From Coraliomargarita sp. (GTDB taxonomy: Bacteria > Verrucomicrobiota > Verrucomicrobiia > Opitutales > Coraliomargaritaceae), in contig OZ244160.1 of the NCBI GenBank assembly GCA_965216325.1, positions 2,336,001 to 2,400,000 on the forward strand: 64,000 bases of DNA, in the 5' to 3' direction. How positions within the stretch are numbered: the first letter of the stretch is position 1; each line of letters opens with the position of its first letter. Shown here in pieces: positions 1-64,000 of the stretch. Under the pieces are notes generated by a model that saw only the letters and a program-made list of their open reading frames with translations, had not been told where the DNA came from and made no database searches. Made by a program: the position numbers and the translations under genes.

Positions 1-213
1 AAACTGAGTGTATTGTAATCTTTAGCGGCCTTGAAGGCCTGCTTTGAGTATTTTATGAGCGCTGCCACGGTTCCTGTATAATTGGATTCTGTCTACTATG
101 GATCGGGCGGTCTATAAATATAGGGGGAGTGGGACTTATCTGCGGGGCACAGAAGTTAGTAGACAGTGGCGTAGGTCCCGAAATTAGTCAAATTCGGGAT
201 GCTGGAGCAACCT

Positions 214-996
214 CTAATTGGGGTAGATCGCTGCCATGACCTCTGCATGCAGAGGCTCCTTGGCTGCGATGATGCAGCGCTCGTCAAAGGCGTCGCCACC
301 CTTCCAGCCGGTGACTTTGAAGCCGGCACCTTCCAAGCATGGAAGAATCGCTGCGCAGTCCCAGATTTCCATCAGCGGGTCACACATGATATCGATAAAT
401 CCGGAGCAGAGCAAAATGTAGCCGCCTGCATCACCCCAAGAGCGATAGAGTGCAGTCTTTGGTGGGAGCAGGTCCCACTTGGCATCGTTCTGCCAAAGTG
501 TTGGGCGAATCGGGTCGGTGGTGCAGAGCGTTGCTTCTGCAAGCGTGCAGGCCTCACGGCCGTTCACTGGCTTGCCGTTCAGAGTGGTTTCCTCGCAGTC
601 GCCGATCACCATTTGCTTCAGCACGGGTTGGTTGATGGCGCCAATCACTGGGCGGCCCTTGTAAAGCAGGGCAATCAAGGTCGCGAACAGGGGCACACCG
701 GAAATGAAGGACTTGGTGCCATCGACCGGGTCGAGCACCCAGACGAAGTCCGCATCTTCGCGCTCACGGCCGTATTCTTCGCCGATGATACCGTGCTCGG
801 GGTAGCGTTCAGCGAGGATTTCGCGGATGCGCTTCTCTGCATTGCGGTCGGCAAGCGTGACCGGAGTGGCATCGGACTTGCGTTCGATTTCGACTTCCGG
901 GCCGTAGTGCGGGAGGATTTCCTTGGCGGCTTCCTCGCAGAGATAGGCGACGAATTCTTTAAATTCGGTTTTCTGGGCGCTGGTGAGTTCGGACAT
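214..996 (-). CDS. hisN: Inositol monophosphatase family protein, probable histidinol-phosphatase (HisN-type)
   Basis: Motifs KSDATPVTLADR, IIGEE, WVLDPVDGTKSF and WDCAA are typical of the IMPase/HisN family. Start moved to the ATG at 996 (MSELTS). Confidence 0.75.
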   Translation of the reverse strand: MSELTSAQKTEFKEFVAYLCEEAAKEILPHYGPEVEIERKSDATPVTLADRNAEKRIREILAERYPEHGIIGEEYGREREDADFVWVLDPVDGTKSFISGVPLFATLIALLYKGRPVIGAINQPVLKQMVIGDCEETTLNGKPVNGREACTLAEATLCTTDPIRPTLWQNDAKWDLLPPKTALYRSWGDAGGYILLCSGFIDIMCDPLMEIWDCAAILPCLEGAGFKVTGWKGGDAFDERCIIAAKEPLHAEVMAAIYPN

Positions 997-1106
997 GATC
1001 AGTGCTGCTAAAATTTTGAAAAACGGAAAGTTGGGGGTTCCTGCACTTGCTGGCAACTGTAGACTCGCATAGTTTACAGGTTGATTGCATCTTCCCGCAT
1101 TTCCCG

Positions 1107-1775
1107 ATGTTCACCACGCCCATCCATGTCATTGATTTTGAAGGCAGCCGCCAGAGCGGTATTGTCGAATATGGCGTGGTGACCCTGCACGGCGCGATGA
1201 TTGACGCGACCTACACAGGGCTTTGCAAGCCGACTGGAACGATTACGGATCGAGATCGCTTGCAGCACCATCTCGACGAGACGGATCTGCAGGGGCAGGG
1301 GATCTTTGAGGAACAGTGGCCGCTGTTCTCTGAGTTGCGGGAAACCGGAGTGTTGTGCGCACACAATGTCTCGGTCGAAGATGGCTTTCTGCGTCAGGTC
1401 TGGCCGTATCCCAAAGCCTCGCCCGATTTTTTCGGAATCGCGGGCCCGGAGCCGAGTTGGGGACCATGGCTGGACACGCTGTATATTTACCGACGTGTCT
1501 ATCCACAGCTGGAGAGCCACAAACTTGAAGACTTGATTGAGCTGTTCGGCTTGAGCAAAGAGTTGAAAACGCGGGCAAAATTATACTGCCCGGAGGGCCG
1601 TCGCCGCTATCATTCGGCGCTCTATGATGCGCTGGCGTCCGCTTTATTGCTTTCGCGTCTGTATGATGAGCCCGAGCTCAAACGAATGACGATGCATTGG
1701 CTGTTGATTCAAAGCCAAGCTTCGGAGGCCGCGCGTGAGTCGGTTGGACAACAAGAGTTTTATTTGGATGACTGA
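1107..1775 (+). CDS. DEDDh 3'-5' exonuclease (DNA Pol III epsilon-like)
   Basis: IDFEG (ExoI), AHN..VED (ExoII), LDTL and HSALYDA (ExoIII). Start ATG at 1107. Stop overlaps the fmt start (ATGACTGA). Confidence 0.85.
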   Translation: MFTTPIHVIDFEGSRQSGIVEYGVVTLHGAMIDATYTGLCKPTGTITDRDRLQHHLDETDLQGQGIFEEQWPLFSELRETGVLCAHNVSVEDGFLRQVWPYPKASPDFFGIAGPEPSWGPWLDTLYIYRRVYPQLESHKLEDLIELFGLSKELKTRAKLYCPEGRRRYHSALYDALASALLLSRLYDEPELKRMTMHWLLIQSQASEAARESVGQQEFYLDD

Positions 1776-2751
1776 TCTGCCTAATATCGTCTTTTTCGGC
1801 TCAGATGCGATCTGCCTGCCGTTCTTAAATTACATCTACAACGAAGGCGCGAGTCAGTGTCGTTTGCGCGCGGTGATTTCGCAACCGGACCGTCGAAAAG
1901 GGCGCGGCAAAAAAATGCAGCAAAATCCAGTGGCCGCTTGGGCGACCGAGCATGGCATTGAGCTCTTGCAGCCGGAGAAGCCCACGCGCGAACTGGCTGA
2001 GTGGTTGATCGCCGAGCAAACTGCAGTGGCCTTTGTTATGGCGTATGGACATTTCTTGCCGAAGTCATTGCGCGAAGCGCCTCGGCACGGCATGGTCAAC
2101 TTTCATGGATCCATCTTGCCGAAGTATCGCGGTGCATCGCCGGTAGAAACCGCACTGGCGCTCGGGGAATCCGAAGCAGGGGTCGCACTCATGCAAGTGG
2201 TCAAAGAAATGGATGCCGGTGGTGTCGCGGATGTGGAGACCGTATGTATTGAGAATTCGGATACGGGGCCAACCTTGCGTGCGAAGATCGGCGAGGCCGT
2301 AGTGCCGTTGATGCAGCGGAATCTTGCCGCGACATTGGCTGGCGAACTCGACTTTCAAGCCCAGGATGTTTCGCAGGCGACGTTCTGTCGCAAAATTTCA
2401 AAGGACGATGCGGCCTTGGACTTTACTCAATCCGCAGCAGCGATCGATGCGCGACTGCGGGCGTTTACGCCCTGGCCAGGGGGCTACTTTGATCACGGCG
2501 AGGTGCGTATCAAAGTCGGGAAGGTCGAGCCGATCGAAACGACGGCCGGCAGCGAGCCAGGCACCATCCTTGACTGCAGCGATGCAGTTGTCGTTGCGAC
2601 GGGCAACGGCGCACTCCGTTTACTCGAGCTACAACGCCCCGGTGGCAAGATGTTGCCCGCAGTTGAATTTCTTCGAGGCTACGCTTTGACTCAAGGGGAA
2701 GTGCTACCGAGTGTGCCAAGTGCGCCGCTGTTAGTCGATCACTCAGCGTGA
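1768..2751 (+). CDS. fmt: Methionyl-tRNA formyltransferase
   Basis: IVFFGS, SQPDRRKGRG, VMAYG, NFHGSILPKYRGASP, MDAG and RAFTPWPG motifs. Confidence 0.95.
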   Translation: MTDLPNIVFFGSDAICLPFLNYIYNEGASQCRLRAVISQPDRRKGRGKKMQQNPVAAWATEHGIELLQPEKPTRELAEWLIAEQTAVAFVMAYGHFLPKSLREAPRHGMVNFHGSILPKYRGASPVETALALGESEAGVALMQVVKEMDAGGVADVETVCIENSDTGPTLRAKIGEAVVPLMQRNLAATLAGELDFQAQDVSQATFCRKISKDDAALDFTQSAAAIDARLRAFTPWPGGYFDHGEVRIKVGKVEPIETTAGSEPGTILDCSDAVVVATGNGALRLLELQRPGGKMLPAVEFLRGYALTQGEVLPSVPSAPLLVDHSA

Positions 2752-2888
2752 TCGCGAGTTTTCGGGCTCAGCTTCGGCGGATGTCCTTGGAACATCCCTC
2801 TGAAACGCGCTGTCATCTGCTGGCACAGCTTGAATGTAAGGAGTTCCTGTTCGAACCCGCAGGTGCCTTCTGTGTTGAAAAATCATGA

Positions 2889-4085
2889 ATGAACCGCCTT
2901 CTAGTTGAATGCAGCCCTGCGAACCCCATCGCTTTTTTTTACCCTGATCTCTCTGTCCGAGTCGAAGTGTCGTATTTCAGCGGAGCAGATGGGCCTTCGG
3001 AATATCATGTTTTGGTCGAACCGGATCCTGAAGGGACTTTGGTTGACCAACTTGAGCTGCTTGCGCAGGCATATGAGCGTGCGCTTGCTGAGCTGGGTGT
3101 ATCGGCAGGTTCGGCGGTCTGGCGTCGCTGCTTCTTAAGTGATCCGGCCAATCAGTATGCGACCCTAGAAGCCCATTCATTGTTTTCAGAGGATGCAGAG
3201 TGCGCGGTATCGCTGATCGGTCAGGCGCCGCAGTCCGGCAGTAAACTTGCATTATTGGCCTATCATATCGTGGATACGGACGCGCTGCAGACGGAGCGCT
3301 CGCATAAACGCTATGAACTTCAACGCGGAGCTTTGCGCCATCAGTGGTGCACCAAGTTTAGTGCGCCTCAGCTCGATGGCGCACATACGCAATCGGTCTC
3401 GATTTTTGATCAGTATATGGAGGCACTTGCTTCGGTGAATGCGAATTTATTGGAGCATGCAGTGCGCACCTGGATCTATGTGCGGGATGTGGATCATAAG
3501 TATGCTGACATGGTTCAGGCGCGCAATGAGGTCTTCGCGCGCGAGGGGCTGACTCGTGAGTCGCATTACATTGCGAGCACGGGGATTGAATCGCGCTTTG
3601 GGAAGGTGAATGCCTTGGTCTTTATGGATGCCTATTCCATTGCGGGGCTGCTGCCCGAGCAGGTGGACTATCTACAGGCTGAAGAGCACCTCGGGCGAAC
3701 CGACGATTACGGCGTGTGTTTTGAGCGTGCCACGGCTGTCAGTTATCGAGATCGTAAGCACGTCTTTATTTCCGGCACCGCCAGTATCGATCCCAATGGT
3801 GAAGTGCTGTTTGAGGGCGATGTCATTCGCCAGCTGCAACGTGCGATCGAAAATGTTGAGGCGTTGCTCGCTTCTGCTGATGCCAGCATCGAGGACATGG
3901 CACATTGGATTGTCTACCTGCGCGACCCAGCCGACGCTTTGCGAGTGCGCGCTGCGATCGAAGAGCGTATTGTCGGTGTGCCGGTGATGATTGTGGCAGG
4001 CGCGGTTTGCCGACCTAACTGGTTAGTGGAAATCGAAGGTTTGGCGATCGCCCCGCATGTGGATGGCTCGCTGCCGGGGTTCTGA
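2889..4085 (+). CDS. Multi-domain Rid (YjgF/L-PSP) family hydrolase, chorismatase-like
   Basis: RTWIYVRD, ASTGI, FERAT, ISGTASID and VCRPNWLVEIEG motifs, consistent with tandem Rid-like domains. Confidence 0.75.
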   Translation: MNRLLVECSPANPIAFFYPDLSVRVEVSYFSGADGPSEYHVLVEPDPEGTLVDQLELLAQAYERALAELGVSAGSAVWRRCFLSDPANQYATLEAHSLFSEDAECAVSLIGQAPQSGSKLALLAYHIVDTDALQTERSHKRYELQRGALRHQWCTKFSAPQLDGAHTQSVSIFDQYMEALASVNANLLEHAVRTWIYVRDVDHKYADMVQARNEVFAREGLTRESHYIASTGIESRFGKVNALVFMDAYSIAGLLPEQVDYLQAEEHLGRTDDYGVCFERATAVSYRDRKHVFISGTASIDPNGEVLFEGDVIRQLQRAIENVEALLASADASIEDMAHWIVYLRDPADALRVRAAIEERIVGVPVMIVAGAVCRPNWLVEIEGLAIAPHVDGSLPGF

Positions 4086-4089
4086 CGGC

Positions 4090-5001
4090 TTACGCTAAAT
4101 CCGACAGTTGCTTGGAGATCTTCTCGAGCTGCTCCTTAAGGTCTTTAATTTTCTGTTCCCTACTTGGAGCTGGATCGTCATCATGCGTGAGCAGGCGATG
4201 GATGTTGCGGTCAGCGAGTTCTTTTTGGGCCTCATCCATGCCGTTGATGATTACGCCAATGACCAGATTGAGCATGATCATGGTGCCGAGTAGCACGAAG
4301 GAGACGAAGTAAGTTACGCCGAGCAGAGGCATGGCCTTGGGGCTGACCGCGAGTTCGGCGACGGATTGATTGTAGCCTTGGTAGACATCAGAGCCATACA
4401 TCTGTAGATACATGACGTCGGTCCAGTCTTCGAGTGTGACGATGCGGAACAAGGACAGGAAGGAGGTCCACAGGTTGCCGAAGTGCACCGGATCGTTGCC
4501 GCTAAAGAGCATGACGCCGATCACCGCATACATATAAAAGAGCAGGAACAGCAGCAGGCAGACGTAGAACATTGACGGCAAGCTGCGCAGTAGAGCGGTG
4601 ACAAGTAGCTGCAGTTTTGGGATGACCGTTACCAAGCGAATGACGCGCAGGAGGCGGAACAGTCGCAGCACGGCGACGTAGCTACCACCGAGCGGTAGGA
4701 AGCAGACGGCGACGATAGTGAAATCGAACAGGTTCCAGCCATCGGTAAAGTAGCGCCAGGGTTGGTCTTTCTCGGCGGAGACTTTGAGCACGACCTCGAT
4801 GGTGAAAATGCCCAGAATGATCGAGTTGAGCACACTGATGAGCTTGGCGTGCTTGGTGGCGAGTTCCGGGAAGGTTTCAACGCCGACAAGGATGCCGGCA
4901 AAGACAATGACGGCGACGATGAACGAGGTGAAGGTGTTGGAATCAACAATGCGCTTAATCGGCCAGTCGTTGGCTGCTGGTGTCGCGTTGGGATCTTTCA
5001 T
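4090..5001 (-). CDS. Prokaryotic voltage-gated cation channel (BacNav superfamily, 6TM)
   Basis: S3 WNLFDF, S4 [11 protein letters not shown], pore filter TLEDWTD, S6 LNLVIGVII and a C-terminal coiled coil. Confidence 0.9.
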
Positions 5002-5040
5002 TCGCTAAATCGGTTCTGTTTTCTGACAGGGTGTTTGTTT

Positions 5041-5158
5041 GGTAGGGTCGCCTCGCCGAGGCGACCGTTCGGCAATGTGATGTGTGACTTCGGAATCTAA
5101 AGTTGTGGTATATTCAACGCCTGTGGGCGAACGGCTGGCTCGGCAAGACAGCCCAACC
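5041..5158. repeat. GTAG-type REP doublet (REPIN-like), family A
   Basis: 5041-5073 ggtagggtcgcctcgccgaggcgaccgttcggc is the exact reverse complement of 61491-61523. A degenerate inverted partner lies at about 5125-5158. Confidence 0.8.
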
Positions 5159-5202
5159 TCTTGCCTGGGGTTGGCTCCTCGTCGTGCGCCTTACTCGCAG
5201 CC

Positions 5203-6444
5203 TTAATTATATAGCCAGAACTTGCGGCTGAAGTTTTGGAACTTGCGGCACTTTTGTTCCCATTGATTCACGAAGGCGCTGACACGGGCTTGTTCGCCGC
5301 GAAGGCTTATTTCGTCCCACCACAGTGTGCTGCCGACATGCTTGTTGAACAGATTCGGGTTCTTGGCGGTTTGGAATGGGTTGCCAGGCGTCCATGCCGC
5401 GGTGAGCTGCATCATGTGGAAGCTGATTTCAGTCGGGCGCACGTTTTGCCAATTGTCGACGCGCACATAAACGCCTTCGATTGGATAGCCGGCCGCAGTT
5501 TTGGTTTTAACAATGTGGTAGCTCAGTCCGCGGATACGTTTCGCTTCGAGCGCCAGTTTCACTTCGGCGGCGGACTTGCCCTTGAAGCGCAGGAGTCGGA
5601 ACGGGTAGGGGGTGCCGATGCCGTGGCTGAAGCCGCCGATCTGGGCGCCGAGTCCGGTCATGGAATAGCCGAGCACGGCGGAAAGGTTCGGAATGTAGGG
5701 TGAAGTGGGCTTCCACTTGAGGCCGGTTGCCGGCCATTGCATGTCGCGATTCCAACCGCCCATGGGCACGACGGTGAGCTTGCCGTTCTTACGCTGGCTT
5801 TCAGTGACGCGCATCCAGCCGGGTGTATGCTTCGCCATGCGGGCGAGCTCCGCGATGGTCAGACCATGCACATAGGGCACGAAAAAGTCGCCCACGTAGC
5901 TACGCCATTCTTTGTCGAGCGGCGGGCCATCGACTTTGCGGCCGCCGAGTGGATTCGGACGGTCGAGGATCACGACTTCGACGCCGTTTTGGAAGCAGGC
6001 TTCCATGGTGCGCAGCATACAACTGACATAGGTATACGAGCGCACACCGACGTCTTGTAAGTCGACCACCATGGCATCGAGGCCCTGAAGCATCTTGGGA
6101 GTCGGCGAGCGGTATTTGCCATAGAGGGAGTAGACGGGAAGACCGGTGCGTGGGTCGACTTTGTCATCGATGGGCACATCTGCTTTTTCGTTGCCATAGA
6201 TGCCATGCTCCGGGCCGAAGAGCGCGACCAGATTGACCTTGTTGGCACGGCGCAGCACATCGATGGAGGTTTCGCCGCGACGGTTCACGCCAGCCGGGTG
6301 GGTGAGCAATCCGACGCGTTTACCCGAGACTGTGCGGAAGCCCGAGCGCTCGAGCATGTCGATGCCCAGATAGACGGGCTCGGCAAGTGCTGCGGTGCAG
6401 GTAATCAGTAGGTTTAGGTAAAGAGTGCTTAGTAGGAGACGCAT
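5203..6444 (-). CDS. namZ: DUF1343 / exo-beta-N-acetylmuramidase NamZ family protein, secreted
   Basis: Signal peptide; [42 protein letters not shown] and W.PTSP motifs. Confidence 0.85.
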
Positions 6445-6482
6445 GTAGTTAGTCGAATGCTTTTCGCGGTTTTCGTAGTTAA

Positions 6483-7133
6483 TTATTTAGAGTGATCGGC
6501 CTCTTCGGCTTTGTGCTGCTTGTGCTCTTCAATGCGCTGGCGCAAGTGCGCATAGCTGGCAGCGGTGCGTTGGGCTGCAATACGATAGCTGAAACTCATA
6601 ATGACACCGAAGAAGATGCCGATGATGATGGCTCCGAGCGAGGTGAGACCAAACACGGTGAGCATTCGGTCGATGTTGGAGCCCCATTCGGCGGAGTTGA
6701 AATTATCAATGATGCGGCTGACATCCGACCGGGTTAAGGGCAGCGCATCAATCCCCGCGAGACTTATACAGTTACGCCCGACTTGGTAGAGGGAGAAATA
6801 GATCGGGAGCGCGGTGAATGGATTGGTGACGACTTGGAGTCCGGCAAGGATCGGCAAGTTGGCGCGTAGGACGAGTGCGAAGACCAGTGCGAGAGGCAGT
6901 TGAATGCCATAGATCGGCATCAGGGTCAGGACGCAACCGACGTAAATCGCGGGAATCGCATTCTCGGTGCGAAAGCTCCAAATGTATGCGCGTCTTCGAG
7001 CCGTTTCGGCAAAGTATTTGAGGACCGGATAGCGGTGGATCGTTGCACGACGCGGCAGTGGGCGGAGCCATTTCTTGACTCGCCGAATGCGGCGACTCTT
7101 TACCTTAAATAGCTCTTTCTCCAGGTGAACCAC
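6483..7133 (-). CDS. DUF2062 domain membrane protein
   Basis: P.YGIQ..LA, LRANLP and VTNPFT.LPIY motifs, with hydrophobic segments. Confidence 0.8.
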
Positions 7134-7140
7134 TGTGATC

Positions 7141-8298
7141 TTACTTGAGCACTTGCGCAGTGCGTGCGGTCAAATTCGGTGCGCCTTGCTTGAGCGCGGT
7201 TGCCAGATCCGTTCCATCGGGCGTAATACTGGTGACCTTACAATTTGGAAAACGTTCCTGCACCGAGTCGGCGGCGTCTACTTCTGCTTTGCCCGCAAGC
7301 ACAATGGTGCGTGTGTTGGTCTTACCCGCCGCGGTGACGAGTGCAAAGGGGCCCTTCCCGGCGAGTGAGCTGCTGTCGAACTTACCTTCGCCAGTGAGAA
7401 TGAGTTCTGCGGCGGACACCTTGTTGTTCAGGTCGAGCCAAGACTCCACCAAGTCGAAGCCGGCGAGGAATTCTGCACCGCAGGCAACTTTGAGACCAAA
7501 GCCAATGCCTCCCGCTGCGCCCGCGCCGGGTGCGTCTTTGAGTTCAATGCTTTGGCCAAAGTGTTGGCAGAGCAAATCCGCTAGGCGATTGGCTTCCGCA
7601 TCAAAGCTTTCAAGCTCATCGGGCTGCAGGCCTTTCTGCGGTCCGTAGACGGCAGCTGCGCCGCGTTCGCCGAGTAGCGGATTATCAACGTCGCAGGCGA
7701 TATAGATGGGCGGGAGTTTAAAATCGAAGAATCCGGTAATTGACTCCACCTGTGACCATTTTTCAGGGACGATCGCATCGTCTGTGGTTGGGAATTGGAT
7801 GCCGAGTGCTTGCAGGGCGCCGAGTCCGAGATCGCTGGTGGCGCTGCCGCCGATGCCGAGGAGGATGGCTCCGGCGCCTTGGGCGGTCGCGATGCGGATC
7901 AGCTCGCCGACGCCGCGTGTGGTGCAGTGCTTTGGGTGGCGTTGTTCGTTGGGCACTTGCTCGAGTCCTGCCGCTGAGGCCATCTCAATGATGGCCAGTT
8001 TGCCGAGCGCGGTGCCGAACTTGCGGCGCAGTGATTCACTGAGAGTGTTGAGTTCGACCCATCCGAGGGGTGCTTCGACATCCTGACCCAGTGGTCCGCA
8101 GACGGTATGGTGCTCGATGTAGCCATTGGCGGCGTTGGTCAGAATCGGGCAGAAGCCTTCACCTCCATCGGTGAGCGGCGCTTCGGTGATCTGAACAGAG
8201 TCGCCCAGTGTTTGGCGGACCCCGACAGCCGCAGCTGAGCAAGCCTCGGCAGCAGTCATGGAGTCTTTAAATTTATCAAATGCGAGCAGGACGTTCAT
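7141..8298 (-). CDS. glxK: Glycerate kinase (GlxK/GarK family)
   Basis: [56 protein letters not shown] and GKGP motifs. Confidence 0.9.
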
Positions 8299-8307
8299 TT
8301 AAAGGCA

Positions 8308-8355
8308 TGAACATGAACATCGAACTTCGAACGTCCAACACTGAACGTCGAATGA
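8308..8355. repeat. Short tandem heptamer repeat (YGAACRT-like)
   Basis: Units tgaacat cgaactt cgaacgt ccaacac tgaacgt cgaatga. A reverse-complement copy lies at 10249-10289. Confidence 0.75.
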
Positions 8356-8380
8356 AGTGGATTTTAGTCTGCTTTTCGGT

Positions 8381-8411
8381 GTGGTGCGCCTCGAGACGCG
8401 GCTGCGCTACC
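8381..8411. repeat. GTAG-type REP, family B (reverse orientation)
   Basis: gtggtgcgcctcgagacgcggctgcgctacc is the reverse complement of the REP starting at 16129, with 1 mismatch. Confidence 0.8.
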
Positions 8412-8476
8412 TTGAACTAAACCGTAGATGACATGGGCGTTTATCAGGAGCACGGAAGTGCTATGATGATAAACTT

Positions 8477-9565
8477 ATGCAAAACCCCACATCATCTACA
8501 CGGACAACTAAGAACGCACTGGGCACAGTAATCAAGCTTGGCATTGACGTGCATGCGAGCACCTACGTGGTGGTCATGAAGATCGATAGCAGCGCCCCTT
8601 CACGCGCGAAGCGCATGAAGCCTGATATCTTCCTTCGATGGATTAAGCAGCTGAGCACTCAGTGCGAGCAGTTGCAAAGTTGCTACGAGGCCGGTCCTTT
8701 TGGTTACAGCCTGCACCGCAAGCTCAAGGCGATGGGCGTGAACAACCACGTAATCCGCCCGATCAACTGGGACACTCATGGTAAGAAGGTAAAGACCGAC
8801 GCGCGTGATGCGTTGCAAATGGTCTTGAGTCTGGACGGCTATCTGCGGGGCAATGACCGCAGCTTCAGTGTCGTGCGTGTGCCCAGCGAGCAAGAAGAGC
8901 GTCACCGCAGCCTAACCCGGCAGCGTGAAAGCTTCGTCAAAGAACGTGGCCGTGCGGCCAAGCGTGGTAAGAGTCTGGGACTGTATTACGATCAACCCTT
9001 ACCCAGCGGCTGGTGGAAGCCGCGCAAATGGATGCAGCTACTCGAACAGCTCGACGATTTTTTGATCAGCCTGCTGGAGCCACTGCGGTTAAACTGCCTG
9101 CACTTTAGCGAGCTAATCAGCAACATCGAAGAACGTATCGAAGCGCTCGAGCCGGAACGGGTGCTGCCTAAAGGCATGGGGGTGGTCCTCTATGAACAGA
9201 TCGAACGTGAGGTCTGCAACTGGAAGCGATTCAACAACCGCAAGGCGGTCAGTTCCTTTACCGGACTGTGCCCAAGCGAAGACACTAGTGCAAATCGGCG
9301 TTTCCAGGGCTCGATCAACAAACACGGCAGTCCCCGCCTGCGGCATATGCTACAAGAGTGCGCCTGGTTATTGATCCGGTGGAATCCCGGCTACAGTGGG
9401 GTGCGTAAATGGCAGGCCAAGCTCAGCGACGAGACCACCAGTAAGGCGACCCGCAAGAAAATTGCCGTGGCCATCGCCCGGCAGTTCGCCGTGGACTGGT
9501 GGCGCATACGCACTGGCCAATGCAGTCTCGAAGACTTCGGACTGATAAGCAGACAAAACCCATAA
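8477..9565 (+). CDS. IS110 family transposase/recombinase (RuvC-like DEDD plus Tnp20 domain)
   Basis: GIDVH, CYEAG and KTDARDA supply the D-E-D-D residues. The C-terminal SFTGLCPSEDTS..SINKHGSPRLR motif carries the putative catalytic Ser. Confidence 0.95.
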   Translation: MQNPTSSTRTTKNALGTVIKLGIDVHASTYVVVMKIDSSAPSRAKRMKPDIFLRWIKQLSTQCEQLQSCYEAGPFGYSLHRKLKAMGVNNHVIRPINWDTHGKKVKTDARDALQMVLSLDGYLRGNDRSFSVVRVPSEQEERHRSLTRQRESFVKERGRAAKRGKSLGLYYDQPLPSGWWKPRKWMQLLEQLDDFLISLLEPLRLNCLHFSELISNIEERIEALEPERVLPKGMGVVLYEQIEREVCNWKRFNNRKAVSSFTGLCPSEDTSANRRFQGSINKHGSPRLRHMLQECAWLLIRWNPGYSGVRKWQAKLSDETTSKATRKKIAVAIARQFAVDWWRIRTGQCSLEDFGLISRQNP

Positions 9566-9627
9566 GTCCGAACCAACGCTAAAGGCCTTCACCCTCTGAT
9601 TTTAACGTTCTTTTGCAGTTTTCCTTT

Positions 9628-9785
9628 GTGCGGAGTGAGTCTGACCAAGCCCCTGTTGCCAACACAACGATTTTGTAGAATAGGCCACTTCGCCACCAAG
9701 CTTTTGAATGACCCAATGGATAGGTCATAGTGTGCTCTTCTGAGAAACACTCAGAAACACGGATAGCAGGTTATCCCGGATCATC
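9628..9785 (+). ncRNA. Predicted bridge RNA (seekRNA) of the IS1111-type element
   Basis: Two stem/internal-loop/hairpin modules found by eye. Loop 1 carries AAGCCCCT (9647-9654) and TGTAG (9674-9678), matching the target. Loop 2 carries GTCAT (9724-9728) and ATAGCAG (9763-9769), matching the donor junction. Boundaries are approximate. Confidence 0.75.
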
Positions 9786-9881
9786 GAAACTCCGAGGCCA
9801 TGCGCGGTGGACGCTCAAAGACGATTGCAATCAAAACAAACCACTTATCTTATGTAAAAACACTCACACGCTTCTACACTC

Positions 9882-9887
9882 TTGACA
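9882..9887 (+). promoter_or_regulatory. Outward-facing -35 hexamer (TTGACA) at the IS right end
   Basis: Perfect TTGACA 16 nt before the end of the AG core. On circularisation a weak -10-like TGACAT (8429-8434) would lie 17 nt downstream. Confidence 0.5.
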
Positions 9888-10017
9888 GAAACGAACATAG
9901 CAGGGGCTTTGCTTGCGAAGCCCGCCGCGTCAGAGTGATCTTCTGAGACGCCGTTCTTTCCTGACTGAGGGCGTCGCATACAACGCCTCGACACTAGCTT
10001 TAAGGCCGTTCATTGAG

Positions 10018-10153
10018 TTCTCCTCCTTGTTTAAGGAGGAGTGCCCTGAGCTTGTCGAAGGGGGAGGTGGTTTGTTCCTGCGTTGGAAGTCTTCTCGGAG
10101 AGCAATCACCCCGACCGGGCAAGCCGGTCACCCCTCCTTGAAAAAGAGGGGAG
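10018..10153. repeat. Palindromic intergenic repeat (ctcctcc..ggaggag / ccctcc..gaggggag family)
   Basis: Multiple short hairpins, with a nested ccctgagcttgtcgaaggg. A related copy lies at 20814-20950. Confidence 0.6.
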
Positions 10154-10231
10154 CTGTTGAGTGGCGCTTGCGATACAGTGCGTAGTGGGGGCTGTGCTGG
10201 GTCAGAGTTGTTCTTCGCGCGCGCTGTGCAC

Positions 10232-10266
10232 AAAAAAACGCTGAACACCATTCGATGTTCAGCGTT
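10232..10266 (-). terminator. Probable intrinsic terminator of rne/rng
   Basis: Stem aacgctgaaca / tgttcagcgtt next to an A-tract on the + strand (U-tract on the - strand). Confidence 0.65.
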
Positions 10267-10304
10267 GAAAGTTCGACGTTCAACGTTCGCTAGTTGCGCA
10301 GCAA

Positions 10305-12059
<1,755 letters not shown>

Positions 12060-12147
12060 GGGTCGTATGGTGTTCCGGGTTTATCCGGAGACCCTTCGTG
12101 CTGGCAGCTGCGGCCGTGCAAGTCTTGCGCTTCGAGGTAAGAAGTTA

Positions 12148-13401
<1,254 letters not shown>

Positions 13402-13425
13402 TCGCTTAACTCGCTACGCGAGTGT

Positions 13426-13522
13426 GGGAAGGTTCCAAGGTGGGAACGTGGGAAAGTGGAAAGGTCTTAAGGTGGGAGCGTGGTTTGGCTACTTTCATAC
13501 CTTTAACCTTCATACTTTCGCA
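13426..13522. repeat. Inverted array of degenerate octamer repeats
   Basis: aaggttcc aaggtggg aacgtggg aaagtgga aaggtctt aaggtggg, followed by complementary-type units (actttcat acctttaa ccttcat actttcgc). Confidence 0.55.
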
Positions 13523-13543
13523 CAAGTGAATTGAGCCGCAGGC

Positions 13544-14005
13544 TCAATTCACGTCCCCCAGATAGTTCGAGCCCGGGGCGAAACCGGTTTCACTGAAGAA
13601 GTCTTTGATCACATTGGGCAGGAAGCGGCGCTGCTGGAGCTCCTTGAGTGGGATCCACTCCACGCCGATTTGCTTTTTGTCGTGCTCGGTGCCCGGCCCG
13701 ATGCCATCCGGGTTGGGCAGACTGCAGCGGAATACACTCTCTAATTGGTGGAACGCGTGGTGGGCTTTGCGGAACTCGTGGTTTTTGCCGATATATTCGC
13801 GCACATAGAGCAGCTCGCCGACCTCAACCTCGGTGCCGATCTCTTCCAGGCACTCGCGGCGTAGCCCTTCGCGCAGGGTTTCACCATGGTGTTGTCCGCC
13901 GCCCGGCAGGATATAGAAAATCCCCGACTGATCGCGCATTTTGATGGCGAGCAGTTTTTCTTCGAGGATGATGAGAGCGCGGGCAGCTGTGCGGATAGGA
14001 CGCAT
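13544..14005 (-). CDS. NUDIX hydrolase
   Basis: Nudix box [25 protein letters not shown]. Start ATG at 14005. Confidence 0.9.
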
Positions 14006-14143
14006 ATATCTGTGATAAACAAAGGCCAGCGAGCCGTTGAGCAAGACTCAAGCGCAGTTGAGTCATAAATTTGTCAAAAAACGTCAATCCATTTGCAAGA
14101 TTTCAGATTTATGACAGTTCTATGAGTCCAACTAATCATAGAT

Positions 14144-14479
14144 ATGCCATTACAAAAACTCTGGGCACCTCTAACACATTCCCCCAAGCTCGTCGCCTAT
14201 GCCGACGCGCAGTTTGGACTCGGGCGCGACATGCAGCGAGACCAGCTTCTTTCGTATGTGGACGAGAGTCCATTTTCGCTCATTGATTGGATCGAATCCC
14301 TAAAATTGCTGGGCCACTGGCTAGATGCACACGACCAGCTTATGGAGGTCGAGGATCAGTTGGGCTATGTTTCTTGCGCGGTTGAGGCTGCGGGCGCGGA
14401 CGCGCAACTTGCTCACTTGCCGACGCTGGTTTCGGACATGTTGCATGCCTACGGCTGCGAGCGTGCGGTTGAAAAGTAG
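14144..14479 (+). CDS. Hypothetical protein (111 aa)
   Basis: ATG start, protein-like helical composition, fills the gap divergent from the NUDIX gene. No family recognised. Confidence 0.6.
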   Translation: MPLQKLWAPLTHSPKLVAYADAQFGLGRDMQRDQLLSYVDESPFSLIDWIESLKLLGHWLDAHDQLMEVEDQLGYVSCAVEAAGADAQLAHLPTLVSDMLHAYGCERAVEK

Positions 14480-14661
14480 CGGCCATTGGTCGCGTTGCGT
14501 AAGTAACGGAGGGTGGGCGCTCTTACCCACCTCGGCGTCTGAAAGCTGTTCCGCTGTAGGGCAGGACAAGAGTGTCCCGCCTCCTTGGGCGATCAAACTG
14601 ATTACTGTTTTAGAGATTCGTGGCTTGTCACACTACTGAGTGCATCTAAAACCAGACGCGC

Positions 14662-16017
14662 ATGGTAGAGGAAAATACGGCAGCCGAATCCGAGATTGAG
14701 GAACTGATTTCAAAGAATCAGCTCAAAGCCGTAGCTGAACGATTGCGAAGTTGGGCGCTACCGGAGATCGCGGACTTGTTGATTGCACTCGCCAAGCCGC
14801 AGCAGATCCTTGTTTACCGAGCCTTGCCGCGTCAGCGTGCAGCAGACGTATTCGCGCTGCTCGAAGCCGAGGACCAGGATACCTTGCTGACAGCACTGAC
14901 GGACGCCGATACCCGCACACTGCTGGCTGACCTGAGTCCTGACGACCGGACCGAGATGCTGGAGGAATTACCGGCCAATGTCACGCGTCGCTTGATGCAG
15001 CTGCTGAGCCCCGCTGACCTTGCTGAATCCCGCCAATTGCTGGGCTATCCAGAGGAGAGTGTGGGTCGTCTGATGACACCGGACTACATTCGTTTGCGCG
15101 CTGAGTGGACCTGTGAGCAAGCGCTCGACCATATGCGCAAATACGGGCGCGATTCCGAAATTTTCAATATCCTCTACGTCACGGATGCGGCGGGTAAGCT
15201 GATCGATATTGTGCGCATGCGTCGCCTGATTATGGCGCCGCCGGCGACTGTAATTCAGGACATGCTGAATTACAACTGTATCAGCCTGTCAGCTTATGAT
15301 GACCGAGAAGTGGCGGTTGAGCAGATCCAGCGTTACGATGTGAACGCTTTGCCAGTGGTGGACTCGGAGGGAGTGCTGCTTGGGATCGTGACGGTGGACG
15401 ACATCATGGACGTCGCGGAAGAGGAGGTCACCGAGGATATTCAAAAGGGTGTCGCGGTGGCGCCGCTGGAAACCAAGTATAGTGCGGCCAAGCCCACGCA
15501 GTTGTTTCGCAAGCGGATCGTTTGGCTCTTGGTGCTGATTTTCGTGAACCTGATCTCTGCGGGCGTGATTTCGCACTACGAGGAATTGGTCAAAGAGGTG
15601 ATAACCCTCACGCTGTTTATGCCGCTGGTCATTGCCAGTGGCGGTAACTGTGGCGCGCAGTCGGCAACGCTGATGGTGCGTGCGATTGCCACCGGTGACC
15701 TCGAACTCAGTGACTGGTGGAGCGCGGTCTGGAAGGAAATCTTGGTCGGTGTGCTGCTCGGCGTGGCGATGGCCGTGATTGCTGGTGGAGTCGGGCATCT
15801 GTATGGTGGCGACTACCACGTGGCGTTGATCGTGGGCTTTAGTATGGTTTCGATTGTGTTCTTTGCGAATGCCTTCGGCGCCTTGTTACCGTTTATCTTG
15901 AGCCGCCTTAAGGTGGACCCTGCGGCTGCGAGCACTCCGCTGATTACCTCAGTGATGGACGTGCTCGGGCTGATCATCTACTTCACCATCGCGGTCGCCG
16001 TGCTGGGGAGTTTGTAG
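14662..16017 (+). CDS. mgtE: Magnesium transporter MgtE
   Basis: N-domain, CBS pair ([18 protein letters not shown]) and TM motifs GGNCGAQ and [15 protein letters not shown]. Confidence 0.95.
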
Positions 16018-16027
16018 CTTTGAGTGA

Positions 16028-16218
16028 GTAGGGCTCGTGCTTGCACGATGCCGCCAGTTCGTAGAGCGGCGCTTTGCGAGCAAAGGCCCTACGAAGAAGG
16101 CACGTTGCGTTTTGTGTGTTTCTTTTTAGGTAGCGCAGCCGCGTCTCGCGGCGCACCACGTTGTTGTGAGTTCAGCCATATGTCAGTTCTTGCGGAGCGA
16201 GGACGCTCCTGCGCTACC
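16028..16218. repeat. Two adjacent GTAG REP doublets
   Basis: gtagggc..gccctac (16028-16092) and ggtagcgcag..ctgcgctacc (16129-16218). Confidence 0.75.
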
Positions 16219-16292
16219 CGCAGAAAACAATTCACACTCTGGAAAATCCGGCTTGCCACCTGCGAGTCACGATAGCAGACCTTTTTGCCATC

Positions 16293-17552
16293 ATGAGTAA
16301 GAAAATCGTTCTCGCATATTCTGGGGGGCTCGACACCTCCGTTCTCGTTAGCTGGCTCAAGGAGCACTACAACGCGGAGATCATCACGTTCGCGGCCGAC
16401 GTCGGTCAGGAAGAGGAACTCGACGGTCTCGCTGAAAAGGCGAAGGCAACGGGCGCATCCGCCCACTACACCGTCGACCTCGTTGACGAGTTTGCTCGCG
16501 ATTTCATCTTCCCGATGATGCGCGCCAACGCGCTCTACGAAGGTCAATACCTGCTCGGCACTTCGATCGCACGCCCACTCATTTCCAAGGCACACGTTGA
16601 AATCGCCGAGAAGGAAGGCGCCGACGCAGTCGCCCACGGTGCAACGGGTAAGGGCAATGACCAAGTCCGTTTTGAATTCGGTTATGCAGCCTTAGCTCCA
16701 GACCTCGAAATTATTTCCCCATGGCGTATGGAAGTCTTCCGCAAGGCCTTCCCAGGACGCACCGAGATGATCGATTACTGCCGCGAGCACAATATCGACG
16801 TCGAAGCGAGCGCATCGAAGCCATACTCCATGGACCGCAACTTGCTGCACATCTCTTACGAAGCTGGCATTCTTGAAGACCCATGGTTTGACCCAACTAC
16901 AGAGGACAACAAGGGCATGTATAAGCTGACCGTCGATCCTCAGGACGCACCGGACGAAGCCGAATACGTCGAGCTCGACTTCGAGCGTGGTGACTGTGTT
17001 GCGGTCAACGGCGAAGCCATGACACCTGCTCAAGTGATGAAGACGCTCAACGCACTGGCAGGTAAGCACGGTGTAGGCCGCGTCGACATCATCGAAAACC
17101 GTTTCGTCGGCATGAAGAGCCGTGGTGTGTATGAAACACCGGGCGGCACGATCCTCCTGCAAGGTCACCGCAACATGGAAACACTCACCATGGACCGCGA
17201 GCTCATGCACTTGCGCGACAGCTTGATCCCACGCTACGCGGAGCTCGTTTACAACGGCTTCTGGTATGCGCCTGAGCGTGAAGCACTCCAAGCGCTGATC
17301 GATGACTCCCAAAAGACAGTCACTGGCACGGTTCGCCTGAAGCTTTACAAGGGCAACGTCACGACTGTTGGCCGTAAGTCGCCACTGTCGCTCTACGACG
17401 AAGACATTGCATCGATGGAAGGTGTGGACAGCGATTACAACCCAGACGACGCAAGCGGCTTCATCCGCCTTAACGCGCTTCGCCTCCGTCGCCGTGCGAT
17501 CGCACAAGGTGGCCCGGAAATCGCATCCGAGAGCAATCTGAAGAAGGACTAA
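16293..17552 (+). CDS. argG: Argininosuccinate synthase
   Basis: [31 protein letters not shown] and [17 protein letters not shown] motifs. Confidence 0.98.
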
Positions 17553-17594
17553 TTCAGAGGCCGGAGGTCAGAGGACAGAGGCCAGAATATTTCA

Positions 17595-17629
17595 AGCGCG
17601 AAGGAGCTCAGAGCCCTTCGCGCTTTTTT
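17595..17629 (+). terminator. Intrinsic terminator after argG
   Basis: Stem agcgcgaagg..ccttcgcgct followed by a T-tract. Preceded by heptamer repeats (cagagg-type) at about 17555-17586. Confidence 0.8.
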
Positions 17630-17696
17630 GTTGAAGTAGAAGCGTGCTTCCAGCCGCTTCCCTCTAGGTCTAGCCAAAAGCGGCAAGATGTCGCAT

Positions 17697-18014
17697 CTAC
17701 TGTATCCCTTGCCTACGCCGTGCCTCAATACACTGCTCGCTGCCGGGTTCGAACTTGCGGCAGACCTCCGGGCGATCCTCGTAGATCTTGCAGAGTTGAT
17801 CGTCTTTTAGAAAGGGGCACTGCGCGAGGAAGGGGATCGGGAAGAGTTGGTAGACCTTGTCGTCGGTTTGCAGGTGCTCCTTGAGCTTACGAGCGTGGCC
17901 GTAGATCTTGGGGGCGCGCTCGGCATCGGCCTCGCTGGCGAAGATTGGGAAGCTGCGGCAACAGGCACCGCAATGGGTGCAATCAAACTCTGGGGTCTTT
18001 GAATCTCTATCCAT
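17697..18014 (-). CDS. YkgJ family cysteine-cluster (CxxCxxCC) protein
   Basis: CTHCGACC, CPFL and CKIYEDRPEVCR motifs. Confidence 0.9.
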   Translation of the reverse strand: MDRDSKTPEFDCTHCGACCRSFPIFASEADAERAPKIYGHARKLKEHLQTDDKVYQLFPIPFLAQCPFLKDDQLCKIYEDRPEVCRKFEPGSEQCIEARRRQGIQ

Positions 18015-18177
18015 TAGGGCAAAGAAAAAGGCAGCCAGAATAGCTGCCTTCTGTAAAGAGTGTTAGTGTTGGGGTTTGTAGCTCAGGCGCGTGTCCGCCA
18101 TAGCTTAAGCGGCGGCGGGTCTCGCCTGAGTCATCGGGCCAAACGTTCACACAGGCAAGATGCCTGTGCTACGCTCC

Positions 18178-18522
18178 TTAGAACGGAGGCTCTTCGTCGA
18201 GCACTTCGTCGCCCGGATCGAAGGGAGGTGGCTCGTCGTCGGCTGCGCCACCCGCGCCGGCTGCATCGACACGCCATGCGGCAAGGTTGACGAAATACTT
18301 GCCGTTCCACTCGCGGCCATTGATGTCGAAAGTCACCTTCACTTTGTCGCCCTTGTTGAGCTTATTGACCAGCTCGACCTTGTCTTTTAGACACTCGAAC
18401 TTGATGTCCTGAGGGAATTTGTCGGCCTCTGAGGTGACCACGAATTCACGCTTATTAAAGCCACTGGCAAAGGTTTGCTCGTCGAAGATTTCTTTTACGG
18501 TTCCGGTTAGTTCAAATGACAT
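18178..18522 (-). CDS. DUF3127 family OB-fold protein (SSB-like)
   Basis: F.KREFVV, FPQ.I.FE and [16 protein letters not shown] motifs; acidic tail ending EEPPF. Confidence 0.85.
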
Positions 18523-18700
18523 GCGCTGGATCAAATGCAGCTGCTTCGGTGATGCAAAACATTTCGTTAGGGAAAAGTGAATTCGCGAATTGGGCCTGTT
18601 TCGGGAGCCAAGATGGGGACCTAGCTGTATTGCAAGTGCTTAGGTGTCGGAGATGTTTGTTGTCATCGTTGGTGTGTGCTGCTCTGCTAGTGTATTGAAT

Positions 18701-19386
18701 ATGGGTAAGCTCCTACAGTCTGTATCGCTGTCGTTATCACTCATTGGTCTATTGCATCATCTGGCGGCGGAAACGGCTTATCGGATTGAAGCTAAAGGCT
18801 AATCATTCAGGTCGTTGAATTCTCGAAGGAGGAGAATCGATCTTTCGAGTTGCTTGATCATTCGAAGGTTCAGCAGGGCCAGTGGATTGATCGTCAGTTT
18901 TCGGATGCATATTTGTTAATGGTTAATGGCGGCTATTTTGATGGGAGGGGGGAACGGATTGGTTACTGCAAGATCGGTGATGTGATCCACTCTGCTTTGG
19001 ATAGCCCCAAGCTTTCTGGCTATCTGGTCATTGATGCTGCAGGACGATTGGATCTGAGGTTCAAGGAGCGGCCGCAAGATGCTCACTCGGTGTTACAGTG
19101 TGGTCCCTATGTGATCGATCCGGGGGGCAAACTTGGCATTCGAACAAAAAACGGTCTTCCTGCTAAGCGGACTTTAGTCGGTATCAAGGACGATGATTCG
19201 GTGTTGATTATGTCTAGCGATGAAGTGCTGCTTTACGACTTAGCTCGTATCTTGAAGGAGGAGATCCCCGACCTTGATCGGGCACTCAATTTAGACGGTG
19301 GCCCGTCGGTTGGATTTTACTATGGCCAGATACGTGTGAAGAATCGTAATCCAGTGGCGAACTTTCTGGCTAGACAGAGAGAGTGA
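18701..19386 (+). pseudogene. Phosphodiester glycosidase (NAGPA-like) family protein, frameshifted near 18800
   Basis: ATG 18701 gives a signal-peptide-like MGKLLQSVSLSLSLIGLLHHLAA that stops at TAA 18800-18802. The catalytic part (VNGGYF, QCGP, RTLVG, ALNLDGGPS) is in the +1 frame, open from about 18796. Confidence 0.65.
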
Positions 19387-19509
19387 TCGCCACAAAAAAC
19401 ACGAAGTGATCCGTCGCTGCGTTATAACGCAGCCAAGCTAGATTTTGTGCCTTAAAATTTCGCAGGCATAGTGAGTCGAGGCGTAAAGCCTCTCCTACTA
19501 TTGTGGAGC

Positions 19510-20745
19510 TTAGAATGTGTAGGTTAAGAACAGACGGGCATCGGTTAGGGTGCTGTTGTCTCTGCCTGAGTTGCCATCTCGGTAGCCGACTGCGCCTTTT
19601 AAGCTTACGCTGAGGTGCTCAGTAATCGGTTGTTTCGCGACGAAATCCAGCTCCTGTGCATCGAAGTCGAGTTTGTCCTGCCAAGTGTAGTTATACAATG
19701 CGTAGAGCACCGTTTGGTTCACTTTGGTGGTGGCTTTGAGGTAGGCCGTTTGAGCGCCGCCGTTAAACTGGCAGGCGCACAGAATCATTGAAGCGCCGAG
19801 CGGGTGATTGATGCCGGTTGTGAGTTCCTGGAAGCGCAGGGTGCTGCCGTGGACCGCAAAGTAGCCAGGCTCGAGAGTGAAGTTGCCGACCTTTTTACTG
19901 TAAGAGAGCCCATAGGCGTCGGAGTGTTGGCTCCCGGCTTTGCCGACATCGCCCTCGTGGCGGTAGTAGCCGGTCACTTTGGCATCTTCGCTAAGCGTAT
20001 ATTGAATGCGTGTGCCGATCAGGTTGGTGACATCCCAGGCATAGGCGTCGAAGAGCGCGATCTCCCAGTCTTCGAAACCGGTGTAGAGTCCTTCTGCCCA
20101 GGTGATGCCGTCGGTATCGTAGCCAGTGCCGAAGACATCGCCGAAGTCGTTGAAGTCCCAGCGGTCAATACCCGTTGGGCTGGTGCTGCCGAGCCAGTTG
20201 CTCATCTCATGCGCATGGCCGAGGGTGAGCGCTAAGTTGGAAATGTCCTTGGTGATGAGCTGGACGGCTTCGATTGCGCGTGCTTTTTGGCGGACATCGT
20301 CGGCCCTGAAGACTTCGCCATTACTGATCTTTCGACCGACCAGCGCTTGGGTATCTTCTAGATCGAAGGCCTCAAGGTCGTAGCGAACCCATGCCTCGTT
20401 GAGCACGTTGATGTCGTCGTTGTGCAAGAGGTTCGTGTTGCCGCCGTCGGTAAGGGTGAAGGCGTAGTTGTAGGCTCCGCCGACATCGAAACCGGAGAGT
20501 TCCAGCGACTGATAGTTGATGACGAATCCGAGCGTCGTCGCATCCCCGTGATCCCCTCCGGGAGCATCTTCGAAGTCGCGATACATGGAGAGAATTTGAG
20601 CGCGTCCGGAGAAGGTGCCATAACCCAAATCGTTGATTGGCTGTGCAATACTTCGAGCTGGGCTATCTGCTTGAGTGTTGTCTGCGAGGGCCGTCAGCGA
20701 AGAAGTGAGTGCTGCGGCTGCCAGAAGTGTGGCGGTCTTTGTCAT
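19510..20745 (-). CDS. Outer-membrane beta-barrel / porin-like protein (OprD-like)
   Basis: Signal peptide, alternating amphipathic beta-strands and a C-terminal RLFLTYTF barrel signature. Confidence 0.7.
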   Translation of the reverse strand: MTKTATLLAAAALTSSLTALADNTQADSPARSIAQPINDLGYGTFSGRAQILSMYRDFEDAPGGDHGDATTLGFVINYQSLELSGFDVGGAYNYAFTLTDGGNTNLLHNDDINVLNEAWVRYDLEAFDLEDTQALVGRKISNGEVFRADDVRQKARAIEAVQLITKDISNLALTLGHAHEMSNWLGSTSPTGIDRWDFNDFGDVFGTGYDTDGITWAEGLYTGFEDWEIALFDAYAWDVTNLIGTRIQYTLSEDAKVTGYYRHEGDVGKAGSQHSDAYGLSYSKKVGNFTLEPGYFAVHGSTLRFQELTTGINHPLGASMILCACQFNGGAQTAYLKATTKVNQTVLYALYNYTWQDKLDFDAQELDFVAKQPITEHLSVSLKGAVGYRDGNSGRDNSTLTDARLFLTYTF

Positions 20746-20977
20746 GTTGTTTGTGTGTTAACTAATACCGAAGCTCAAAAGCTTTGGCCTAAAGGCATTA
20801 ACACGCCTCGGGAACCACCCCGGTCGGGTTATTATGCCCTTGGGTACAAGCCGACCACTCCTCGTTGAAAAGGAGGAGAGTCAGAGCGAATGAAAAGAAA
20901 GCTCCTCCCCTGCTAAGGGGAGGTCACCTGCTTGCAGGTGGGAGGGGTTTATCAGCCCGAAAGCTTTATTGAATCGG

Positions 20978-21013
20978 AAAAAGCAGAGGCTCCCTCGGTT
21001 GGGAGGGAGCCTC
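20978..21013 (-). terminator. Intrinsic terminator after the mutase operon
   Basis: Perfect stem gaggctccctc / gagggagcctc, with an A-tract on the + strand side. Confidence 0.75.
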
Positions 21014-21038
21014 AGTGTAATTTCGTCGGAAGCGGCGC

Positions 21039-23204
<2,166 letters not shown>

Positions 23205-23238
23205 CGTTTTAAAACTGTAGTTTAATTTTGAATACGAT

Positions 23239-25374
<2,136 letters not shown>

Positions 25375-25504
25375 AAGCAAATCTTAATAAAATTAAAACT
25401 ATGATAAGAAAAACTTGCTAATTGGCGGAATGGTTGTCAATAAGAATACATAATCTATTAATGATTAAAGTTAAGAAGTTCTAATACCAAACCCAACCAG
25501 CACT
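25375..25504. promoter_or_regulatory. AT-rich divergent promoter region between mutA and mce
   Basis: Visibly AT-rich intergenic segment with overlapping TTGTCA/TTGACA hexamers at about 25434-25440 on the two strands. Confidence 0.5.
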
Positions 25505-25909
25505 ATGATCCAGAAAATAGACCACCTAGGTATCGCAGTTAAGAGCCTTGATGACTCCATCGAGTATTATGAGAAAGCACTAGGCTTACATTGTCATGGA
25601 CGCGAAGAAGTCGAATCGCAAAAGGTAAAAACTGCTTTTTTTGAGGCGGGCGATGTGCACATCGAATTGTTGGAGCCCACTGCAGAAGACAGCCCGATCG
25701 CAAAGTTTATCGAAAAAAATGGTGAGGGAATCCACCACATTGCGTTTGCAACCGACGATATTGAGGGTCAATTGAAGCAAGCGTCCGATAGTGGCGTGCG
25801 TCTGATCCATGAAGTGCCTTTCGAGGGGGCAGCTAACAAACTGGTCGCCTTCCTTCACCCTAAGTCAACGCGCGGTGTGCTTACTGAGTTCTGCATGGAC
25901 AAGAAGTAA
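25505..25909 (+). CDS. mce: Methylmalonyl-CoA epimerase
   Basis: IDHLGIAV, IELLEP, GEGIHHIAF and FLHPKST.GVLTE motifs. Confidence 0.95.
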   Translation: MIQKIDHLGIAVKSLDDSIEYYEKALGLHCHGREEVESQKVKTAFFEAGDVHIELLEPTAEDSPIAKFIEKNGEGIHHIAFATDDIEGQLKQASDSGVRLIHEVPFEGAANKLVAFLHPKSTRGVLTEFCMDKK

Positions 25910-25955
25910 GACAACTGCGCAGCCAACATATTCACCAATAGATTAGATCGCAATT

Positions 25956-27506
<1,551 letters not shown>

Positions 27507-27541
27507 GCCTTCGACCGTCTCATCTTAACGTATTTGAATTA

Positions 27542-27982
27542 ATGATACACTCACTTACCATTCTAGGGGCTGTGGAAGCAGGAACTGCGGATAGTGTGTC
27601 CAGTATCGTGGTGATCGGATTTTCCTTCGTCCTGTTGGTGCTCGCAGTCTTGGCTGCGGTCACCGCAGTGATGGGGATGGTCTTCGCCAAACGAGCTGCA
27701 CGCGATGCCGAGAAGGCTGCTGAGAAGGCCCAAGTTACACTGGATAAAGCGAACGCAGCAGCTGCTGCTAAGCCAGTCGCTGCTCCGGCAGTTGCAAGTA
27801 AACCAGTTGCTGCGGCTCGGGCGGATAGTGCCGATGATGAAGCCATCTTCGCAGTGATTTCTGCAGCCGTGCACACGGTCATTGGAGATCGCGCGCACCG
27901 TATTGTTTCGATCCGTGGCGCAGGCCCGGGTTGGGCGCAGGAAGGCCGTCGCCAAATCTTCTCTTCACACCGTGTTCGCTAG
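27542..27982 (+). CDS. mmdD: OadG/MmdD family membrane anchor subunit
   Basis: One TM segment (GFSFVLLVLAVL), an Ala/Pro linker, AVISAAV and W..EGR. Confidence 0.8.
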   Translation: MIHSLTILGAVEAGTADSVSSIVVIGFSFVLLVLAVLAAVTAVMGMVFAKRAARDAEKAAEKAQVTLDKANAAAAAKPVAAPAVASKPVAAARADSADDEAIFAVISAAVHTVIGDRAHRIVSIRGAGPGWAQEGRRQIFSSHRVR

Positions 27983-28025
27983 TTCGGACACATCTAAACT
28001 AATTCACCAATAATTTTTTATTCTT

Positions 28026-28415
28026 ATGAAACGCTTACGTATTACCGTCGAAGGCAAAGCCTACGAAGTTGATGTTGAAATCCTGGATGAAGGCTTCGCC
28101 GCGCCAGCGCCGCGCCCAGTCTCATCCGCGAGTGCCCGTGTTGCCGCTCCAATCGCGAAGGCTGCTCCAGCAGCACCGAAGCCTGTTGCAGGTGGCGGTG
28201 GCGCCGGTGATGTTGCCAGCCCATTGGCTGCTGTGGTGGTTTCCGTTGATGTCGCTGTTGGCGACACTGTGGAAGAAGGTCAAAAGGTTGTGACACTTGA
28301 AGCGATGAAGATGAACACCATCGTTTCTGCTACCAAGGCAGGCACTGTGTCGGCCATCAATGTAGCCGCAGGCGATGCAGTCGAAGAAGGCCAGTCTATG
28401 GTCAGCATCGACTAA
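28026..28415 (+). CDS. mmdC: Biotin carboxyl carrier subunit
   Basis: Biotinylation motif LEAMKM, Ala/Pro linker, N-terminal ITVEGKAYEV. Confidence 0.9.
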   Translation: MKRLRITVEGKAYEVDVEILDEGFAAPAPRPVSSASARVAAPIAKAAPAAPKPVAGGGGAGDVASPLAAVVVSVDVAVGDTVEEGQKVVTLEAMKMNTIVSATKAGTVSAINVAAGDAVEEGQSMVSID

Positions 28416-28456
28416 GTTAGTTTAGCTGAGTCCCCTTTACCTATATTTGATTCGCT

Positions 28457-29629
28457 ATGCTTGACTTACTCCATCAGCTATACACCAACACAGGATTCGA
28501 CACGATCAGCTGGCAAATGCTGGTGATGTGGGCCGTTGTCGTAGCACTGCTCTATTTGGCGGTCTACAAGCAATTTGAACCACTTCTACTCGTGCCGATT
28601 GCTTTTGGTGCCTTGCTGGCAAACTTGCCAACTGAAGGCATTATGGAAGGTCTGCATTTTGCGGGTCAACACTATGAGCTCAAGGAAGATGGTACGGGTG
28701 GTTTGTTCTATTATCTCTTTCAAGGGATTCACTTAGAACTCTTTCCTCCGATCATTTTTATGGGTGTGGGGGCGCTGACTGATTTTGGTCCACTGATCGC
28801 GAACCCAAGAGTGTTCCTCTTGGGGGCTGCGGCTCAGTTTGGCGTCTTCGGCGTCTTTATTGCCGCTGGATTCATGAAGTATATCGGCATCGAATATAGC
28901 CTGCAGGAAGCGGGCGCCATCAGCATCATCGGTGGTGCGGATGGCCCCACTTCGATCTTTCTTGCGAACAAGCTGGCTCCCAGCCTGATCGGCGCGATTG
29001 CGGTTTCGGCGTATAGTTACATGGCACTGGTTCCGGTGATTCAGCCGCCAATCATGCGGGCGCTGACTAATGAGCAGGAACGCAAGATCCGTATGCAGAG
29101 CTTGCGCCAAGTTTCCAAACTCGAGAAGCTGATCTTTGCGGTTCTGATTATGATGGTGTGCATTATCTTGGTGCCGCCTGCCTCGCCGCTGATGTTCATG
29201 CTCTTCCTGGGTAACTTCATGCGTGAGTGTGGTGTCGTTGAGCGCCTGAGTAAGGCTTCTCAAAACGAGATCATCAATATTGTCACGATCTTCCTGGGCA
29301 CCAGTGTGGGCATTACTATGAACGGTGATACCTTCCTGACCGCTCAAACGCTTGGTATTCTTTGTCTCGGTATCGTTGCATTCGCAATGGCGACTGCATC
29401 GGGCATCTGGATGGCCAAGATCATGAACCTGTTTTCTAAAAACAAGATCAACCCCTTGATTGGCTCTGCTGGTGTGAGCGCCGTTCCTATGGCTGCTCGC
29501 GTCAGTCAGGTAGAAGGCCAGAAGGCCGACCCGTCGAACTTCCTGCTGATGCATGCGATGGGGCCGAATGTTGCGGGTGTGATTGGCACTGCTCTGGTAG
29601 CCGGGTTCTTCATGACCGTCCTTTCCTAA
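28457..29629 (+). CDS. mmdB: Na+-translocating decarboxylase beta subunit
   Basis: [38 protein letters not shown] and [12 protein letters not shown] motifs. Confidence 0.95.
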
Positions 29630-29674
29630 TTTTTCCTTAAATCTAAAGTATTCACTTCACCAATACGAACTGTC

Positions 29675-31171
29675 ATGCCAACTGCGACGACAACATATCC
29701 AATCCTCACTGCCGATGAAGCGGCAGCTCTCATTAACAACGGCGACATCGTCGGCTTCTCCGGATTCACCCCCGCGGGTGCCGCGAAGGAAATTCCGACT
29801 GCGCTGGCTCGACGTGCGGCCTCTGAGCATGAAGCCGGACGTGAGTTCAAGGTCGGGGTGGTAACTGGTGCGTCAACCGGTGACAGTCTCGATGGCGAGT
29901 TAGCACGCGCGAATGCAGTCCTCTTTCGCACACCGTATCAAAGTAACGGCGACCTGCGTAAGGCGATTAATAAGGGCGAGACGCACTTCTTCGATATGCA
30001 CCTTTCTGTACTGCCACAGGCGGCACGCTATGGTCACCTCGGTAAGTTCAAGTTCGCCGTCGTTGAAGCTGCAGACGTCACCGAAGATGGTGAGATCATC
30101 CTGACCACATCGGTTGGTGCGTCGAATACCTTCTGTACCGTGGCTGACAAGATTCTGATCGAACTTAATGAGTTCCACCCGAAGGAACTCAATGGTTTGC
30201 ATGACATCTACGAGCCACTGGATCCGCCATACCGTAAGGAAATTCCGATCTACAAGGTGAAGGACCGTATCGGTACCGCAGGTGTTAAGGTCGATCCATC
30301 CAAAATTGTCGGTATCGTGAAGACGAACCGCGCAGACGAAGTCGGTGGCTTCAAGGATCCGGATGAAGCGACACTGAAGATTGGTGAGAATGTTGCCAAC
30401 TTCCTTGCGGATGAAATCGAGGCGGGGCGCATTCCAAAGGAGTTCCTTCCGATTCAGTCCGGTGTGGGCAATATCGCCAATGCAGTTCTGGGCGCGATGG
30501 GCGCGAATGAAAAGATCCCGCCGTTCGAAATGTATTCTGAAGTCATTCAGGACAGCGTGATCGACCTGATGCGCAATGGTGACATCACTTTCGGTTCGGC
30601 GACCTCGCTTACGGTATCTCCCGAGCGCTTAAAGGAAGTCTACGAGAATCTCGATTTCTTCAAAGAGCGTATGATGCTGCGCCCACAGGAGCTTTCCAAT
30701 AATCCGGAAATGGTCCGTCGCTTGGGTATTATCACCATCAACACTGCGATCGAAGTGGATATCTTCGGTAACGTGAACTCAACCCACGTTATGGGTAAGA
30801 GCCTCATGAATGGTATCGGTGGCTCCGGTGACTTCACACGTAACGCTTACATCTCGATCTTTACTTGCCCGTCGATTGCGAAGGACGGTGCGATTAGCAC
30901 CATCGTTCCCTTGGTTGCGCACTTAGACCACAGTGAGCACTCTGTGAATGTGATCATCACCGAGCAAGGTGTGGCCGACCTCCGTGGTAAGGACCCTGTG
31001 CAACGTGCACACGAGATCATTCTCAAGTGTGCGCACCCAGAATATCGCGATCAGCTACTGCAATACATGGGCGACACGAAGAACGGCCACACTCCGCAGA
31101 CTCTGAGTAAGGCATTTGCGATGCACCAAGCCTTCCTTGAGAAGAAGGACATGCGCGGCGTCGAAATGTAG
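29675..31171 (+). CDS. scpC: Succinate/propionate CoA-transferase (acetyl-CoA hydrolase/transferase family)
   Basis: SGFTPAG, QSGVGNIANAV, YSEVIQD, GNVNSTH and NGIGGSGDF motifs. Confidence 0.85.
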   Translation: MPTATTTYPILTADEAAALINNGDIVGFSGFTPAGAAKEIPTALARRAASEHEAGREFKVGVVTGASTGDSLDGELARANAVLFRTPYQSNGDLRKAINKGETHFFDMHLSVLPQAARYGHLGKFKFAVVEAADVTEDGEIILTTSVGASNTFCTVADKILIELNEFHPKELNGLHDIYEPLDPPYRKEIPIYKVKDRIGTAGVKVDPSKIVGIVKTNRADEVGGFKDPDEATLKIGENVANFLADEIEAGRIPKEFLPIQSGVGNIANAVLGAMGANEKIPPFEMYSEVIQDSVIDLMRNGDITFGSATSLTVSPERLKEVYENLDFFKERMMLRPQELSNNPEMVRRLGIITINTAIEVDIFGNVNSTHVMGKSLMNGIGGSGDFTRNAYISIFTCPSIAKDGAISTIVPLVAHLDHSEHSVNVIITEQGVADLRGKDPVQRAHEIILKCAHPEYRDQLLQYMGDTKNGHTPQTLSKAFAMHQAFLEKKDMRGVEM

Positions 31172-31184
31172 TGCGGAGCACGGC

Positions 31185-31273
31185 TCTTAATCTTACTCCT
31201 AATCTTACTCTTAATCTGATAGGGCTCTGTTCTTGATGAGAGAGTAGGATTAGGATTAAGAGTAAGATTAAGA
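31185..31273. repeat. Inverted array of hexamer repeats (TCYTAM)n..(GAKTAR)n
   Basis: Left arm tcttaa tcttac tcctaa tcttac tcttaa tc; right arm gagtag gattag gattaa gagtaa gattaa ga. Confidence 0.8.
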
Positions 31274-31280
31274 ATTTAGT

Positions 31281-32252
31281 ATGCGAGCAGCTCCAGATAT
31301 TGATTCACTCGTCGAAGGTGTACTAACCGGTGACCGTGCACGTCTTGCACGGGCAATCACACTGGTCGAGAGCCGTGCGCCGAAGCACGCCCCGTATGCT
31401 CAGGAACTGATGCAGCATATCTTGCCGCACACGGGTGGCGCGATGCGCATCGGTTTGACGGGTGTTCCGGGTGCAGGGAAAAGCACGACGATCGAAGCGC
31501 TCGGCATGATGCTGTGTAAGCAGGGTAAAAAAGTGGCCGTGCTTGCAGTCGATCCCAGTAGTTCGATCCATGGGGGCAGTATCCTTGGCGACAAGACTCG
31601 CATGGAAGACCTCTGCCGCGAAGAAAATGCCTTTATTCGGCCGTCGCCATCGGGCAGTAGCCTTGGAGGTGTAGCAGCGCGCACGCGCGAAGGTCTCCTG
31701 CTCTGTGAAGCGGCTGGCTATGATGTGATCATCGTCGAAACCGTGGGTGTTGGGCAAAGCGAGACCGAAGTGCGCACCATGACGGACTTTTTCCTCTTGC
31801 TGCAAATCGCCGGGGCTGGCGATGAGCTTCAAGGCATCAAGAAGGGCGTGATCGAGCTTGCGGATGCGATTGTGGTGAACAAGGCGGACGGCGATAACAA
31901 GGTCCGCGCACGCCAAGCGAAAGTGGAATACACCCGTGTGTTGCACTTCCTGCATCCCTTCACGCCAGGATGGACCCCGAAGGCGCTGACCTGCTCGGCG
32001 CTCGAGGGTGATGGCATCGACAAGGTATGGGACTTGATTTGCGAGTTCCGTGAGCAACTCACTGCCAGCGGTGTGTTTGAACAGCGCCGCCGTGAGCAGA
32101 ATGTGGATTGGTTCCACTCTTTGATGCAGCAGGCGGTGATGCAGCGCTTTACCCTGCAGAAAGCGGATCAAATTCAATCCATGGAAGCCGCGGTGGGGCA
32201 GGGCGAACTGCCGGTTTCGGTCGCGCTAAATGAATTGCTGAAGGACGATTGA
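31281..32252 (+). CDS. meaB: Methylmalonyl-CoA mutase-associated GTPase MeaB
   Basis: GVPGAGKST, AVDPSS..GGSILGDKTRM, ETVGVGQSE, GDELQGIKKG and NKAD motifs. Confidence 0.95.
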   Translation: MRAAPDIDSLVEGVLTGDRARLARAITLVESRAPKHAPYAQELMQHILPHTGGAMRIGLTGVPGAGKSTTIEALGMMLCKQGKKVAVLAVDPSSSIHGGSILGDKTRMEDLCREENAFIRPSPSGSSLGGVAARTREGLLLCEAAGYDVIIVETVGVGQSETEVRTMTDFFLLLQIAGAGDELQGIKKGVIELADAIVVNKADGDNKVRARQAKVEYTRVLHFLHPFTPGWTPKALTCSALEGDGIDKVWDLICEFREQLTASGVFEQRRREQNVDWFHSLMQQAVMQRFTLQKADQIQSMEAAVGQGELPVSVALNELLKDD

Positions 32253-32257
32253 TTCGT

Positions 32258-32377
32258 CCGTAGGGGCGTTGCTTGCCGTTTCGACAGGCTCAAGGCCCCG
32301 AGTCTATCGAGGGGCGGCGCCCGCTCAGAGCAAAAGCCCTTCAGCTTAGGCGGGCTTCGCAAGCAACGCCCCTACGG
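32258..32377. repeat. GTAG REP doublet; empty homolog of the IS110 target REP
   Basis: ccgtaggggcgttgcttgc..gcaagcaacgcccctacgg, with a nested ttcgacaggctcaaggccccgagtctatcgagggg insert. Confidence 0.85.
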
Positions 32378-32428
32378 AATGTCTGGCTCCCGTGTTGACC
32401 CATTTGGTCAATTAGGGAAATTGAGCTT

Positions 32429-33403
32429 ATGCTCACTCCCGAATACCGTGGTGGACTGTATCTGCCGACTTGTGATCTGTGGTTGGACGCTCCCAAGCGT
32501 AAACCATTTGCAGTGGTCTCGCATGCGCACGGTGACCACGTGGCCCGGCACGAGTGCTTTCTGGCAACGCCTGCAACGATTGATCTGATTCGTGTGCGCA
32601 TGGGGGACTCGGTCGCGCAGCGCGGGGTGAAGTTGCCATTCGGTGAGACCTATCAAGGCAAGGGGTACACGGTGCGGCTCTTGCCTGCTGGTCACGTGCT
32701 CGGATCCGCGATGGTCTTGATTGAAACTGAGCGCGGGGAGTCGCTGCTCTACACGGGCGACTTTAAAACCAAGCAGGGTCTTTCTGCGGAGGCATTACAA
32801 GTGGTGCGCGCAGAGACCTTGATCATGGAAACGACCTTCGGGCGACCGAACTATGTATTTCCCTCTACGGAGGATCTACACGAGCGTATCCGCAGTTTTT
32901 GTGCGGAGACCTTGAGTACGGGGCAAACGCCGGTGTTATTGGCTTATTCCTTGGGCAAGGCGCAGGAGGTGTTGAAGATACTCGAGGGGCATGGCTTTTC
33001 ACTAATGGCGCATGCGAAGGTGCGTGAATTGAATCAGGTTTACAGCTATCATGGTATCCAGATGCCGGATACGCGGCCACTGGACTTCTTGAATATGGAT
33101 GGCCAAGTGGTGGTCATGCCACCTGCGGTGTCGAAAAAACTGCCCAAGCAGAATTGCCACGTCGCGATGGTGAGTGGCTGGGGCTTGGATGGCTCCGCTC
33201 GCTATCGCTATGGGGTCGATATGATGCTACCACTGTCTGATCACGCAGACTATCCAGACTTGTTGGGCTTTGTGGAGCAGGTGAGCCCGAAGCAGGTCTA
33301 TACCATGCATGGCTACGACCAGGACTTCGCGGCAGATCTGCGTGCACTCGGCATTACTGCCTGGTCGCTCAAGGGGCGGGATCAGCTAGAGCTATCGCTT
33401 TAG
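32429..33403 (+). CDS. Metallo-beta-lactamase / beta-CASP-type nuclease
   Basis: SHAHGDH, AGHVLGS, YTGDF, METTFG, YSLGKAQE, LSDHADY and MHG motifs. Confidence 0.85.
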   Translation: MLTPEYRGGLYLPTCDLWLDAPKRKPFAVVSHAHGDHVARHECFLATPATIDLIRVRMGDSVAQRGVKLPFGETYQGKGYTVRLLPAGHVLGSAMVLIETERGESLLYTGDFKTKQGLSAEALQVVRAETLIMETTFGRPNYVFPSTEDLHERIRSFCAETLSTGQTPVLLAYSLGKAQEVLKILEGHGFSLMAHAKVRELNQVYSYHGIQMPDTRPLDFLNMDGQVVVMPPAVSKKLPKQNCHVAMVSGWGLDGSARYRYGVDMMLPLSDHADYPDLLGFVEQVSPKQVYTMHGYDQDFAADLRALGITAWSLKGRDQLELSL

Positions 33404-33501
33404 CAATTGATTCTGACTGCTGACTGTCCCGGTTCTTTGTTGCACAAAGCCCGGTCTTCTTATCACTTCGTTCTTCGGAACTATCTTCTGACTCCTTAAA
33501 A

Positions 33502-33747
33502 ATGCATCATGAACAACCGAATAACCCGCTGCATGGCTACACGCTGGAGGCGATTGTGACCAACCTGCAGGAATACTACGGTTGGGAAGGGCTAGGTGAG
33601 CGCATCAATATTCGCTGCTTTCAGAATGACCCCTCAGTGAAGTCGAGCCTGAAGTTTTTACGCAAGACACCTTGGGCGCGCAAAGAGGTGGAAGACCTGT
33701 TTGTCTATACGCTGAAGAAGTATGGCGAATCGGAGTCTTCCTCATGA
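33502..33747 (+). CDS. VF530/DUF2132 family DNA-binding protein
   Basis: NNPLHG.TLE, YGW and [21 protein letters not shown] motifs. Confidence 0.9.
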
Positions 33748-33836
<89 letters not shown>

Positions 33837-33920
33837 TTGACAGGATCCAAGCAGATCGTGAGAGCTGACTCTGTGAATAATTCAATTGACGCTGGTGGTG
33901 TGATCATGGACACAGGGGCC

Positions 33921-34676
33921 ATGATCGAAACTCCATCAGATGTAAATGGCATCCCAGCGGATGCAGCGGTAACCGCCAGCGGTCTGGCATCACGCGTGCT
34001 CGCAGCAGGCGAGGGCGGCGAGAGCCCCGCAGCAGCCGATACGGTGACTGTGCACTACAGTGGCTGGACCACGGACGGACAGCTGTTCGACAGCTCCGTA
34101 AAGCGCGGTCAGCCAGCAAGCTTCCCACTCAATCGCGTGATCAAGGGCTGGACCGAAGGTTTGCAGCTCATGGTGCCGGGCGAGAAGCGCCGCTTTTGGA
34201 TCCCAGCTGAGCTTGCGTATGGTGAGAATGCTGGTGGCGGCCGCCCGAGCGGCATGCTGGTTTTCGACGTGGAGCTCCTTTCCGTGCAAAAAGCACCTGA
34301 GCCACCGAAGACTCCGGAAGATGTTGCTGCAGCCCCAGCGGATGCTGAAGTGCGCGACAGCGGTCTTGCTTCCAAGGTGATCAAGGCGGGTTCTGGTAGC
34401 ACGAACCCGACCAAGGATAGCATGGTGACCGTTCACTACAGCGGTTGGACCACCGATGGTCAGCTGTTTGATAGCTCCGTTTTGCGCGGTGAACCCGCAA
34501 GCTTTGGCCTGTTTCAAGTGATCCCGGGTTGGACCGAAGGTGTGCAGCTGATGGTTGAAGGCGAAACCCGTCGCTTCTGGATCCCTGGCAAGCTTGCTTA
34601 CGGCGACAAGCCACAAGGCGGTGCACCAGCGGGCACACTGGTCTTCGATGTCGAGTTGATCAAAATCGGTCGTTAG
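33921..34676 (+). CDS. Tandem double-domain FKBP-type peptidyl-prolyl isomerase
   Basis: Two copies of VTVHYSGWTTDGQLFDSS..VI.GWTEG..RRFWIP..LAYG..LVFDVEL. Start uncertain (33906 or 33921). Confidence 0.92.
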   Translation: MIETPSDVNGIPADAAVTASGLASRVLAAGEGGESPAAADTVTVHYSGWTTDGQLFDSSVKRGQPASFPLNRVIKGWTEGLQLMVPGEKRRFWIPAELAYGENAGGGRPSGMLVFDVELLSVQKAPEPPKTPEDVAAAPADAEVRDSGLASKVIKAGSGSTNPTKDSMVTVHYSGWTTDGQLFDSSVLRGEPASFGLFQVIPGWTEGVQLMVEGETRRFWIPGKLAYGDKPQGGAPAGTLVFDVELIKIGR

Positions 34677-34784
34677 ATAGAGCTTTCGCGAGGACTGAAA
34701 AATTCCTGCAAAGACTATTGACAAGGCAGGCGATCACGGAAGGATATGCCTCCTTCAATCGCCGAGCTGCCTAGGTAGTTCGCT

Positions 34785-34904
<120 letters not shown>

Positions 34905-34956
34905 CGGATTTAGGGGTGTGAACTTGAAAGGGGAGAGCCTTTGAGCGATTGAGAGT

Positions 34957-36483
34957 TTATAGCGAGGGGGGCGCCCAGTTGGGAATGCCTGTCGTTGCTT
35001 TCTGCTGCTCATACTTGCCCAGATACTGTTTTTCGGCATCGAGTGGGGCGTCTTCATTGACCATGAGCGGGCGCACTTCGTCCCACCATTTGTCGTAAGC
35101 GGTGAGCATCGCTTCGGCGCGTTCGGGGTGTTTGGCTATCAGATCGTGTGCTTCGCCTGGGTCTTCTGTGGTCTTGTAGAGCTCTAGTGTGGGTTTGTTG
35201 GGAGTTTCGCCTGTGTTTCCAACCAAGCGCCATACTTCGCTGCGGACTGCGAACTGTTGATACTTAGCGCCGTCTGGCTCGAAGGGAGGAATGCTATGAA
35301 TGCCCTGGCCTTTCTCCGACCAGCGACCCAAATGGAAAAAGCTGAGGCGATCCGGCCATTCTATCTCGGGGCTCTCGATGAGTGGCAGTAAATTGCGGCC
35401 ATCGAGATCCAGCCCCTCGGGCAATTCGGCATCGGCGATTGCTGCGAAGGTGGGGAAAATGTCGTAGTGACGTGCGAATTGCTCGACGTCGACGCCTGCT
35501 TTAGTAACGCCGGGGAAACGAACGAAGAAGGGAACTCGGGTGGCCCCTTCGTAGTTTGTGGCTTTTCTGCCACGCATGCCAGCGTTGAAGATGTAGTCAC
35601 CGCGTGCAGTGCCATTGTCGGTCATGAAAATGAGAACGGTGTTCTCTGTCAGTTGCCACGCATCTAGCTTTTCCATGAGTAAGCCCATGTTATCGTCGAT
35701 GTTGGTGATCATGCCGAGGAAGTGGATGACTTCCTCTCGCTGTGCTTCGGGCACTTCGTCGCAGAGTTCCGCATAGATGGCGGCATATGCTTCGGGAGCG
35801 ATGAATGGACCGTGCGGAGCGTTGGTTGAAAGAAAGGCAAAGAAAGGCTGATCGTTTTTCTTAGCTTTGATCCATGCCAGGGCTTGTTGGAAAAACACAT
35901 CTGTGCAGTAACCCTCGGTTTGGACGAAGCGGTCGTTATGCTTCAGGATGGGGTTGAAATACGAGTTGCCTGGCACATCGGCTTGGCTTCCAGGATACAC
36001 TTGTCCGATGCCACCGGCACCATGAATGAAGACTTCATCGAAGCCCCGATTCTCGGGTTGATAGGCGTCGTCTTCGCCCAGGTGCCATTTCCCGAAAATA
36101 CCTGTGGTATAGCCTGCATTTTGAAGCACTTCGGCAATGGTTGTGGCCGAGAGTGCCATGCGCTCGCGCTCATAAATGGTATGGGTGATGCCAACTTTAA
36201 ATGGAGCCAGACCTGACATCAGGGCCCCACGTGTCGGCGCACAGGTCGGGCTGGTATGAAAGTCGGTAAAGCGTGTGCTTTGCGCATACAGCTTGTCTAG
36301 GTTTGGTGTTTTCAGAAACGGATGCCCGTGGCAGGCCAGATCGCCGTAGCCTTGGTCATCGGTCATAACCAAGATAATGTTCGGCGGGCTGTTCTCGTGT
36401 GCCCCGATGCTGGATGGCTCTGCGCCGTAACAGGCGGAGAGGAGTAGGGCGGGGGCTAGCAAAATGGCGGAGGGGACTTTCAT
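34957..36483 (-). CDS. Formylglycine-dependent (S1) sulfatase, secreted or lipoprotein
   Basis: PNIILVMTDDQGY, CAPTRGALMSG, GKWHLG, NAPHGP and TDNG motifs; LSAC lipobox-like signal. Confidence 0.95.
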   Translation of the reverse strand: MKVPSAILLAPALLLSACYGAEPSSIGAHENSPPNIILVMTDDQGYGDLACHGHPFLKTPNLDKLYAQSTRFTDFHTSPTCAPTRGALMSGLAPFKVGITHTIYERERMALSATTIAEVLQNAGYTTGIFGKWHLGEDDAYQPENRGFDEVFIHGAGGIGQVYPGSQADVPGNSYFNPILKHNDRFVQTEGYCTDVFFQQALAWIKAKKNDQPFFAFLSTNAPHGPFIAPEAYAAIYAELCDEVPEAQREEVIHFLGMITNIDDNMGLLMEKLDAWQLTENTVLIFMTDNGTARGDYIFNAGMRGRKATNYEGATRVPFFVRFPGVTKAGVDVEQFARHYDIFPTFAAIADAELPEGLDLDGRNLLPLIESPEIEWPDRLSFFHLGRWSEKGQGIHSIPPFEPDGAKYQQFAVRSEVWRLVGNTGETPNKPTLELYKTTEDPGEAHDLIAKHPERAEAMLTAYDKWWDEVRPLMVNEDAPLDAEKQYLGKYEQQKATTGIPNWAPPSL

Positions 36484-36486
36484 GAT

Positions 36487-37863
36487 CTATTCGTTGGAGG
36501 CCATTGGATTTTCCAAGGCACCATGTTGTTCCAGTTCTTGATCCAGCTCTACCGGGATCAGCGCGAGTGCGTCGCCGGGCTCTAGAGTGATTTTGATGAC
36601 ACTGTGAACAGTGTGCTGCTTTTCACCTTTAAGTGTTACGGTGAGTGCATCGTCGGTCTGCTTTACGTCGACCTTCTCTCCGCCGAGTGCTTCCCAAGTC
36701 ACGACCTTGCGCGGAAGTGCAGGTAGCTTGAGTGCTCCGTTGGTCCACTGAAACACATGCAGGTATAGGCTGTCACCTTTCATATTGGATCCGCCCCATT
36801 GGCCGCTGATATAGGGGCCACCTTCAGTGCCATAGATGCTCTCTCCGTAGGTCTCGATCCATGGCTCGAACTGTTTGAGGTTCTCCAGTTCGGACGGGCG
36901 GATTGAGCCGTCGGCCATCGGGCCGATATTCAGGAGCAGATTCCCACAACCGGTGACGCATGCGGCCAGCATCTCTGCGCACTTCTCAAAACTGGCTGTA
37001 ATGGCTTCGGGCCGGTAAGACCAACCACCGTGACCGTTAGGGCCTTTCGACATTGGCATGCAGGTCTCCCAAGGGAAGTCCTTGTGGAAGACGCCAACCT
37101 TGCCTTCGGGGGTGAAGAAGTCGCCCTGCGTGAGCTCGACCATTCCGGGAGGTGGAGTGCCTGCGATGTCGGTTTTGATAAACTTGGCGGCGCGGTCGTT
37201 GATGATGATATTGGGCTGTAGTTCATAGATCATCTCGAAGAGTTCATCGAAACGATAGTCGTCCCAGGTGCCGGCTACGTGGTCGAACCACAGCATGTCA
37301 ACTTGGCCATAATCTGTTAGCAGTTCACGGATTTGTCCGTGATAGAAATCGTTATACTTGCTGTTGTCACCGACGAGGTAGTCCGGGTGATACCAGTCAC
37401 GAGTCGAGTAATACCAACCGAGTTTCAGGCCATGCTTGCGACAGGCATCGGCGAGCTCTTTGCAAATGTCGCGCTTAAAGGGCGTGTTGCTGATGTTGTA
37501 GTCTGATAGTTTCGTTGGCCACATGGCGAAGCCATCATGGTGCTTGGCGGTAAACACCAGATACTTCATGCCCGCCGCTTTTGCTGTCCGGACGATCTCA
37601 TCGGCATCGAAGTTTACCGGATTGAACTCTTTGTAGAGCTGGTCGTAAACCGCGTCGGGCACGACGTTCAGTTCACCGGGCCAGTCGAAGGGATGTGTTT
37701 TTCGTGCCCAGCTGATCTCAACGCCTTTGACGCTGGATGGACCCCAGTGGATGAACAAGCCGAACTTGGCGTCCTGCCACCAGTCCATCTTGTTTGCGTC
37801 GGATGCGGATGCACTCAGTGTGATGCCAAGTGCTCCGAGTATGCCTAGTAAAGCTCGTTTCAT
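36487..37863 (-). CDS. Alpha-L-fucosidase (GH29)
   Basis: WWQDAKFGLFIHWG, AGMKY.VFTAKHHDGF, LWFD and GNLLLNIGP..DG motifs; signal peptide. Confidence 0.95.
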   Translation of the reverse strand: MKRALLGILGALGITLSASASDANKMDWWQDAKFGLFIHWGPSSVKGVEISWARKTHPFDWPGELNVVPDAVYDQLYKEFNPVNFDADEIVRTAKAAGMKYLVFTAKHHDGFAMWPTKLSDYNISNTPFKRDICKELADACRKHGLKLGWYYSTRDWYHPDYLVGDNSKYNDFYHGQIRELLTDYGQVDMLWFDHVAGTWDDYRFDELFEMIYELQPNIIINDRAAKFIKTDIAGTPPPGMVELTQGDFFTPEGKVGVFHKDFPWETCMPMSKGPNGHGGWSYRPEAITASFEKCAEMLAACVTGCGNLLLNIGPMADGSIRPSELENLKQFEPWIETYGESIYGTEGGPYISGQWGGSNMKGDSLYLHVFQWTNGALKLPALPRKVVTWEALGGEKVDVKQTDDALTVTLKGEKQHTVHSVIKITLEPGDALALIPVELDQELEQHGALENPMASNE

Positions 37864-37868
37864 TATGA

Positions 37869-40748
37869 TTACTTTTTAGAGATTCTGATTGGATCGCCTT
37901 CGACGACGCACTGGATTTCCATCCAAGGCTTCGCATCGTTATCCGCAGTGACGGATACAGTATGCCAGCCGGTGCCGGCAGCTTCGCCGGATTTCTGAAC
38001 CTTGAGTTCTTCGATTCGGTTCCAGTTGTTGTCATAGACAGTGGCGGTGTTGCCTCCGGTGTATTGGAGATACTGGCCTGTTTGAATCGTGCCGAGGACT
38101 TTGATGCTTTGTGTCCCACAGTGGATGACCGGATTGACGAGTTGTGACGCCTGCTCCTTGAGCGCCTTGATGCCTTCGACGGTGACATTGGCATGGGTGG
38201 AGGCGGGAACTTTGCCAAAGCCGATCTTGAGTGTGGGGTTCTTTGTGTAGTCGGCATGCTTCCAGGTCGCCATGCGCCAGCCCCACAAGCCTTCGGCCCA
38301 AGCGGCTTCGCCGTGCGGAATTTCGATGTAGCGGCGGCCCTTAAAGTTGATTGGCACGACGTAATCGCGCTTCGGCAGTTGAAGAACGAGCAATGCGTTG
38401 GAGCCATCGCCATCGACCCACATGCCGAGCGAGCGGTTTGCGCTGAGGTCGAGGGCTTCCTGCCACTTCGGTAGCGTGGACGTTTGCCATGATGGAGTTG
38501 CTTCGTTGTTGCGGTAGCTGAGCATCAAGGCAGCACCTTCGTCGGTGGCGACTGTGTCTTTGAGGTCTTGCAGCGTGTCTGCCGCAGGGCTCAGCGCGAG
38601 GTTGGATGCGTCATCATAATCCGTAGCCCAGAGCATTCGGATGGTGAATTGTATCTCTTGCGGTGCGAATGGGTTTTCAAGTTCAAGCTTGTCGCCCGGT
38701 TTGATGAATTGCTTCGGCGCGATACTGCCGTGCTCTTGACCAATGCTCCATTTAACGTCGCGGTTTTTTTCCTTTCGAGTCATGACCTTAGTCGGGTAGA
38801 TCGCATAGGAATCTGCTTCCTCTTTAAGCACCTGCACGAGGTCGGATTGTGTGTGGTTGCCGCCGAGGACGATTTGATCATGGGATTTATCGTCGACACG
38901 CAGGATGGCTTTGCGCTGCTCGTCAGTCATCAAGTCTGCAGCTTTTTTCCATGTGGCGACCAGCTTGCAGATTTCTTGAGACAGGCCGTGTGTGCGGAGG
39001 TCTTCGATACTGACGCCACGGTCCTGAGTTTTGATGCCGTAAACGGCACTCTTGGTTGCGGCGACTTGGCTCAACTGAAAGTTGGCATCCATAATCGTCG
39101 TGGCCGGACGTGAGGGATGCTCCGGCATCAGTGCGACGTAGTATTGGTGGCCTTTGATCGGCCCCACGATTTCTTTGGTCGCGTTAAACTTGTATTCGAA
39201 ATTACTTTCGGGCGGGCGCTCTGCGCTACTGTCGGCCATCACAGGGTGCTCGAGTTTTTCGTAAACCTTGGCCGCGAACTTATTATAGCCCCAGCCGATG
39301 GAGCGGGAGGGTCCCTCGTAGCAGTGGATTTCGCCGCCGTCGAACTCGGTGTTCTTCACTCCGGTTTCGTTGATCAGATCCGCAAAGTTGTGGGCGATCT
39401 CATCCAGTAGGGTGGAGCTGTTGTCCGGCAGGAAGTTGTGACCATAAGTGTCGATTAACCCCGCGGCATCGGTGCCTTCTGTATGTGCTGCGGCCAAAGT
39501 GGTGTATTTGCCGCGCTCGCAGTCCTTGAGAATCCAAACGTTTTGGTCGCTTTCCTCGAAGGATCCGACTTTGATGATCTCGTCACCAATACGCATGTGC
39601 TTGAAGTCATGGAAGAAGTGCATTGCCGGTGGAAGGGCATCGAAATTGTGCACGTTCGCACGCGGGATTTGATAGGGCAGCTCAACGCCGTAGTTTGGCT
39701 TGAAGTGAATGGTTGTTTGCGACGCATCAATGTCGCCGACGATGGTGCCGCCACCCCAGCTTGCGAGACGGCGATCCGGCTTAGTGCCGATATACTTTGG
39801 GTCGTGGTAGCCGATGCCACCACTAACATAGTGGAACAGCAGGCGCATGCCACGCTGTTGGAGGTATTCCGAGAACTCGGTGACATCCTTACGGCCCTGT
39901 GGGAAGATGTCCAAGTTGATGCCTTCGTTGGTCGTGTCGTTTGGCCAATAGTCACCACGCCAGATCCAGGGCATGAGATAGATGCCTTTGAGGCCAGCGG
40001 CTTCGGCATACTTGGAGCCCTCGTAGAGGTCTTCGAGCGAGTCCGCTTCGAACATCATACGGCTTTGGTCTGAGTATTCCTCCAGCCACGCGCGCATCCA
40101 CTGTTGAGCCGCTTCGTAGTTCCACTCGCCTTCGACAGCCGGGTGGGGGAGATCGAGTTCGCCCCACATGTGTAGCAGGGTGTCGTCTTCGTCGTGAGCA
40201 TCGCTTGGGCAGTAGAGTGCAAAGCCTCCGAGTGGATCATCTGCGTAGCGATGGTAGAGGAAGGGGAAGTTGACTTGGATGCGACCTTTCAGGCGATCCA
40301 GATGAGGCACCATGAAGTCGAGGGCGAGTGCTTTGACATTGCCCGTGGTGTTCATCTCGAAATGAAGCGTGAGGGCGCTGGATTGAGGGATGCCTTTAAG
40401 GCGCTCAATATTCAGCCCGACATACTTTTCTCCTTCGGTGATTTTGAAGATGATCTGCTGTGTGCCGTTGTCGGACTCAACGACGAGTTGCCCCGGTTCG
40501 CGAATCTCAACAACAGGCAGGTCGATCACTGCCTTGCTGGCATTGGCCAGATAGAAGCCTTTGCCGGGGGACGCGACATTCAAAAGCTCGGTGCCATCGG
40601 ATAGTTCAAAGGATGCCGGCTTGCCGTCTGCGGCGAAGCGTAGCGTGAAGCGTTCGTTTTCGAGTAAGGCAGATGCGAATGATAGTTGAGCCAACAGAAT
40701 GCTCCCCATGCATGTCGCGATCATTTTCTTCAGTCTATATGTTTTCAT
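37869..40748 (-). CDS. Secreted hypothetical protein (959 aa), possible divergent glycoside hydrolase
   Basis: Signal peptide. FPQGRKDVTEFSEYLQQRGMRLLFH and FDGGE resemble GH clan-D TIM-barrel segments. Lies within a glycan-degradation locus. Confidence 0.5.
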   Translation of the reverse strand: MKTYRLKKMIATCMGSILLAQLSFASALLENERFTLRFAADGKPASFELSDGTELLNVASPGKGFYLANASKAVIDLPVVEIREPGQLVVESDNGTQQIIFKITEGEKYVGLNIERLKGIPQSSALTLHFEMNTTGNVKALALDFMVPHLDRLKGRIQVNFPFLYHRYADDPLGGFALYCPSDAHDEDDTLLHMWGELDLPHPAVEGEWNYEAAQQWMRAWLEEYSDQSRMMFEADSLEDLYEGSKYAEAAGLKGIYLMPWIWRGDYWPNDTTNEGINLDIFPQGRKDVTEFSEYLQQRGMRLLFHYVSGGIGYHDPKYIGTKPDRRLASWGGGTIVGDIDASQTTIHFKPNYGVELPYQIPRANVHNFDALPPAMHFFHDFKHMRIGDEIIKVGSFEESDQNVWILKDCERGKYTTLAAAHTEGTDAAGLIDTYGHNFLPDNSSTLLDEIAHNFADLINETGVKNTEFDGGEIHCYEGPSRSIGWGYNKFAAKVYEKLEHPVMADSSAERPPESNFEYKFNATKEIVGPIKGHQYYVALMPEHPSRPATTIMDANFQLSQVAATKSAVYGIKTQDRGVSIEDLRTHGLSQEICKLVATWKKAADLMTDEQRKAILRVDDKSHDQIVLGGNHTQSDLVQVLKEEADSYAIYPTKVMTRKEKNRDVKWSIGQEHGSIAPKQFIKPGDKLELENPFAPQEIQFTIRMLWATDYDDASNLALSPAADTLQDLKDTVATDEGAALMLSYRNNEATPSWQTSTLPKWQEALDLSANRSLGMWVDGDGSNALLVLQLPKRDYVVPINFKGRRYIEIPHGEAAWAEGLWGWRMATWKHADYTKNPTLKIGFGKVPASTHANVTVEGIKALKEQASQLVNPVIHCGTQSIKVLGTIQTGQYLQYTGGNTATVYDNNWNRIEELKVQKSGEAAGTGWHTVSVTADNDAKPWMEIQCVVEGDPIRISKK

Positions 40749-40799
40749 AGATGTTTAAATGTATGGATAATGTAGATGGATACTAAAGTGAATCGTTAA

Positions 40800-42641
40800 C
40801 TAGTTCAGATCGTAGCCCTCTTGTTCGAGGTCGTCGCAGTGCTCCAGTTTGCTGTATAATTTAAAATAGGTGATGAATCCTGCTGCTGAAATGACGAGCA
40901 GCACCGCGCTCGTGCCCCATTGACAGGCGACGAGGTAGCCGATCGAAAAGAGCAGGACGAATAAACCGATCACGCCTGAAGCCCATGCCAATAGGATCAT
41001 GCTCAGTGGTGAAGGCTTTGGTAGATCGCCCTCGGCTTCGCAGAGTTTGCGGATTCGGTTCCAGCCCGGACCTGGTGGGATGGTGTGCTTGTAGAACTTC
41101 TTGAGCGTTTCGTCGTCTGCGGGCTTTGTCAGTAGAGTGACGATCACCCAGATGATGGTGGTAGCGACGAGCACGAGCACCATTTTGTGGCCGAAGAAGA
41201 CGAACCAGTTGTGGTCCGGGATCGCTTCGTTGGGCTCCCAGATGTGCAGCTTCGGAACCAGTATGAAGTCGATGAACAAGGCGACAATGATCGAGCCGAC
41301 CATGGCTGCGATTTCGGACCAGATGTTGGTGCGTGACCAAAGCCAGCGGAACACGAAGACCAGCACACCGCCGATCAGATAGAGTGGCATGCGCAGCAGG
41401 ATTTGGGTGATGCTATCAAATTGAAAGGCGAACCAGACGCCGAAGATCGCGAGTCCCAGCGAGAAGGCGCGTGATGCCCAGACATAGTGATGCTTACTGG
41501 CATCTTTGACTAAGAAGCGCTGGTAGAGGTCGTTCATCATTAGAGATGAGCCCCAGTTAAGGATGGTCGAGATGGTAGACATGAATGCGGCGATCATCGC
41601 TGCAGCCATGATGCCGAGCATCCCCACTGGCATGAGCTCCACGATCATTGCGGGATAGGTGCCGTCATAGTTTTCCAGGCCTGCAATCTGATTGGTTGGG
41701 CCAAGAATGATGAGTGATGCCAGTCCGGTAATGATCCATGGCCAACCATTCAGAACATAATAACAGAAGCCGAACCACATGAGCGAGAGCGATGCGTTCT
41801 TCTCATCCTTCGATGCGTAAACGCGTTGCCCCATGAAGCCACCGGATGTGGAGAGCTCGACACTGTAGATGAGTAGCCAGCCAAAGATCAGCATCCAGCT
41901 AAAGTTCGGGTTCCATGCGGATGGATCCGGGATGACTCGCATGGCATTGCCACTCCACTCGGGGATGGCCATCAACTGCTCCCGCATCGCGAGCAAGCCG
42001 CCGCACTCGTTGACCGCGACCACGGCAAGGTAGATCGTGCCGAAGGTTGCGACGAAATATTGAATGAAATCAGTCGCGACGACGCCCCATAAGCCCGAGC
42101 TGATGGAGTAGATCAAGACGATGCCCATGAAAATCATGGTGCCAGTGGTCCGATCGATGCCGAAGAGTGATTCTAAAATGACACCCATGGCGAGAGTGAC
42201 CCAACCTAAGGTGACGGCTGCTTTAAAGACGCCACCGTAAACTGCGTTGAAGCCGCGAAAGATCTTTGCCGCCTTGCCGGAGTAACGCATCTCCAGCAGT
42301 TCGATTTCGGTGACGACGCGCGCTCTGCGCCAGAGGCGGGCAAATAAGACCGCGGCCATGACGACCCCGAATCCGGGAATGAAAAACAGCCAGCCGGCAT
42401 CCAGGCCGAACTGCCGGACATTTCCTGTGTGGAACAGTGGCGTGTCGGCTGCGAACATCGTCGCAACGATCGAGGTGCCTGCGATCCACCATGGCAATTT
42501 TCGTCCAGCAAGGAAGTAATCGTCTGTGCTGCCGCTGGCTCTTTTCACAAAGAACAGCCCCACGGCAATACAGACTACAAAGTAAATGAGCACCACGATC
42601 CAGTCGATCAGGTGCAGGTTGCCAAAGCTAACATCAGGCAT
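40800..42641 (-). CDS. Sodium:solute symporter (SSS) family protein
   Basis: DYFLAGRKLPWW, S.VAT.FAADTP, GLWGVVATDFIQ and AAFMSTI..LNWGSS..MND motifs; many TM segments. Confidence 0.92.
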   Translation of the reverse strand: MPDVSFGNLHLIDWIVVLIYFVVCIAVGLFFVKRASGSTDDYFLAGRKLPWWIAGTSIVATMFAADTPLFHTGNVRQFGLDAGWLFFIPGFGVVMAAVLFARLWRRARVVTEIELLEMRYSGKAAKIFRGFNAVYGGVFKAAVTLGWVTLAMGVILESLFGIDRTTGTMIFMGIVLIYSISSGLWGVVATDFIQYFVATFGTIYLAVVAVNECGGLLAMREQLMAIPEWSGNAMRVIPDPSAWNPNFSWMLIFGWLLIYSVELSTSGGFMGQRVYASKDEKNASLSLMWFGFCYYVLNGWPWIITGLASLIILGPTNQIAGLENYDGTYPAMIVELMPVGMLGIMAAAMIAAFMSTISTILNWGSSLMMNDLYQRFLVKDASKHHYVWASRAFSLGLAIFGVWFAFQFDSITQILLRMPLYLIGGVLVFVFRWLWSRTNIWSEIAAMVGSIIVALFIDFILVPKLHIWEPNEAIPDHNWFVFFGHKMVLVLVATTIIWVIVTLLTKPADDETLKKFYKHTIPPGPGWNRIRKLCEAEGDLPKPSPLSMILLAWASGVIGLFVLLFSIGYLVACQWGTSAVLLVISAAGFITYFKLYSKLEHCDDLEQEGYDLN

Positions 42642-44640
42642 TCGTATTTGTCTCCTTATTTTCTAGTAATTCAAACCATGTGGCGTCAAAGGCAGGAACC
42701 GAGATTGGCAGCATGCCATTGGTCATCGTTCCTGTTTCGCCGGACTCGGCCTTGTAGTTCCATGTGGATTCCGCGGCATTGAAACTGTGCAGTATTAAGT
42801 GACACACGCGTTGCTGAGCATGGTCTGTAGGATTGAAGGCAACGACGAGGGCTCGTTTAATTGGCTCCCCATCGAGCACATGCACGACTGCATCGATCTG
42901 TTTGCCATCAGGCTCATAGATGTGCAGCATGTAGCCGTTTTTAAAATAGTCTCGATGTGCTTTCCAAAAGTTGAGCCAGCGTTGTACCGCAGCCTTGCTC
43001 TTGGGCCCTTCAAAGGGGACGCGGCAGAAGGGCTTTCCTTCGAATCCATAGCCATACACGTTGGCAAGATAAGCGTTATACTCTGGCGCATGCGCTTCCA
43101 TCGGCACGAGTAGATCCGGAGCAGCTTCGTCGGGGCTCCATGCCACGACGGGAAGGACTGTTGTTGCCTGCTCGGGGCGATAGACCTTGGTGAAGTGATA
43201 AGCGGCTTTTCGATTGGATAGAATCTGTTGGCGGATCGACTTATCTCCGAAGTCGCCCTCTTCGTAACCAGTTGTGGTGATGCGGCTCATGCCATGTGCG
43301 AACGCCTGGAAGCCTTGTGCGGCTTCACCATGGACGCCGGCCTGATGCATCGTCCGATAAAAAGACTTCTGATGTTCCCACGACAGCACTTGGTTCGGTC
43401 CGCCGGGTTTAACGGGGCGATTCTCTGCAACGGAGATGTCTCCGTAGTAGGGGCCGTCTAAATGCCAAGTGTCGAAGCCTCCTTGTTGGATCGCTTCGGG
43501 AAGCTTGCGGTTGACGACTTTGCCCCATCCGGATGCGGGGTCGAGAGTTGTTCCCCAGCGGCTACTGTCGTCATCATCGGCCCAGATTAGCTCCCAGTCG
43601 TGCTCTGTGTAGGCTTTCGGTGTGCTCGCGCCTTCCTCCATCCATGTGTTTACATAGATGGAGTAAAACGAAATTTTAAGGCCCTTTGAGTGCGCGTAGT
43701 CCGTCAGTTTTCTAACATCATCCCAGCCGTTGGGGAAGAGCTCCGTGCGCAACTCATAGTCGCTGTAGTTGGTGAACAAAGGAGAGGTCAGGACGCCTTT
43801 GATCCAGCCGTGGTTGAGATGAACCAGTTCAAACCCAGCCTCGGCGATCCGGTCGATTCCCCGGTAATACTCATTCACATCGTCGGCAGGTGCGAGGCTG
43901 CAACCCAGTGACTGCGCACGTGTCCATGGGAAGATGCTGCGTGTTGCTTTTCGAATCGCCAAGCCCGCTGCTTCGGGTGTGGTATTGGGAACCACAAACT
44001 CATACACTTTGAAGGATTCAAAGCGCGATCCAGTGTCGAGCGTCCAGTCCATCTCGACGGGGTAGGAGAAGGTCACCTCGTCTTCAAAGGAATTGAGGAA
44101 GGCTTCGATGTAGTGCTTGTGTCCTTCGATCCATGGGCTGTAAACGCGCTTGCCGTTCACCTTGATGGCATCTCGAACGTAATCGTCTTCGAGTAGTAAC
44201 TTGTGGCTGTTATCTTGTAGAGGCTTGATTGTCTCGACTTGGATGTGGTCGATGCGGATTGGCTTCGGCCCCTCGTTGCGCACGACGATCTGTTTGGTTA
44301 ATACTGGCGCGCTGTCGTATGCCAGATATATCAGCTGAATGGAAACGCCCGGGAGTCGGGGTTGTTCGGCACAAGTAATGACTAACTGCTGTCCTTCCGG
44401 GACTTGTTGTGTCGTGGCTGTGCAAACAGGAAAGCCTGCGGTATCCATAGTTCCGATACGATAGTCATCTCCGTTGATGGTGATGAATGCAGTATCGTCA
44501 ATGGATGTGTCTGCTACTGGCTCATTCGTCGGTCCAGCTGTGAAATGGAGGCTGCGTAGTGTGCCGCTGTCCCAACCCAGGACACGCTTAAGGTGCCTGG
44601 TTGCAAGGCTTGCTGTGTGTTCTGTCGTTGCAGTCTTCAT
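42634..44640 (-). CDS. Putative GH36-like (clan GH-D) glycoside hydrolase, no signal peptide
   Basis: GFELVHLNHGW, FPNGWDDVRKLTDYAHSKGLKISFY and WHLDG resemble alpha-galactosidase barrels. Confidence 0.6.
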   Translation of the reverse strand: MKTATTEHTASLATRHLKRVLGWDSGTLRSLHFTAGPTNEPVADTSIDDTAFITINGDDYRIGTMDTAGFPVCTATTQQVPEGQQLVITCAEQPRLPGVSIQLIYLAYDSAPVLTKQIVVRNEGPKPIRIDHIQVETIKPLQDNSHKLLLEDDYVRDAIKVNGKRVYSPWIEGHKHYIEAFLNSFEDEVTFSYPVEMDWTLDTGSRFESFKVYEFVVPNTTPEAAGLAIRKATRSIFPWTRAQSLGCSLAPADDVNEYYRGIDRIAEAGFELVHLNHGWIKGVLTSPLFTNYSDYELRTELFPNGWDDVRKLTDYAHSKGLKISFYSIYVNTWMEEGASTPKAYTEHDWELIWADDDDSSRWGTTLDPASGWGKVVNRKLPEAIQQGGFDTWHLDGPYYGDISVAENRPVKPGGPNQVLSWEHQKSFYRTMHQAGVHGEAAQGFQAFAHGMSRITTTGYEEGDFGDKSIRQQILSNRKAAYHFTKVYRPEQATTVLPVVAWSPDEAAPDLLVPMEAHAPEYNAYLANVYGYGFEGKPFCRVPFEGPKSKAAVQRWLNFWKAHRDYFKNGYMLHIYEPDGKQIDAVVHVLDGEPIKRALVVAFNPTDHAQQRVCHLILHSFNAAESTWNYKAESGETGTMTNGMLPISVPAFDATWFELLENKETNTNA

Positions 44641-44646
44641 TGCAGG

Positions 44647-46893
44647 CTAGAAGCGAGGGTCTGTCGGGAAGCGGTTGATGAGTGGATGCTTGGACTGGGG
44701 GGCATCTGTGTTGCGAATTGCACGACGAAGCTTGCGTATGACGTCGCAGTAGGCCTCGTCGGAAAGATCCTGTGCAGAATAGGTGACCTCAGCAGCATGG
44801 ATGGCGGTGAGTAATTGTGAAGCGTCGGTGCAGGAGCTGGCGGCTTGCTTGCCCAGTTGTATGAGTGCATACAAGCCGGGGCGGAAGGCGAAGCCGTTTG
44901 CAAGCAGTGTTGAGTCCAGAACATGGTGGCCGACATCGGTGACGGCTGGCATCGGCTCTGAAGTAATCAGAAAACCATTGCTGTCGATCATACTGAAGGC
45001 TGCATAGGCTGCACCAGGAGGCATTGTCGCTTCGACGCGACCGTTTTGGATGGTTGCCGCCGCCGGTAGCCACTCTTCACGATGGCCTTTGAGGGTATCC
45101 ATCTGCGGCGGGTTGAGGGTATAGAGCAATTGGGCTTCGGCGATCTTTGCCTTGTCGGCACCGCTTTCTATTGTCACCCACACCTGATCTTTTTCGGAGC
45201 CAAATTCGAGAATGGCGGGCACTTGGGCTCGCTGTGCCGGGTCGATAAATTTTCCGGTGATGTTTTGATGGGGTGAGGGCGCATTGGCCGCTGCAAGTTG
45301 TTCTTCCAATTCTGCGAGCAGCTGATTCGTTAGCTCCGGAAACTGTAGGCTTAGGTCTTGTGTCTCGCCGAGATCTTTGGGCTCCCCGTCTTGATATAGG
45401 CGGAACAGCTGAGTGGCTTTTTTATCATCGGGCTTACCCCATGCACCGTAGCTGTGCACCAGTTTCCAGTCGCCTTTACGAATTGCAGAGGACATGTGTG
45501 CATCCCAAGGAAAATACCAAAAGAGCGATTCACGCACAGAGCCATCGGCGAAGACGACTTGTTCGGCATCGCCGTGGAAGAGCGGCAGCAAGTTGCCGCC
45601 ATCCAGTTCGAGACTTGGATCTGGATCCAGCCCGGCAAGCTCCATAAAGGTGGGAAACAAGTCGATCAGGTTAATTGGTGTTTCGCATGTCGATCCTGCT
45701 TCGACATTTGGCCCACGAACTAAGAAGGGGATGCGAATACCGCCTTCCCAGGTGTTCTGTTTACCACCCTTGAGTGGATTGTTTTCGGTGAAGCGAGCCA
45801 TGCCGCCGTTATCCGAGGAGAGGATGAGGTAAGTATTGTCGATGAGCTTGTGACCGGGATTGCGTGGGTCATCGGTTGCTTCGAGATAGCGCACGATGTC
45901 GCCGACCATCCAGTCGAGTTCATCGACCATACTCGCGTAATAGGGGTCGCTGTGGCCCGGCTGATCGTAGTAGGTTTTCTGTGGGTCTGATGGGAATTCG
46001 AGTCCCAACTTGTTTGCGTAGTGCTCCAGTCTTTCGCGGTTTCGCGTTTGGATCGGGCCGTGGACGTAGTAGGGGCAGTAGTTCAGGAAGAAGGGCTTGG
46101 CCTTGCTCTGCTCCATAAATCCGAGGGCGAGATCGTGTGGTTTGTCGAAGGGGCGGCCTTCTGCATTGAGCTGGTAAGGGTCGGTCGGGGCATCCGTTGC
46201 AAAGTCGGCCAGTCGATTCGGCTCCATGCGTGCCCAAGTGCCGAAGAACTGGTTTTTCGTGCCTTCATCCGCAGGCCAAAGCTCCGGATCGTTGTAGTAG
46301 CGATGACGCCCGTCTTTTTCTGTGAAGCCGAAATCGAAACCCTGATCGAGCGGAAAGGGGTAACCTGCGGATTTACCACCGGCATGCCATTTGCCAACAT
46401 GTCCTGAGAGGTATCCTGCTTTGGATAGCACTTCGGGAATCATCGGTTCTTCGACGGGGAGGCCATAGAGGTAGTAGGGGGCGACTCGATTGCTCTCAGG
46501 GTGCCAAGGGCGTGGAATACGCCCCCCTGAAACGTGATAGACGCCTGTGTTGACAACATGTTGACCACGTAGATACGCCACACGTGAAGGGGCGCAGCTG
46601 GGAGCGGGGGAATAGGCTTGCGTGAAGCGGCGGCCATTCTGTGTGAGTTGGTCCATGTGCGGCGTCTCATAGACAGGCTCGTCATCGAGCTTGTGGCTCG
46701 CGATATCCTGCCAACCAAGGTCGTCGACAAATATGTGGACGATATTTGGTTTCGACGAGCTCACCACAGGTGGCTTCGACGAGCCGAGTGCAGTTGAGAG
46801 GAGCGCACACAGCCCGATAGTAGTGGAGATCAATGTTTTAAAGGTGTTCACGATTGGATGCGTAGCTGCGTAGATCTGCTTATTGGGATGCAT
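44647..46893 (-). CDS. S1 sulfatase with C-terminal extension
   Basis: PNIVHIFVDDLGW, CAPSR, GKWH, VHGP, SSDNGG and WEGGIRIP motifs; about 200 additional C-terminal residues. Confidence 0.93.
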   Translation of the reverse strand: MHPNKQIYAATHPIVNTFKTLISTTIGLCALLSTALGSSKPPVVSSSKPNIVHIFVDDLGWQDIASHKLDDEPVYETPHMDQLTQNGRRFTQAYSPAPSCAPSRVAYLRGQHVVNTGVYHVSGGRIPRPWHPESNRVAPYYLYGLPVEEPMIPEVLSKAGYLSGHVGKWHAGGKSAGYPFPLDQGFDFGFTEKDGRHRYYNDPELWPADEGTKNQFFGTWARMEPNRLADFATDAPTDPYQLNAEGRPFDKPHDLALGFMEQSKAKPFFLNYCPYYVHGPIQTRNRERLEHYANKLGLEFPSDPQKTYYDQPGHSDPYYASMVDELDWMVGDIVRYLEATDDPRNPGHKLIDNTYLILSSDNGGMARFTENNPLKGGKQNTWEGGIRIPFLVRGPNVEAGSTCETPINLIDLFPTFMELAGLDPDPSLELDGGNLLPLFHGDAEQVVFADGSVRESLFWYFPWDAHMSSAIRKGDWKLVHSYGAWGKPDDKKATQLFRLYQDGEPKDLGETQDLSLQFPELTNQLLAELEEQLAAANAPSPHQNITGKFIDPAQRAQVPAILEFGSEKDQVWVTIESGADKAKIAEAQLLYTLNPPQMDTLKGHREEWLPAAATIQNGRVEATMPPGAAYAAFSMIDSNGFLITSEPMPAVTDVGHHVLDSTLLANGFAFRPGLYALIQLGKQAASSCTDASQLLTAIHAAEVTYSAQDLSDEAYCDVIRKLRRAIRNTDAPQSKHPLINRFPTDPRF

Positions 46894-47019
46894 CAGACTA
46901 CCTCAATCCAATCGGCAGTGCATCACTCGTTTGAGTGATGTTCACGAGGTGCTGGCGCAGCATCGCACATATGAGGGATGTCGGCAGAGGGGGGCTATGC
47001 TAAGCTTGATTGCTTGAAA

Positions 47020-48450
47020 ATGATGTCTCGGAGATTTTTAAAGTTCTTGCTAACAAGGAGCTCGGCTAGCCTGCGTTGCTTCGGCGTCTGCGTGTTGCTA
47101 GCTGCTGGGCTTCAGGCGGCGGATGGGCGTTTGCCTACTGCGATGCAGCCACAGCGGCCGGCCGAGTGGTGGCATCAGCGGCATCTGGAGAAAGTGCAGG
47201 AGGCTCGCGCGGCTGATTATGATATCGTGCTGATTGGCGATTCGATCACCCAGTATGCAGAGCGAGACCCACTCTATGGCTATTATTTTGGCAACCGAAA
47301 GGTGCTGAACCTGGGGTTTGGTGGGGATCAACCCCAGCATGTTTTGTGGCGCTTGCGCAATGGGGAGCTGGAGGGTGTGCAGCCCAAACTGGTCTCCCTG
47401 ATGATTGGCACGAACAGCGCTAAGCGTGAAAGTGCCGAGGCAATTGTTGCCGGGATTGAGGCAGTGCTGGATGAATTGGAGGTTCGGGTGCCGGATGCTC
47501 AGGTGGTTCTGTTCTCGGTGTTTCCACGCAAGGCAGGCAAAGAGCAGACCACGCTGGAAGCGGTGAACCGAGAGCTGGCTCAATTTGCTGAGCGCGAGCA
47601 GGTCACTCTTGTGGATATCAACACGCAGTTCTATTTAGACAACGGCGAGCTGAATGCCGAACTTTACCATACGGACTTACTGCATCTCAGCACTGGCGGC
47701 TATCAGGTCTGGTGGGCTGCCTTGGAGCCATACATTTCTGAAGTGCTTAATGAGCCTGCGCTACCTGCGAATCCCCATCGGGCGGTGCAGTCGGCCTTGC
47801 GTGATGGACCTCGGCATCAGCAGAAATTACTCGAAGCTGCGAAGGGTGATTATGATCTGGTTTTCGTAGGTGACTCGATTACCCATTTCTGGGAGCGCGA
47901 TGGGGAGTTTGGACTTCCGGTGTGGGAGCGCTATTACGGGCATCGAAAGGCGCTGAATTTAGGCTTCGGAGGCGACCGAACCGAGTGGGTGAATTGGCGT
48001 CTGCAAAATGGTGAGATCGAAGGGCTTGATCCCAAAGTCGTGGTGCTGATGATCGGCACTAATAATACACATATTGGGGAGGATGCTCCTGAGGAAACAC
48101 TCGCGGGGATTTCCAGTAATTTGAAAACGATTCGCTCGCATCTGCCGAATAGCAAGGTTTTGCTCTTGTCGATTTTCCCACGCGGAGAGAGTCTAGAGGA
48201 TCCACTTCGTCAACTCAATGAGCAGGTGAATGCAGGCTTGCCCGAATTGGCAGCGGCGGATCCAGCGGTGATCCATTTGGATATCAACGATCATTTTCTC
48301 GATGAAGATGGGCGTTTGTCGCGTGAGATTATGCCCGATTTGTTGCATCCCAATACGCAAGGCTATGCTGTTTGGGCTGCGGCGATGGAGCCTGTGTTGA
48401 GTCAGATGCTCGATGATCAAATGATCGCAGTTGCGACCCCTTCTTTATGA
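47020..48450 (+). CDS. Tandem double SGNH/GDSL esterase (PAF-acetylhydrolase-like)
   Basis: Two copies of GDSIT, NLGFGGD, MIGTN and DLLH. Start uncertain (46978 or 47020). Confidence 0.88.
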   Translation: MMSRRFLKFLLTRSSASLRCFGVCVLLAAGLQAADGRLPTAMQPQRPAEWWHQRHLEKVQEARAADYDIVLIGDSITQYAERDPLYGYYFGNRKVLNLGFGGDQPQHVLWRLRNGELEGVQPKLVSLMIGTNSAKRESAEAIVAGIEAVLDELEVRVPDAQVVLFSVFPRKAGKEQTTLEAVNRELAQFAEREQVTLVDINTQFYLDNGELNAELYHTDLLHLSTGGYQVWWAALEPYISEVLNEPALPANPHRAVQSALRDGPRHQQKLLEAAKGDYDLVFVGDSITHFWERDGEFGLPVWERYYGHRKALNLGFGGDRTEWVNWRLQNGEIEGLDPKVVVLMIGTNNTHIGEDAPEETLAGISSNLKTIRSHLPNSKVLLLSIFPRGESLEDPLRQLNEQVNAGLPELAAADPAVIHLDINDHFLDEDGRLSREIMPDLLHPNTQGYAVWAAAMEPVLSQMLDDQMIAVATPSL

Positions 48451-51263
48451 AACATTTCTTGAAGCGAAATCTTTGCCTTTGCTCGCTCGCGTGTTGCCTT
48501 TTGCAAGGGCTTGTTGCCGAGCATCGAACCACGCTTGCGCAGCCGCGCGATGACTGGTGGTTGCAACGCCATGAGGCGAAGTTGCAAGAAGTCGCCGCAG
48601 GTGCAGATGAGATCGACCTTGTGTTTGTCGGTGATTCGATAACGCATTTCATGGATGATAGCGCGCCGGGCTTAGTCGCAGAGACTTTCCCGGGAATGAC
48701 TCACTTGAACTTGGGGTATAGCGCCGATCGCACAGAGAATGTGCTCTGGCGTTTGCAGAATGGTGAACTGGACGGGCTGACTCCGAAACTTGTGGTGCTG
48801 ATGATTGGCACCAACAACACCGGTCACCGCCGAGACCCTGCAGCTGAAACAGTCGGCGGCATCCGGCTGATTGTTGATGAACTCCGGCAACAACTGCCTG
48901 GCACTAAGGTGCTCCTGCTCTCGATCTTTCCTCGGGGCGAGAGTGCAAACGATCCGTTGCGGAAACTCAATGAGCAGATCAATGCGCAGCTGCCGCGACT
49001 GGCTGATGGTCAGACCGTTTTTCATCTGAACATCAATGATGCCTTCCTCGATGCAGAGGGCCGTTTACCCAAAGAGGTGATGCCTGATCTGCTCCATCCA
49101 AACAAAGCGGGCTACGAAATTTGGTTGGCTGAGATTCAGCCGAAGGTGCAGGAGATTTTGGCGAGGCAGCAATTGCCGAGCCCGCCAGAGATCTGGGATG
49201 CCTATGATCCGGATGCAGGCGACTACAAGGAAGAGATTGTCCGAGAAGAAGTTCGTGATGGGATCTATTACCGAGATGCTTACATCAGTGCCTATATGCT
49301 GGGTGAGGAGATTCGGGTGTTTTGTAAGTATGCGGTGAAAGAGGGTGCGGTGAATGCACCGGGGCTGATGGATGTGCACGGCTGGATGTCGACCGCGAGC
49401 CCCTCGGCGGATTATGTTGCCGACGGTTGGGCGGTGATGGCGCACGACTATTGCGGTAAGGCTGGAAACCGAGTCGATTACACGCGTTACCCCGAGTCTT
49501 TGCGCCATGGAAACATGGATCGCGAGCTGGGGCCACCGCTCTGGTCACATGATAAGAACCGTGACTCGATTTCCGATTACAAGGAGACTTCCGATTACAT
49601 TTGGTATGCCATTCAACGACGTGTCTTGAGCTATCTACTTGACCAGAAGGAGGTCGATTCCAGTCGTATAGGAGCCAAAGGCTATTCTTATGGTGGCACG
49701 ATCATGTGGAACCTTGCAATGGATGAACGCGTGAAGGCGGTGGTTGCGTATTTTGGGATTGGTTGGAACGAATACTACCGGAGCAAGCACGTATGGATGT
49801 ATAATAATCCCTACCAAGCACCGGAGATGAGCCCAGGAGAGCAACTCTATCTTTCCGCGATCGCACCGCAGGCACATGCCCCATATATTCGCGCGGCAAG
49901 TCTCTGGTTGAACGGATCGAATGATCATCACGGTGGGCATGAGCGTGGCGCTGAAACCTTTAAAATGTTTCAGGAGGACGTTCCTTGGGATTTCGCGCAT
50001 CAGGCACGCGGGCATCATAATACCGAGAAGTTGGGCGATGATTGTAAGCTCTGGCTTGAAAAGCACGTGCTTGGAAAAGATCAATTTTGGCCGGAGCGTC
50101 CGCAGAGTGGTATTCGCTTGTCGAAGGAAGGTGTGCCGGAATTCTGGATACAACCTGATTCACCAGAAATGATTGAGTCGCTCAACATATATTACGCGCA
50201 GAAAAGTGCGGTCAGTTTCGCGCGCGCTTGGCGTGATGCTGAAGCCGTTCGGCAAGGAGATATGTGGACTGCGCAGTTACCAGTGCTGAACGTCGATGAT
50301 TATGTATTTGGGTTTTCAAATGTCCGCTATGCGGGCGACATCGTAGTTTCCTCGGACTTCGAAGCCGTCATTCCTGCCGCGCTTGGCAATGCAGTGGCTA
50401 CGGATCAGCCATCGAATCAGTTGTCGGAGGGCACGGGACTGTGGAGCGGTGTCGCTCCTGCCGAAGGGGTCGGTGGCATCAAGGGCTTTCGAGTGATTAA
50501 TCAACATCGTGGCACCACAAACGAACAGTTCAATGATCCGAAATGGGCGGCTCCTGAGAATGCAAAGCTGGCGTTTAAGTTCTATTGCACTCAGCCGCAG
50601 ACAGTCCTTGTGGTGGTCAATGGTCAGTATCAGCAAGAGCTAGAAATTACCGCATCAAATGAATGGCAGCGCATGGAGTTATCTGCAGCAGGCCTGATCA
50701 ATAAGCACACTGAGCAAGCGATGGCGATTTGGTCAGGCACCAAGAGTGTTTCCATTAAGCCAGTCGAGGGGGCTGATATTACCCAGATTATTTTTGCCGA
50801 TTTTGAATGGTCGGCTCCGGTGAAGGCGCTCACGACTCCTTTGGAGGACGGAAAACTGTATCTCACCGAATCGATCGCAGATGAAGTGGATAGTTTTTGG
50901 CGTGTGATGCAGGATCGCTCCGTATCCGGTGAGCCACTACGCATTGGTGGCGTGGAATATGCACGTGGACTAGGAGTGCATGCGGACTCAACACTGACCT
51001 ATCGTCTCGATGGCCAGTTCTCGGCCTTTCACGTTGTGCCCGGTCCGGATGATGCGCACCGTGGGCAGCTGGAGATGGTCATCCTTGTGGACGATACGGA
51101 AGTGTATCGATCCGGGGCTGTCAGTTCTCGAACAATTGGTGAGCCCAAGGCTTTGCAAATACCTGTTTCTGGAGCCCAAGAACTGAGCCTACGTGTTGAG
51201 TCCTCCGATGGCAATAATGGTGGTGATCATGCGAATTGGGCGGATGCGCACTTGATAAAATAA
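48447..51263 (+). CDS. Multidomain carbohydrate esterase: SGNH + alpha/beta-hydrolase + CBM-like + NPCBM
   Basis: GDSIT..DLLHP; GYSYGG nucleophile elbow; C-terminal RGLGVHADS..GDHANWADA (NPCBM/NEW2). Overlaps the upstream stop by 4 bp. Confidence 0.8.
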   Translation: MKHFLKRNLCLCSLACCLLQGLVAEHRTTLAQPRDDWWLQRHEAKLQEVAAGADEIDLVFVGDSITHFMDDSAPGLVAETFPGMTHLNLGYSADRTENVLWRLQNGELDGLTPKLVVLMIGTNNTGHRRDPAAETVGGIRLIVDELRQQLPGTKVLLLSIFPRGESANDPLRKLNEQINAQLPRLADGQTVFHLNINDAFLDAEGRLPKEVMPDLLHPNKAGYEIWLAEIQPKVQEILARQQLPSPPEIWDAYDPDAGDYKEEIVREEVRDGIYYRDAYISAYMLGEEIRVFCKYAVKEGAVNAPGLMDVHGWMSTASPSADYVADGWAVMAHDYCGKAGNRVDYTRYPESLRHGNMDRELGPPLWSHDKNRDSISDYKETSDYIWYAIQRRVLSYLLDQKEVDSSRIGAKGYSYGGTIMWNLAMDERVKAVVAYFGIGWNEYYRSKHVWMYNNPYQAPEMSPGEQLYLSAIAPQAHAPYIRAASLWLNGSNDHHGGHERGAETFKMFQEDVPWDFAHQARGHHNTEKLGDDCKLWLEKHVLGKDQFWPERPQSGIRLSKEGVPEFWIQPDSPEMIESLNIYYAQKSAVSFARAWRDAEAVRQGDMWTAQLPVLNVDDYVFGFSNVRYAGDIVVSSDFEAVIPAALGNAVATDQPSNQLSEGTGLWSGVAPAEGVGGIKGFRVINQHRGTTNEQFNDPKWAAPENAKLAFKFYCTQPQTVLVVVNGQYQQELEITASNEWQRMELSAAGLINKHTEQAMAIWSGTKSVSIKPVEGADITQIIFADFEWSAPVKALTTPLEDGKLYLTESIADEVDSFWRVMQDRSVSGEPLRIGGVEYARGLGVHADSTLTYRLDGQFSAFHVVPGPDDAHRGQLEMVILVDDTEVYRSGAVSSRTIGEPKALQIPVSGAQELSLRVESSDGNNGGDHANWADAHLIK

Positions 51264-51386
51264 CGTTAGGTTAGGTGTGGATGGATTGAGTGTCCATGTG
51301 CCAAAGTAGTTTATTGGGAATGGTTTAGTTGCATCGCTCATACGTGCGATATTCAAGATGGATTTTTGAGTGTATGGTATATGCTC

Positions 51387-54300
51387 ATGAAACTACCCCT
51401 GATTAACCTGAGTAAGGCTCTCAGTGTCTGTGCACTGCTTGCCTTGTCCTTGCAAACGCTTGCCCATGCGGCAGGCATTAACGTCTCGCTGGTGCAGAGT
51501 AATCACGGCACCTCTGGCAGCACCCCGATTGATCTGACCGCCGAAGGCGATATGGATTGGGGTGTTTTTGCGAATAGCACTTTAAGTCCGAGCACGCGTA
51601 TGAGCGGCGGTTCCGGACTTGCGAGTATCGCTTACCTCGGTGGTTCTGCCGATGCGTTCTATAATTTCTATTCGCAGAATAGCTACAACTGGACGAACGG
51701 GAACTCGCCGCCGACCGGTAGCAACAACCTGACAACCAATGCCAACATGACATCGGACGGTGACGGTCTGCGGATGTCATTTAACGTCGCCACACCCGGC
51801 ACCTATCGACTCAAGTTTTACGCGACCACTTCCGCGACCAATTTGCGTGCTACGGCAACGCTGAGCTCTGGGAACGTCAGCGATTCCGCTACCGGCACTG
51901 TGCCAGGCGGACTTGAGAAATACGAATTCACCGTGGATTTCACCGCGGACACAAGCGACACGCTTACCCTCGACGTCGCGAAGGATGGCGGCCAATCGAT
52001 TCTTGCCTACGAAGCCTTTTCCCTTTCTGCAGTCGATGTCACTCCGGTGCCGAACTTGAATGTCGATTCGAGTTTCACCTTTGAAAACGCATCGACTCCA
52101 GAGTCGTTCCAAATTCCCTATAGCAACAACGGTCAGCAGCCGCTTTCGATTTCGTCGGTCAACCTCGGTGGTGCCGATGCCCAATACTTTACGGTCAACT
52201 CCTATGCGTCATCCCTTGCAGTGGGTGCCAATGGCACGCTTGCACTGAACTTCAACCCATCGGGCGATCGCATCTATAACGCGACGCTGACGATTGCCTC
52301 CAATGACTCCGATTCACCGTCGACGGTGGTGAACATTTCGGTGAATTCCGGTAATGTCTCGCAGGAAATCGATATCTTCATTCTCGCTGGTCAGTCGAAC
52401 GCGAATGGCCAAGGCATGGTCAATAGCTTGACCCCGCAACAAGCCGGTCCGCACGACGCATTGATCTACACATCATGGCACACGCGCGCGGGCGATGCCT
52501 ATACCGATCAAAATCATTCGGGTTGGTTGGACGAGATCCTTGCAGGGGAAACCCGTTCCGACTGGCATACCAGTGTGAACTTTGGAGGCTCCCCTTGGTT
52601 TGGTCCGGAAGTTGGTTTTGTGGCACGTGCGAATGCGATTAACCTCACCAATGGCCGGCAGATTGCGATTATCAAGTATGCGGTCGACGGGTCGAATCTG
52701 AATCTGTGGCAGCCCGGCGGTATCTGCTGGAGCGGCTTAACAAATACACTCAACCTTGCAGTCGCTGGTCTCGAAAGCGAAGGCTACACGCCGAACTTCG
52801 CCGGTATGATCTGGTGGCAAGGCGAGAACGGCACCACGGTCGGCGGCTTGAATGGCTTCATTGGCCATGTGCGTAACCATTTGGCGAATACATTTGGTCT
52901 GCAGGATTCCGCGAACTTCCCGGTTGTCATTACGGGGAATGACGCGTGGGGCGCTGGTTTGAAGACCGGAGTCGCCGACAATGATGACGATGTCGAGTTC
53001 GTGAACTCTTACGAATACGGGCAGAACGTGATTGTCCACGTGGGCAGCAACGAAGGCCCGAACGATGTCACTGGCAACGGTGTGAACGACATGTATGACA
53101 TCGGTGAGGCTTATGCGGATCAACTGGCTTTGATCTTTGAGCCGAGCGAAGCGACGCCGCCTCCGACGGGTGGCGGTGACATTGTGGATGTCTTTATCGC
53201 GACCGGTCAGTCGAATGCGGTCTATCCGATGGATAACCAGTATGGATTTGGTCGCGGCATTCAGGATGCGCTGACCGCGTCCGGTCAGTTCTCAAATCCG
53301 ACGGTTGTCATGGACGGTGATGGCGGTCGTCCGATTGCGTATTGGTGGGCAGAGTTCTGGCCCGGTCCTTACACCGGCTACGACGACGATTTCTTTGACA
53401 CCAATGGAAGCGGCACCGGTAAACTGGAAGCGAAGCTCAATGAGATCATCGCCAATGGTGACACGCCACGTTTCCGCGGTGTCTTCTGGTGGCAGGGCGA
53501 GAGTGATGGTCTCGGTCCCTACGCAGACGCCAATACCTCACAGGCTGATTACGAGACCCGTTGGAACGGACTGCTTGCACAGCTGGATGCCGACCTTCAA
53601 GCAGCTGGTGTCAGCAGCAACGACTATAAGTTCGTCGTGAATACCGTCGCCGAGTCCGGCGATCAGATTAACAACATCCTGACTGCCATTGCGAATGGCG
53701 ATTCACGCGGTGCCATCTACGATGCACTCAACTCTCCATACCACGATCAGAACATCATCGTGGAGCCGAGCTACGGCAACCTGCATGACTACAACCACTT
53801 TGCAGTCGGGCAGGCGAACGTGCAGCTCTTTATCGACAGCTTCCTCGGCAACAGCGCGACTTACACCATAACCTTCATCAATGTCGATGGCTCGGTCACG
53901 ACCCAGACAGTCAACGAAGGTGTTGTGGCGACGCCACCAGCAGGGGTGAATACTGCAGACAAGACCTTCACTGCTTGGCCGACCGTGGTGCCTGCAACTG
54001 CGGATGCTACCTATACTGCGGAGTATACGCAAAACGGCGGAGGTGGCGACATCGTGGATGTCTTCATCGCAACCGGTCAGTCCAATGCCGCTTGGCCATG
54101 GGATAGTGTGAATCAAGTTGGCACCTTCCAATTTGGTGCAGGCGTGCAGGCTGCGTTGACTGCATCCGGACGCTTCTCGAACCCCACTGTGGTTCGCCAG
54201 GGCGAGCCAGGTATGGCGATCGAGAATTGGTTCAAGGATGGCGCGCCACAATGGGCCTATGGCAAAAACTTCTTCGGCACCTACCAAGGGGTGACTGCAG

Positions 54301-57300
54301 CACTTGAAGCCAAGATCGCCGAGATCGAGGCGGCGGGTAACACACCGCGCTTCCGAGGTGTCTTCTGGTTCCAAGGGGAAGCCGATGGTGTGGGAACCGC
54401 GCAACAGCTCAACACACCTGAGTCGGTCTACACCGAACGTTGGAATGGCTTGTTGAGTCAACTCACCTCCGATGTGGGGACGGGTGACTACTTCTTCGTC
54501 ATGAACACGGTCGGTAACTCTGGAAATTACATCAACAGTATCCTGACCAACATCACCAACGCGAATCCACGGGGTGCGCTCTTTAACACTCAGGTGGTTC
54601 CTTACCGCACGAACTTCCAGGATATCCACGGCTACGATCACTATGCAGTGGGCGAGGCGAATGTGCAGCTGTTCATCACGAACTTTGTGGACAACAATCC
54701 AGTGGGTGGGCCTTACACGATTACCTTCGTGAACGTGGATGACTCGATCACCACACAGGTCGTGAACGATGGCGTGATTCCGACCCCACCTCCGGGTGTC
54801 AATACGGCCAACCGCACCTTTACTGGATGGCCAACGATTGCAGTTGCTACGGAAGATGCGACTTACACTGCACTCTACACCAATTCAGGTAATGGTGCAT
54901 CCAGCATCGATGTCTCGCTGGCGCAAAGTGCACATGCGGGCTCTGCGACGACCGTTGACCTTACCGCAGAGGGTGCACTCGACTGGGGTGTCTTCTCCAA
55001 TAGCCCCTTGGCTCCAAGCACTCGCATGAGTGGTGGCGCAGGCTACACGGGGATGTCCTACATCGGTGGTTCGACTGAATCCTTCTATAACTTCTACTCG
55101 CAGAACAACTATAGCTGGACCAACGGCTCTCCAGATGCGACGGGCAGCAACAACCTCACCAGTAACGCCGACTTCGGCGCAAATGGCGATGGTGTTCGCC
55201 TGACCTTCAATGTGGATGCTGCTGGCACGTATCAGGTGAAGTTCTATGCAACCACATCGGATACCAATCTGTCCGCAACCGCATCGCTGCAAAACGGTAG
55301 TGTTTCAGACCTCGTGGACGGAACTCTCGAGACTGGGCTACAACGCTACGAATACACCGTGGAGTTCACCACCGATGGTGCCGACACACTGACGCTCGAT
55401 ATTGTGAAGTCCGGCGGAAGTGTGATCTTTGCCTACGAAGCCTATTCCTTTGCAGCGGTCACCTCCGATACACCTGCAAGCCTTGCGATTAGTTCGGAAG
55501 TTGAACTCTACAATGAAGTGTCCACGGAGACCTATCTGATTGACTTCAGTAACGATGGCCTCGGTGACGCATTGACCGTTTCTTCGGTGACACTAGGTGG
55601 TGCCGATGCAGCTTACTTTACAGTCGATTCATTCACGACACCAGTCGCTCAAGGTGAGGCCGGTGATATTGAACTTAGCTTCAATCCAACTGATGGTGAG
55701 CGCACATACGATGTGACCCTGACGATTGTCTCCAACGATCCGGAGTCTTCTTCGACTGTCGTCGATGTGATAGTTGATTCCGCAAGCCTCCGTCTTGGTA
55801 AGATTATCTGTATTGGAGATTCCATTACAGAAGGCTGGGCAGAGCGTCCGGCAGGAGACGGCAACTGGTCCTGGCGCTATGCGTTCTGGAAGCATCTGGT
55901 TGATCATAATGTGAGCCATGAATTTGTAGGCACACGCACGGGTAACTATCACCTGTCGCAGTCCGACGCAGTTTCAGTCTATCCCGACTATGCGGGTGAG
56001 TCCTTTGTCAATCGCCACGAAGCGATCTGGGGCCTCACCGCACTGGAGCGTGGCGACAGCGCACCGACCTATCTGGCTGCACTCAAGGATCTCGGCGAAA
56101 CGCCGGACACAGCGGTGGTCTTCCTTGGCGGCAATGATATCGGCTGGGACAGCTCAGTAACTGCGGAAACCGTTCGCGATCGCATCAAGGTGATCGTCGA
56201 CAACCTACAGGGAGACCTCGGCGATAGCGGCAATCCAGATATCCGCATCCTGCTTGTTTCAATTCTGCCGCGCTTCACACTGGATGGTGGCGGAGCCTAT
56301 ACGGTTCCGGTTGCGGAGAATACACACTACGCGGCGATTAACAGCTTGCTGCAGACACTTGCCACAGACGAAGCAACAGCGAGCTCCGAGGTGACCTACC
56401 TCGATCTGGCTACCAGTTTTAACAGTGCGAGCAATGTCTTCTACGATGGCGTGCACCCGAATGGCGCCGGCGAACAAATGGAGGCTGATGCGATCTTTGG
56501 CGCGCTCGTGGATGTGGCCAGCAGCTATACCATTACCTTCATCAATGTGGATGGCTCGCAAACCGTCCAGACCGTGGGTGAGGGCGAAGTCGCAACAGCA
56601 CCTCCGGGTGTCAACACTGCCGACCGCACCTTTACCGCATGGCCGACAATTGTTCCAGCAACCGCTGATGCAACCTACACGGCGCAGTATACGATCAATG
56701 TCTCCGCGAGCATCAGTGTTTCGCTGACACAAAGCGCAAGCGGTGGTCAGGGTTCGTCAGCAGTGGATCTCACTGCCGATGGTGGCCTAGATTGGGGCGC
56801 TTGGAATGGTGAGCTGACCGTTCCCGGCGAGACCATGGCAGGCGGCTACGGCCTCACGAGCCTGACTGCGATCGGTGCGACCAGTTTCGATGGTGGCTTC
56901 TTCAACGGTCAGAACAACTACAGCTGGTCCAATGGTAGCCCGACAACTGTGGGTAGCACGACGCTGGCCGGTAATGGAACAATCGCTGCACAAGGTGATG
57001 GCGTGCGCCTGACGGTGAACGTCGCAGCATCCGGTTCTTATCAGTTGAAATTCTATACCACGACTTACGATGTGAATTTGAATGCAACTGCAAGCCTCGC
57101 ATCCGGCGGTGTCTCCGATACCGTTGCTGGTAGCTATGTGGTCAACGGCACGGAGAAGTATGTATACACCGTGGACTTTACCACTGCAGGGCCGGACACA
57201 CTCTCACTCGACTTGGTAAAGAGTGGAGGTGCCAACGCGATTTTTGCTTATGAAGCATTCTCTCTGAAGTCCACTGACGGCGGCAATCCGCAGCCGACTA

Positions 57301-60300
57301 CCTATGAGATTACCTTCATCAATGTCGACGGCAGCCAAACGACTCAGACGGTCAATGCCGGTCAGGTCGCGACACCACCACCAGGTGTCAACACCGCTGA
57401 CAAGACCTTCACCGCGTGGCCAACAGTTGCGCCTGCGAATGCGGATGCGACCTACACCGCGCTCTATGAGGATGTGGTCAACACTTACGAAATTACCTTT
57501 ATCAATGTCGATGGCTCACAAAACACGCAGACGGTTGACGAGGGTGAGGTGGCAACTCCGCCGCCAGGTGTGAGCACTGCCGATAAGACCTTCACGGGGT
57601 GGCCGACGGTTGCGCCTGCGACCGCAGATGCGACTTACACGGCGCTCTACGAGGCTGTCGTGAACACTTACGAGATTACCTTTATCAATGTCGACGGCTC
57701 ACAAAGCTCTCAGACAGTCGATGAAGGTCAGGTTGCGACGCCACCGCCTGGCGTGAACGATGGGGACAAGATCTTCACTGATTGGCCGACAATTGCGCCT
57801 GCATCTGAAGACGCGACCTACACCGCCAACTATCAGGTGAATGTGGGTGCAGTTAACATCACATGGGACGGCGGCGCTGCCGATAACCTGTGGACCTCCG
57901 CTGCCAACTGGGATAGCGACCTGCTTCCAGTGAACGGCGATATCATCGCGATTGCGAATGGCGATACCGTTGATATCCCAGCCAACGATTGGTCGCTGGC
58001 TGGCGGCATCACCGTCAATGTTGCGGGCAACTCACAGATCACGAATAGCAGTGCGGCCGCTCGCCTCTACGGTGCGATGGTTTTTAACTTCGCAGCAGGC
58101 AGCGGTCTGTCCGGTGCATACATCGATCTCTATGATGGCACGCTGAACTTTGACGATGGCGCGACCTTTACGCCAAATAACATTCAGCATCGCGGCACGA
58201 CCACCTACGGACTCACGCTCTCGAGCACTGGTTTCACGACTCTGCTGCCTGGCACCTTGCATGATGCGGGTAACGAGGACTGGTCGGATGTGACCTTCAA
58301 TCTGGATGTCTCCAACTACGACACGGCCAATGGCCTCGTCGTTGAGTTGATCGACTATGCCGGTCACGCTGCGGCCTATGATGGCAGCTTCTCTCCAATC
58401 GTGAACGTGGAGGCGGGTGCATCCGGTCTGACCGGTGAGCTGAGCTTCGACACCGCGAGCTCGAAGGTGATCTACACCTTCGATACCACCTACGTGATTA
58501 CCTTCATCAACGTCGATGGTTCGCAAACCACGCAGACCGTTGTGCAAGGTGAGGTCGCTCAGCCACCAGCTGGTGTGAACTTCGGCGACCGCATCTTCGA
58601 TGGCTGGCCAACGGTTGCGCCAGCGAGCGCAGACGCCACTTACACGGCCAACTATCAAGTCGATGTTGGCGCGGTTGACCGCACATGGTCCGGTGGCGCA
58701 GGCGATAACCTTTGGACGACTGCGGCCAACTGGAGTGGCGGTATCGTGCCTGCGAACGGCGACGTGATCGCAGTCGCAAATGGCGGCACCATCGACATGC
58801 CGGCCAACGACTGGTCTCTGCCAACCGGCATTACGGTCAATGTCGCGGGTAACTCGCAGATCGATAACAGCAGTGCAGCTGCTCGCTTGTATGGTGCGAT
58901 GACCTTCAACTTCGCAGCGGGCAGTGGTCTGTCCGGTGCGTGGATCGATCTGGAAGGCGGCACGCTGAACTTCGAGGATGGTGCGACTTTTACTGCAAAC
59001 AATATTCAGCATCGTGGCACGACCACGTATGGCATCACGCTGTCCAACACCGGTTTCGCGACGCTGACTCCGGGAGCACTGCATAGCGGTGTCGATGAAG
59101 ACTGGTCCGATGTGACCTTCAACATTGATGCGTCCAACTATGACACCGCGAATGGCATGGTCCTCGAGTTGATTGACTTCGCAAGTCATGGCGCTGCCTA
59201 CGATGCGAACTTCAATCCGATCGTGAATCTCATTGACGGCGGTTCGGGTCTGACAGGTGTCTTGTTCTTCGATACCGCAAGTTCGAAAGTCATCTACACC
59301 TTCGATACCAAGTATGACATTACCTTCATCAATGTGGATGGTAGCCAGACGACTCAGACTGTGCTCGAAGGTGAAGTCGCAACACCACCAGCGGGTGTTG
59401 ACTTCGGTAACCGCTTCTTTACTGGATGGCCAAGCATTGCTCCGGCTACTGCGGATGCGACCTACACGGCAAACGACTACGAAGTCGTAGGTGGTGTGGA
59501 TAGCAGCTGGAGCGGTGGTGCAGGGGATGACCTCTGGACGACAGCGTCCAACTGGAGTGGGGCTGTCTTACCGGCAAGTGGTTCGACCATCGTGATCGCA
59601 CATGGCGGCACCGTGGACATCCCAGCCAACGACTGGTCACTTCCAAGCGGTATCACGGTGCATGTGATCGCGAACTCGCAGATCGGTAATAGCACTGCAG
59701 CTGCCCGCTTGTATGGAGCGATGAGCTTCAACTTCGCATCCGGTAGCGGCCTGTCCGGTGCGTGGATCGATCTGCAGGATGGCACGCTGTACTTCGAGGA
59801 TGGCGCGACCTTTACTGCAAATAACATTCAGCATCGTGGCACCACTACCTACGGACTCACACTTTCCGAAACTGGTTTCACCACGCTCACTCCGGGCAAC
59901 TTGTATAACGGAGTCGACGAAGACTGGTCGGATGTGACCTTCAATCTGGACGTCTCGGATTACGATCCAGCCAATGGCCTGACTATTGATTTGATCGATT
60001 ACTCCAGCCATGCGGCAGCCTATGGTGGCAGCTTCAATCCGACACTGAACCTCATCGATAACGGTAACGGACTCTCGGGTGCGCTGGTGTTCGATGCGGC
60101 GACATCCACGGTCTCCTTTGTGATCGATTACTACGTCGGTGCGGATGGCAGCAGCTTCCACTATGTGCTCGCACCATCTGGCTATGTCCCGATTCAAGAA
60201 GGGCAGCTTGCCAGCGGTGGCGGCACCTGGGCGGATGTCAGCTTCACGGTCGATATCTCGAACTACGATTACCAAGGCGATGTCTCGCTCGTGCTGTCGG

Positions 60301-61109
60301 ACTATAGCTCGCACGATGCCGTCTTCGATGGAGTCTTCAATCCGGCGATCAACATCGTGACCGGTGACACTGGCCTCACTGCCTTCGTGAGTTTCGACCC
60401 CGCGACTTCGGACGTGATCCTGACAATCGTTGAGGAGGTGCTCTGGGATGGCGAAGGGGGCGACAACTCCTGGCTCACCGCGGCCAACTGGAGTAGCGAC
60501 GCCGCACCAGCGGTTGACGACTGGCTCCGTGTTGGCAGTGGTGCAAGCGTGATCAACGCAGAACGCGATTTCACTTCGCTGCACATTGAATCCGGCGCAA
60601 GCGTAACCTTCAGCCAAGAGTTTCTCGATACCAACTACTTCGTCGTCGAGGGCAGCCTGGACAAGAGCGGCGTGTTCCGCTTGCAGAGTTCGGTGATCGA
60701 ACTGCATGGCAGTCTCGGTGCTTCGATTACCTTCCTCGATACCAATGGGGCGACCATTGATTTCTACGATGGTGCGGCCTTCGACAACAGCAACATGCAC
60801 TTCGAGCACAAAGGCTCGAATACCTTCGGCTATATCCTGTCAGAATCCGGTTTCACTACGCTCAATGCTGCCGGCCTCTGGGGCGCTGGCTGGACGGGTG
60901 TCACCTTCGACATCGATCTCTCCGCCTATGATATTAACAACGGCAGCACGATCGTGCTGGTCGATTACAGTTCGCATGCCGCAGCGTATGACGGAGCCTT
61001 CGATCCTGCCGCAGTGAATATCATCGCGGGCGACAGTGGATTGGATGCGACCCTAAGCTACGACGCCGTGAACTCCTCACTCGTGCTGACTGTTTTCTCC
61101 GCGAATTAA
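51387..61109 (+). CDS. Giant (about 3,240 aa) secreted modular poly-esterase
   Basis: Signal peptide; 3 SASA/CE6-like domains (GQSN, W.QGE); 1 GDSL domain (GDSITEG, GGND, DGVHP); 3 DLTA.G..DWG beta-modules; 2 Ig/ASH-like domains; 8 YxITFxNVD repeats; 4 WxG..D..W...ANW modules. Confidence 0.8.
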   Translation: MKLPLINLSKALSVCALLALSLQTLAHAAGINVSLVQSNHGTSGSTPIDLTAEGDMDWGVFANSTLSPSTRMSGGSGLASIAYLGGSADAFYNFYSQNSYNWTNGNSPPTGSNNLTTNANMTSDGDGLRMSFNVATPGTYRLKFYATTSATNLRATATLSSGNVSDSATGTVPGGLEKYEFTVDFTADTSDTLTLDVAKDGGQSILAYEAFSLSAVDVTPVPNLNVDSSFTFENASTPESFQIPYSNNGQQPLSISSVNLGGADAQYFTVNSYASSLAVGANGTLALNFNPSGDRIYNATLTIASNDSDSPSTVVNISVNSGNVSQEIDIFILAGQSNANGQGMVNSLTPQQAGPHDALIYTSWHTRAGDAYTDQNHSGWLDEILAGETRSDWHTSVNFGGSPWFGPEVGFVARANAINLTNGRQIAIIKYAVDGSNLNLWQPGGICWSGLTNTLNLAVAGLESEGYTPNFAGMIWWQGENGTTVGGLNGFIGHVRNHLANTFGLQDSANFPVVITGNDAWGAGLKTGVADNDDDVEFVNSYEYGQNVIVHVGSNEGPNDVTGNGVNDMYDIGEAYADQLALIFEPSEATPPPTGGGDIVDVFIATGQSNAVYPMDNQYGFGRGIQDALTASGQFSNPTVVMDGDGGRPIAYWWAEFWPGPYTGYDDDFFDTNGSGTGKLEAKLNEIIANGDTPRFRGVFWWQGESDGLGPYADANTSQADYETRWNGLLAQLDADLQAAGVSSNDYKFVVNTVAESGDQINNILTAIANGDSRGAIYDALNSPYHDQNIIVEPSYGNLHDYNHFAVGQANVQLFIDSFLGNSATYTITFINVDGSVTTQTVNEGVVATPPAGVNTADKTFTAWPTVVPATADATYTAEYTQNGGGGDIVDVFIATGQSNAAWPWDSVNQVGTFQFGAGVQAALTASGRFSNPTVVRQGEPGMAIENWFKDGAPQWAYGKNFFGTYQGVTAALEAKIAEIEAAGNTPRFRGVFWFQGEADGVGTAQQLNTPESVYTERWNGLLSQLTSDVGTGDYFFVMNTVGNSGNYINSILTNITNANPRGALFNTQVVPYRTNFQDIHGYDHYAVGEANVQLFITNFVDNNPVGGPYTITFVNVDDSITTQVVNDGVIPTPPPGVNTANRTFTGWPTIAVATEDATYTALYTNSGNGASSIDVSLAQSAHAGSATTVDLTAEGALDWGVFSNSPLAPSTRMSGGAGYTGMSYIGGSTESFYNFYSQNNYSWTNGSPDATGSNNLTSNADFGANGDGVRLTFNVDAAGTYQVKFYATTSDTNLSATASLQNGSVSDLVDGTLETGLQRYEYTVEFTTDGADTLTLDIVKSGGSVIFAYEAYSFAAVTSDTPASLAISSEVELYNEVSTETYLIDFSNDGLGDALTVSSVTLGGADAAYFTVDSFTTPVAQGEAGDIELSFNPTDGERTYDVTLTIVSNDPESSSTVVDVIVDSASLRLGKIICIGDSITEGWAERPAGDGNWSWRYAFWKHLVDHNVSHEFVGTRTGNYHLSQSDAVSVYPDYAGESFVNRHEAIWGLTALERGDSAPTYLAALKDLGETPDTAVVFLGGNDIGWDSSVTAETVRDRIKVIVDNLQGDLGDSGNPDIRILLVSILPRFTLDGGGAYTVPVAENTHYAAINSLLQTLATDEATASSEVTYLDLATSFNSASNVFYDGVHPNGAGEQMEADAIFGALVDVASSYTITFINVDGSQTVQTVGEGEVATAPPGVNTADRTFTAWPTIVPATADATYTAQYTINVSASISVSLTQSASGGQGSSAVDLTADGGLDWGAWNGELTVPGETMAGGYGLTSLTAIGATSFDGGFFNGQNNYSWSNGSPTTVGSTTLAGNGTIAAQGDGVRLTVNVAASGSYQLKFYTTTYDVNLNATASLASGGVSDTVAGSYVVNGTEKYVYTVDFTTAGPDTLSLDLVKSGGANAIFAYEAFSLKSTDGGNPQPTTYEITFINVDGSQTTQTVNAGQVATPPPGVNTADKTFTAWPTVAPANADATYTALYEDVVNTYEITFINVDGSQNTQTVDEGEVATPPPGVSTADKTFTGWPTVAPATADATYTALYEAVVNTYEITFINVDGSQSSQTVDEGQVATPPPGVNDGDKIFTDWPTIAPASEDATYTANYQVNVGAVNITWDGGAADNLWTSAANWDSDLLPVNGDIIAIANGDTVDIPANDWSLAGGITVNVAGNSQITNSSAAARLYGAMVFNFAAGSGLSGAYIDLYDGTLNFDDGATFTPNNIQHRGTTTYGLTLSSTGFTTLLPGTLHDAGNEDWSDVTFNLDVSNYDTANGLVVELIDYAGHAAAYDGSFSPIVNVEAGASGLTGELSFDTASSKVIYTFDTTYVITFINVDGSQTTQTVVQGEVAQPPAGVNFGDRIFDGWPTVAPASADATYTANYQVDVGAVDRTWSGGAGDNLWTTAANWSGGIVPANGDVIAVANGGTIDMPANDWSLPTGITVNVAGNSQIDNSSAAARLYGAMTFNFAAGSGLSGAWIDLEGGTLNFEDGATFTANNIQHRGTTTYGITLSNTGFATLTPGALHSGVDEDWSDVTFNIDASNYDTANGMVLELIDFASHGAAYDANFNPIVNLIDGGSGLTGVLFFDTASSKVIYTFDTKYDITFINVDGSQTTQTVLEGEVATPPAGVDFGNRFFTGWPSIAPATADATYTANDYEVVGGVDSSWSGGAGDDLWTTASNWSGAVLPASGSTIVIAHGGTVDIPANDWSLPSGITVHVIANSQIGNSTAAARLYGAMSFNFASGSGLSGAWIDLQDGTLYFEDGATFTANNIQHRGTTTYGLTLSETGFTTLTPGNLYNGVDEDWSDVTFNLDVSDYDPANGLTIDLIDYSSHAAAYGGSFNPTLNLIDNGNGLSGALVFDAATSTVSFVIDYYVGADGSSFHYVLAPSGYVPIQEGQLASGGGTWADVSFTVDISNYDYQGDVSLVLSDYSSHDAVFDGVFNPAINIVTGDTGLTAFVSFDPATSDVILTIVEEVLWDGEGGDNSWLTAANWSSDAAPAVDDWLRVGSGASVINAERDFTSLHIESGASVTFSQEFLDTNYFVVEGSLDKSGVFRLQSSVIELHGSLGASITFLDTNGATIDFYDGAAFDNSNMHFEHKGSNTFGYILSESGFTTLNAAGLWGAGWTGVTFDIDLSAYDINNGSTIVLVDYSSHAAAYDGAFDPAAVNIIAGDSGLDATLSYDAVNSSLVLTVFSAN

Positions 61110-61145
61110 GTTCTAGCAACGAATCTTGTCCAAAGAGATACAGCG

Positions 61146-61180
61146 CGCCCGGATCGATTCATCGGTCCGGGCGTTGTTTG
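61146..61180 (+). terminator. Probable terminator after the giant protein gene
   Basis: Stem cgcccggatcgat / atcggtccgggcg followed by ttgtttg. Confidence 0.65.
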
Positions 61181-61372
61181 TATCCAGTGAGGAGCACTAT
61201 CGCGACTGAAACGTTGTGCGCGAAAGAAGTTGATTGCAGAAGTTGGGGCTAGCTAAGCCCATTCCTGATAGTGGTTCTTATTGTTGGTCTAGCGTGGAGG
61301 ACGAACGGATTGAAAGTGAAACTGAATGTGCGGCGCGGGACGCGCCGAGTCACTACCTTAAGGGGATTTTCT

Positions 61373-61523
61373 GGTAGGGCAGCCTCGCCGAGGCTGCCGT
61401 TCGCCCGCTTGTTACGAATGACTTAAAGCCTTAGGATGGCTGTTCTGTAGGGTTCGGTGATCCACATTGTCTGGGGTTTCGGTATTGTTTGCCGAACGGT
61501 CGCCTCGGCGAGGCGACCCTACC
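61373..61523. repeat. GTAG REP doublet (REPIN-like), family A
   Basis: ggtagggcagcctcgccgaggctgccgttcg..cgaacggtcgcctcggcgaggcgaccctacc. Same family as 5041-5158, opposite orientation. Confidence 0.85.
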
Positions 61524-61779
61524 TTTTCATTAAGCTGAAATTAGGCTTCGCTGACGAGACTGTAGGACATGGAAGGAACGGCTATAGAGACAGAGTTGAG
61601 ATTTTCGCTTGGCAGCCGCTTTTGCAAAAGACACCAGAGGCATCCCCCTCTGATATTGTGTAAATGTATTGTAATACACTGTTTGGAAGAGGCTTTGCGG
61701 CCAAATATCGCACGTATGAGCGATGTGGGTAATGCAGCACTCTGGTATGGTTCGGCCTTTCAAAAACTCCCCCGATCTA

Positions 61780-64000
61780 ATGAGAAAGTCTCTATCTGTT
61801 TTCGCCTTATTTGTATGTCTGTCACTGCAGGCTCTGGTTCATGCGGCGGTTGTCGATGTCTTCGTCGCTACCGGGCAGTCCAATGCTGCGTGGCCTTGGG
61901 ATAGTGAGAACCAAGTCGGCACTTTCCAATTCGGTGTGGGTGTGCAGGACGCACTGGATGCCTCGGGGCTCTTCTCGAATCCGACCGTGGTGATTGGCGG
62001 TGTGCCCGGTCAGGAGATTGCTGCCTGGTATAATGACTCGGGCGCAAATGGTTTATATAATACCGAGTTTTTCGACACGACCGCAGTGGGAACGGGTGCT
62101 CTGGAAGCCAAGATCGCTGAGATTATTGGCAATGGCGATACGCCACGCTTTCGGGGTGTCTTCTGGTTCCAGGGCGAAGCGGATGGCTTGAACGGCACAG
62201 AGGCATCGTATACCTCGAGATGGAACGGCTTACTGGGGCAACTGGCGTCCGACGTTGGCAGCAACGATTTTAACTATGTGATGAATCGGGTTGGTAACTC
62301 TGGCACACTGATTAACGATACCTTAGCTGCGATCACCAATGCCGATGCTCGTGGTGCCTTGTTTGATACACAGGTCGCGCCGTATCGAACCAACACGGCC
62401 GACATTCATGGTTACGATCACTATGCGGTGGGACAGGCCAATGCACAGCTCTTCATCGATACCTTTGTGCGTCCGGTTGATATCTTTATTGTGGCAGGGC
62501 AGTCGAACGCGAATGGGCAGGGGCTCGTCAGTGAGTTAACTGTTCCGCAAAGCACGCAGGATGCGATGTTCTACAGTTCATGGCATTTGCAGGCCTTTAA
62601 CGCAGAGTCCACTCAGTATTATACAAACTGGCTAGCGCAGACGGTTGCGGGGCAAACTCGATCGACCGGTAATGTGAGCTCCACCTTTGGTAATAGTAGC
62701 TGGTTTGGCCCTGAGGTGGGCTTTGTGGCCAGAGCCAATGAAATCAATCTGACTGCAAATCCGATGGGTATTCTGAAGTATGCAGTAGATGGCTCTGCGT
62801 TAACCAGCGATGTGAATTTTTCAGACTGGGATTTATCGGCTGCGACCTTGAATGATGGAGACTGTTGGAGGGGCTTTCAGGCTGCGCTGAGCGATGCGGT
62901 GACCAAGCTGCAGAATGACGGGCACACTCCAAATTTCAAAGGCATGATTTGGTGGCAAGGTGAGAATGGCACCAATGCCACGGATTTGAACGCCTTTGTC
63001 GCAGCGGTGCGAAGTCACCTCGCAAGCAACTACGGCATTCAGAATGAATCGGAGTTCCCGATTGTGATTACTGGCAATGACTTCTGGGGGGCGGGCCTGA
63101 AAGCTGGAGTCTCGGATTTGGATGATGCGGTTGGTTTTATTGACTCGGTGACATATGGTCAAATTGCCGGTTACACGAATGTTCACCTTGGTAGCGGGCA
63201 AGGTGGCAATCTGACTGACGTTACCGGCAATGGCATCAACGATATGTATGACATCGGTGTGGCCTATGCCGATGAGATGGCTGTGCTATTGAGCGCTGCG
63301 GTGACACCTCCTCCAAGTGGGCCGGATGTGTCATGGGATGGTGGGGCCGGTGATGGCTTGTGGACTTCGGAGGTAAACTGGAGCGGTGATGCGCTGCCTG
63401 CCAGCGGCGATACGATTGAGATCAGTAATGGCGACACGGTGGATATGCCTGCGAATTTCTTTGCGCCGACAAATTCTACTACGGATGTATCCGGTGGATC
63501 ACAATTGACCAATTCGGGTGCAGCCGCCCGGCTAACTTCAGGTGCAGTGATCAATTTCGCCAGCGGCAGTGGTCTATCGGGCGCGTATATCGATCTCAAT
63601 TCTGGAACGATCAACTTTGTTGATGGCGCGACTTTAACTGTTGCGAATATACAACACCGTGGCGATGTGACTTACGGTATTACGTTTTCGAGCAATGGCT
63701 TCGCAACGCTGACTCCGGGGGCGCTGCACGATGCCGGAAATGAAGACTGGTCGAATGTGACCTTTAATCTCGATTTTGCGAACTACGATAGTGCGAACGG
63801 TGCAGTCGTAGAGTTGATCGACTATACCGGTCATGCGACAGTTTACAACGGCAGCTTCAATCCGACCGTAAACGTTGAGGCTGGGGATACCGGCCTGACA
63901 GGCACGCTGTCTTTCGATACTGCTAGCTCTAAAGTTATCTATACCTTCAATAGTGCGCCGACACCTCCTCCAAGTGGGCCGGATGTGTCATGGGATGGTG
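61780..64000 (+). CDS. Second giant modular esterase (paralog of 51387-61109), truncated by the window end and absent from the ORF track
   Basis: Hand translation from ATG 61780 gives MRKSLSVFALFVCLSLQALVHA-AVVDVFVATGQSNAAWPW..FWFQGEADG..DIHGYDHY, then a second domain IVAGQSNANG..WWQGENG, then a WDGGAGDGLW module. No stop seen; the same frame reads at the window end. Confidence 0.88.
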   Translation, partial: MRKSLSVFALFVCLSLQALVHAAVVDVFVATGQSNAAWPWDSENQVGTFQFGVGVQDALDASGLFSNPTVVIGGVPGQEIAAWYNDSGANGLYNTEFFDTTAVGTGALEAKIAEIIGNGDTPRFRGVFWFQGEADGLNGTEASYTSRWNGLLGQLASDVGSNDFNYVMNRVGNSGTLINDTLAAITNADARGALFDTQVAPYRTNTADIHGYDHYAVGQANAQLFIDTFVRPVDIFIVAGQSNANGQGLVSELTVPQSTQDAMFYSSWHLQAFNAESTQYYTNWLAQTVAGQTRSTGNVSSTFGNSSWFGPEVGFVARANEINLTANPMGILKYAVDGSALTSDVNFSDWDLSAATLNDGDCWRGFQAALSDAVTKLQNDGHTPNFKGMIWWQGENGTNATDLNAFVAAVRSHLASNYGIQNESEFPIVITGNDFWGAGLKAGVSDLDDAVGFIDSVTYGQIAGYTNVHLGSGQGGNLTDVTGNGINDMYDIGVAYADEMAVLLSAAVTPPPSGPDVSWDGGAGDGLWTSEVNWSGDALPASGDTIEISNGDTVDMPANFFAPTNSTTDVSGGSQLTNSGAAARLTSGAVINFASGSGLSGAYIDLNSGTINFVDGATLTVANIQHRGDVTYGITFSSNGFATLTPGALHDAGNEDWSNVTFNLDFANYDSANGAVVELIDYTGHATVYNGSFNPTVNVEAGDTGLTGTLSFDTASSKVIYTFNSAPTPPPSGPDVSWDG

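Follow-up and report, generated by a model that had tools for sequence, protein, structure and literature searches.

In Coraliomargarita sp., a REP that lies between the gene for glycerate kinase and that for RNase G is split in two by a segment of DNA. What is this segment, exactly where did it enter the repeat, and how did it find that place? We addressed these questions in a window of 64,000 nucleotides (the whole stretch of DNA analysed), in the 3.06-Mb genome, and in related loci. We are confident in the answer that 8428-9903 is an intact IS110-family insertion sequence (IS) of IS1111-type layout, which interrupts the REP in its GTAG foot, at the AG, and most likely arrived by RNA-guided recombination. 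The element and the parts of the repeat around it are:

8428..9903, + strand: insertion sequence; 9 full copies in the genome, and identical ends in relatives that occupy other targets
8422..8427, + strand: left fragment of the split REP, CCGTAG, with GTAG at 8424-8427 and the AG core at 8426-8427
9904..9926, + strand: right fragment of the split REP, hairpin GGGCTTTGCTTGCGAAGCCCGCC, from reading the sequence and comparing the copies
9967..9992, - strand: degenerate inverted partner REP, 19/26 against the REP consensus

The IS is one intact, discrete repeat, 1,476 bp long with a single AG included. Because AG ends the left flank and the IS alike, the boundaries may equally be placed 2 bases earlier, which gives 8426-9901 as an alternative reading. 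A whole-genome search located the nine full-length copies directly, scattered from 0.90 to 2.98 Mb on both strands; eight of them, including that in the window, are identical, and one carries a single C>A at IS position 1331. All nine junctions read xAG/GGGCTT (the slash marks the junction), with (G/A)xAG on the left, and every copy sits at the 5' foot of a REP of the GTAG type. The last four bases of the left flank are GTAG in 8/9 copies and GAAG in 1/9, the right flank begins with GGGCTT in 9/9, and the orientation of the IS relative to the REP is identical in 9/9. In every copy AG is found at both junctions with no other repeat, which indicates site-specific insertion without further target duplication. 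Outer flanks beyond the REP are unrelated among the nine loci. Since the IS bodies are identical and the flanking REP halves vary between copies, the REP pieces belong to the target and not to the IS; likewise, relatives with the same termini in unrelated targets fix the IS ends at ATGACATGGG...ATAGCAG. Two uninterrupted sequences agree with these boundaries. Beside the copy at 1552474 lies a tandem array of 292-bp units that carry the flanks of that copy uninterrupted, matching 52/52 bases across the occupied junction, and an uninterrupted paralogue of the window copy junction matches 30/30.

These results bear out most of an earlier note on this locus, made from the sequence alone. Removal of 8428-9903 joins CCGTAG (8422-8427) to 9904-9926 in a 29-mer, and this restored repeat has one difference, at position 11 (T vs G), from the reverse complement of 32349-32377, as had been claimed. 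Insertion at the AG of GTAG holds for 9/9 copies and is corroborated by the uninterrupted paralogous sites, and the genome-wide search that the note had proposed as a check returned nine copies with the same termini, all at REPs. The degenerate partner arm is also real: 0/2000 shuffles of 9927-10010 reached the score of 19/26 at 9967-9992. From the reconstruction, the empty allele is predicted to read ...CCGTAG directly joined to GGGCTTTGC..., and the empty locus between the two genes ...AACCGTAG and then GGGCTTTGCTTGCG.... This allele, which the note had suggested seeking in close relatives, was not found in relatives, metagenome contigs, or run contigs. Synteny with the closest species-level relative, G002 (79% identity over the glycerate kinase end), stops at that gene, which leaves no comparable site, and exact scans of metagenome contigs with a left-flank 22-mer and a right-flank 24-mer gave 0 matches each. 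Two runs of the organism gave contigs with the occupied allele only, from which rare forms would be lost; contig depth, IS versus flank, was 10.0x and 8.6x in the two runs. In one marine metagenome run, 1,332 bases of the IS are present (1 mismatch) and the flanks are absent. The runs listed for this locus include no RNA run.

The IS encodes one transposase, with the following features at and near its ends:

8477..9565, + strand: transposase/recombinase gene, 362 aa, from Pfam and NCBIfam matches and profile alignment
8433..8444, + strand: left sub-terminal inverted repeat ATGGGCGTTTAT, matching the right repeat at 9/12
9887..9898, + strand: right sub-terminal inverted repeat, read from the sequence
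8439..8474, + strand: leader hairpin directly 5' of the start codon (-18 kcal/mol, z -3.0, 0/200 shuffles as good)
9882..9887, + strand: outward-facing TTGACA, 16 bases from the IS end, a putative -35 half

Profile matches place the transposase in the IS110 family (sensu lato), with predicted N-terminal DEDD (RuvC-like) and C-terminal Transposase_20 domains. The family identity given in the earlier note is thereby upheld: PF01548 scores 29.2 bits (cut-off 29) and PF02371 52.9 bits (E 4.9e-14). The NCBIfam model NF033542, 'IS110 family RNA-guided transposase', matches at E 4.7e-40 and 137.8 bits, just below its 140-bit cut-off. Candidate DEDD residues D24, E71, D108, and D111 are invariant in our transposase alignment (A1), as is the candidate catalytic serine S271 in GLCPSEDTSA, which aligns with GLtPrryeSG of ISCro4 and IS621. 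The residue after this serine is A (SA), compared to the usual SG, which the siblings of the element have. A phmmer search of the transposase against solved structures returned nothing, and only a three-sequence profile reaches ISCro4 (E 3.5e-4) and IS621 (E 0.044), over the serine-bearing domain; with ISCro4, this profile also aligned GIDV and KTDA-DA in a weak N-terminal piece. Identity is 22.8% over 91% of the length to an IS4321-family transposase (E 6e-6), 27-29% to ISEc45- and ISSso6-named transposases, and <32% to every plasmid-borne IS110-family transposase among the matches listed.

Non-coding sequence of 49 nt precedes the transposase ORF, and 338 nt follow it. When AG is counted with the left end, the sub-terminal repeats leave a 7-bp extension at the left terminus and a 3-bp extension at the right; two siblings, L038 and L022, have perfect repeat runs of 7 and 9 bases, respectively, at the same offset. 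In a fold of 8428-8490 the start codon is paired. The TTGACA box lies at the same distance from the end in L038, L022, and L039. TTGACA, 17 bases, and TGACAT may together constitute a promoter that is completed only when the IS ends are joined in a circle, with a -10 box that has no A at position 2. A sigma-70 consensus scan of 8300-10050 gave no promoter in the integrated copy.

The repeats into which the IS inserts are genuine REPs of a RAYT-type system, as is directly evident in the genome. Genome-wide we counted about 97 5' halves, and 23 convergent doublets whose arms are spaced 8-28 nt apart; the hairpin core with at most 3 mismatches occurs at 80 places and is preceded by GTAG in 58. 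The split REP and its partner at 9967-9992 form such a convergent doublet, and a partner REP scoring at least 19/26 is present beside 6/9 IS copies. The genome has a RAYT gene (L124, 1411-1986), apparently intact in that it is an uninterrupted ORF of 191 aa, which matches NF047646 at 89.5 bits compared to a cut-off of 80 and is flanked on both sides by doublets of the target REP.

Only the GGGCTT subfamily of these REPs is used by the IS. Sites that match the predicted guide described below were occupied in 9 cases and free in 34, compared to 0 occupied and 54 free for REP halves with other heptamers (Fisher p = 0.0004). A GGGCGTT subfamily of 27 copies, none of them occupied, includes the REP at 32349-32377, which differs at a base covered by the predicted guide; the earlier note had used this REP for comparison with the restored repeat. 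The accompanying idea that the many GTAG REPs form a reservoir of intergenic landing sites survives in narrower form. There are 34 uninterrupted, exact copies of the 10-mer GTAGGGGCTT compared to 8.5 expected from base composition, and 28/34 lie outside ORFs of at least 150 aa, which cover 87% of the genome; the reservoir is the GGGCTT subfamily and not all GTAG REPs. The 34 sites would be open to the same IS. A pyrimidine at -5 was considered as a further target feature and rejected: it occurs at 9/9 occupied sites, but by hand count also at 29/34 free ones, and is thus indistinguishable from the REP background.

How the IS finds this subfamily is suggested by its 3' non-coding region, which likely encodes a guide RNA:

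9627..9817, + strand: predicted bridge/seekRNA in the 3' non-coding region, with conserved structure in 17 relatives
9647..9654, + strand: predicted guide for the top target strand, AAGCCCCT, the complement of the AG core and GGGCTT
9655..9668, + strand: inner hairpin separating the two target guides, from folds
9673..9678, + strand: predicted guide for the bottom target strand, TTGTAG, identical to the left target with its core
9763..9769, + strand: ATAGCAG, a copy of the last 7 IS bases, within GGATAGCAGG, which is invariant in 17/17 relatives

Conservation of the structure was observed directly: among the 17 aligned relatives, 25/32 consensus pairs are compensated in one sequence or more. 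AAGCCCCT lies 5' of TTGTAG, both include the AG core, and in a single-sequence fold they are the unpaired sides of one internal loop (target module z -2.1). The fold energy of the whole 194-nt RNA is no better than that of shuffles (z -0.53), and Rfam 15 gave no match at E up to 1 over 8300-10300. The bottom-strand guide is short, in that GTAG alone is common to the eight regular sites and one copy lies at GAAG; its positions -4/-3 are GT, CA, or AA, tracking target class. ATAGCAG at 9763..9769 is probably the donor-binding segment, and the motif is found on the coding strand in 58/74 related loci and on the other strand in 0. We found no clear complement of the left IS end and core: that end is matched only in part, by GTCAT and then AG in the window and by TCAACT in siblings.

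Comparison of relatives showed that the predicted guide changes with the target. We scanned 82 elements for ends, comprising 79 related loci, the window copy, L038, and L022. Both ends were cleanly called in 26/82, which entered the guide scan; 18 of these had a locatable guide segment, and removal of the near-duplicate L057 left the 17 rows of the alignment used here (A2). The remaining 56/82 were duplicates, lacked a called end, or were mis-called Synoicihabitans loci (L040, L041, L045, L082, L088, and L093), which are excluded from A2 because a regular expression requiring TTGAC took an internal GGATAGCAG as their end. By record titles, the related loci are from Verrucomicrobiota/Opitutales.

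Across the 17 relatives, the top-strand guide segment shifts with the target, and the protein and IS ends remain related; this covariation is a direct observation. The guide score, defined as the match over 10 aligned positions to the reverse complement of AG plus the element's own right flank, averaged 7.65/10 for cognate and 5.85/10 for non-cognate flanks. No permutation (0/20000) reached the cognate score, a figure that overstates independence because the relatives are kin and represent only three main target classes. Counted from the core, 11/17 relatives have at least 8 contiguous guide matches, and 6/17 have 6 or fewer (L062, 1; L070, 0; L095, 1; L102, 4; L104, 4; L115, 6). Sibling L038 in the same genome (46% aa identity) has the same ends, lies in a different palindrome, CGTCAAG/GAGGGGAG, and carries CTCCCCTCCT at the homologous guide place. 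The nearest relative (72% aa identity), from another genus, has the same target as the window IS and the guide TGAAGCCCCT.

We infer expression of the RNA, formation of a circle, and the chemistry of insertion as follows. The IS would be excised as a circle in which the right and left ends are joined at a single AG. An RNA of about 190 nt from 9627-9817 would bind the recombinase, and one of its internal loops would pair with both target strands, AAGCCCCU with the top strand at AG plus GGGCTT and UUGUAG with the bottom strand of TTGTAG. A second module of the RNA, which has the invariant right-end copy AUAGCAG, would hold the joined IS ends. The DEDD/serine recombinase could then exchange strands at AG without duplication, leaving AG on both sides. 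No circle junction or joined ends were seen in the contigs of 4 runs, contigs being assemblies that drop rare forms.

Could the transposase protein instead recognise the shape or the palindrome of the REP hairpin, and the tail matches be incidental? The target is indeed palindromic, the 6/9 copies with a partner lie in REP doublets, and older literature proposed that REPs are recognised by protein (PMC1525189). Moreover, GTAGGGGCTT occurs at 39 REP and 4 non-REP sites, and 0/4 of the latter are occupied. By arithmetic, however, all nine insertions would fall in REPs by chance in about 38% of cases, and avoidance of the four non-REP copies is not demonstrable because they are too few. Two features of site use tell against recognition of the hairpin. 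REP variants that keep the hairpin and differ at guide-covered bases are never used (0/54), and the copies at 904179, 1109331, and 2070236 lie in REPs where additional bases after GGGCTTTGCTTGC interrupt the hairpin, which implies that a full hairpin is not needed. In addition, the tail segment tracks the target over three target classes, with protein and IS ends staying related. We consider protein recognition improbable.

Two other explanations dispute that REPs are targeted or that transposition was repeated. REP halves stand beside every copy and the genome has an apparently intact RAYT gene, as would be expected if the REP pieces were part of the mobile unit, either as REP-like IS ends or through an IS inside a doublet moved by RAYT. 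This idea is already largely refuted, and we give it very little credence: the REP halves vary between copies and the 1,476 bp do not, a partner REP is present at only 6/9 copies, relatives with the same termini occupy unrelated targets, and uninterrupted REPs have GTAG joined straight to GGGCTT. It is just as implausible that segmental duplication, or homologous recombination from REP to REP, produced the nine copies. REPs offer the homology for such events and one copy adjoins a tandem array, but the nine loci have unrelated sequence outside the REP, and the copies are spread over both strands and some 2 Mb (0.90 to 2.98 Mb). We retain repeated, RNA-guided insertion into GGGCTT-type REPs as the preferred explanation.

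Because REP-targeted IS110-family elements and guide RNAs are already established, this IS defines no new category; it is a new example of known behaviour and not a new kind of element. It brings a marine verrucomicrobial host into the range of that behaviour, with proteins <32% identical to plasmid-borne IS110-family transposases among the matches listed. It also provides a clean test of guide specificity within one genome, since the REP subfamily matching 8 guide bases is occupied at 9/43 sites compared to 0/54. Insertion at AG changes GTAG to GCAG beside the hairpin, which could put the REP beyond the reach of its own transposase. On a wider scale, the evidence tilts slightly toward a Verrucomicrobiota-wide, IS1111-like clade that keeps one donor module (IS ends, AG core, and invariant GGAUAGCAGG) and changes about 8-10 bases of one RNA loop between host repeat families, with two differently programmed siblings in one genome. 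The targets of those siblings are the RAYT-type REP and an unrelated CCCCTCCT...AGGAGGGG palindrome. If this proposal is true, the clade would provide naturally orthogonal bridge-RNA recombinases with a common donor, and IS and REP families would be co-evolving within one genome. Such natural retargeting, seen in the two siblings and the 17 relatives with common donor ends, can help to define the programmable RNA positions in systems of the IS1111 type, which have received less study than IS621.

Among known systems, the Pseudomonas elements ISPpu9, ISPpu10, and ISPa11 come close. For them a 'type 1 association' is reported, with a fixed REP position and orientation in 7/7, 7/7, and 6/6 copies, respectively (PMC1525189), and the window IS likewise occupies one fixed REP position in a fixed orientation. 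ISPpu9 recombines at an AG common to IS end and target and prefers REP clusters (PMC12288879); the junction AG of the window IS is shared in the same way. ISPa11 has a seekRNA downstream of tnp with the top-strand match first (PMC11187229), and the predicted RNA of the window IS has this position and order. The systems differ in host phylum and in insertion point: the window IS enters after base 4 of the REP, where GTAG ends, ISPa11 after base 6, and ISPpu9 after base 9. No Ssr9-like extra module was found for the window IS.

The earlier note had named IS621 of E. coli, the model bridge-RNA element, as an established case of REP targeting; the window IS resembles it in REP targeting and not in layout. 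Targeting of REPs by IS110-family elements including IS621 is in print (PMC1525189). IS621 is RNA-guided, has a core dinucleotide common to donor and target, and naturally targets a REP; the window IS has the last two features and is likely RNA-guided as well. The wild-type target of IS621 is ATCAGGCCTAC with a CT core, and its other strand begins with GTAG; since CT is the complement of the AG in GTAG, IS621 probably cuts at the same GTAG dinucleotide as the window IS. In contrast, the bridge RNA of IS621 lies in the left end, upstream of the gene, with the guide order opposite to that of the window IS, its sub-terminal repeats are only 2-3 bp, and its transposase has marginal similarity to that of the window (profile E 0.044).

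Judged by the arrangement of its parts, the layout of the window IS is IS1111-like and not IS621-like. PMC11187229 gives a long non-coding region downstream of tnp as the IS1111 criterion and places the top-strand complement 5' of the bottom-strand match in IS1111-family seekRNAs. Like the IS1111 group (ISEc11, ISKpn4, and ISPst6), the window IS has a long non-coding region downstream of tnp, sub-terminal inverted repeats with 7-bp left and 3-bp right extensions, and predicted guides that overlap at the cut with the top-strand match 5'. It departs from the group in transposase length (362 aa compared to 330-350 aa), in the motif SA in place of SG or TG, and in its repeats, which at 9/12 are at the weak end compared to 11-13 bp and near perfect. 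Finally, the ISEc11/ISXne4 pair has kept its stems and swapped its target-matching bases, and the same is seen between the window IS and its sibling L038.

The element under study (the IS) is 1,476 bp long (8428-9903), lies between the genes for glycerate kinase and RNase E/G, and has 49 non-coding bases before its ORF and 338 after it.

7141-8298, minus strand: glycerate kinase gene (Pfam Gly_kinase, E 6e-101)
8477-9565, plus strand: sole ORF of the IS, 362 aa
10305-12059, minus strand: RNase E/G gene

The IS110 identity proposed in the earlier note was borne out by matches of the 362-aa product to Pfam Transposase_20 and DEDD_Tnp_IS110 and to NCBIfam NF033542 ('IS110 family RNA-guided transposase'; E 4.7e-40, 137.8 bits, 2 bits under the curated cut-off). 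With a 3-sequence profile, similarity to the ISCro4 and IS621 transposases, both of solved structure, extended over the serine-bearing domain and, weakly, over GIDV and KTDA-DA. At the codons for S271 and A272 (9287-9292), the conserved serine is followed by alanine (TSA) and not by the glycine of relatives and of the family motif (SG). TSA instead of SG notwithstanding, nine near-identical genomic copies argue for recent activity of the IS. The transposase mRNA has a 49-nt leader that is predicted to fold into a stable hairpin, with the start codon paired (fold of 8428-8490; -18 kcal/mol, z -3.0). This hairpin is a possible candidate for translational control of the transposase, such as has been reported for the leader of ISPpu9.

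The host genome is a single contig of 3.06 Mb with nine full copies of the IS, eight identical and one with a single substitution. Contig depth in two sequencing runs, 10.0 and 8.6 times as great over the IS as over its flanks, agrees with about nine copies. When the IS was compared with the whole genome and the flanks were tabulated, 9/9 copies lay at xAG/GGGCTT in the same orientation relative to the hairpin of the REP (a short repeated GTAG-type hairpin). Left flanks ended in GTAG (eight copies) or GAAG (one), right flanks all opened with GGGCTT, and sequences beyond AG and GGGCTT were unrelated. Insertion at REP sites is thus confirmed. The AG that had been noticed on both sides of the insertion terminates both the left flank and the IS, and therefore the junction is ambiguous by two bases. 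The earlier reconstruction of the uninterrupted site was also exact: CCGTAG (8422-8427) joined to 9904-9926 aligns to 32349-32377 (reverse complement) with one mismatch, T vs G at position 11.

The REP pieces beside the IS are target and not element, because the REP halves vary, the site occurs uninterrupted, a paralogous empty site is present, and relatives with the same ends lie elsewhere. Next to the invariant 1,476 bp, the REP halves read GGGCTTTGCTTGCG... in some copies and GGGCTTCGCTTGCGG... or GGGCTTTTCAAGCG... in others, with additional sequence after GGGCTTTGCT(T/C)GC in three of the nine. The 10-mer GTAGGGGCTT occurs uninterrupted 34 times in the genome compared to 8.5 expected, 30 times in REP context. 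Moreover, the copy at position 1552474 of this genome (G000) adjoins a tandem array:

G000:C1:1554230-1555444: 292-bp tandem array, 5.6 units, 96% alike, REP 5' half in every unit

In the array units, the left flank of this copy runs directly into GGGCTTTGCTTGC, with 52/52 bases identical across the junction; these units are thus an empty site in paralogous form. Other elements that share the IS termini (ATGACATGGG ... ATAGCAG) have quite different flanks. Neither a circle junction nor an empty form of the locus was present in contigs of the runs examined, and no RNA run was among those listed with the locus. A contig from a marine metagenome run (X5) carried 1,332 bases of the IS (window 8585-9916, one mismatch) with 13 bases of REP and without the flanks of the window locus; therefore, the element or a close strain is present in that sea sample.

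The target is a genuine REP. Its hairpin core was found at 80 places at ≤3 mismatches, 58 of them directly preceded by GTAG, and a looser pattern recovered 97 REP 5' halves and 23 convergent doublets with spacers of 8-28 nt. The genome also encodes a REP-associated tyrosine transposase (RAYT), flanked on both sides by a doublet of REP GTAGGGGCTTTGCT(T/C)GCGAAGCCCGC and an inverted variant with GGGGTGTT.

L124 1411-1986 (G000:C1:1680034-1680609): RAYT gene, 191 aa, NCBIfam NF047646 (89.5 bits, cut-off 80)

GTAG-tagged REPs have been described in Verrucomicrobia (excerpts of PMC3733652). The degenerate partner arm reported beside the insertion is real (9967-9992, minus strand; 19/26 against the REP consensus, reached by 0/2000 shuffles), and the IS therefore occupies the left member of a convergent REP doublet. 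A partner REP at ≥19/26 accompanies six of the nine copies. Sixteen Y1_Tnp matches in the genome, some of them identical copies, suggest several IS200/RAYT-like families. The segment 32258-32377 is more complex than two paired REPs: after a REP 5' half (CCGTAGGGGCGTTGCTTGC) come about 72 bases of a different repeat, which also follows the REP half at the IS copy at G000 904179, and then a full inverted REP. Two more short repeat families lie just upstream of the insertion (8308-8360 and 8379-8415; many copies, 85-97% alike), with copies in G000 and several related genera; the latter (GCGCTACCTTG...) also adjoins the REP of the copy at 1552474.

REPs differ in the heptamer after GTAG, which among the 97 5' halves is GGGCTTT (31), GGGCGTT (27), GGGCTTC (12), GGCCTTT (11), or a rarer form. 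Every IS copy is inserted at GGGCTT. Nine exact 10-mer sites are occupied and 34 free, compared to 0 occupied and 54 free among halves with another heptamer (Fisher p = 0.0004). The segment 32349-32377 is of the GGGCGTT type, and its sole mismatch to the reconstruction falls under the predicted guide (see below); it is therefore a relative of the target and not a site. Most free 10-mer sites (28/34) lie outside ORFs of ≥150 aa, which cover 87% of the genome. Thus, the 'reservoir of intergenic landing sites' postulated in the earlier note is real but comprises only about one third of the REP family.

The 3' tail of the IS contains two segments that match this target.

9647-9654: predicted guide segment AAGCCCCT, complement of AG+GGGCTT
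9673-9678: TTGTAG, left target including AG, 19 bases after AAGCCCCT

This order is that of IS1111-family seekRNAs, where the top-strand complement comes first and the two segments overlap at the cut (excerpts of PMC11187229). Two tandem-array units have one G fewer (GTAGGGCTT) and therefore would fail to match this guide. When the window sequence alone was folded to minimum energy, the two segments lay unpaired on opposite sides of an internal loop, which is closed by a long stem and contains a small hairpin (z -2.1 for the target module, -0.53 for the whole RNA). A 3-protein alignment scanned against genome contigs gave 79 related loci, mostly in Verrucomicrobiota as judged by record titles. 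Together with the window and two sibling elements with the same termini (L038 and L022), these yielded 26 elements with both ends cleanly called, which were scanned for guide matches; a guide segment was locatable in 18, and removal of one near-duplicate left 17 tails for alignment. RNAalifold predicted 32 pairs, 25 of which show compensatory changes in one or more sequences. The predicted structure consists of an outer stem, a second stem that closes the target loop, and a three-way region with invariant GGATAGCAGG, within which ATAGCAG is a copy of the final seven bases of the IS. This motif lies downstream of the gene on the coding strand in 58/74 loci with enough sequence, and on the other strand in none. 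The predicted RNA complements the left IS end only in part, and Rfam had no match at 8300-10300. Six Candidatus Synoicihabitans loci (L040, L041, L045, L082, L088, L093) hold copies of a 55-65% identical relative with the same sequence after an internal GGATAGCAG.

Guides covary with targets. Ten aligned guide positions matched the reverse complement of AG plus their own right flank at a mean of 7.65/10, compared to 5.85 with other-hexamer flanks (0/20000 permutations reached the cognate score); independent events are few, because the aligned sequences are kin and fall into three main target classes. In 11/17 the match extended from the core over ≥8 contiguous positions, and six fit poorly (L062, L070, L095, L102, L104, L115). 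The bottom-strand guide tracks target class at positions -4/-3 (GT, CA or AA). Two cases are the clearest. The nearest relative, from a different genus and with 72% aa identity, is flanked by GTAG/GGGCTTCA and carries TGAAGCCCCT. The second case is a sibling in the same genome:

G000:C1:2768048-2772097: sibling L038, IS at about 1425-2959 in locus coordinates, single-copy, 46% aa identity, same termini and AG core

Its site, CGTCAAG/GAGGGGAG (also written CCCCTCCTCGTCAAG/GAGGGGAG), is a palindromic repeat other than the REP, with CAAGGAGGGGAG found 18 times compared to 0.5 expected, and its tail contains the matching complement CTCCCCTCCT. Window 10020-10160, in the same intergenic region as the IS, holds copies of this palindrome family (CTCCTCCTTG...AAGGAGGAG and CCCCTCCTTGAAAAAGAGGGGAG), with 0 exact matches to the sibling guide.

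By analogy with IS621 and IS1111 elements, the IS would excise as a circle with its ends joined at one AG, and the predicted RNA would be expressed together with the transposase. Its target loop would pair with both strands of GTAG/GGGCTT and a second module with the joined IS ends, and the DEDD/serine enzyme would exchange strands at AG. In the window element, both siblings, and the nearest relative, TTGACA faces outward at 16 bases from the right end. After circularization, 17 bases would separate it from TGACAT of the left end, which would make a candidate junction promoter of the kind described for IS621 (excerpts of PMC11208160), but with a poor -10 box in the IS.

Protein similarity alone does not settle the subgroup, with identities to plasmid-borne relatives all <32% (IS4321-family 22.8%; ISEc45- and ISSso6-named 27-29%). 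A 12-bp sub-terminal inverted repeat (8433-8444 vs 9887-9898, 9/12 matches) leaves terminal extensions of 7 bp left and 3 bp right if AG is given to the left end; in the two siblings, the repeats at these offsets match perfectly over 7 and 9 contiguous bases. Such extensions, a downstream non-coding region, and a GL-P----S motif mark the IS1111 group (excerpts of PMC11187229 and PMC11208160), and the IS has all three. In contrast, IS621, the comparison drawn in the earlier note, is a member of the other group and encodes its RNA upstream of the gene. The earlier interpretation is supported, with corrections on subgroup and on which REPs qualify.

REPs were recognized as IS targets in 2006, with IS110-family elements the main users; every copy of ISPa11, ISPpu9, and ISPpu10 lies at one REP position, and the REP target of IS621, also mentioned in the earlier note, was demonstrated experimentally (excerpts of PMC1525189). 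ISPpu9 has an AG core (excerpts of PMC12288879), as does the IS. The wild-type IS621 target has a CT core (PMC11208160) and on its other strand starts GTAG with the core on AG; we therefore infer from these excerpts that cutting at AG of GTAG is common to distant IS110-family members. Natural re-direction through swapped guide bases is described for ISEc11/ISXne4 (PMC11187229). Among the matches listed, no literature joined Verrucomicrobia or Opitutales with IS110, IS1111, or bridge RNA. Thus, the IS belongs to an already known kind of element, for which both REP targeting and guide swapping had previously been described.

Follow-up and report, generated by a model that had tools for sequence, protein, structure and literature searches.

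The window analysed here, a stretch of 64,000 nucleotides from a Coraliomargarita genome, contains an insertion sequence of the IS110 family that encodes a recombinase of 362 amino acids and has a long non-coding region downstream of the gene (Table 1). Elements of this family use a bispecific bridge RNA, which in the IS1111 group is carried downstream of the gene, and bridge RNAs have been predicted in 93.0% of IS1111 elements (both according to PMC11208160). In the present element, the non-coding parts comprise 49 nt before the gene (8428-8476) and 338 nt after it (9566-9903). An initial annotation, made from the letters of the window, had described an IS110-family element with an intact recombinase, an AG core, and a long 3' non-coding end that holds a guide RNA with two loops, and this overall description is sustained by the analysis reported below, in which we compared the element with its copies in the host genome and with its relatives in other genomes and metagenomes.

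Table 1. The insertion sequence, its flanks, and the predicted parts of its RNA, in window coordinates.
Feature	Position	Strand	Description
Left target flank CGTAG	8423-8427	+	core AG at 8426-8427
Insertion sequence	8428-9903	+	1476 bp, right-hand AG core included in the count
Left end ATGACAT	8428-8434	+	predicted right half of the donor in the circle; complementary to GTCAT (9724-9728)
Left subterminal inverted repeat, imperfect	8433-8450	+	partner at 9879-9898
Recombinase gene	8477-9565	+	362 aa; DEDD RuvC-like domain, coiled coil, Tnp domain
Conserved RNA, full extent	9622-9822	+	match of covariance model R1, 140.7 bits, E 4.6e-35
Module 1, predicted target-binding stem-loop	9630-9693	+	outer stems 9630-9637/9686-9693 and 9639-9643/9681-9685; inner hairpin 9654-9658/9665-9669
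Right target guide AAGCCCCT (predicted)	9647-9654	+	5' strand of loop 1; exact reverse complement of AGGGGCTT (9902-9909)
Left target guide UGUAG (predicted)	9674-9678	+	3' strand of loop 1; same sense as the top strand across left flank and core; would pair with the bottom strand
Long-range helix enclosing module 2	5' arm CCACC 9693-9697, 3' arm GGUGG 9806-9810	+	family helix 5
Module 2, putative donor-binding loop	9718-9776	+	closing stem GGAUAG 9718-9723 / UUAUCC 9771-9776; inner stems 9731-9734/9758-9761 and 9738-9744/9750-9756
Right donor guide GUCAU (putative)	9724-9728	+	complementary to left end ATGAC (8428-8432), 5/5 in the window
Left donor guide AUAGCAG plus G9770 (putative)	9763-9770	+	AUAGCAG equals right end plus core (9897-9903), 7/7; G9770 is the same as base 1 of the right flank
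Small hairpin 3' of module 2, CGGA/UCCG	9777-9794	+	60.3% paired in fixed register
TTGACA, candidate -35 box of a circle-junction promoter	9882-9887	+	part of the right subterminal repeat
Right end ATAGC plus core AG	9897-9903	+	predicted left half of the donor
Right target flank, REP-like hairpin GGGCTTTGCTTGCGAAGCCC	9904-9923	+	GGGCTT after 9 of 9 copies

The host genome carries nine copies of the element, each exactly 1476 bp long. Eight of these are identical, and the ninth differs by a single base change at the equivalent of position 9758. The depth of the element in assembled DNA contigs is about nine times that of its flanks (runs X2-X4), and the assembled contigs of runs X1-X4 contain no joints, i.e., neither a circle junction nor an empty site. 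The right flank is the same hexamer in every copy, and the left flank is CGTAG in five copies, TGTAG in three, and CGAAG in one, such that eight of the nine conform to YGTAG and the single copy at CGAAG has a mismatch to the left target guide. In addition, the genome contains 29 uninterrupted YGTAGGGGCTT sites, with a single AG in each. The nine copies, their flanks, and the uninterrupted sites therefore together define the element as 8428-9903, its core as AG, and its target as YGTAG^GGGCTT. The sequence GTAGGGGCTT has 34 genomic occurrences compared to about 8 expected from base composition, an excess that is due to its being the foot of the REP-like hairpin GGGCTTTGCTTGCGAAGCCC. At the termini proper, the left end is conserved among the relatives as either ATGACAT or ATAACAT, and a subterminal inverted repeat begins 5 nt inside either end. 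The repeat is clearer in the relatives than in the window, where 34 of 2000 shuffles reached the score obtained by locally aligning the left end to the reverse-complemented right end.

The recombinase is intact. Its N-terminal DEDD RuvC-like domain (PF01548) scores barely above the cut-off, with 29.2 bits versus 29, and its C-terminal Tnp domain (PF02371) reaches 52.9 bits versus 21.3, while the NCBIfam model NF033542, "IS110 family RNA-guided transposase", gives 137.8 bits with a curated cut-off of 140. D24, E71, D108, and D111 do not vary in an alignment with 47 relatives, at least 90% of which also retain S271; judged by the position of the motif, S271 is probably the equivalent of S241 in IS621. 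An AlphaFold model built on the same 47 relatives (pLDDT 85) was compared to known structures with Foldseek, and the best ten matches are all chains of IS621 (8wt9 and 8wt6) and ISCro4 (9t56), which align over the full length with E values from 1.4e-11 to 1.1e-9 and TM scores of 0.58-0.69 at a sequence identity of 16-18%. A phmmer search with the recombinase against the PDB sequences returned no matches, and a six-sequence profile matched only ISCro4 (E 3.6e-4); here, the fold search was needed. In a tblastn search of plasmid records, the best match with at least 80% protein coverage is 31.8% identical and all 1001 matching records fall below 60%, most of them carrying only generic annotation.

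Closer relatives were obtained in two ways. A protein-based scan yielded 20 loci in genomes of Opitutales and other Verrucomicrobiota, with 47-72% identity, and a profile scan of metagenomes yielded 510 relatives, of which 80 were kept. Their hosts are Opitutales (Verrucomicrobiota) and uncultured bacteria from soil and water. From a plain MAFFT alignment of 12 non-coding ends, not fitted to any structure, RNAalifold predicted 32 base pairs, of which 22 show compensatory changes. This alignment was the basis of a covariance model, R1, which was used to search 94 sources and gave 80 matches at E <= 0.001. A scan of 8200-10200 against Rfam 15 (E <= 10) returned only sno_ZL8 and Twister-sister at chance level, with E values of 3.1 and 3.6 and scores far below the gathering scores. 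In the window, the match of R1 contains the span 9628-9785 proposed by the initial annotation and is longer on both sides.

Across 79 distinct sequences, four helices of the conserved RNA (3, 4, 5, and 7) are 96-98% paired, and the structure as a whole has 345 cells in which both sides have changed compared to 98 in shuffles, where it should be borne in mind that the underlying alignment, A3, was fitted to the model structure and that its pair counts are therefore biased toward the model. Sliding the partners by one to three columns reduces the pairing from 86% to 33-50%, and the independent RNAalifold prediction from 12 sequences agrees with A3 on all four of these helices. Helices 3 and 4, which belong to module 1, are 96.2% and 98.2% paired, each with four of five pairs changed on both sides, and helix 5, the long-range helix that encloses module 2, is 96.9% paired, with all seven pairs changed on both sides, and is present in the minimum-free-energy fold of the window. 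The small hairpin that follows module 2 has at least four pairs in 63 of 64 distinct relatives, with a mean energy of -6.8 compared to -4.8 in shuffles. Two conserved G-U pairs (73 of 79 and 72 of 75 sequences) would be C-A mismatches on the opposite strand, and the RNA is therefore placed on the + strand. The folding energy, by comparison, is unremarkable. Folding of 9566-9903, one of the checks that the initial annotation had suggested, gave an energy no better than that of shuffles (z = +0.86), and the shorter segment 9620-9800 gave z = -1.20; since neither value is significant, the case for the RNA rests on covariation. Folding also bears on the stems that had been proposed for the two modules. 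They are present as sequence, most of them at the stated coordinates, and those of module 1, including its inner hairpin, are recovered in the minimum-free-energy fold, but the outer stem of module 2 is absent from it.

The initial annotation had also pointed to four short motifs that match the target site and the ends of the element, AAGCCCCT, TGTAG, GTCAT, and ATAGCAG, and direct reading of the sequence places all four exactly where they had been reported. Each is present exactly once in 9566-9890, and all four are located in loop strands. In 20,000 dinucleotide shuffles of this region, the frequency was 0.58% for the 8-mer, 0.69% for the 7-mer, and about 19% for either 5-mer; the two long motifs appeared together in a single shuffle, and the four together in none.

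In the relatives, the guide in each RNA was set against the flank at which that particular element is inserted. The right end could be located by its conserved motif in 64 of the 80 R1 matches; the other 16, which run off their contig or lack the motif, were dropped, and one false motif match (L107) was retained and counted as a mismatch. Among 50 unique combinations of right guide and right flank, the match is 8/8 in 30, 7/8 in 10, and at most 6 in the remaining 10. Grouped by guide, there are 27 classes, 22 of which match their own flank at 7/8 or better, compared to 30 of 702 cross pairings, and the observed sum was not reached in any of 10,000 permutations; the other five classes fit their own flank at only 3-6 of 8 positions. 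The variation is illustrated by the window, where the 5' strand of loop 1 reads AAGCCCCU and the core with right flank AGGGGCTT, and by three relatives with guide and flank CGACACCGCU and AGCGGTGTCG (L041), CACGCGGCCU and AGGCCGCGTG (L088), and GUAUGCACU and AGTGCATAC (L096). The host genome itself provides another example, as its tenth R1 match is a different, single-copy member of the family (G000:C1:2769470-2771004) whose guide, CUCCCCUCCU, fits its own flank, AG-GAGGGGAG. The initial annotation had taken the recombinase to be potentially reprogrammable, and among the relatives the guides have been re-programmed naturally.

For the left target guide, 42 elements with a locatable left end were compared, which reduce to 36 unique pairs of guide and flank. 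The bases agree in 33 of these at position -3, in 29 at -4, in 14 at -5, and in 12 further out, and here too the observed value was reached by none of 10,000 permutations. Since the agreement is confined to the vicinity of the core, the left target guide is short, about 4-5 nt including the core. Such a short guide fits the Y found at position -5 of the host sites, as U can pair with either A or G. Overall, the comparative support for the predicted target loop is strong.

The donor loop stands on less firm ground than the target loop, and the comparative support for its proposed function is moderate. Its inner stem (helix 7) is secure (98.1% paired, with five of seven pairs changed on both sides). 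The closing stem, GGAUAG/UUAUCC, is contiguous in the window and only 47.8% paired across the family in fixed register; in other clades, the loop is closed by a stem that, by eye, is shifted and bulged. When 72 distinct relatives were folded as single sequences, long-range closure was obtained for 45, a local hairpin for 8 (including the window), other pairing for 17, and none for 2. In the minimum-free-energy fold of the window, atgacc pairs with ggtcat and ggata with tatcc, which sequesters both donor guides in local hairpins, and enforcing GGATAG/TTATCC instead gives -53.4 rather than -57.0, i.e., a cost of 3.6 kcal/mol. Across the family, the local hairpin ggaua/uaucc is 66.9% paired versus the 47.8% of the long-range closing stem, and covariation does not separate these two forms because the left donor guide is nearly invariant. 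The other hairpin, atgacc/ggtcat, was considered as a family-wide feature and rejected, as it is only 35.7% paired and not general, the motif being kept in the sub-clade of the window. An extension of the module 2 outer stem by atgacc/ggatcat, as the initial annotation had it, is not borne out either, with 31.6% of the cells paired in the relatives and shuffles doing as well.

The putative donor guides themselves covary with the ends of the element in part. The right donor guide matches the left end at 5/5 positions in the clade of the window, at 4/5 in a clade with GAUAU opposite ATAAC, and at 3/5 in a third clade with AUCAC opposite ATGAC. The ATAAC clade includes one compensatory exchange of C-G for U-A, in which a G-to-A change in the left end is accompanied by a C-to-U change in the loop. 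Discontiguous pairing of the right donor guide has also been described for IS621 (PMC11208160). On the other side, the loops of L041, L103, and L095 read AUAGGAG and their right ends ATAGGAG, and these three elements belong to two clades. As the left donor guide otherwise hardly varies, its covariation rests on these two lineages. Finally, the base that follows the left donor guide agrees with the one at which the right flank starts in 41 of 45 unique cases, among them all four in which this base is not G. The covariance model that the initial annotation had proposed as a further check has borne out four helices and the covariation of the target guides with the flanks, and in part the covariation on the donor side.

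These properties of module 2 leave some room for a different division of labour, in which module 1 alone is the guide, in the form of a short seekRNA of about 70 nt, and module 2 is a structural, protein-binding, or processing element. The matches to the ends of the element would then reflect shared conservation, and the ends would be read mainly by the protein via the subterminal repeats, which are indeed present. This would account for the near invariance of the left donor guide, the imperfect right donor guide in two clades, the poor conservation of the closing stem in register, and a minimum-free-energy fold that buries both donor guides. There is also a precedent, as an 82-nt seekRNA of ISEc11 that contains only the target matches is described in PMC11187229 as sufficient and more efficient than the long form, and the same source states that the role of the long RNA is unresolved. 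We nevertheless consider a guide confined to module 1 unlikely, because the change of the right end from ATAGCAG to ATAGGAG is mirrored in the loop in two separate clades, because the change in the left end from G to A is matched in the loop, and because the covariation of the base after the left donor guide with the first base of the target is hard to explain unless module 2 has a bridging role. Moreover, the two modules are built alike, and the near-perfect pairing of the inner stem of module 2 implies strong structural selection.

The conserved structure begins directly after the stop codon and on the same strand, and could in principle be a regulatory 3' untranslated region of the recombinase mRNA, i.e., a terminator, stability element, or attenuator, rather than a guide for DNA. 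A terminator scan of 9566-9903 returned no terminator-like site, so the hairpins could act as one. However, the loop bases of a regulatory hairpin would have no cause to follow the flanks of the insertion site, and we regard such a role in place of a guide as very improbable. The idea that the matches arose by chance, in an untranslated tail that ends in a recombination site and yields no functional RNA, draws on the shortness of the guides (5-8 nt) and on the insignificant folding z-scores, but it is already contradicted by the comparative data and has a negligible likelihood, given that the four motifs never coincided in shuffles, that compensatory changes occur in four helices across 79 sequences, that neither target guide was equalled in the permutations, and that the conserved G-U pairs fix the strand.

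We therefore return to a bridge RNA with two guide loops as the preferred reading, and consider it quite probable that 8428-9903 is an active element of the IS1111 type, within the IS110 family, whose 3' non-coding end gives rise to such a bridge (seek) RNA on the + strand. The direct basis of this reading consists of the motif matches, the covariation of the helices, the covariation of guides and flanks, the fold of the recombinase, the nine near-identical copies, and the unoccupied sites. According to the model, the 338-nt non-coding end would be transcribed from the + strand into an RNA of about 190 nt, roughly 9628-9815. Transcription would probably include the recombinase gene and start from a promoter formed at the circle junction, of which TTGACA within the right subterminal repeat could be the -35 box. 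Of 64 distinct right ends, 63 have TTGAC(N) at 13-18 nt from their terminus, at a distance of 16 nt in 46 cases, 15 in 8, 17 in 4, 18 in 3, and 13 in 2, and the left ends provide TAACAT (26) or TGACAT (16), a layout that fits the junction promoter described for the family (PMC11187229 and PMC12288879). The TTGAC(N) bases are also part of the inverted repeat, and the -10 candidate of the window is weak. A scan for sigma-70-like promoters inside the element gave no sites, with 1.0 expected.

In the proposed mechanism, module 1, with its succession of stem, internal loop, and hairpin, would direct insertion to YGTAG^GGGCTT at the foot of the REP-like hairpin. Module 2, built in the same way, would pair with the left end through GUCAU and match the right end and core through AUAGCAG(G); because its loop matches both ends, it would recognize the ends as they are joined in the excised circle. 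The DEDD/Ser recombinase would assemble on both modules, with dimers bound to each loop and the loops pairing with both strands of target and donor around AG. The serine and the DEDD site would then exchange the strands at this core via a Holliday junction, as in the solved IS621 system, whose mechanism (PMC11208158) is the model for the proposed steps. Like transcription, the processing of the RNA, its binding by the recombinase, and the order of strand exchange are inferred. As judged from sequence comparison, we are thus dealing with a genuine and intact IS1111-type bridge/seek RNA, which would operate by the known mechanism described in 2024 and not by a new one.

The system is nevertheless useful in several respects. 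It adds a comparatively validated pair of bridge RNA and recombinase from Verrucomicrobiota, in a protein clade far from the characterized ones, and the naturally different target guides, at least 27 in number, provide a ready chart, for the mirrored IS1111 arrangement, of the correspondence between RNA positions and the DNA positions they read. As no Rfam model exists for it, the bridge-RNA family could help annotation, and it could also aid in selecting further orthologues for use in programmable recombination. In the host genome, the finding accounts for the nine near-identical insertions next to a REP-like repeat, and about 29 other sites are predicted to be permissive.

The closest known systems are found among IS1111 elements with seekRNAs, such as ISEc11, ISPa11, ISKpn4, and ISPst6 (Siddiquee et al. 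2024, PMC11187229). In these, the segment that matches the top strand lies 5' of that matching the bottom strand, which is the reverse of the order in IS110 types. The present element has the downstream non-coding region, the subterminal inverted repeats, and the guide order of this group, the right target guide (9647-9654) preceding the left one (9674-9678), and the right-before-left order is kept throughout the family. This order, which the initial annotation had suspected of marking a distinct architecture, is thus the published IS1111 arrangement. The present element also shares with the seekRNA elements of PMC11187229 the overlap of the two matches, to opposite DNA strands, at the insertion point, and the natural re-targeting among relatives. 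The same source distinguishes long seekRNAs of 145-170 nt from short ones of 70-100 nt; the predicted window RNA of about 190 nt is comparable with the former, and module 1, with about 70 nt, with the latter. IS1111 transposases are described there as having 330-350 amino acids and a GL-P----S(T)G motif, with occasional TA variants, whereas the window protein has 362 amino acids and the motif GLCPSEDTSA, i.e., GL-P----SA, with A in place of G.

IS621 (Durrant et al. 2024, PMC11208160; Hiraizumi et al. 2024, PMC11208158) resembles the window element in having two internal loops, the first for the target and the second for the donor, each of which reads both DNA strands around a 2-nt core. The proteins are alike in their DEDD RuvC-like domain, coiled coil, and Tnp domain with its serine (PDB 8wt6 and 8wt9), and the base after the window donor guide, which tracks the target, resembles the handshake guides of IS621 (PMC11208158). 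In contrast, IS621 has its RNA upstream of the gene and CT rather than AG as its core, and the two proteins share 16-18% identity. Another point of comparison is ISPpu9 from Pseudomonas putida, for which insertion in REP sequences, AG at both junctions, and several copies per genome have been reported (PMC12288879), so that an AG core combined with REP targeting is not new. ISPpu9 differs in belonging to the IS110 group, where it is described as being without subterminal repeats and as carrying its bridge RNA upstream of the gene, and its downstream RNA, Ssr9, is dispensable for transposition according to the same report (PMC12288879).

It is conceivable, if rather doubtful, that the clade from Opitutales and soil metagenomes is a distinct IS1111-like subfamily with its own build of the bridge RNA, set apart by its helix layout, guide lengths, handshake base, and a gate on the donor loop. 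The layout could be peculiar in having, after the target hairpin, a long-range helix within which the donor loop and an extra hairpin are enclosed. The guide lengths could be unusually asymmetric, with 8-10 nt for the right target guide and only 4-5 nt for the left one, and the handshake could be a single base, next after the left donor guide, by which the target is read. As for the gate, the sub-clade of the window has two potential pairing partners for a donor guide, a conserved upstream (A/G)UGACC at 9708-9713 and the UAUCC arm. In the free RNA, the donor loop may therefore stay shut until it is opened by the protein or the donor, which, if true, would amount to a conformational gate on donor binding.

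The insertion sequence (IS) is not the only representative of its family, the relatives that share the bridge RNA, in the host genome. A second, single-copy member lies inside locus L021 (G000:C1:2769470-2771004), is 1535 bp long, and carries a recombinase of 384 aa together with a bridge RNA scoring 112.2 bits. This member has a target guide, CUCCCCUCCU, that matches the right flank of the same element; the left flank and the guide both end in CAAG.

Among the host copies of the IS itself, only one is non-identical (G000:C1, start 2071711, - strand). A C-to-A substitution at the equivalent of window position 9758 disrupts a pair in the inner stem of its donor loop, and its left flank, CGAAG, is the only one among the copies with a mismatch to the left target guide. 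In two Synoicihabitans genomes (loci L033, L034, L039, L040, L045, and L046), several copies contain 1–8 in-frame recombinase stops when read straight through, a pattern that suggests frameshifts. The non-coding ends of these copies still align to the family across the bridge-RNA region, and L045, the one searched with the covariance model of the family bridge RNA, scores 168.9 bits.

Features in and around the IS, with their positions in the window
Feature	Window position	Location or strand
TTGACA	9882-9887	16 nt from the IS right terminus
AUGACC, copy of the IS left-end sequence	9708-9713	5' to the donor loop
REP-like palindrome, (Y)GTAG-GGGCTTYGCTTGCGRAGCCCGC	9904-9923	Also at many sites genome-wide
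Different short repeat, ~32 nt, starting GTGGTGCGCCTCGAGACGCGGC	8381-8413; 16128-16159 (- strand)	About 11 copies in the genome

There are 45 strand-specific matches to the REP-like hairpin pattern in the host genome, and the 29 places where YGTAGGGGCTT occurs without interruption are potential targets for further IS insertion. The ~32-nt repeat is present in about 11 genome copies of 92–97% identity, one of which lies a short way to the left of the IS copy in the window. A match to the Twister-sister ribozyme at window 10099-10161 was weak (16.6 bits, E 3.6; the gathering score is 34) and was taken as chance.

In a circularised IS, the TTGACA near the right terminus would stand 17 nt from the left-end TGACAT (8429-8434), and the two hexamers could possibly form a junction promoter. 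TTGAC(N) is found 13–18 nt from the terminus in 63 of 64 family right ends, with 46 at exactly 16 nt, so the spacing is conserved. A caveat to the promoter reading is that TTGACA overlaps a subterminal repeat.

Two observations concern the donor loop. The upstream AUGACC can pair with GGUCAU at 9723-9728, the right donor guide, as happens in the minimum-free-energy fold. This AUGACC may serve as an anti-guide; (A/G)UGACC is conserved within the sub-clade of the window copy but not across the family, where pairing amounts to 35.7%. The base immediately 3' of the left donor guide (window 9770) is the same as the base that opens the right target flank (9904) in 41 of the 45 unique cases in the family, including all four of those in which it is not G. 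This behaviour resembles that of a handshake position.
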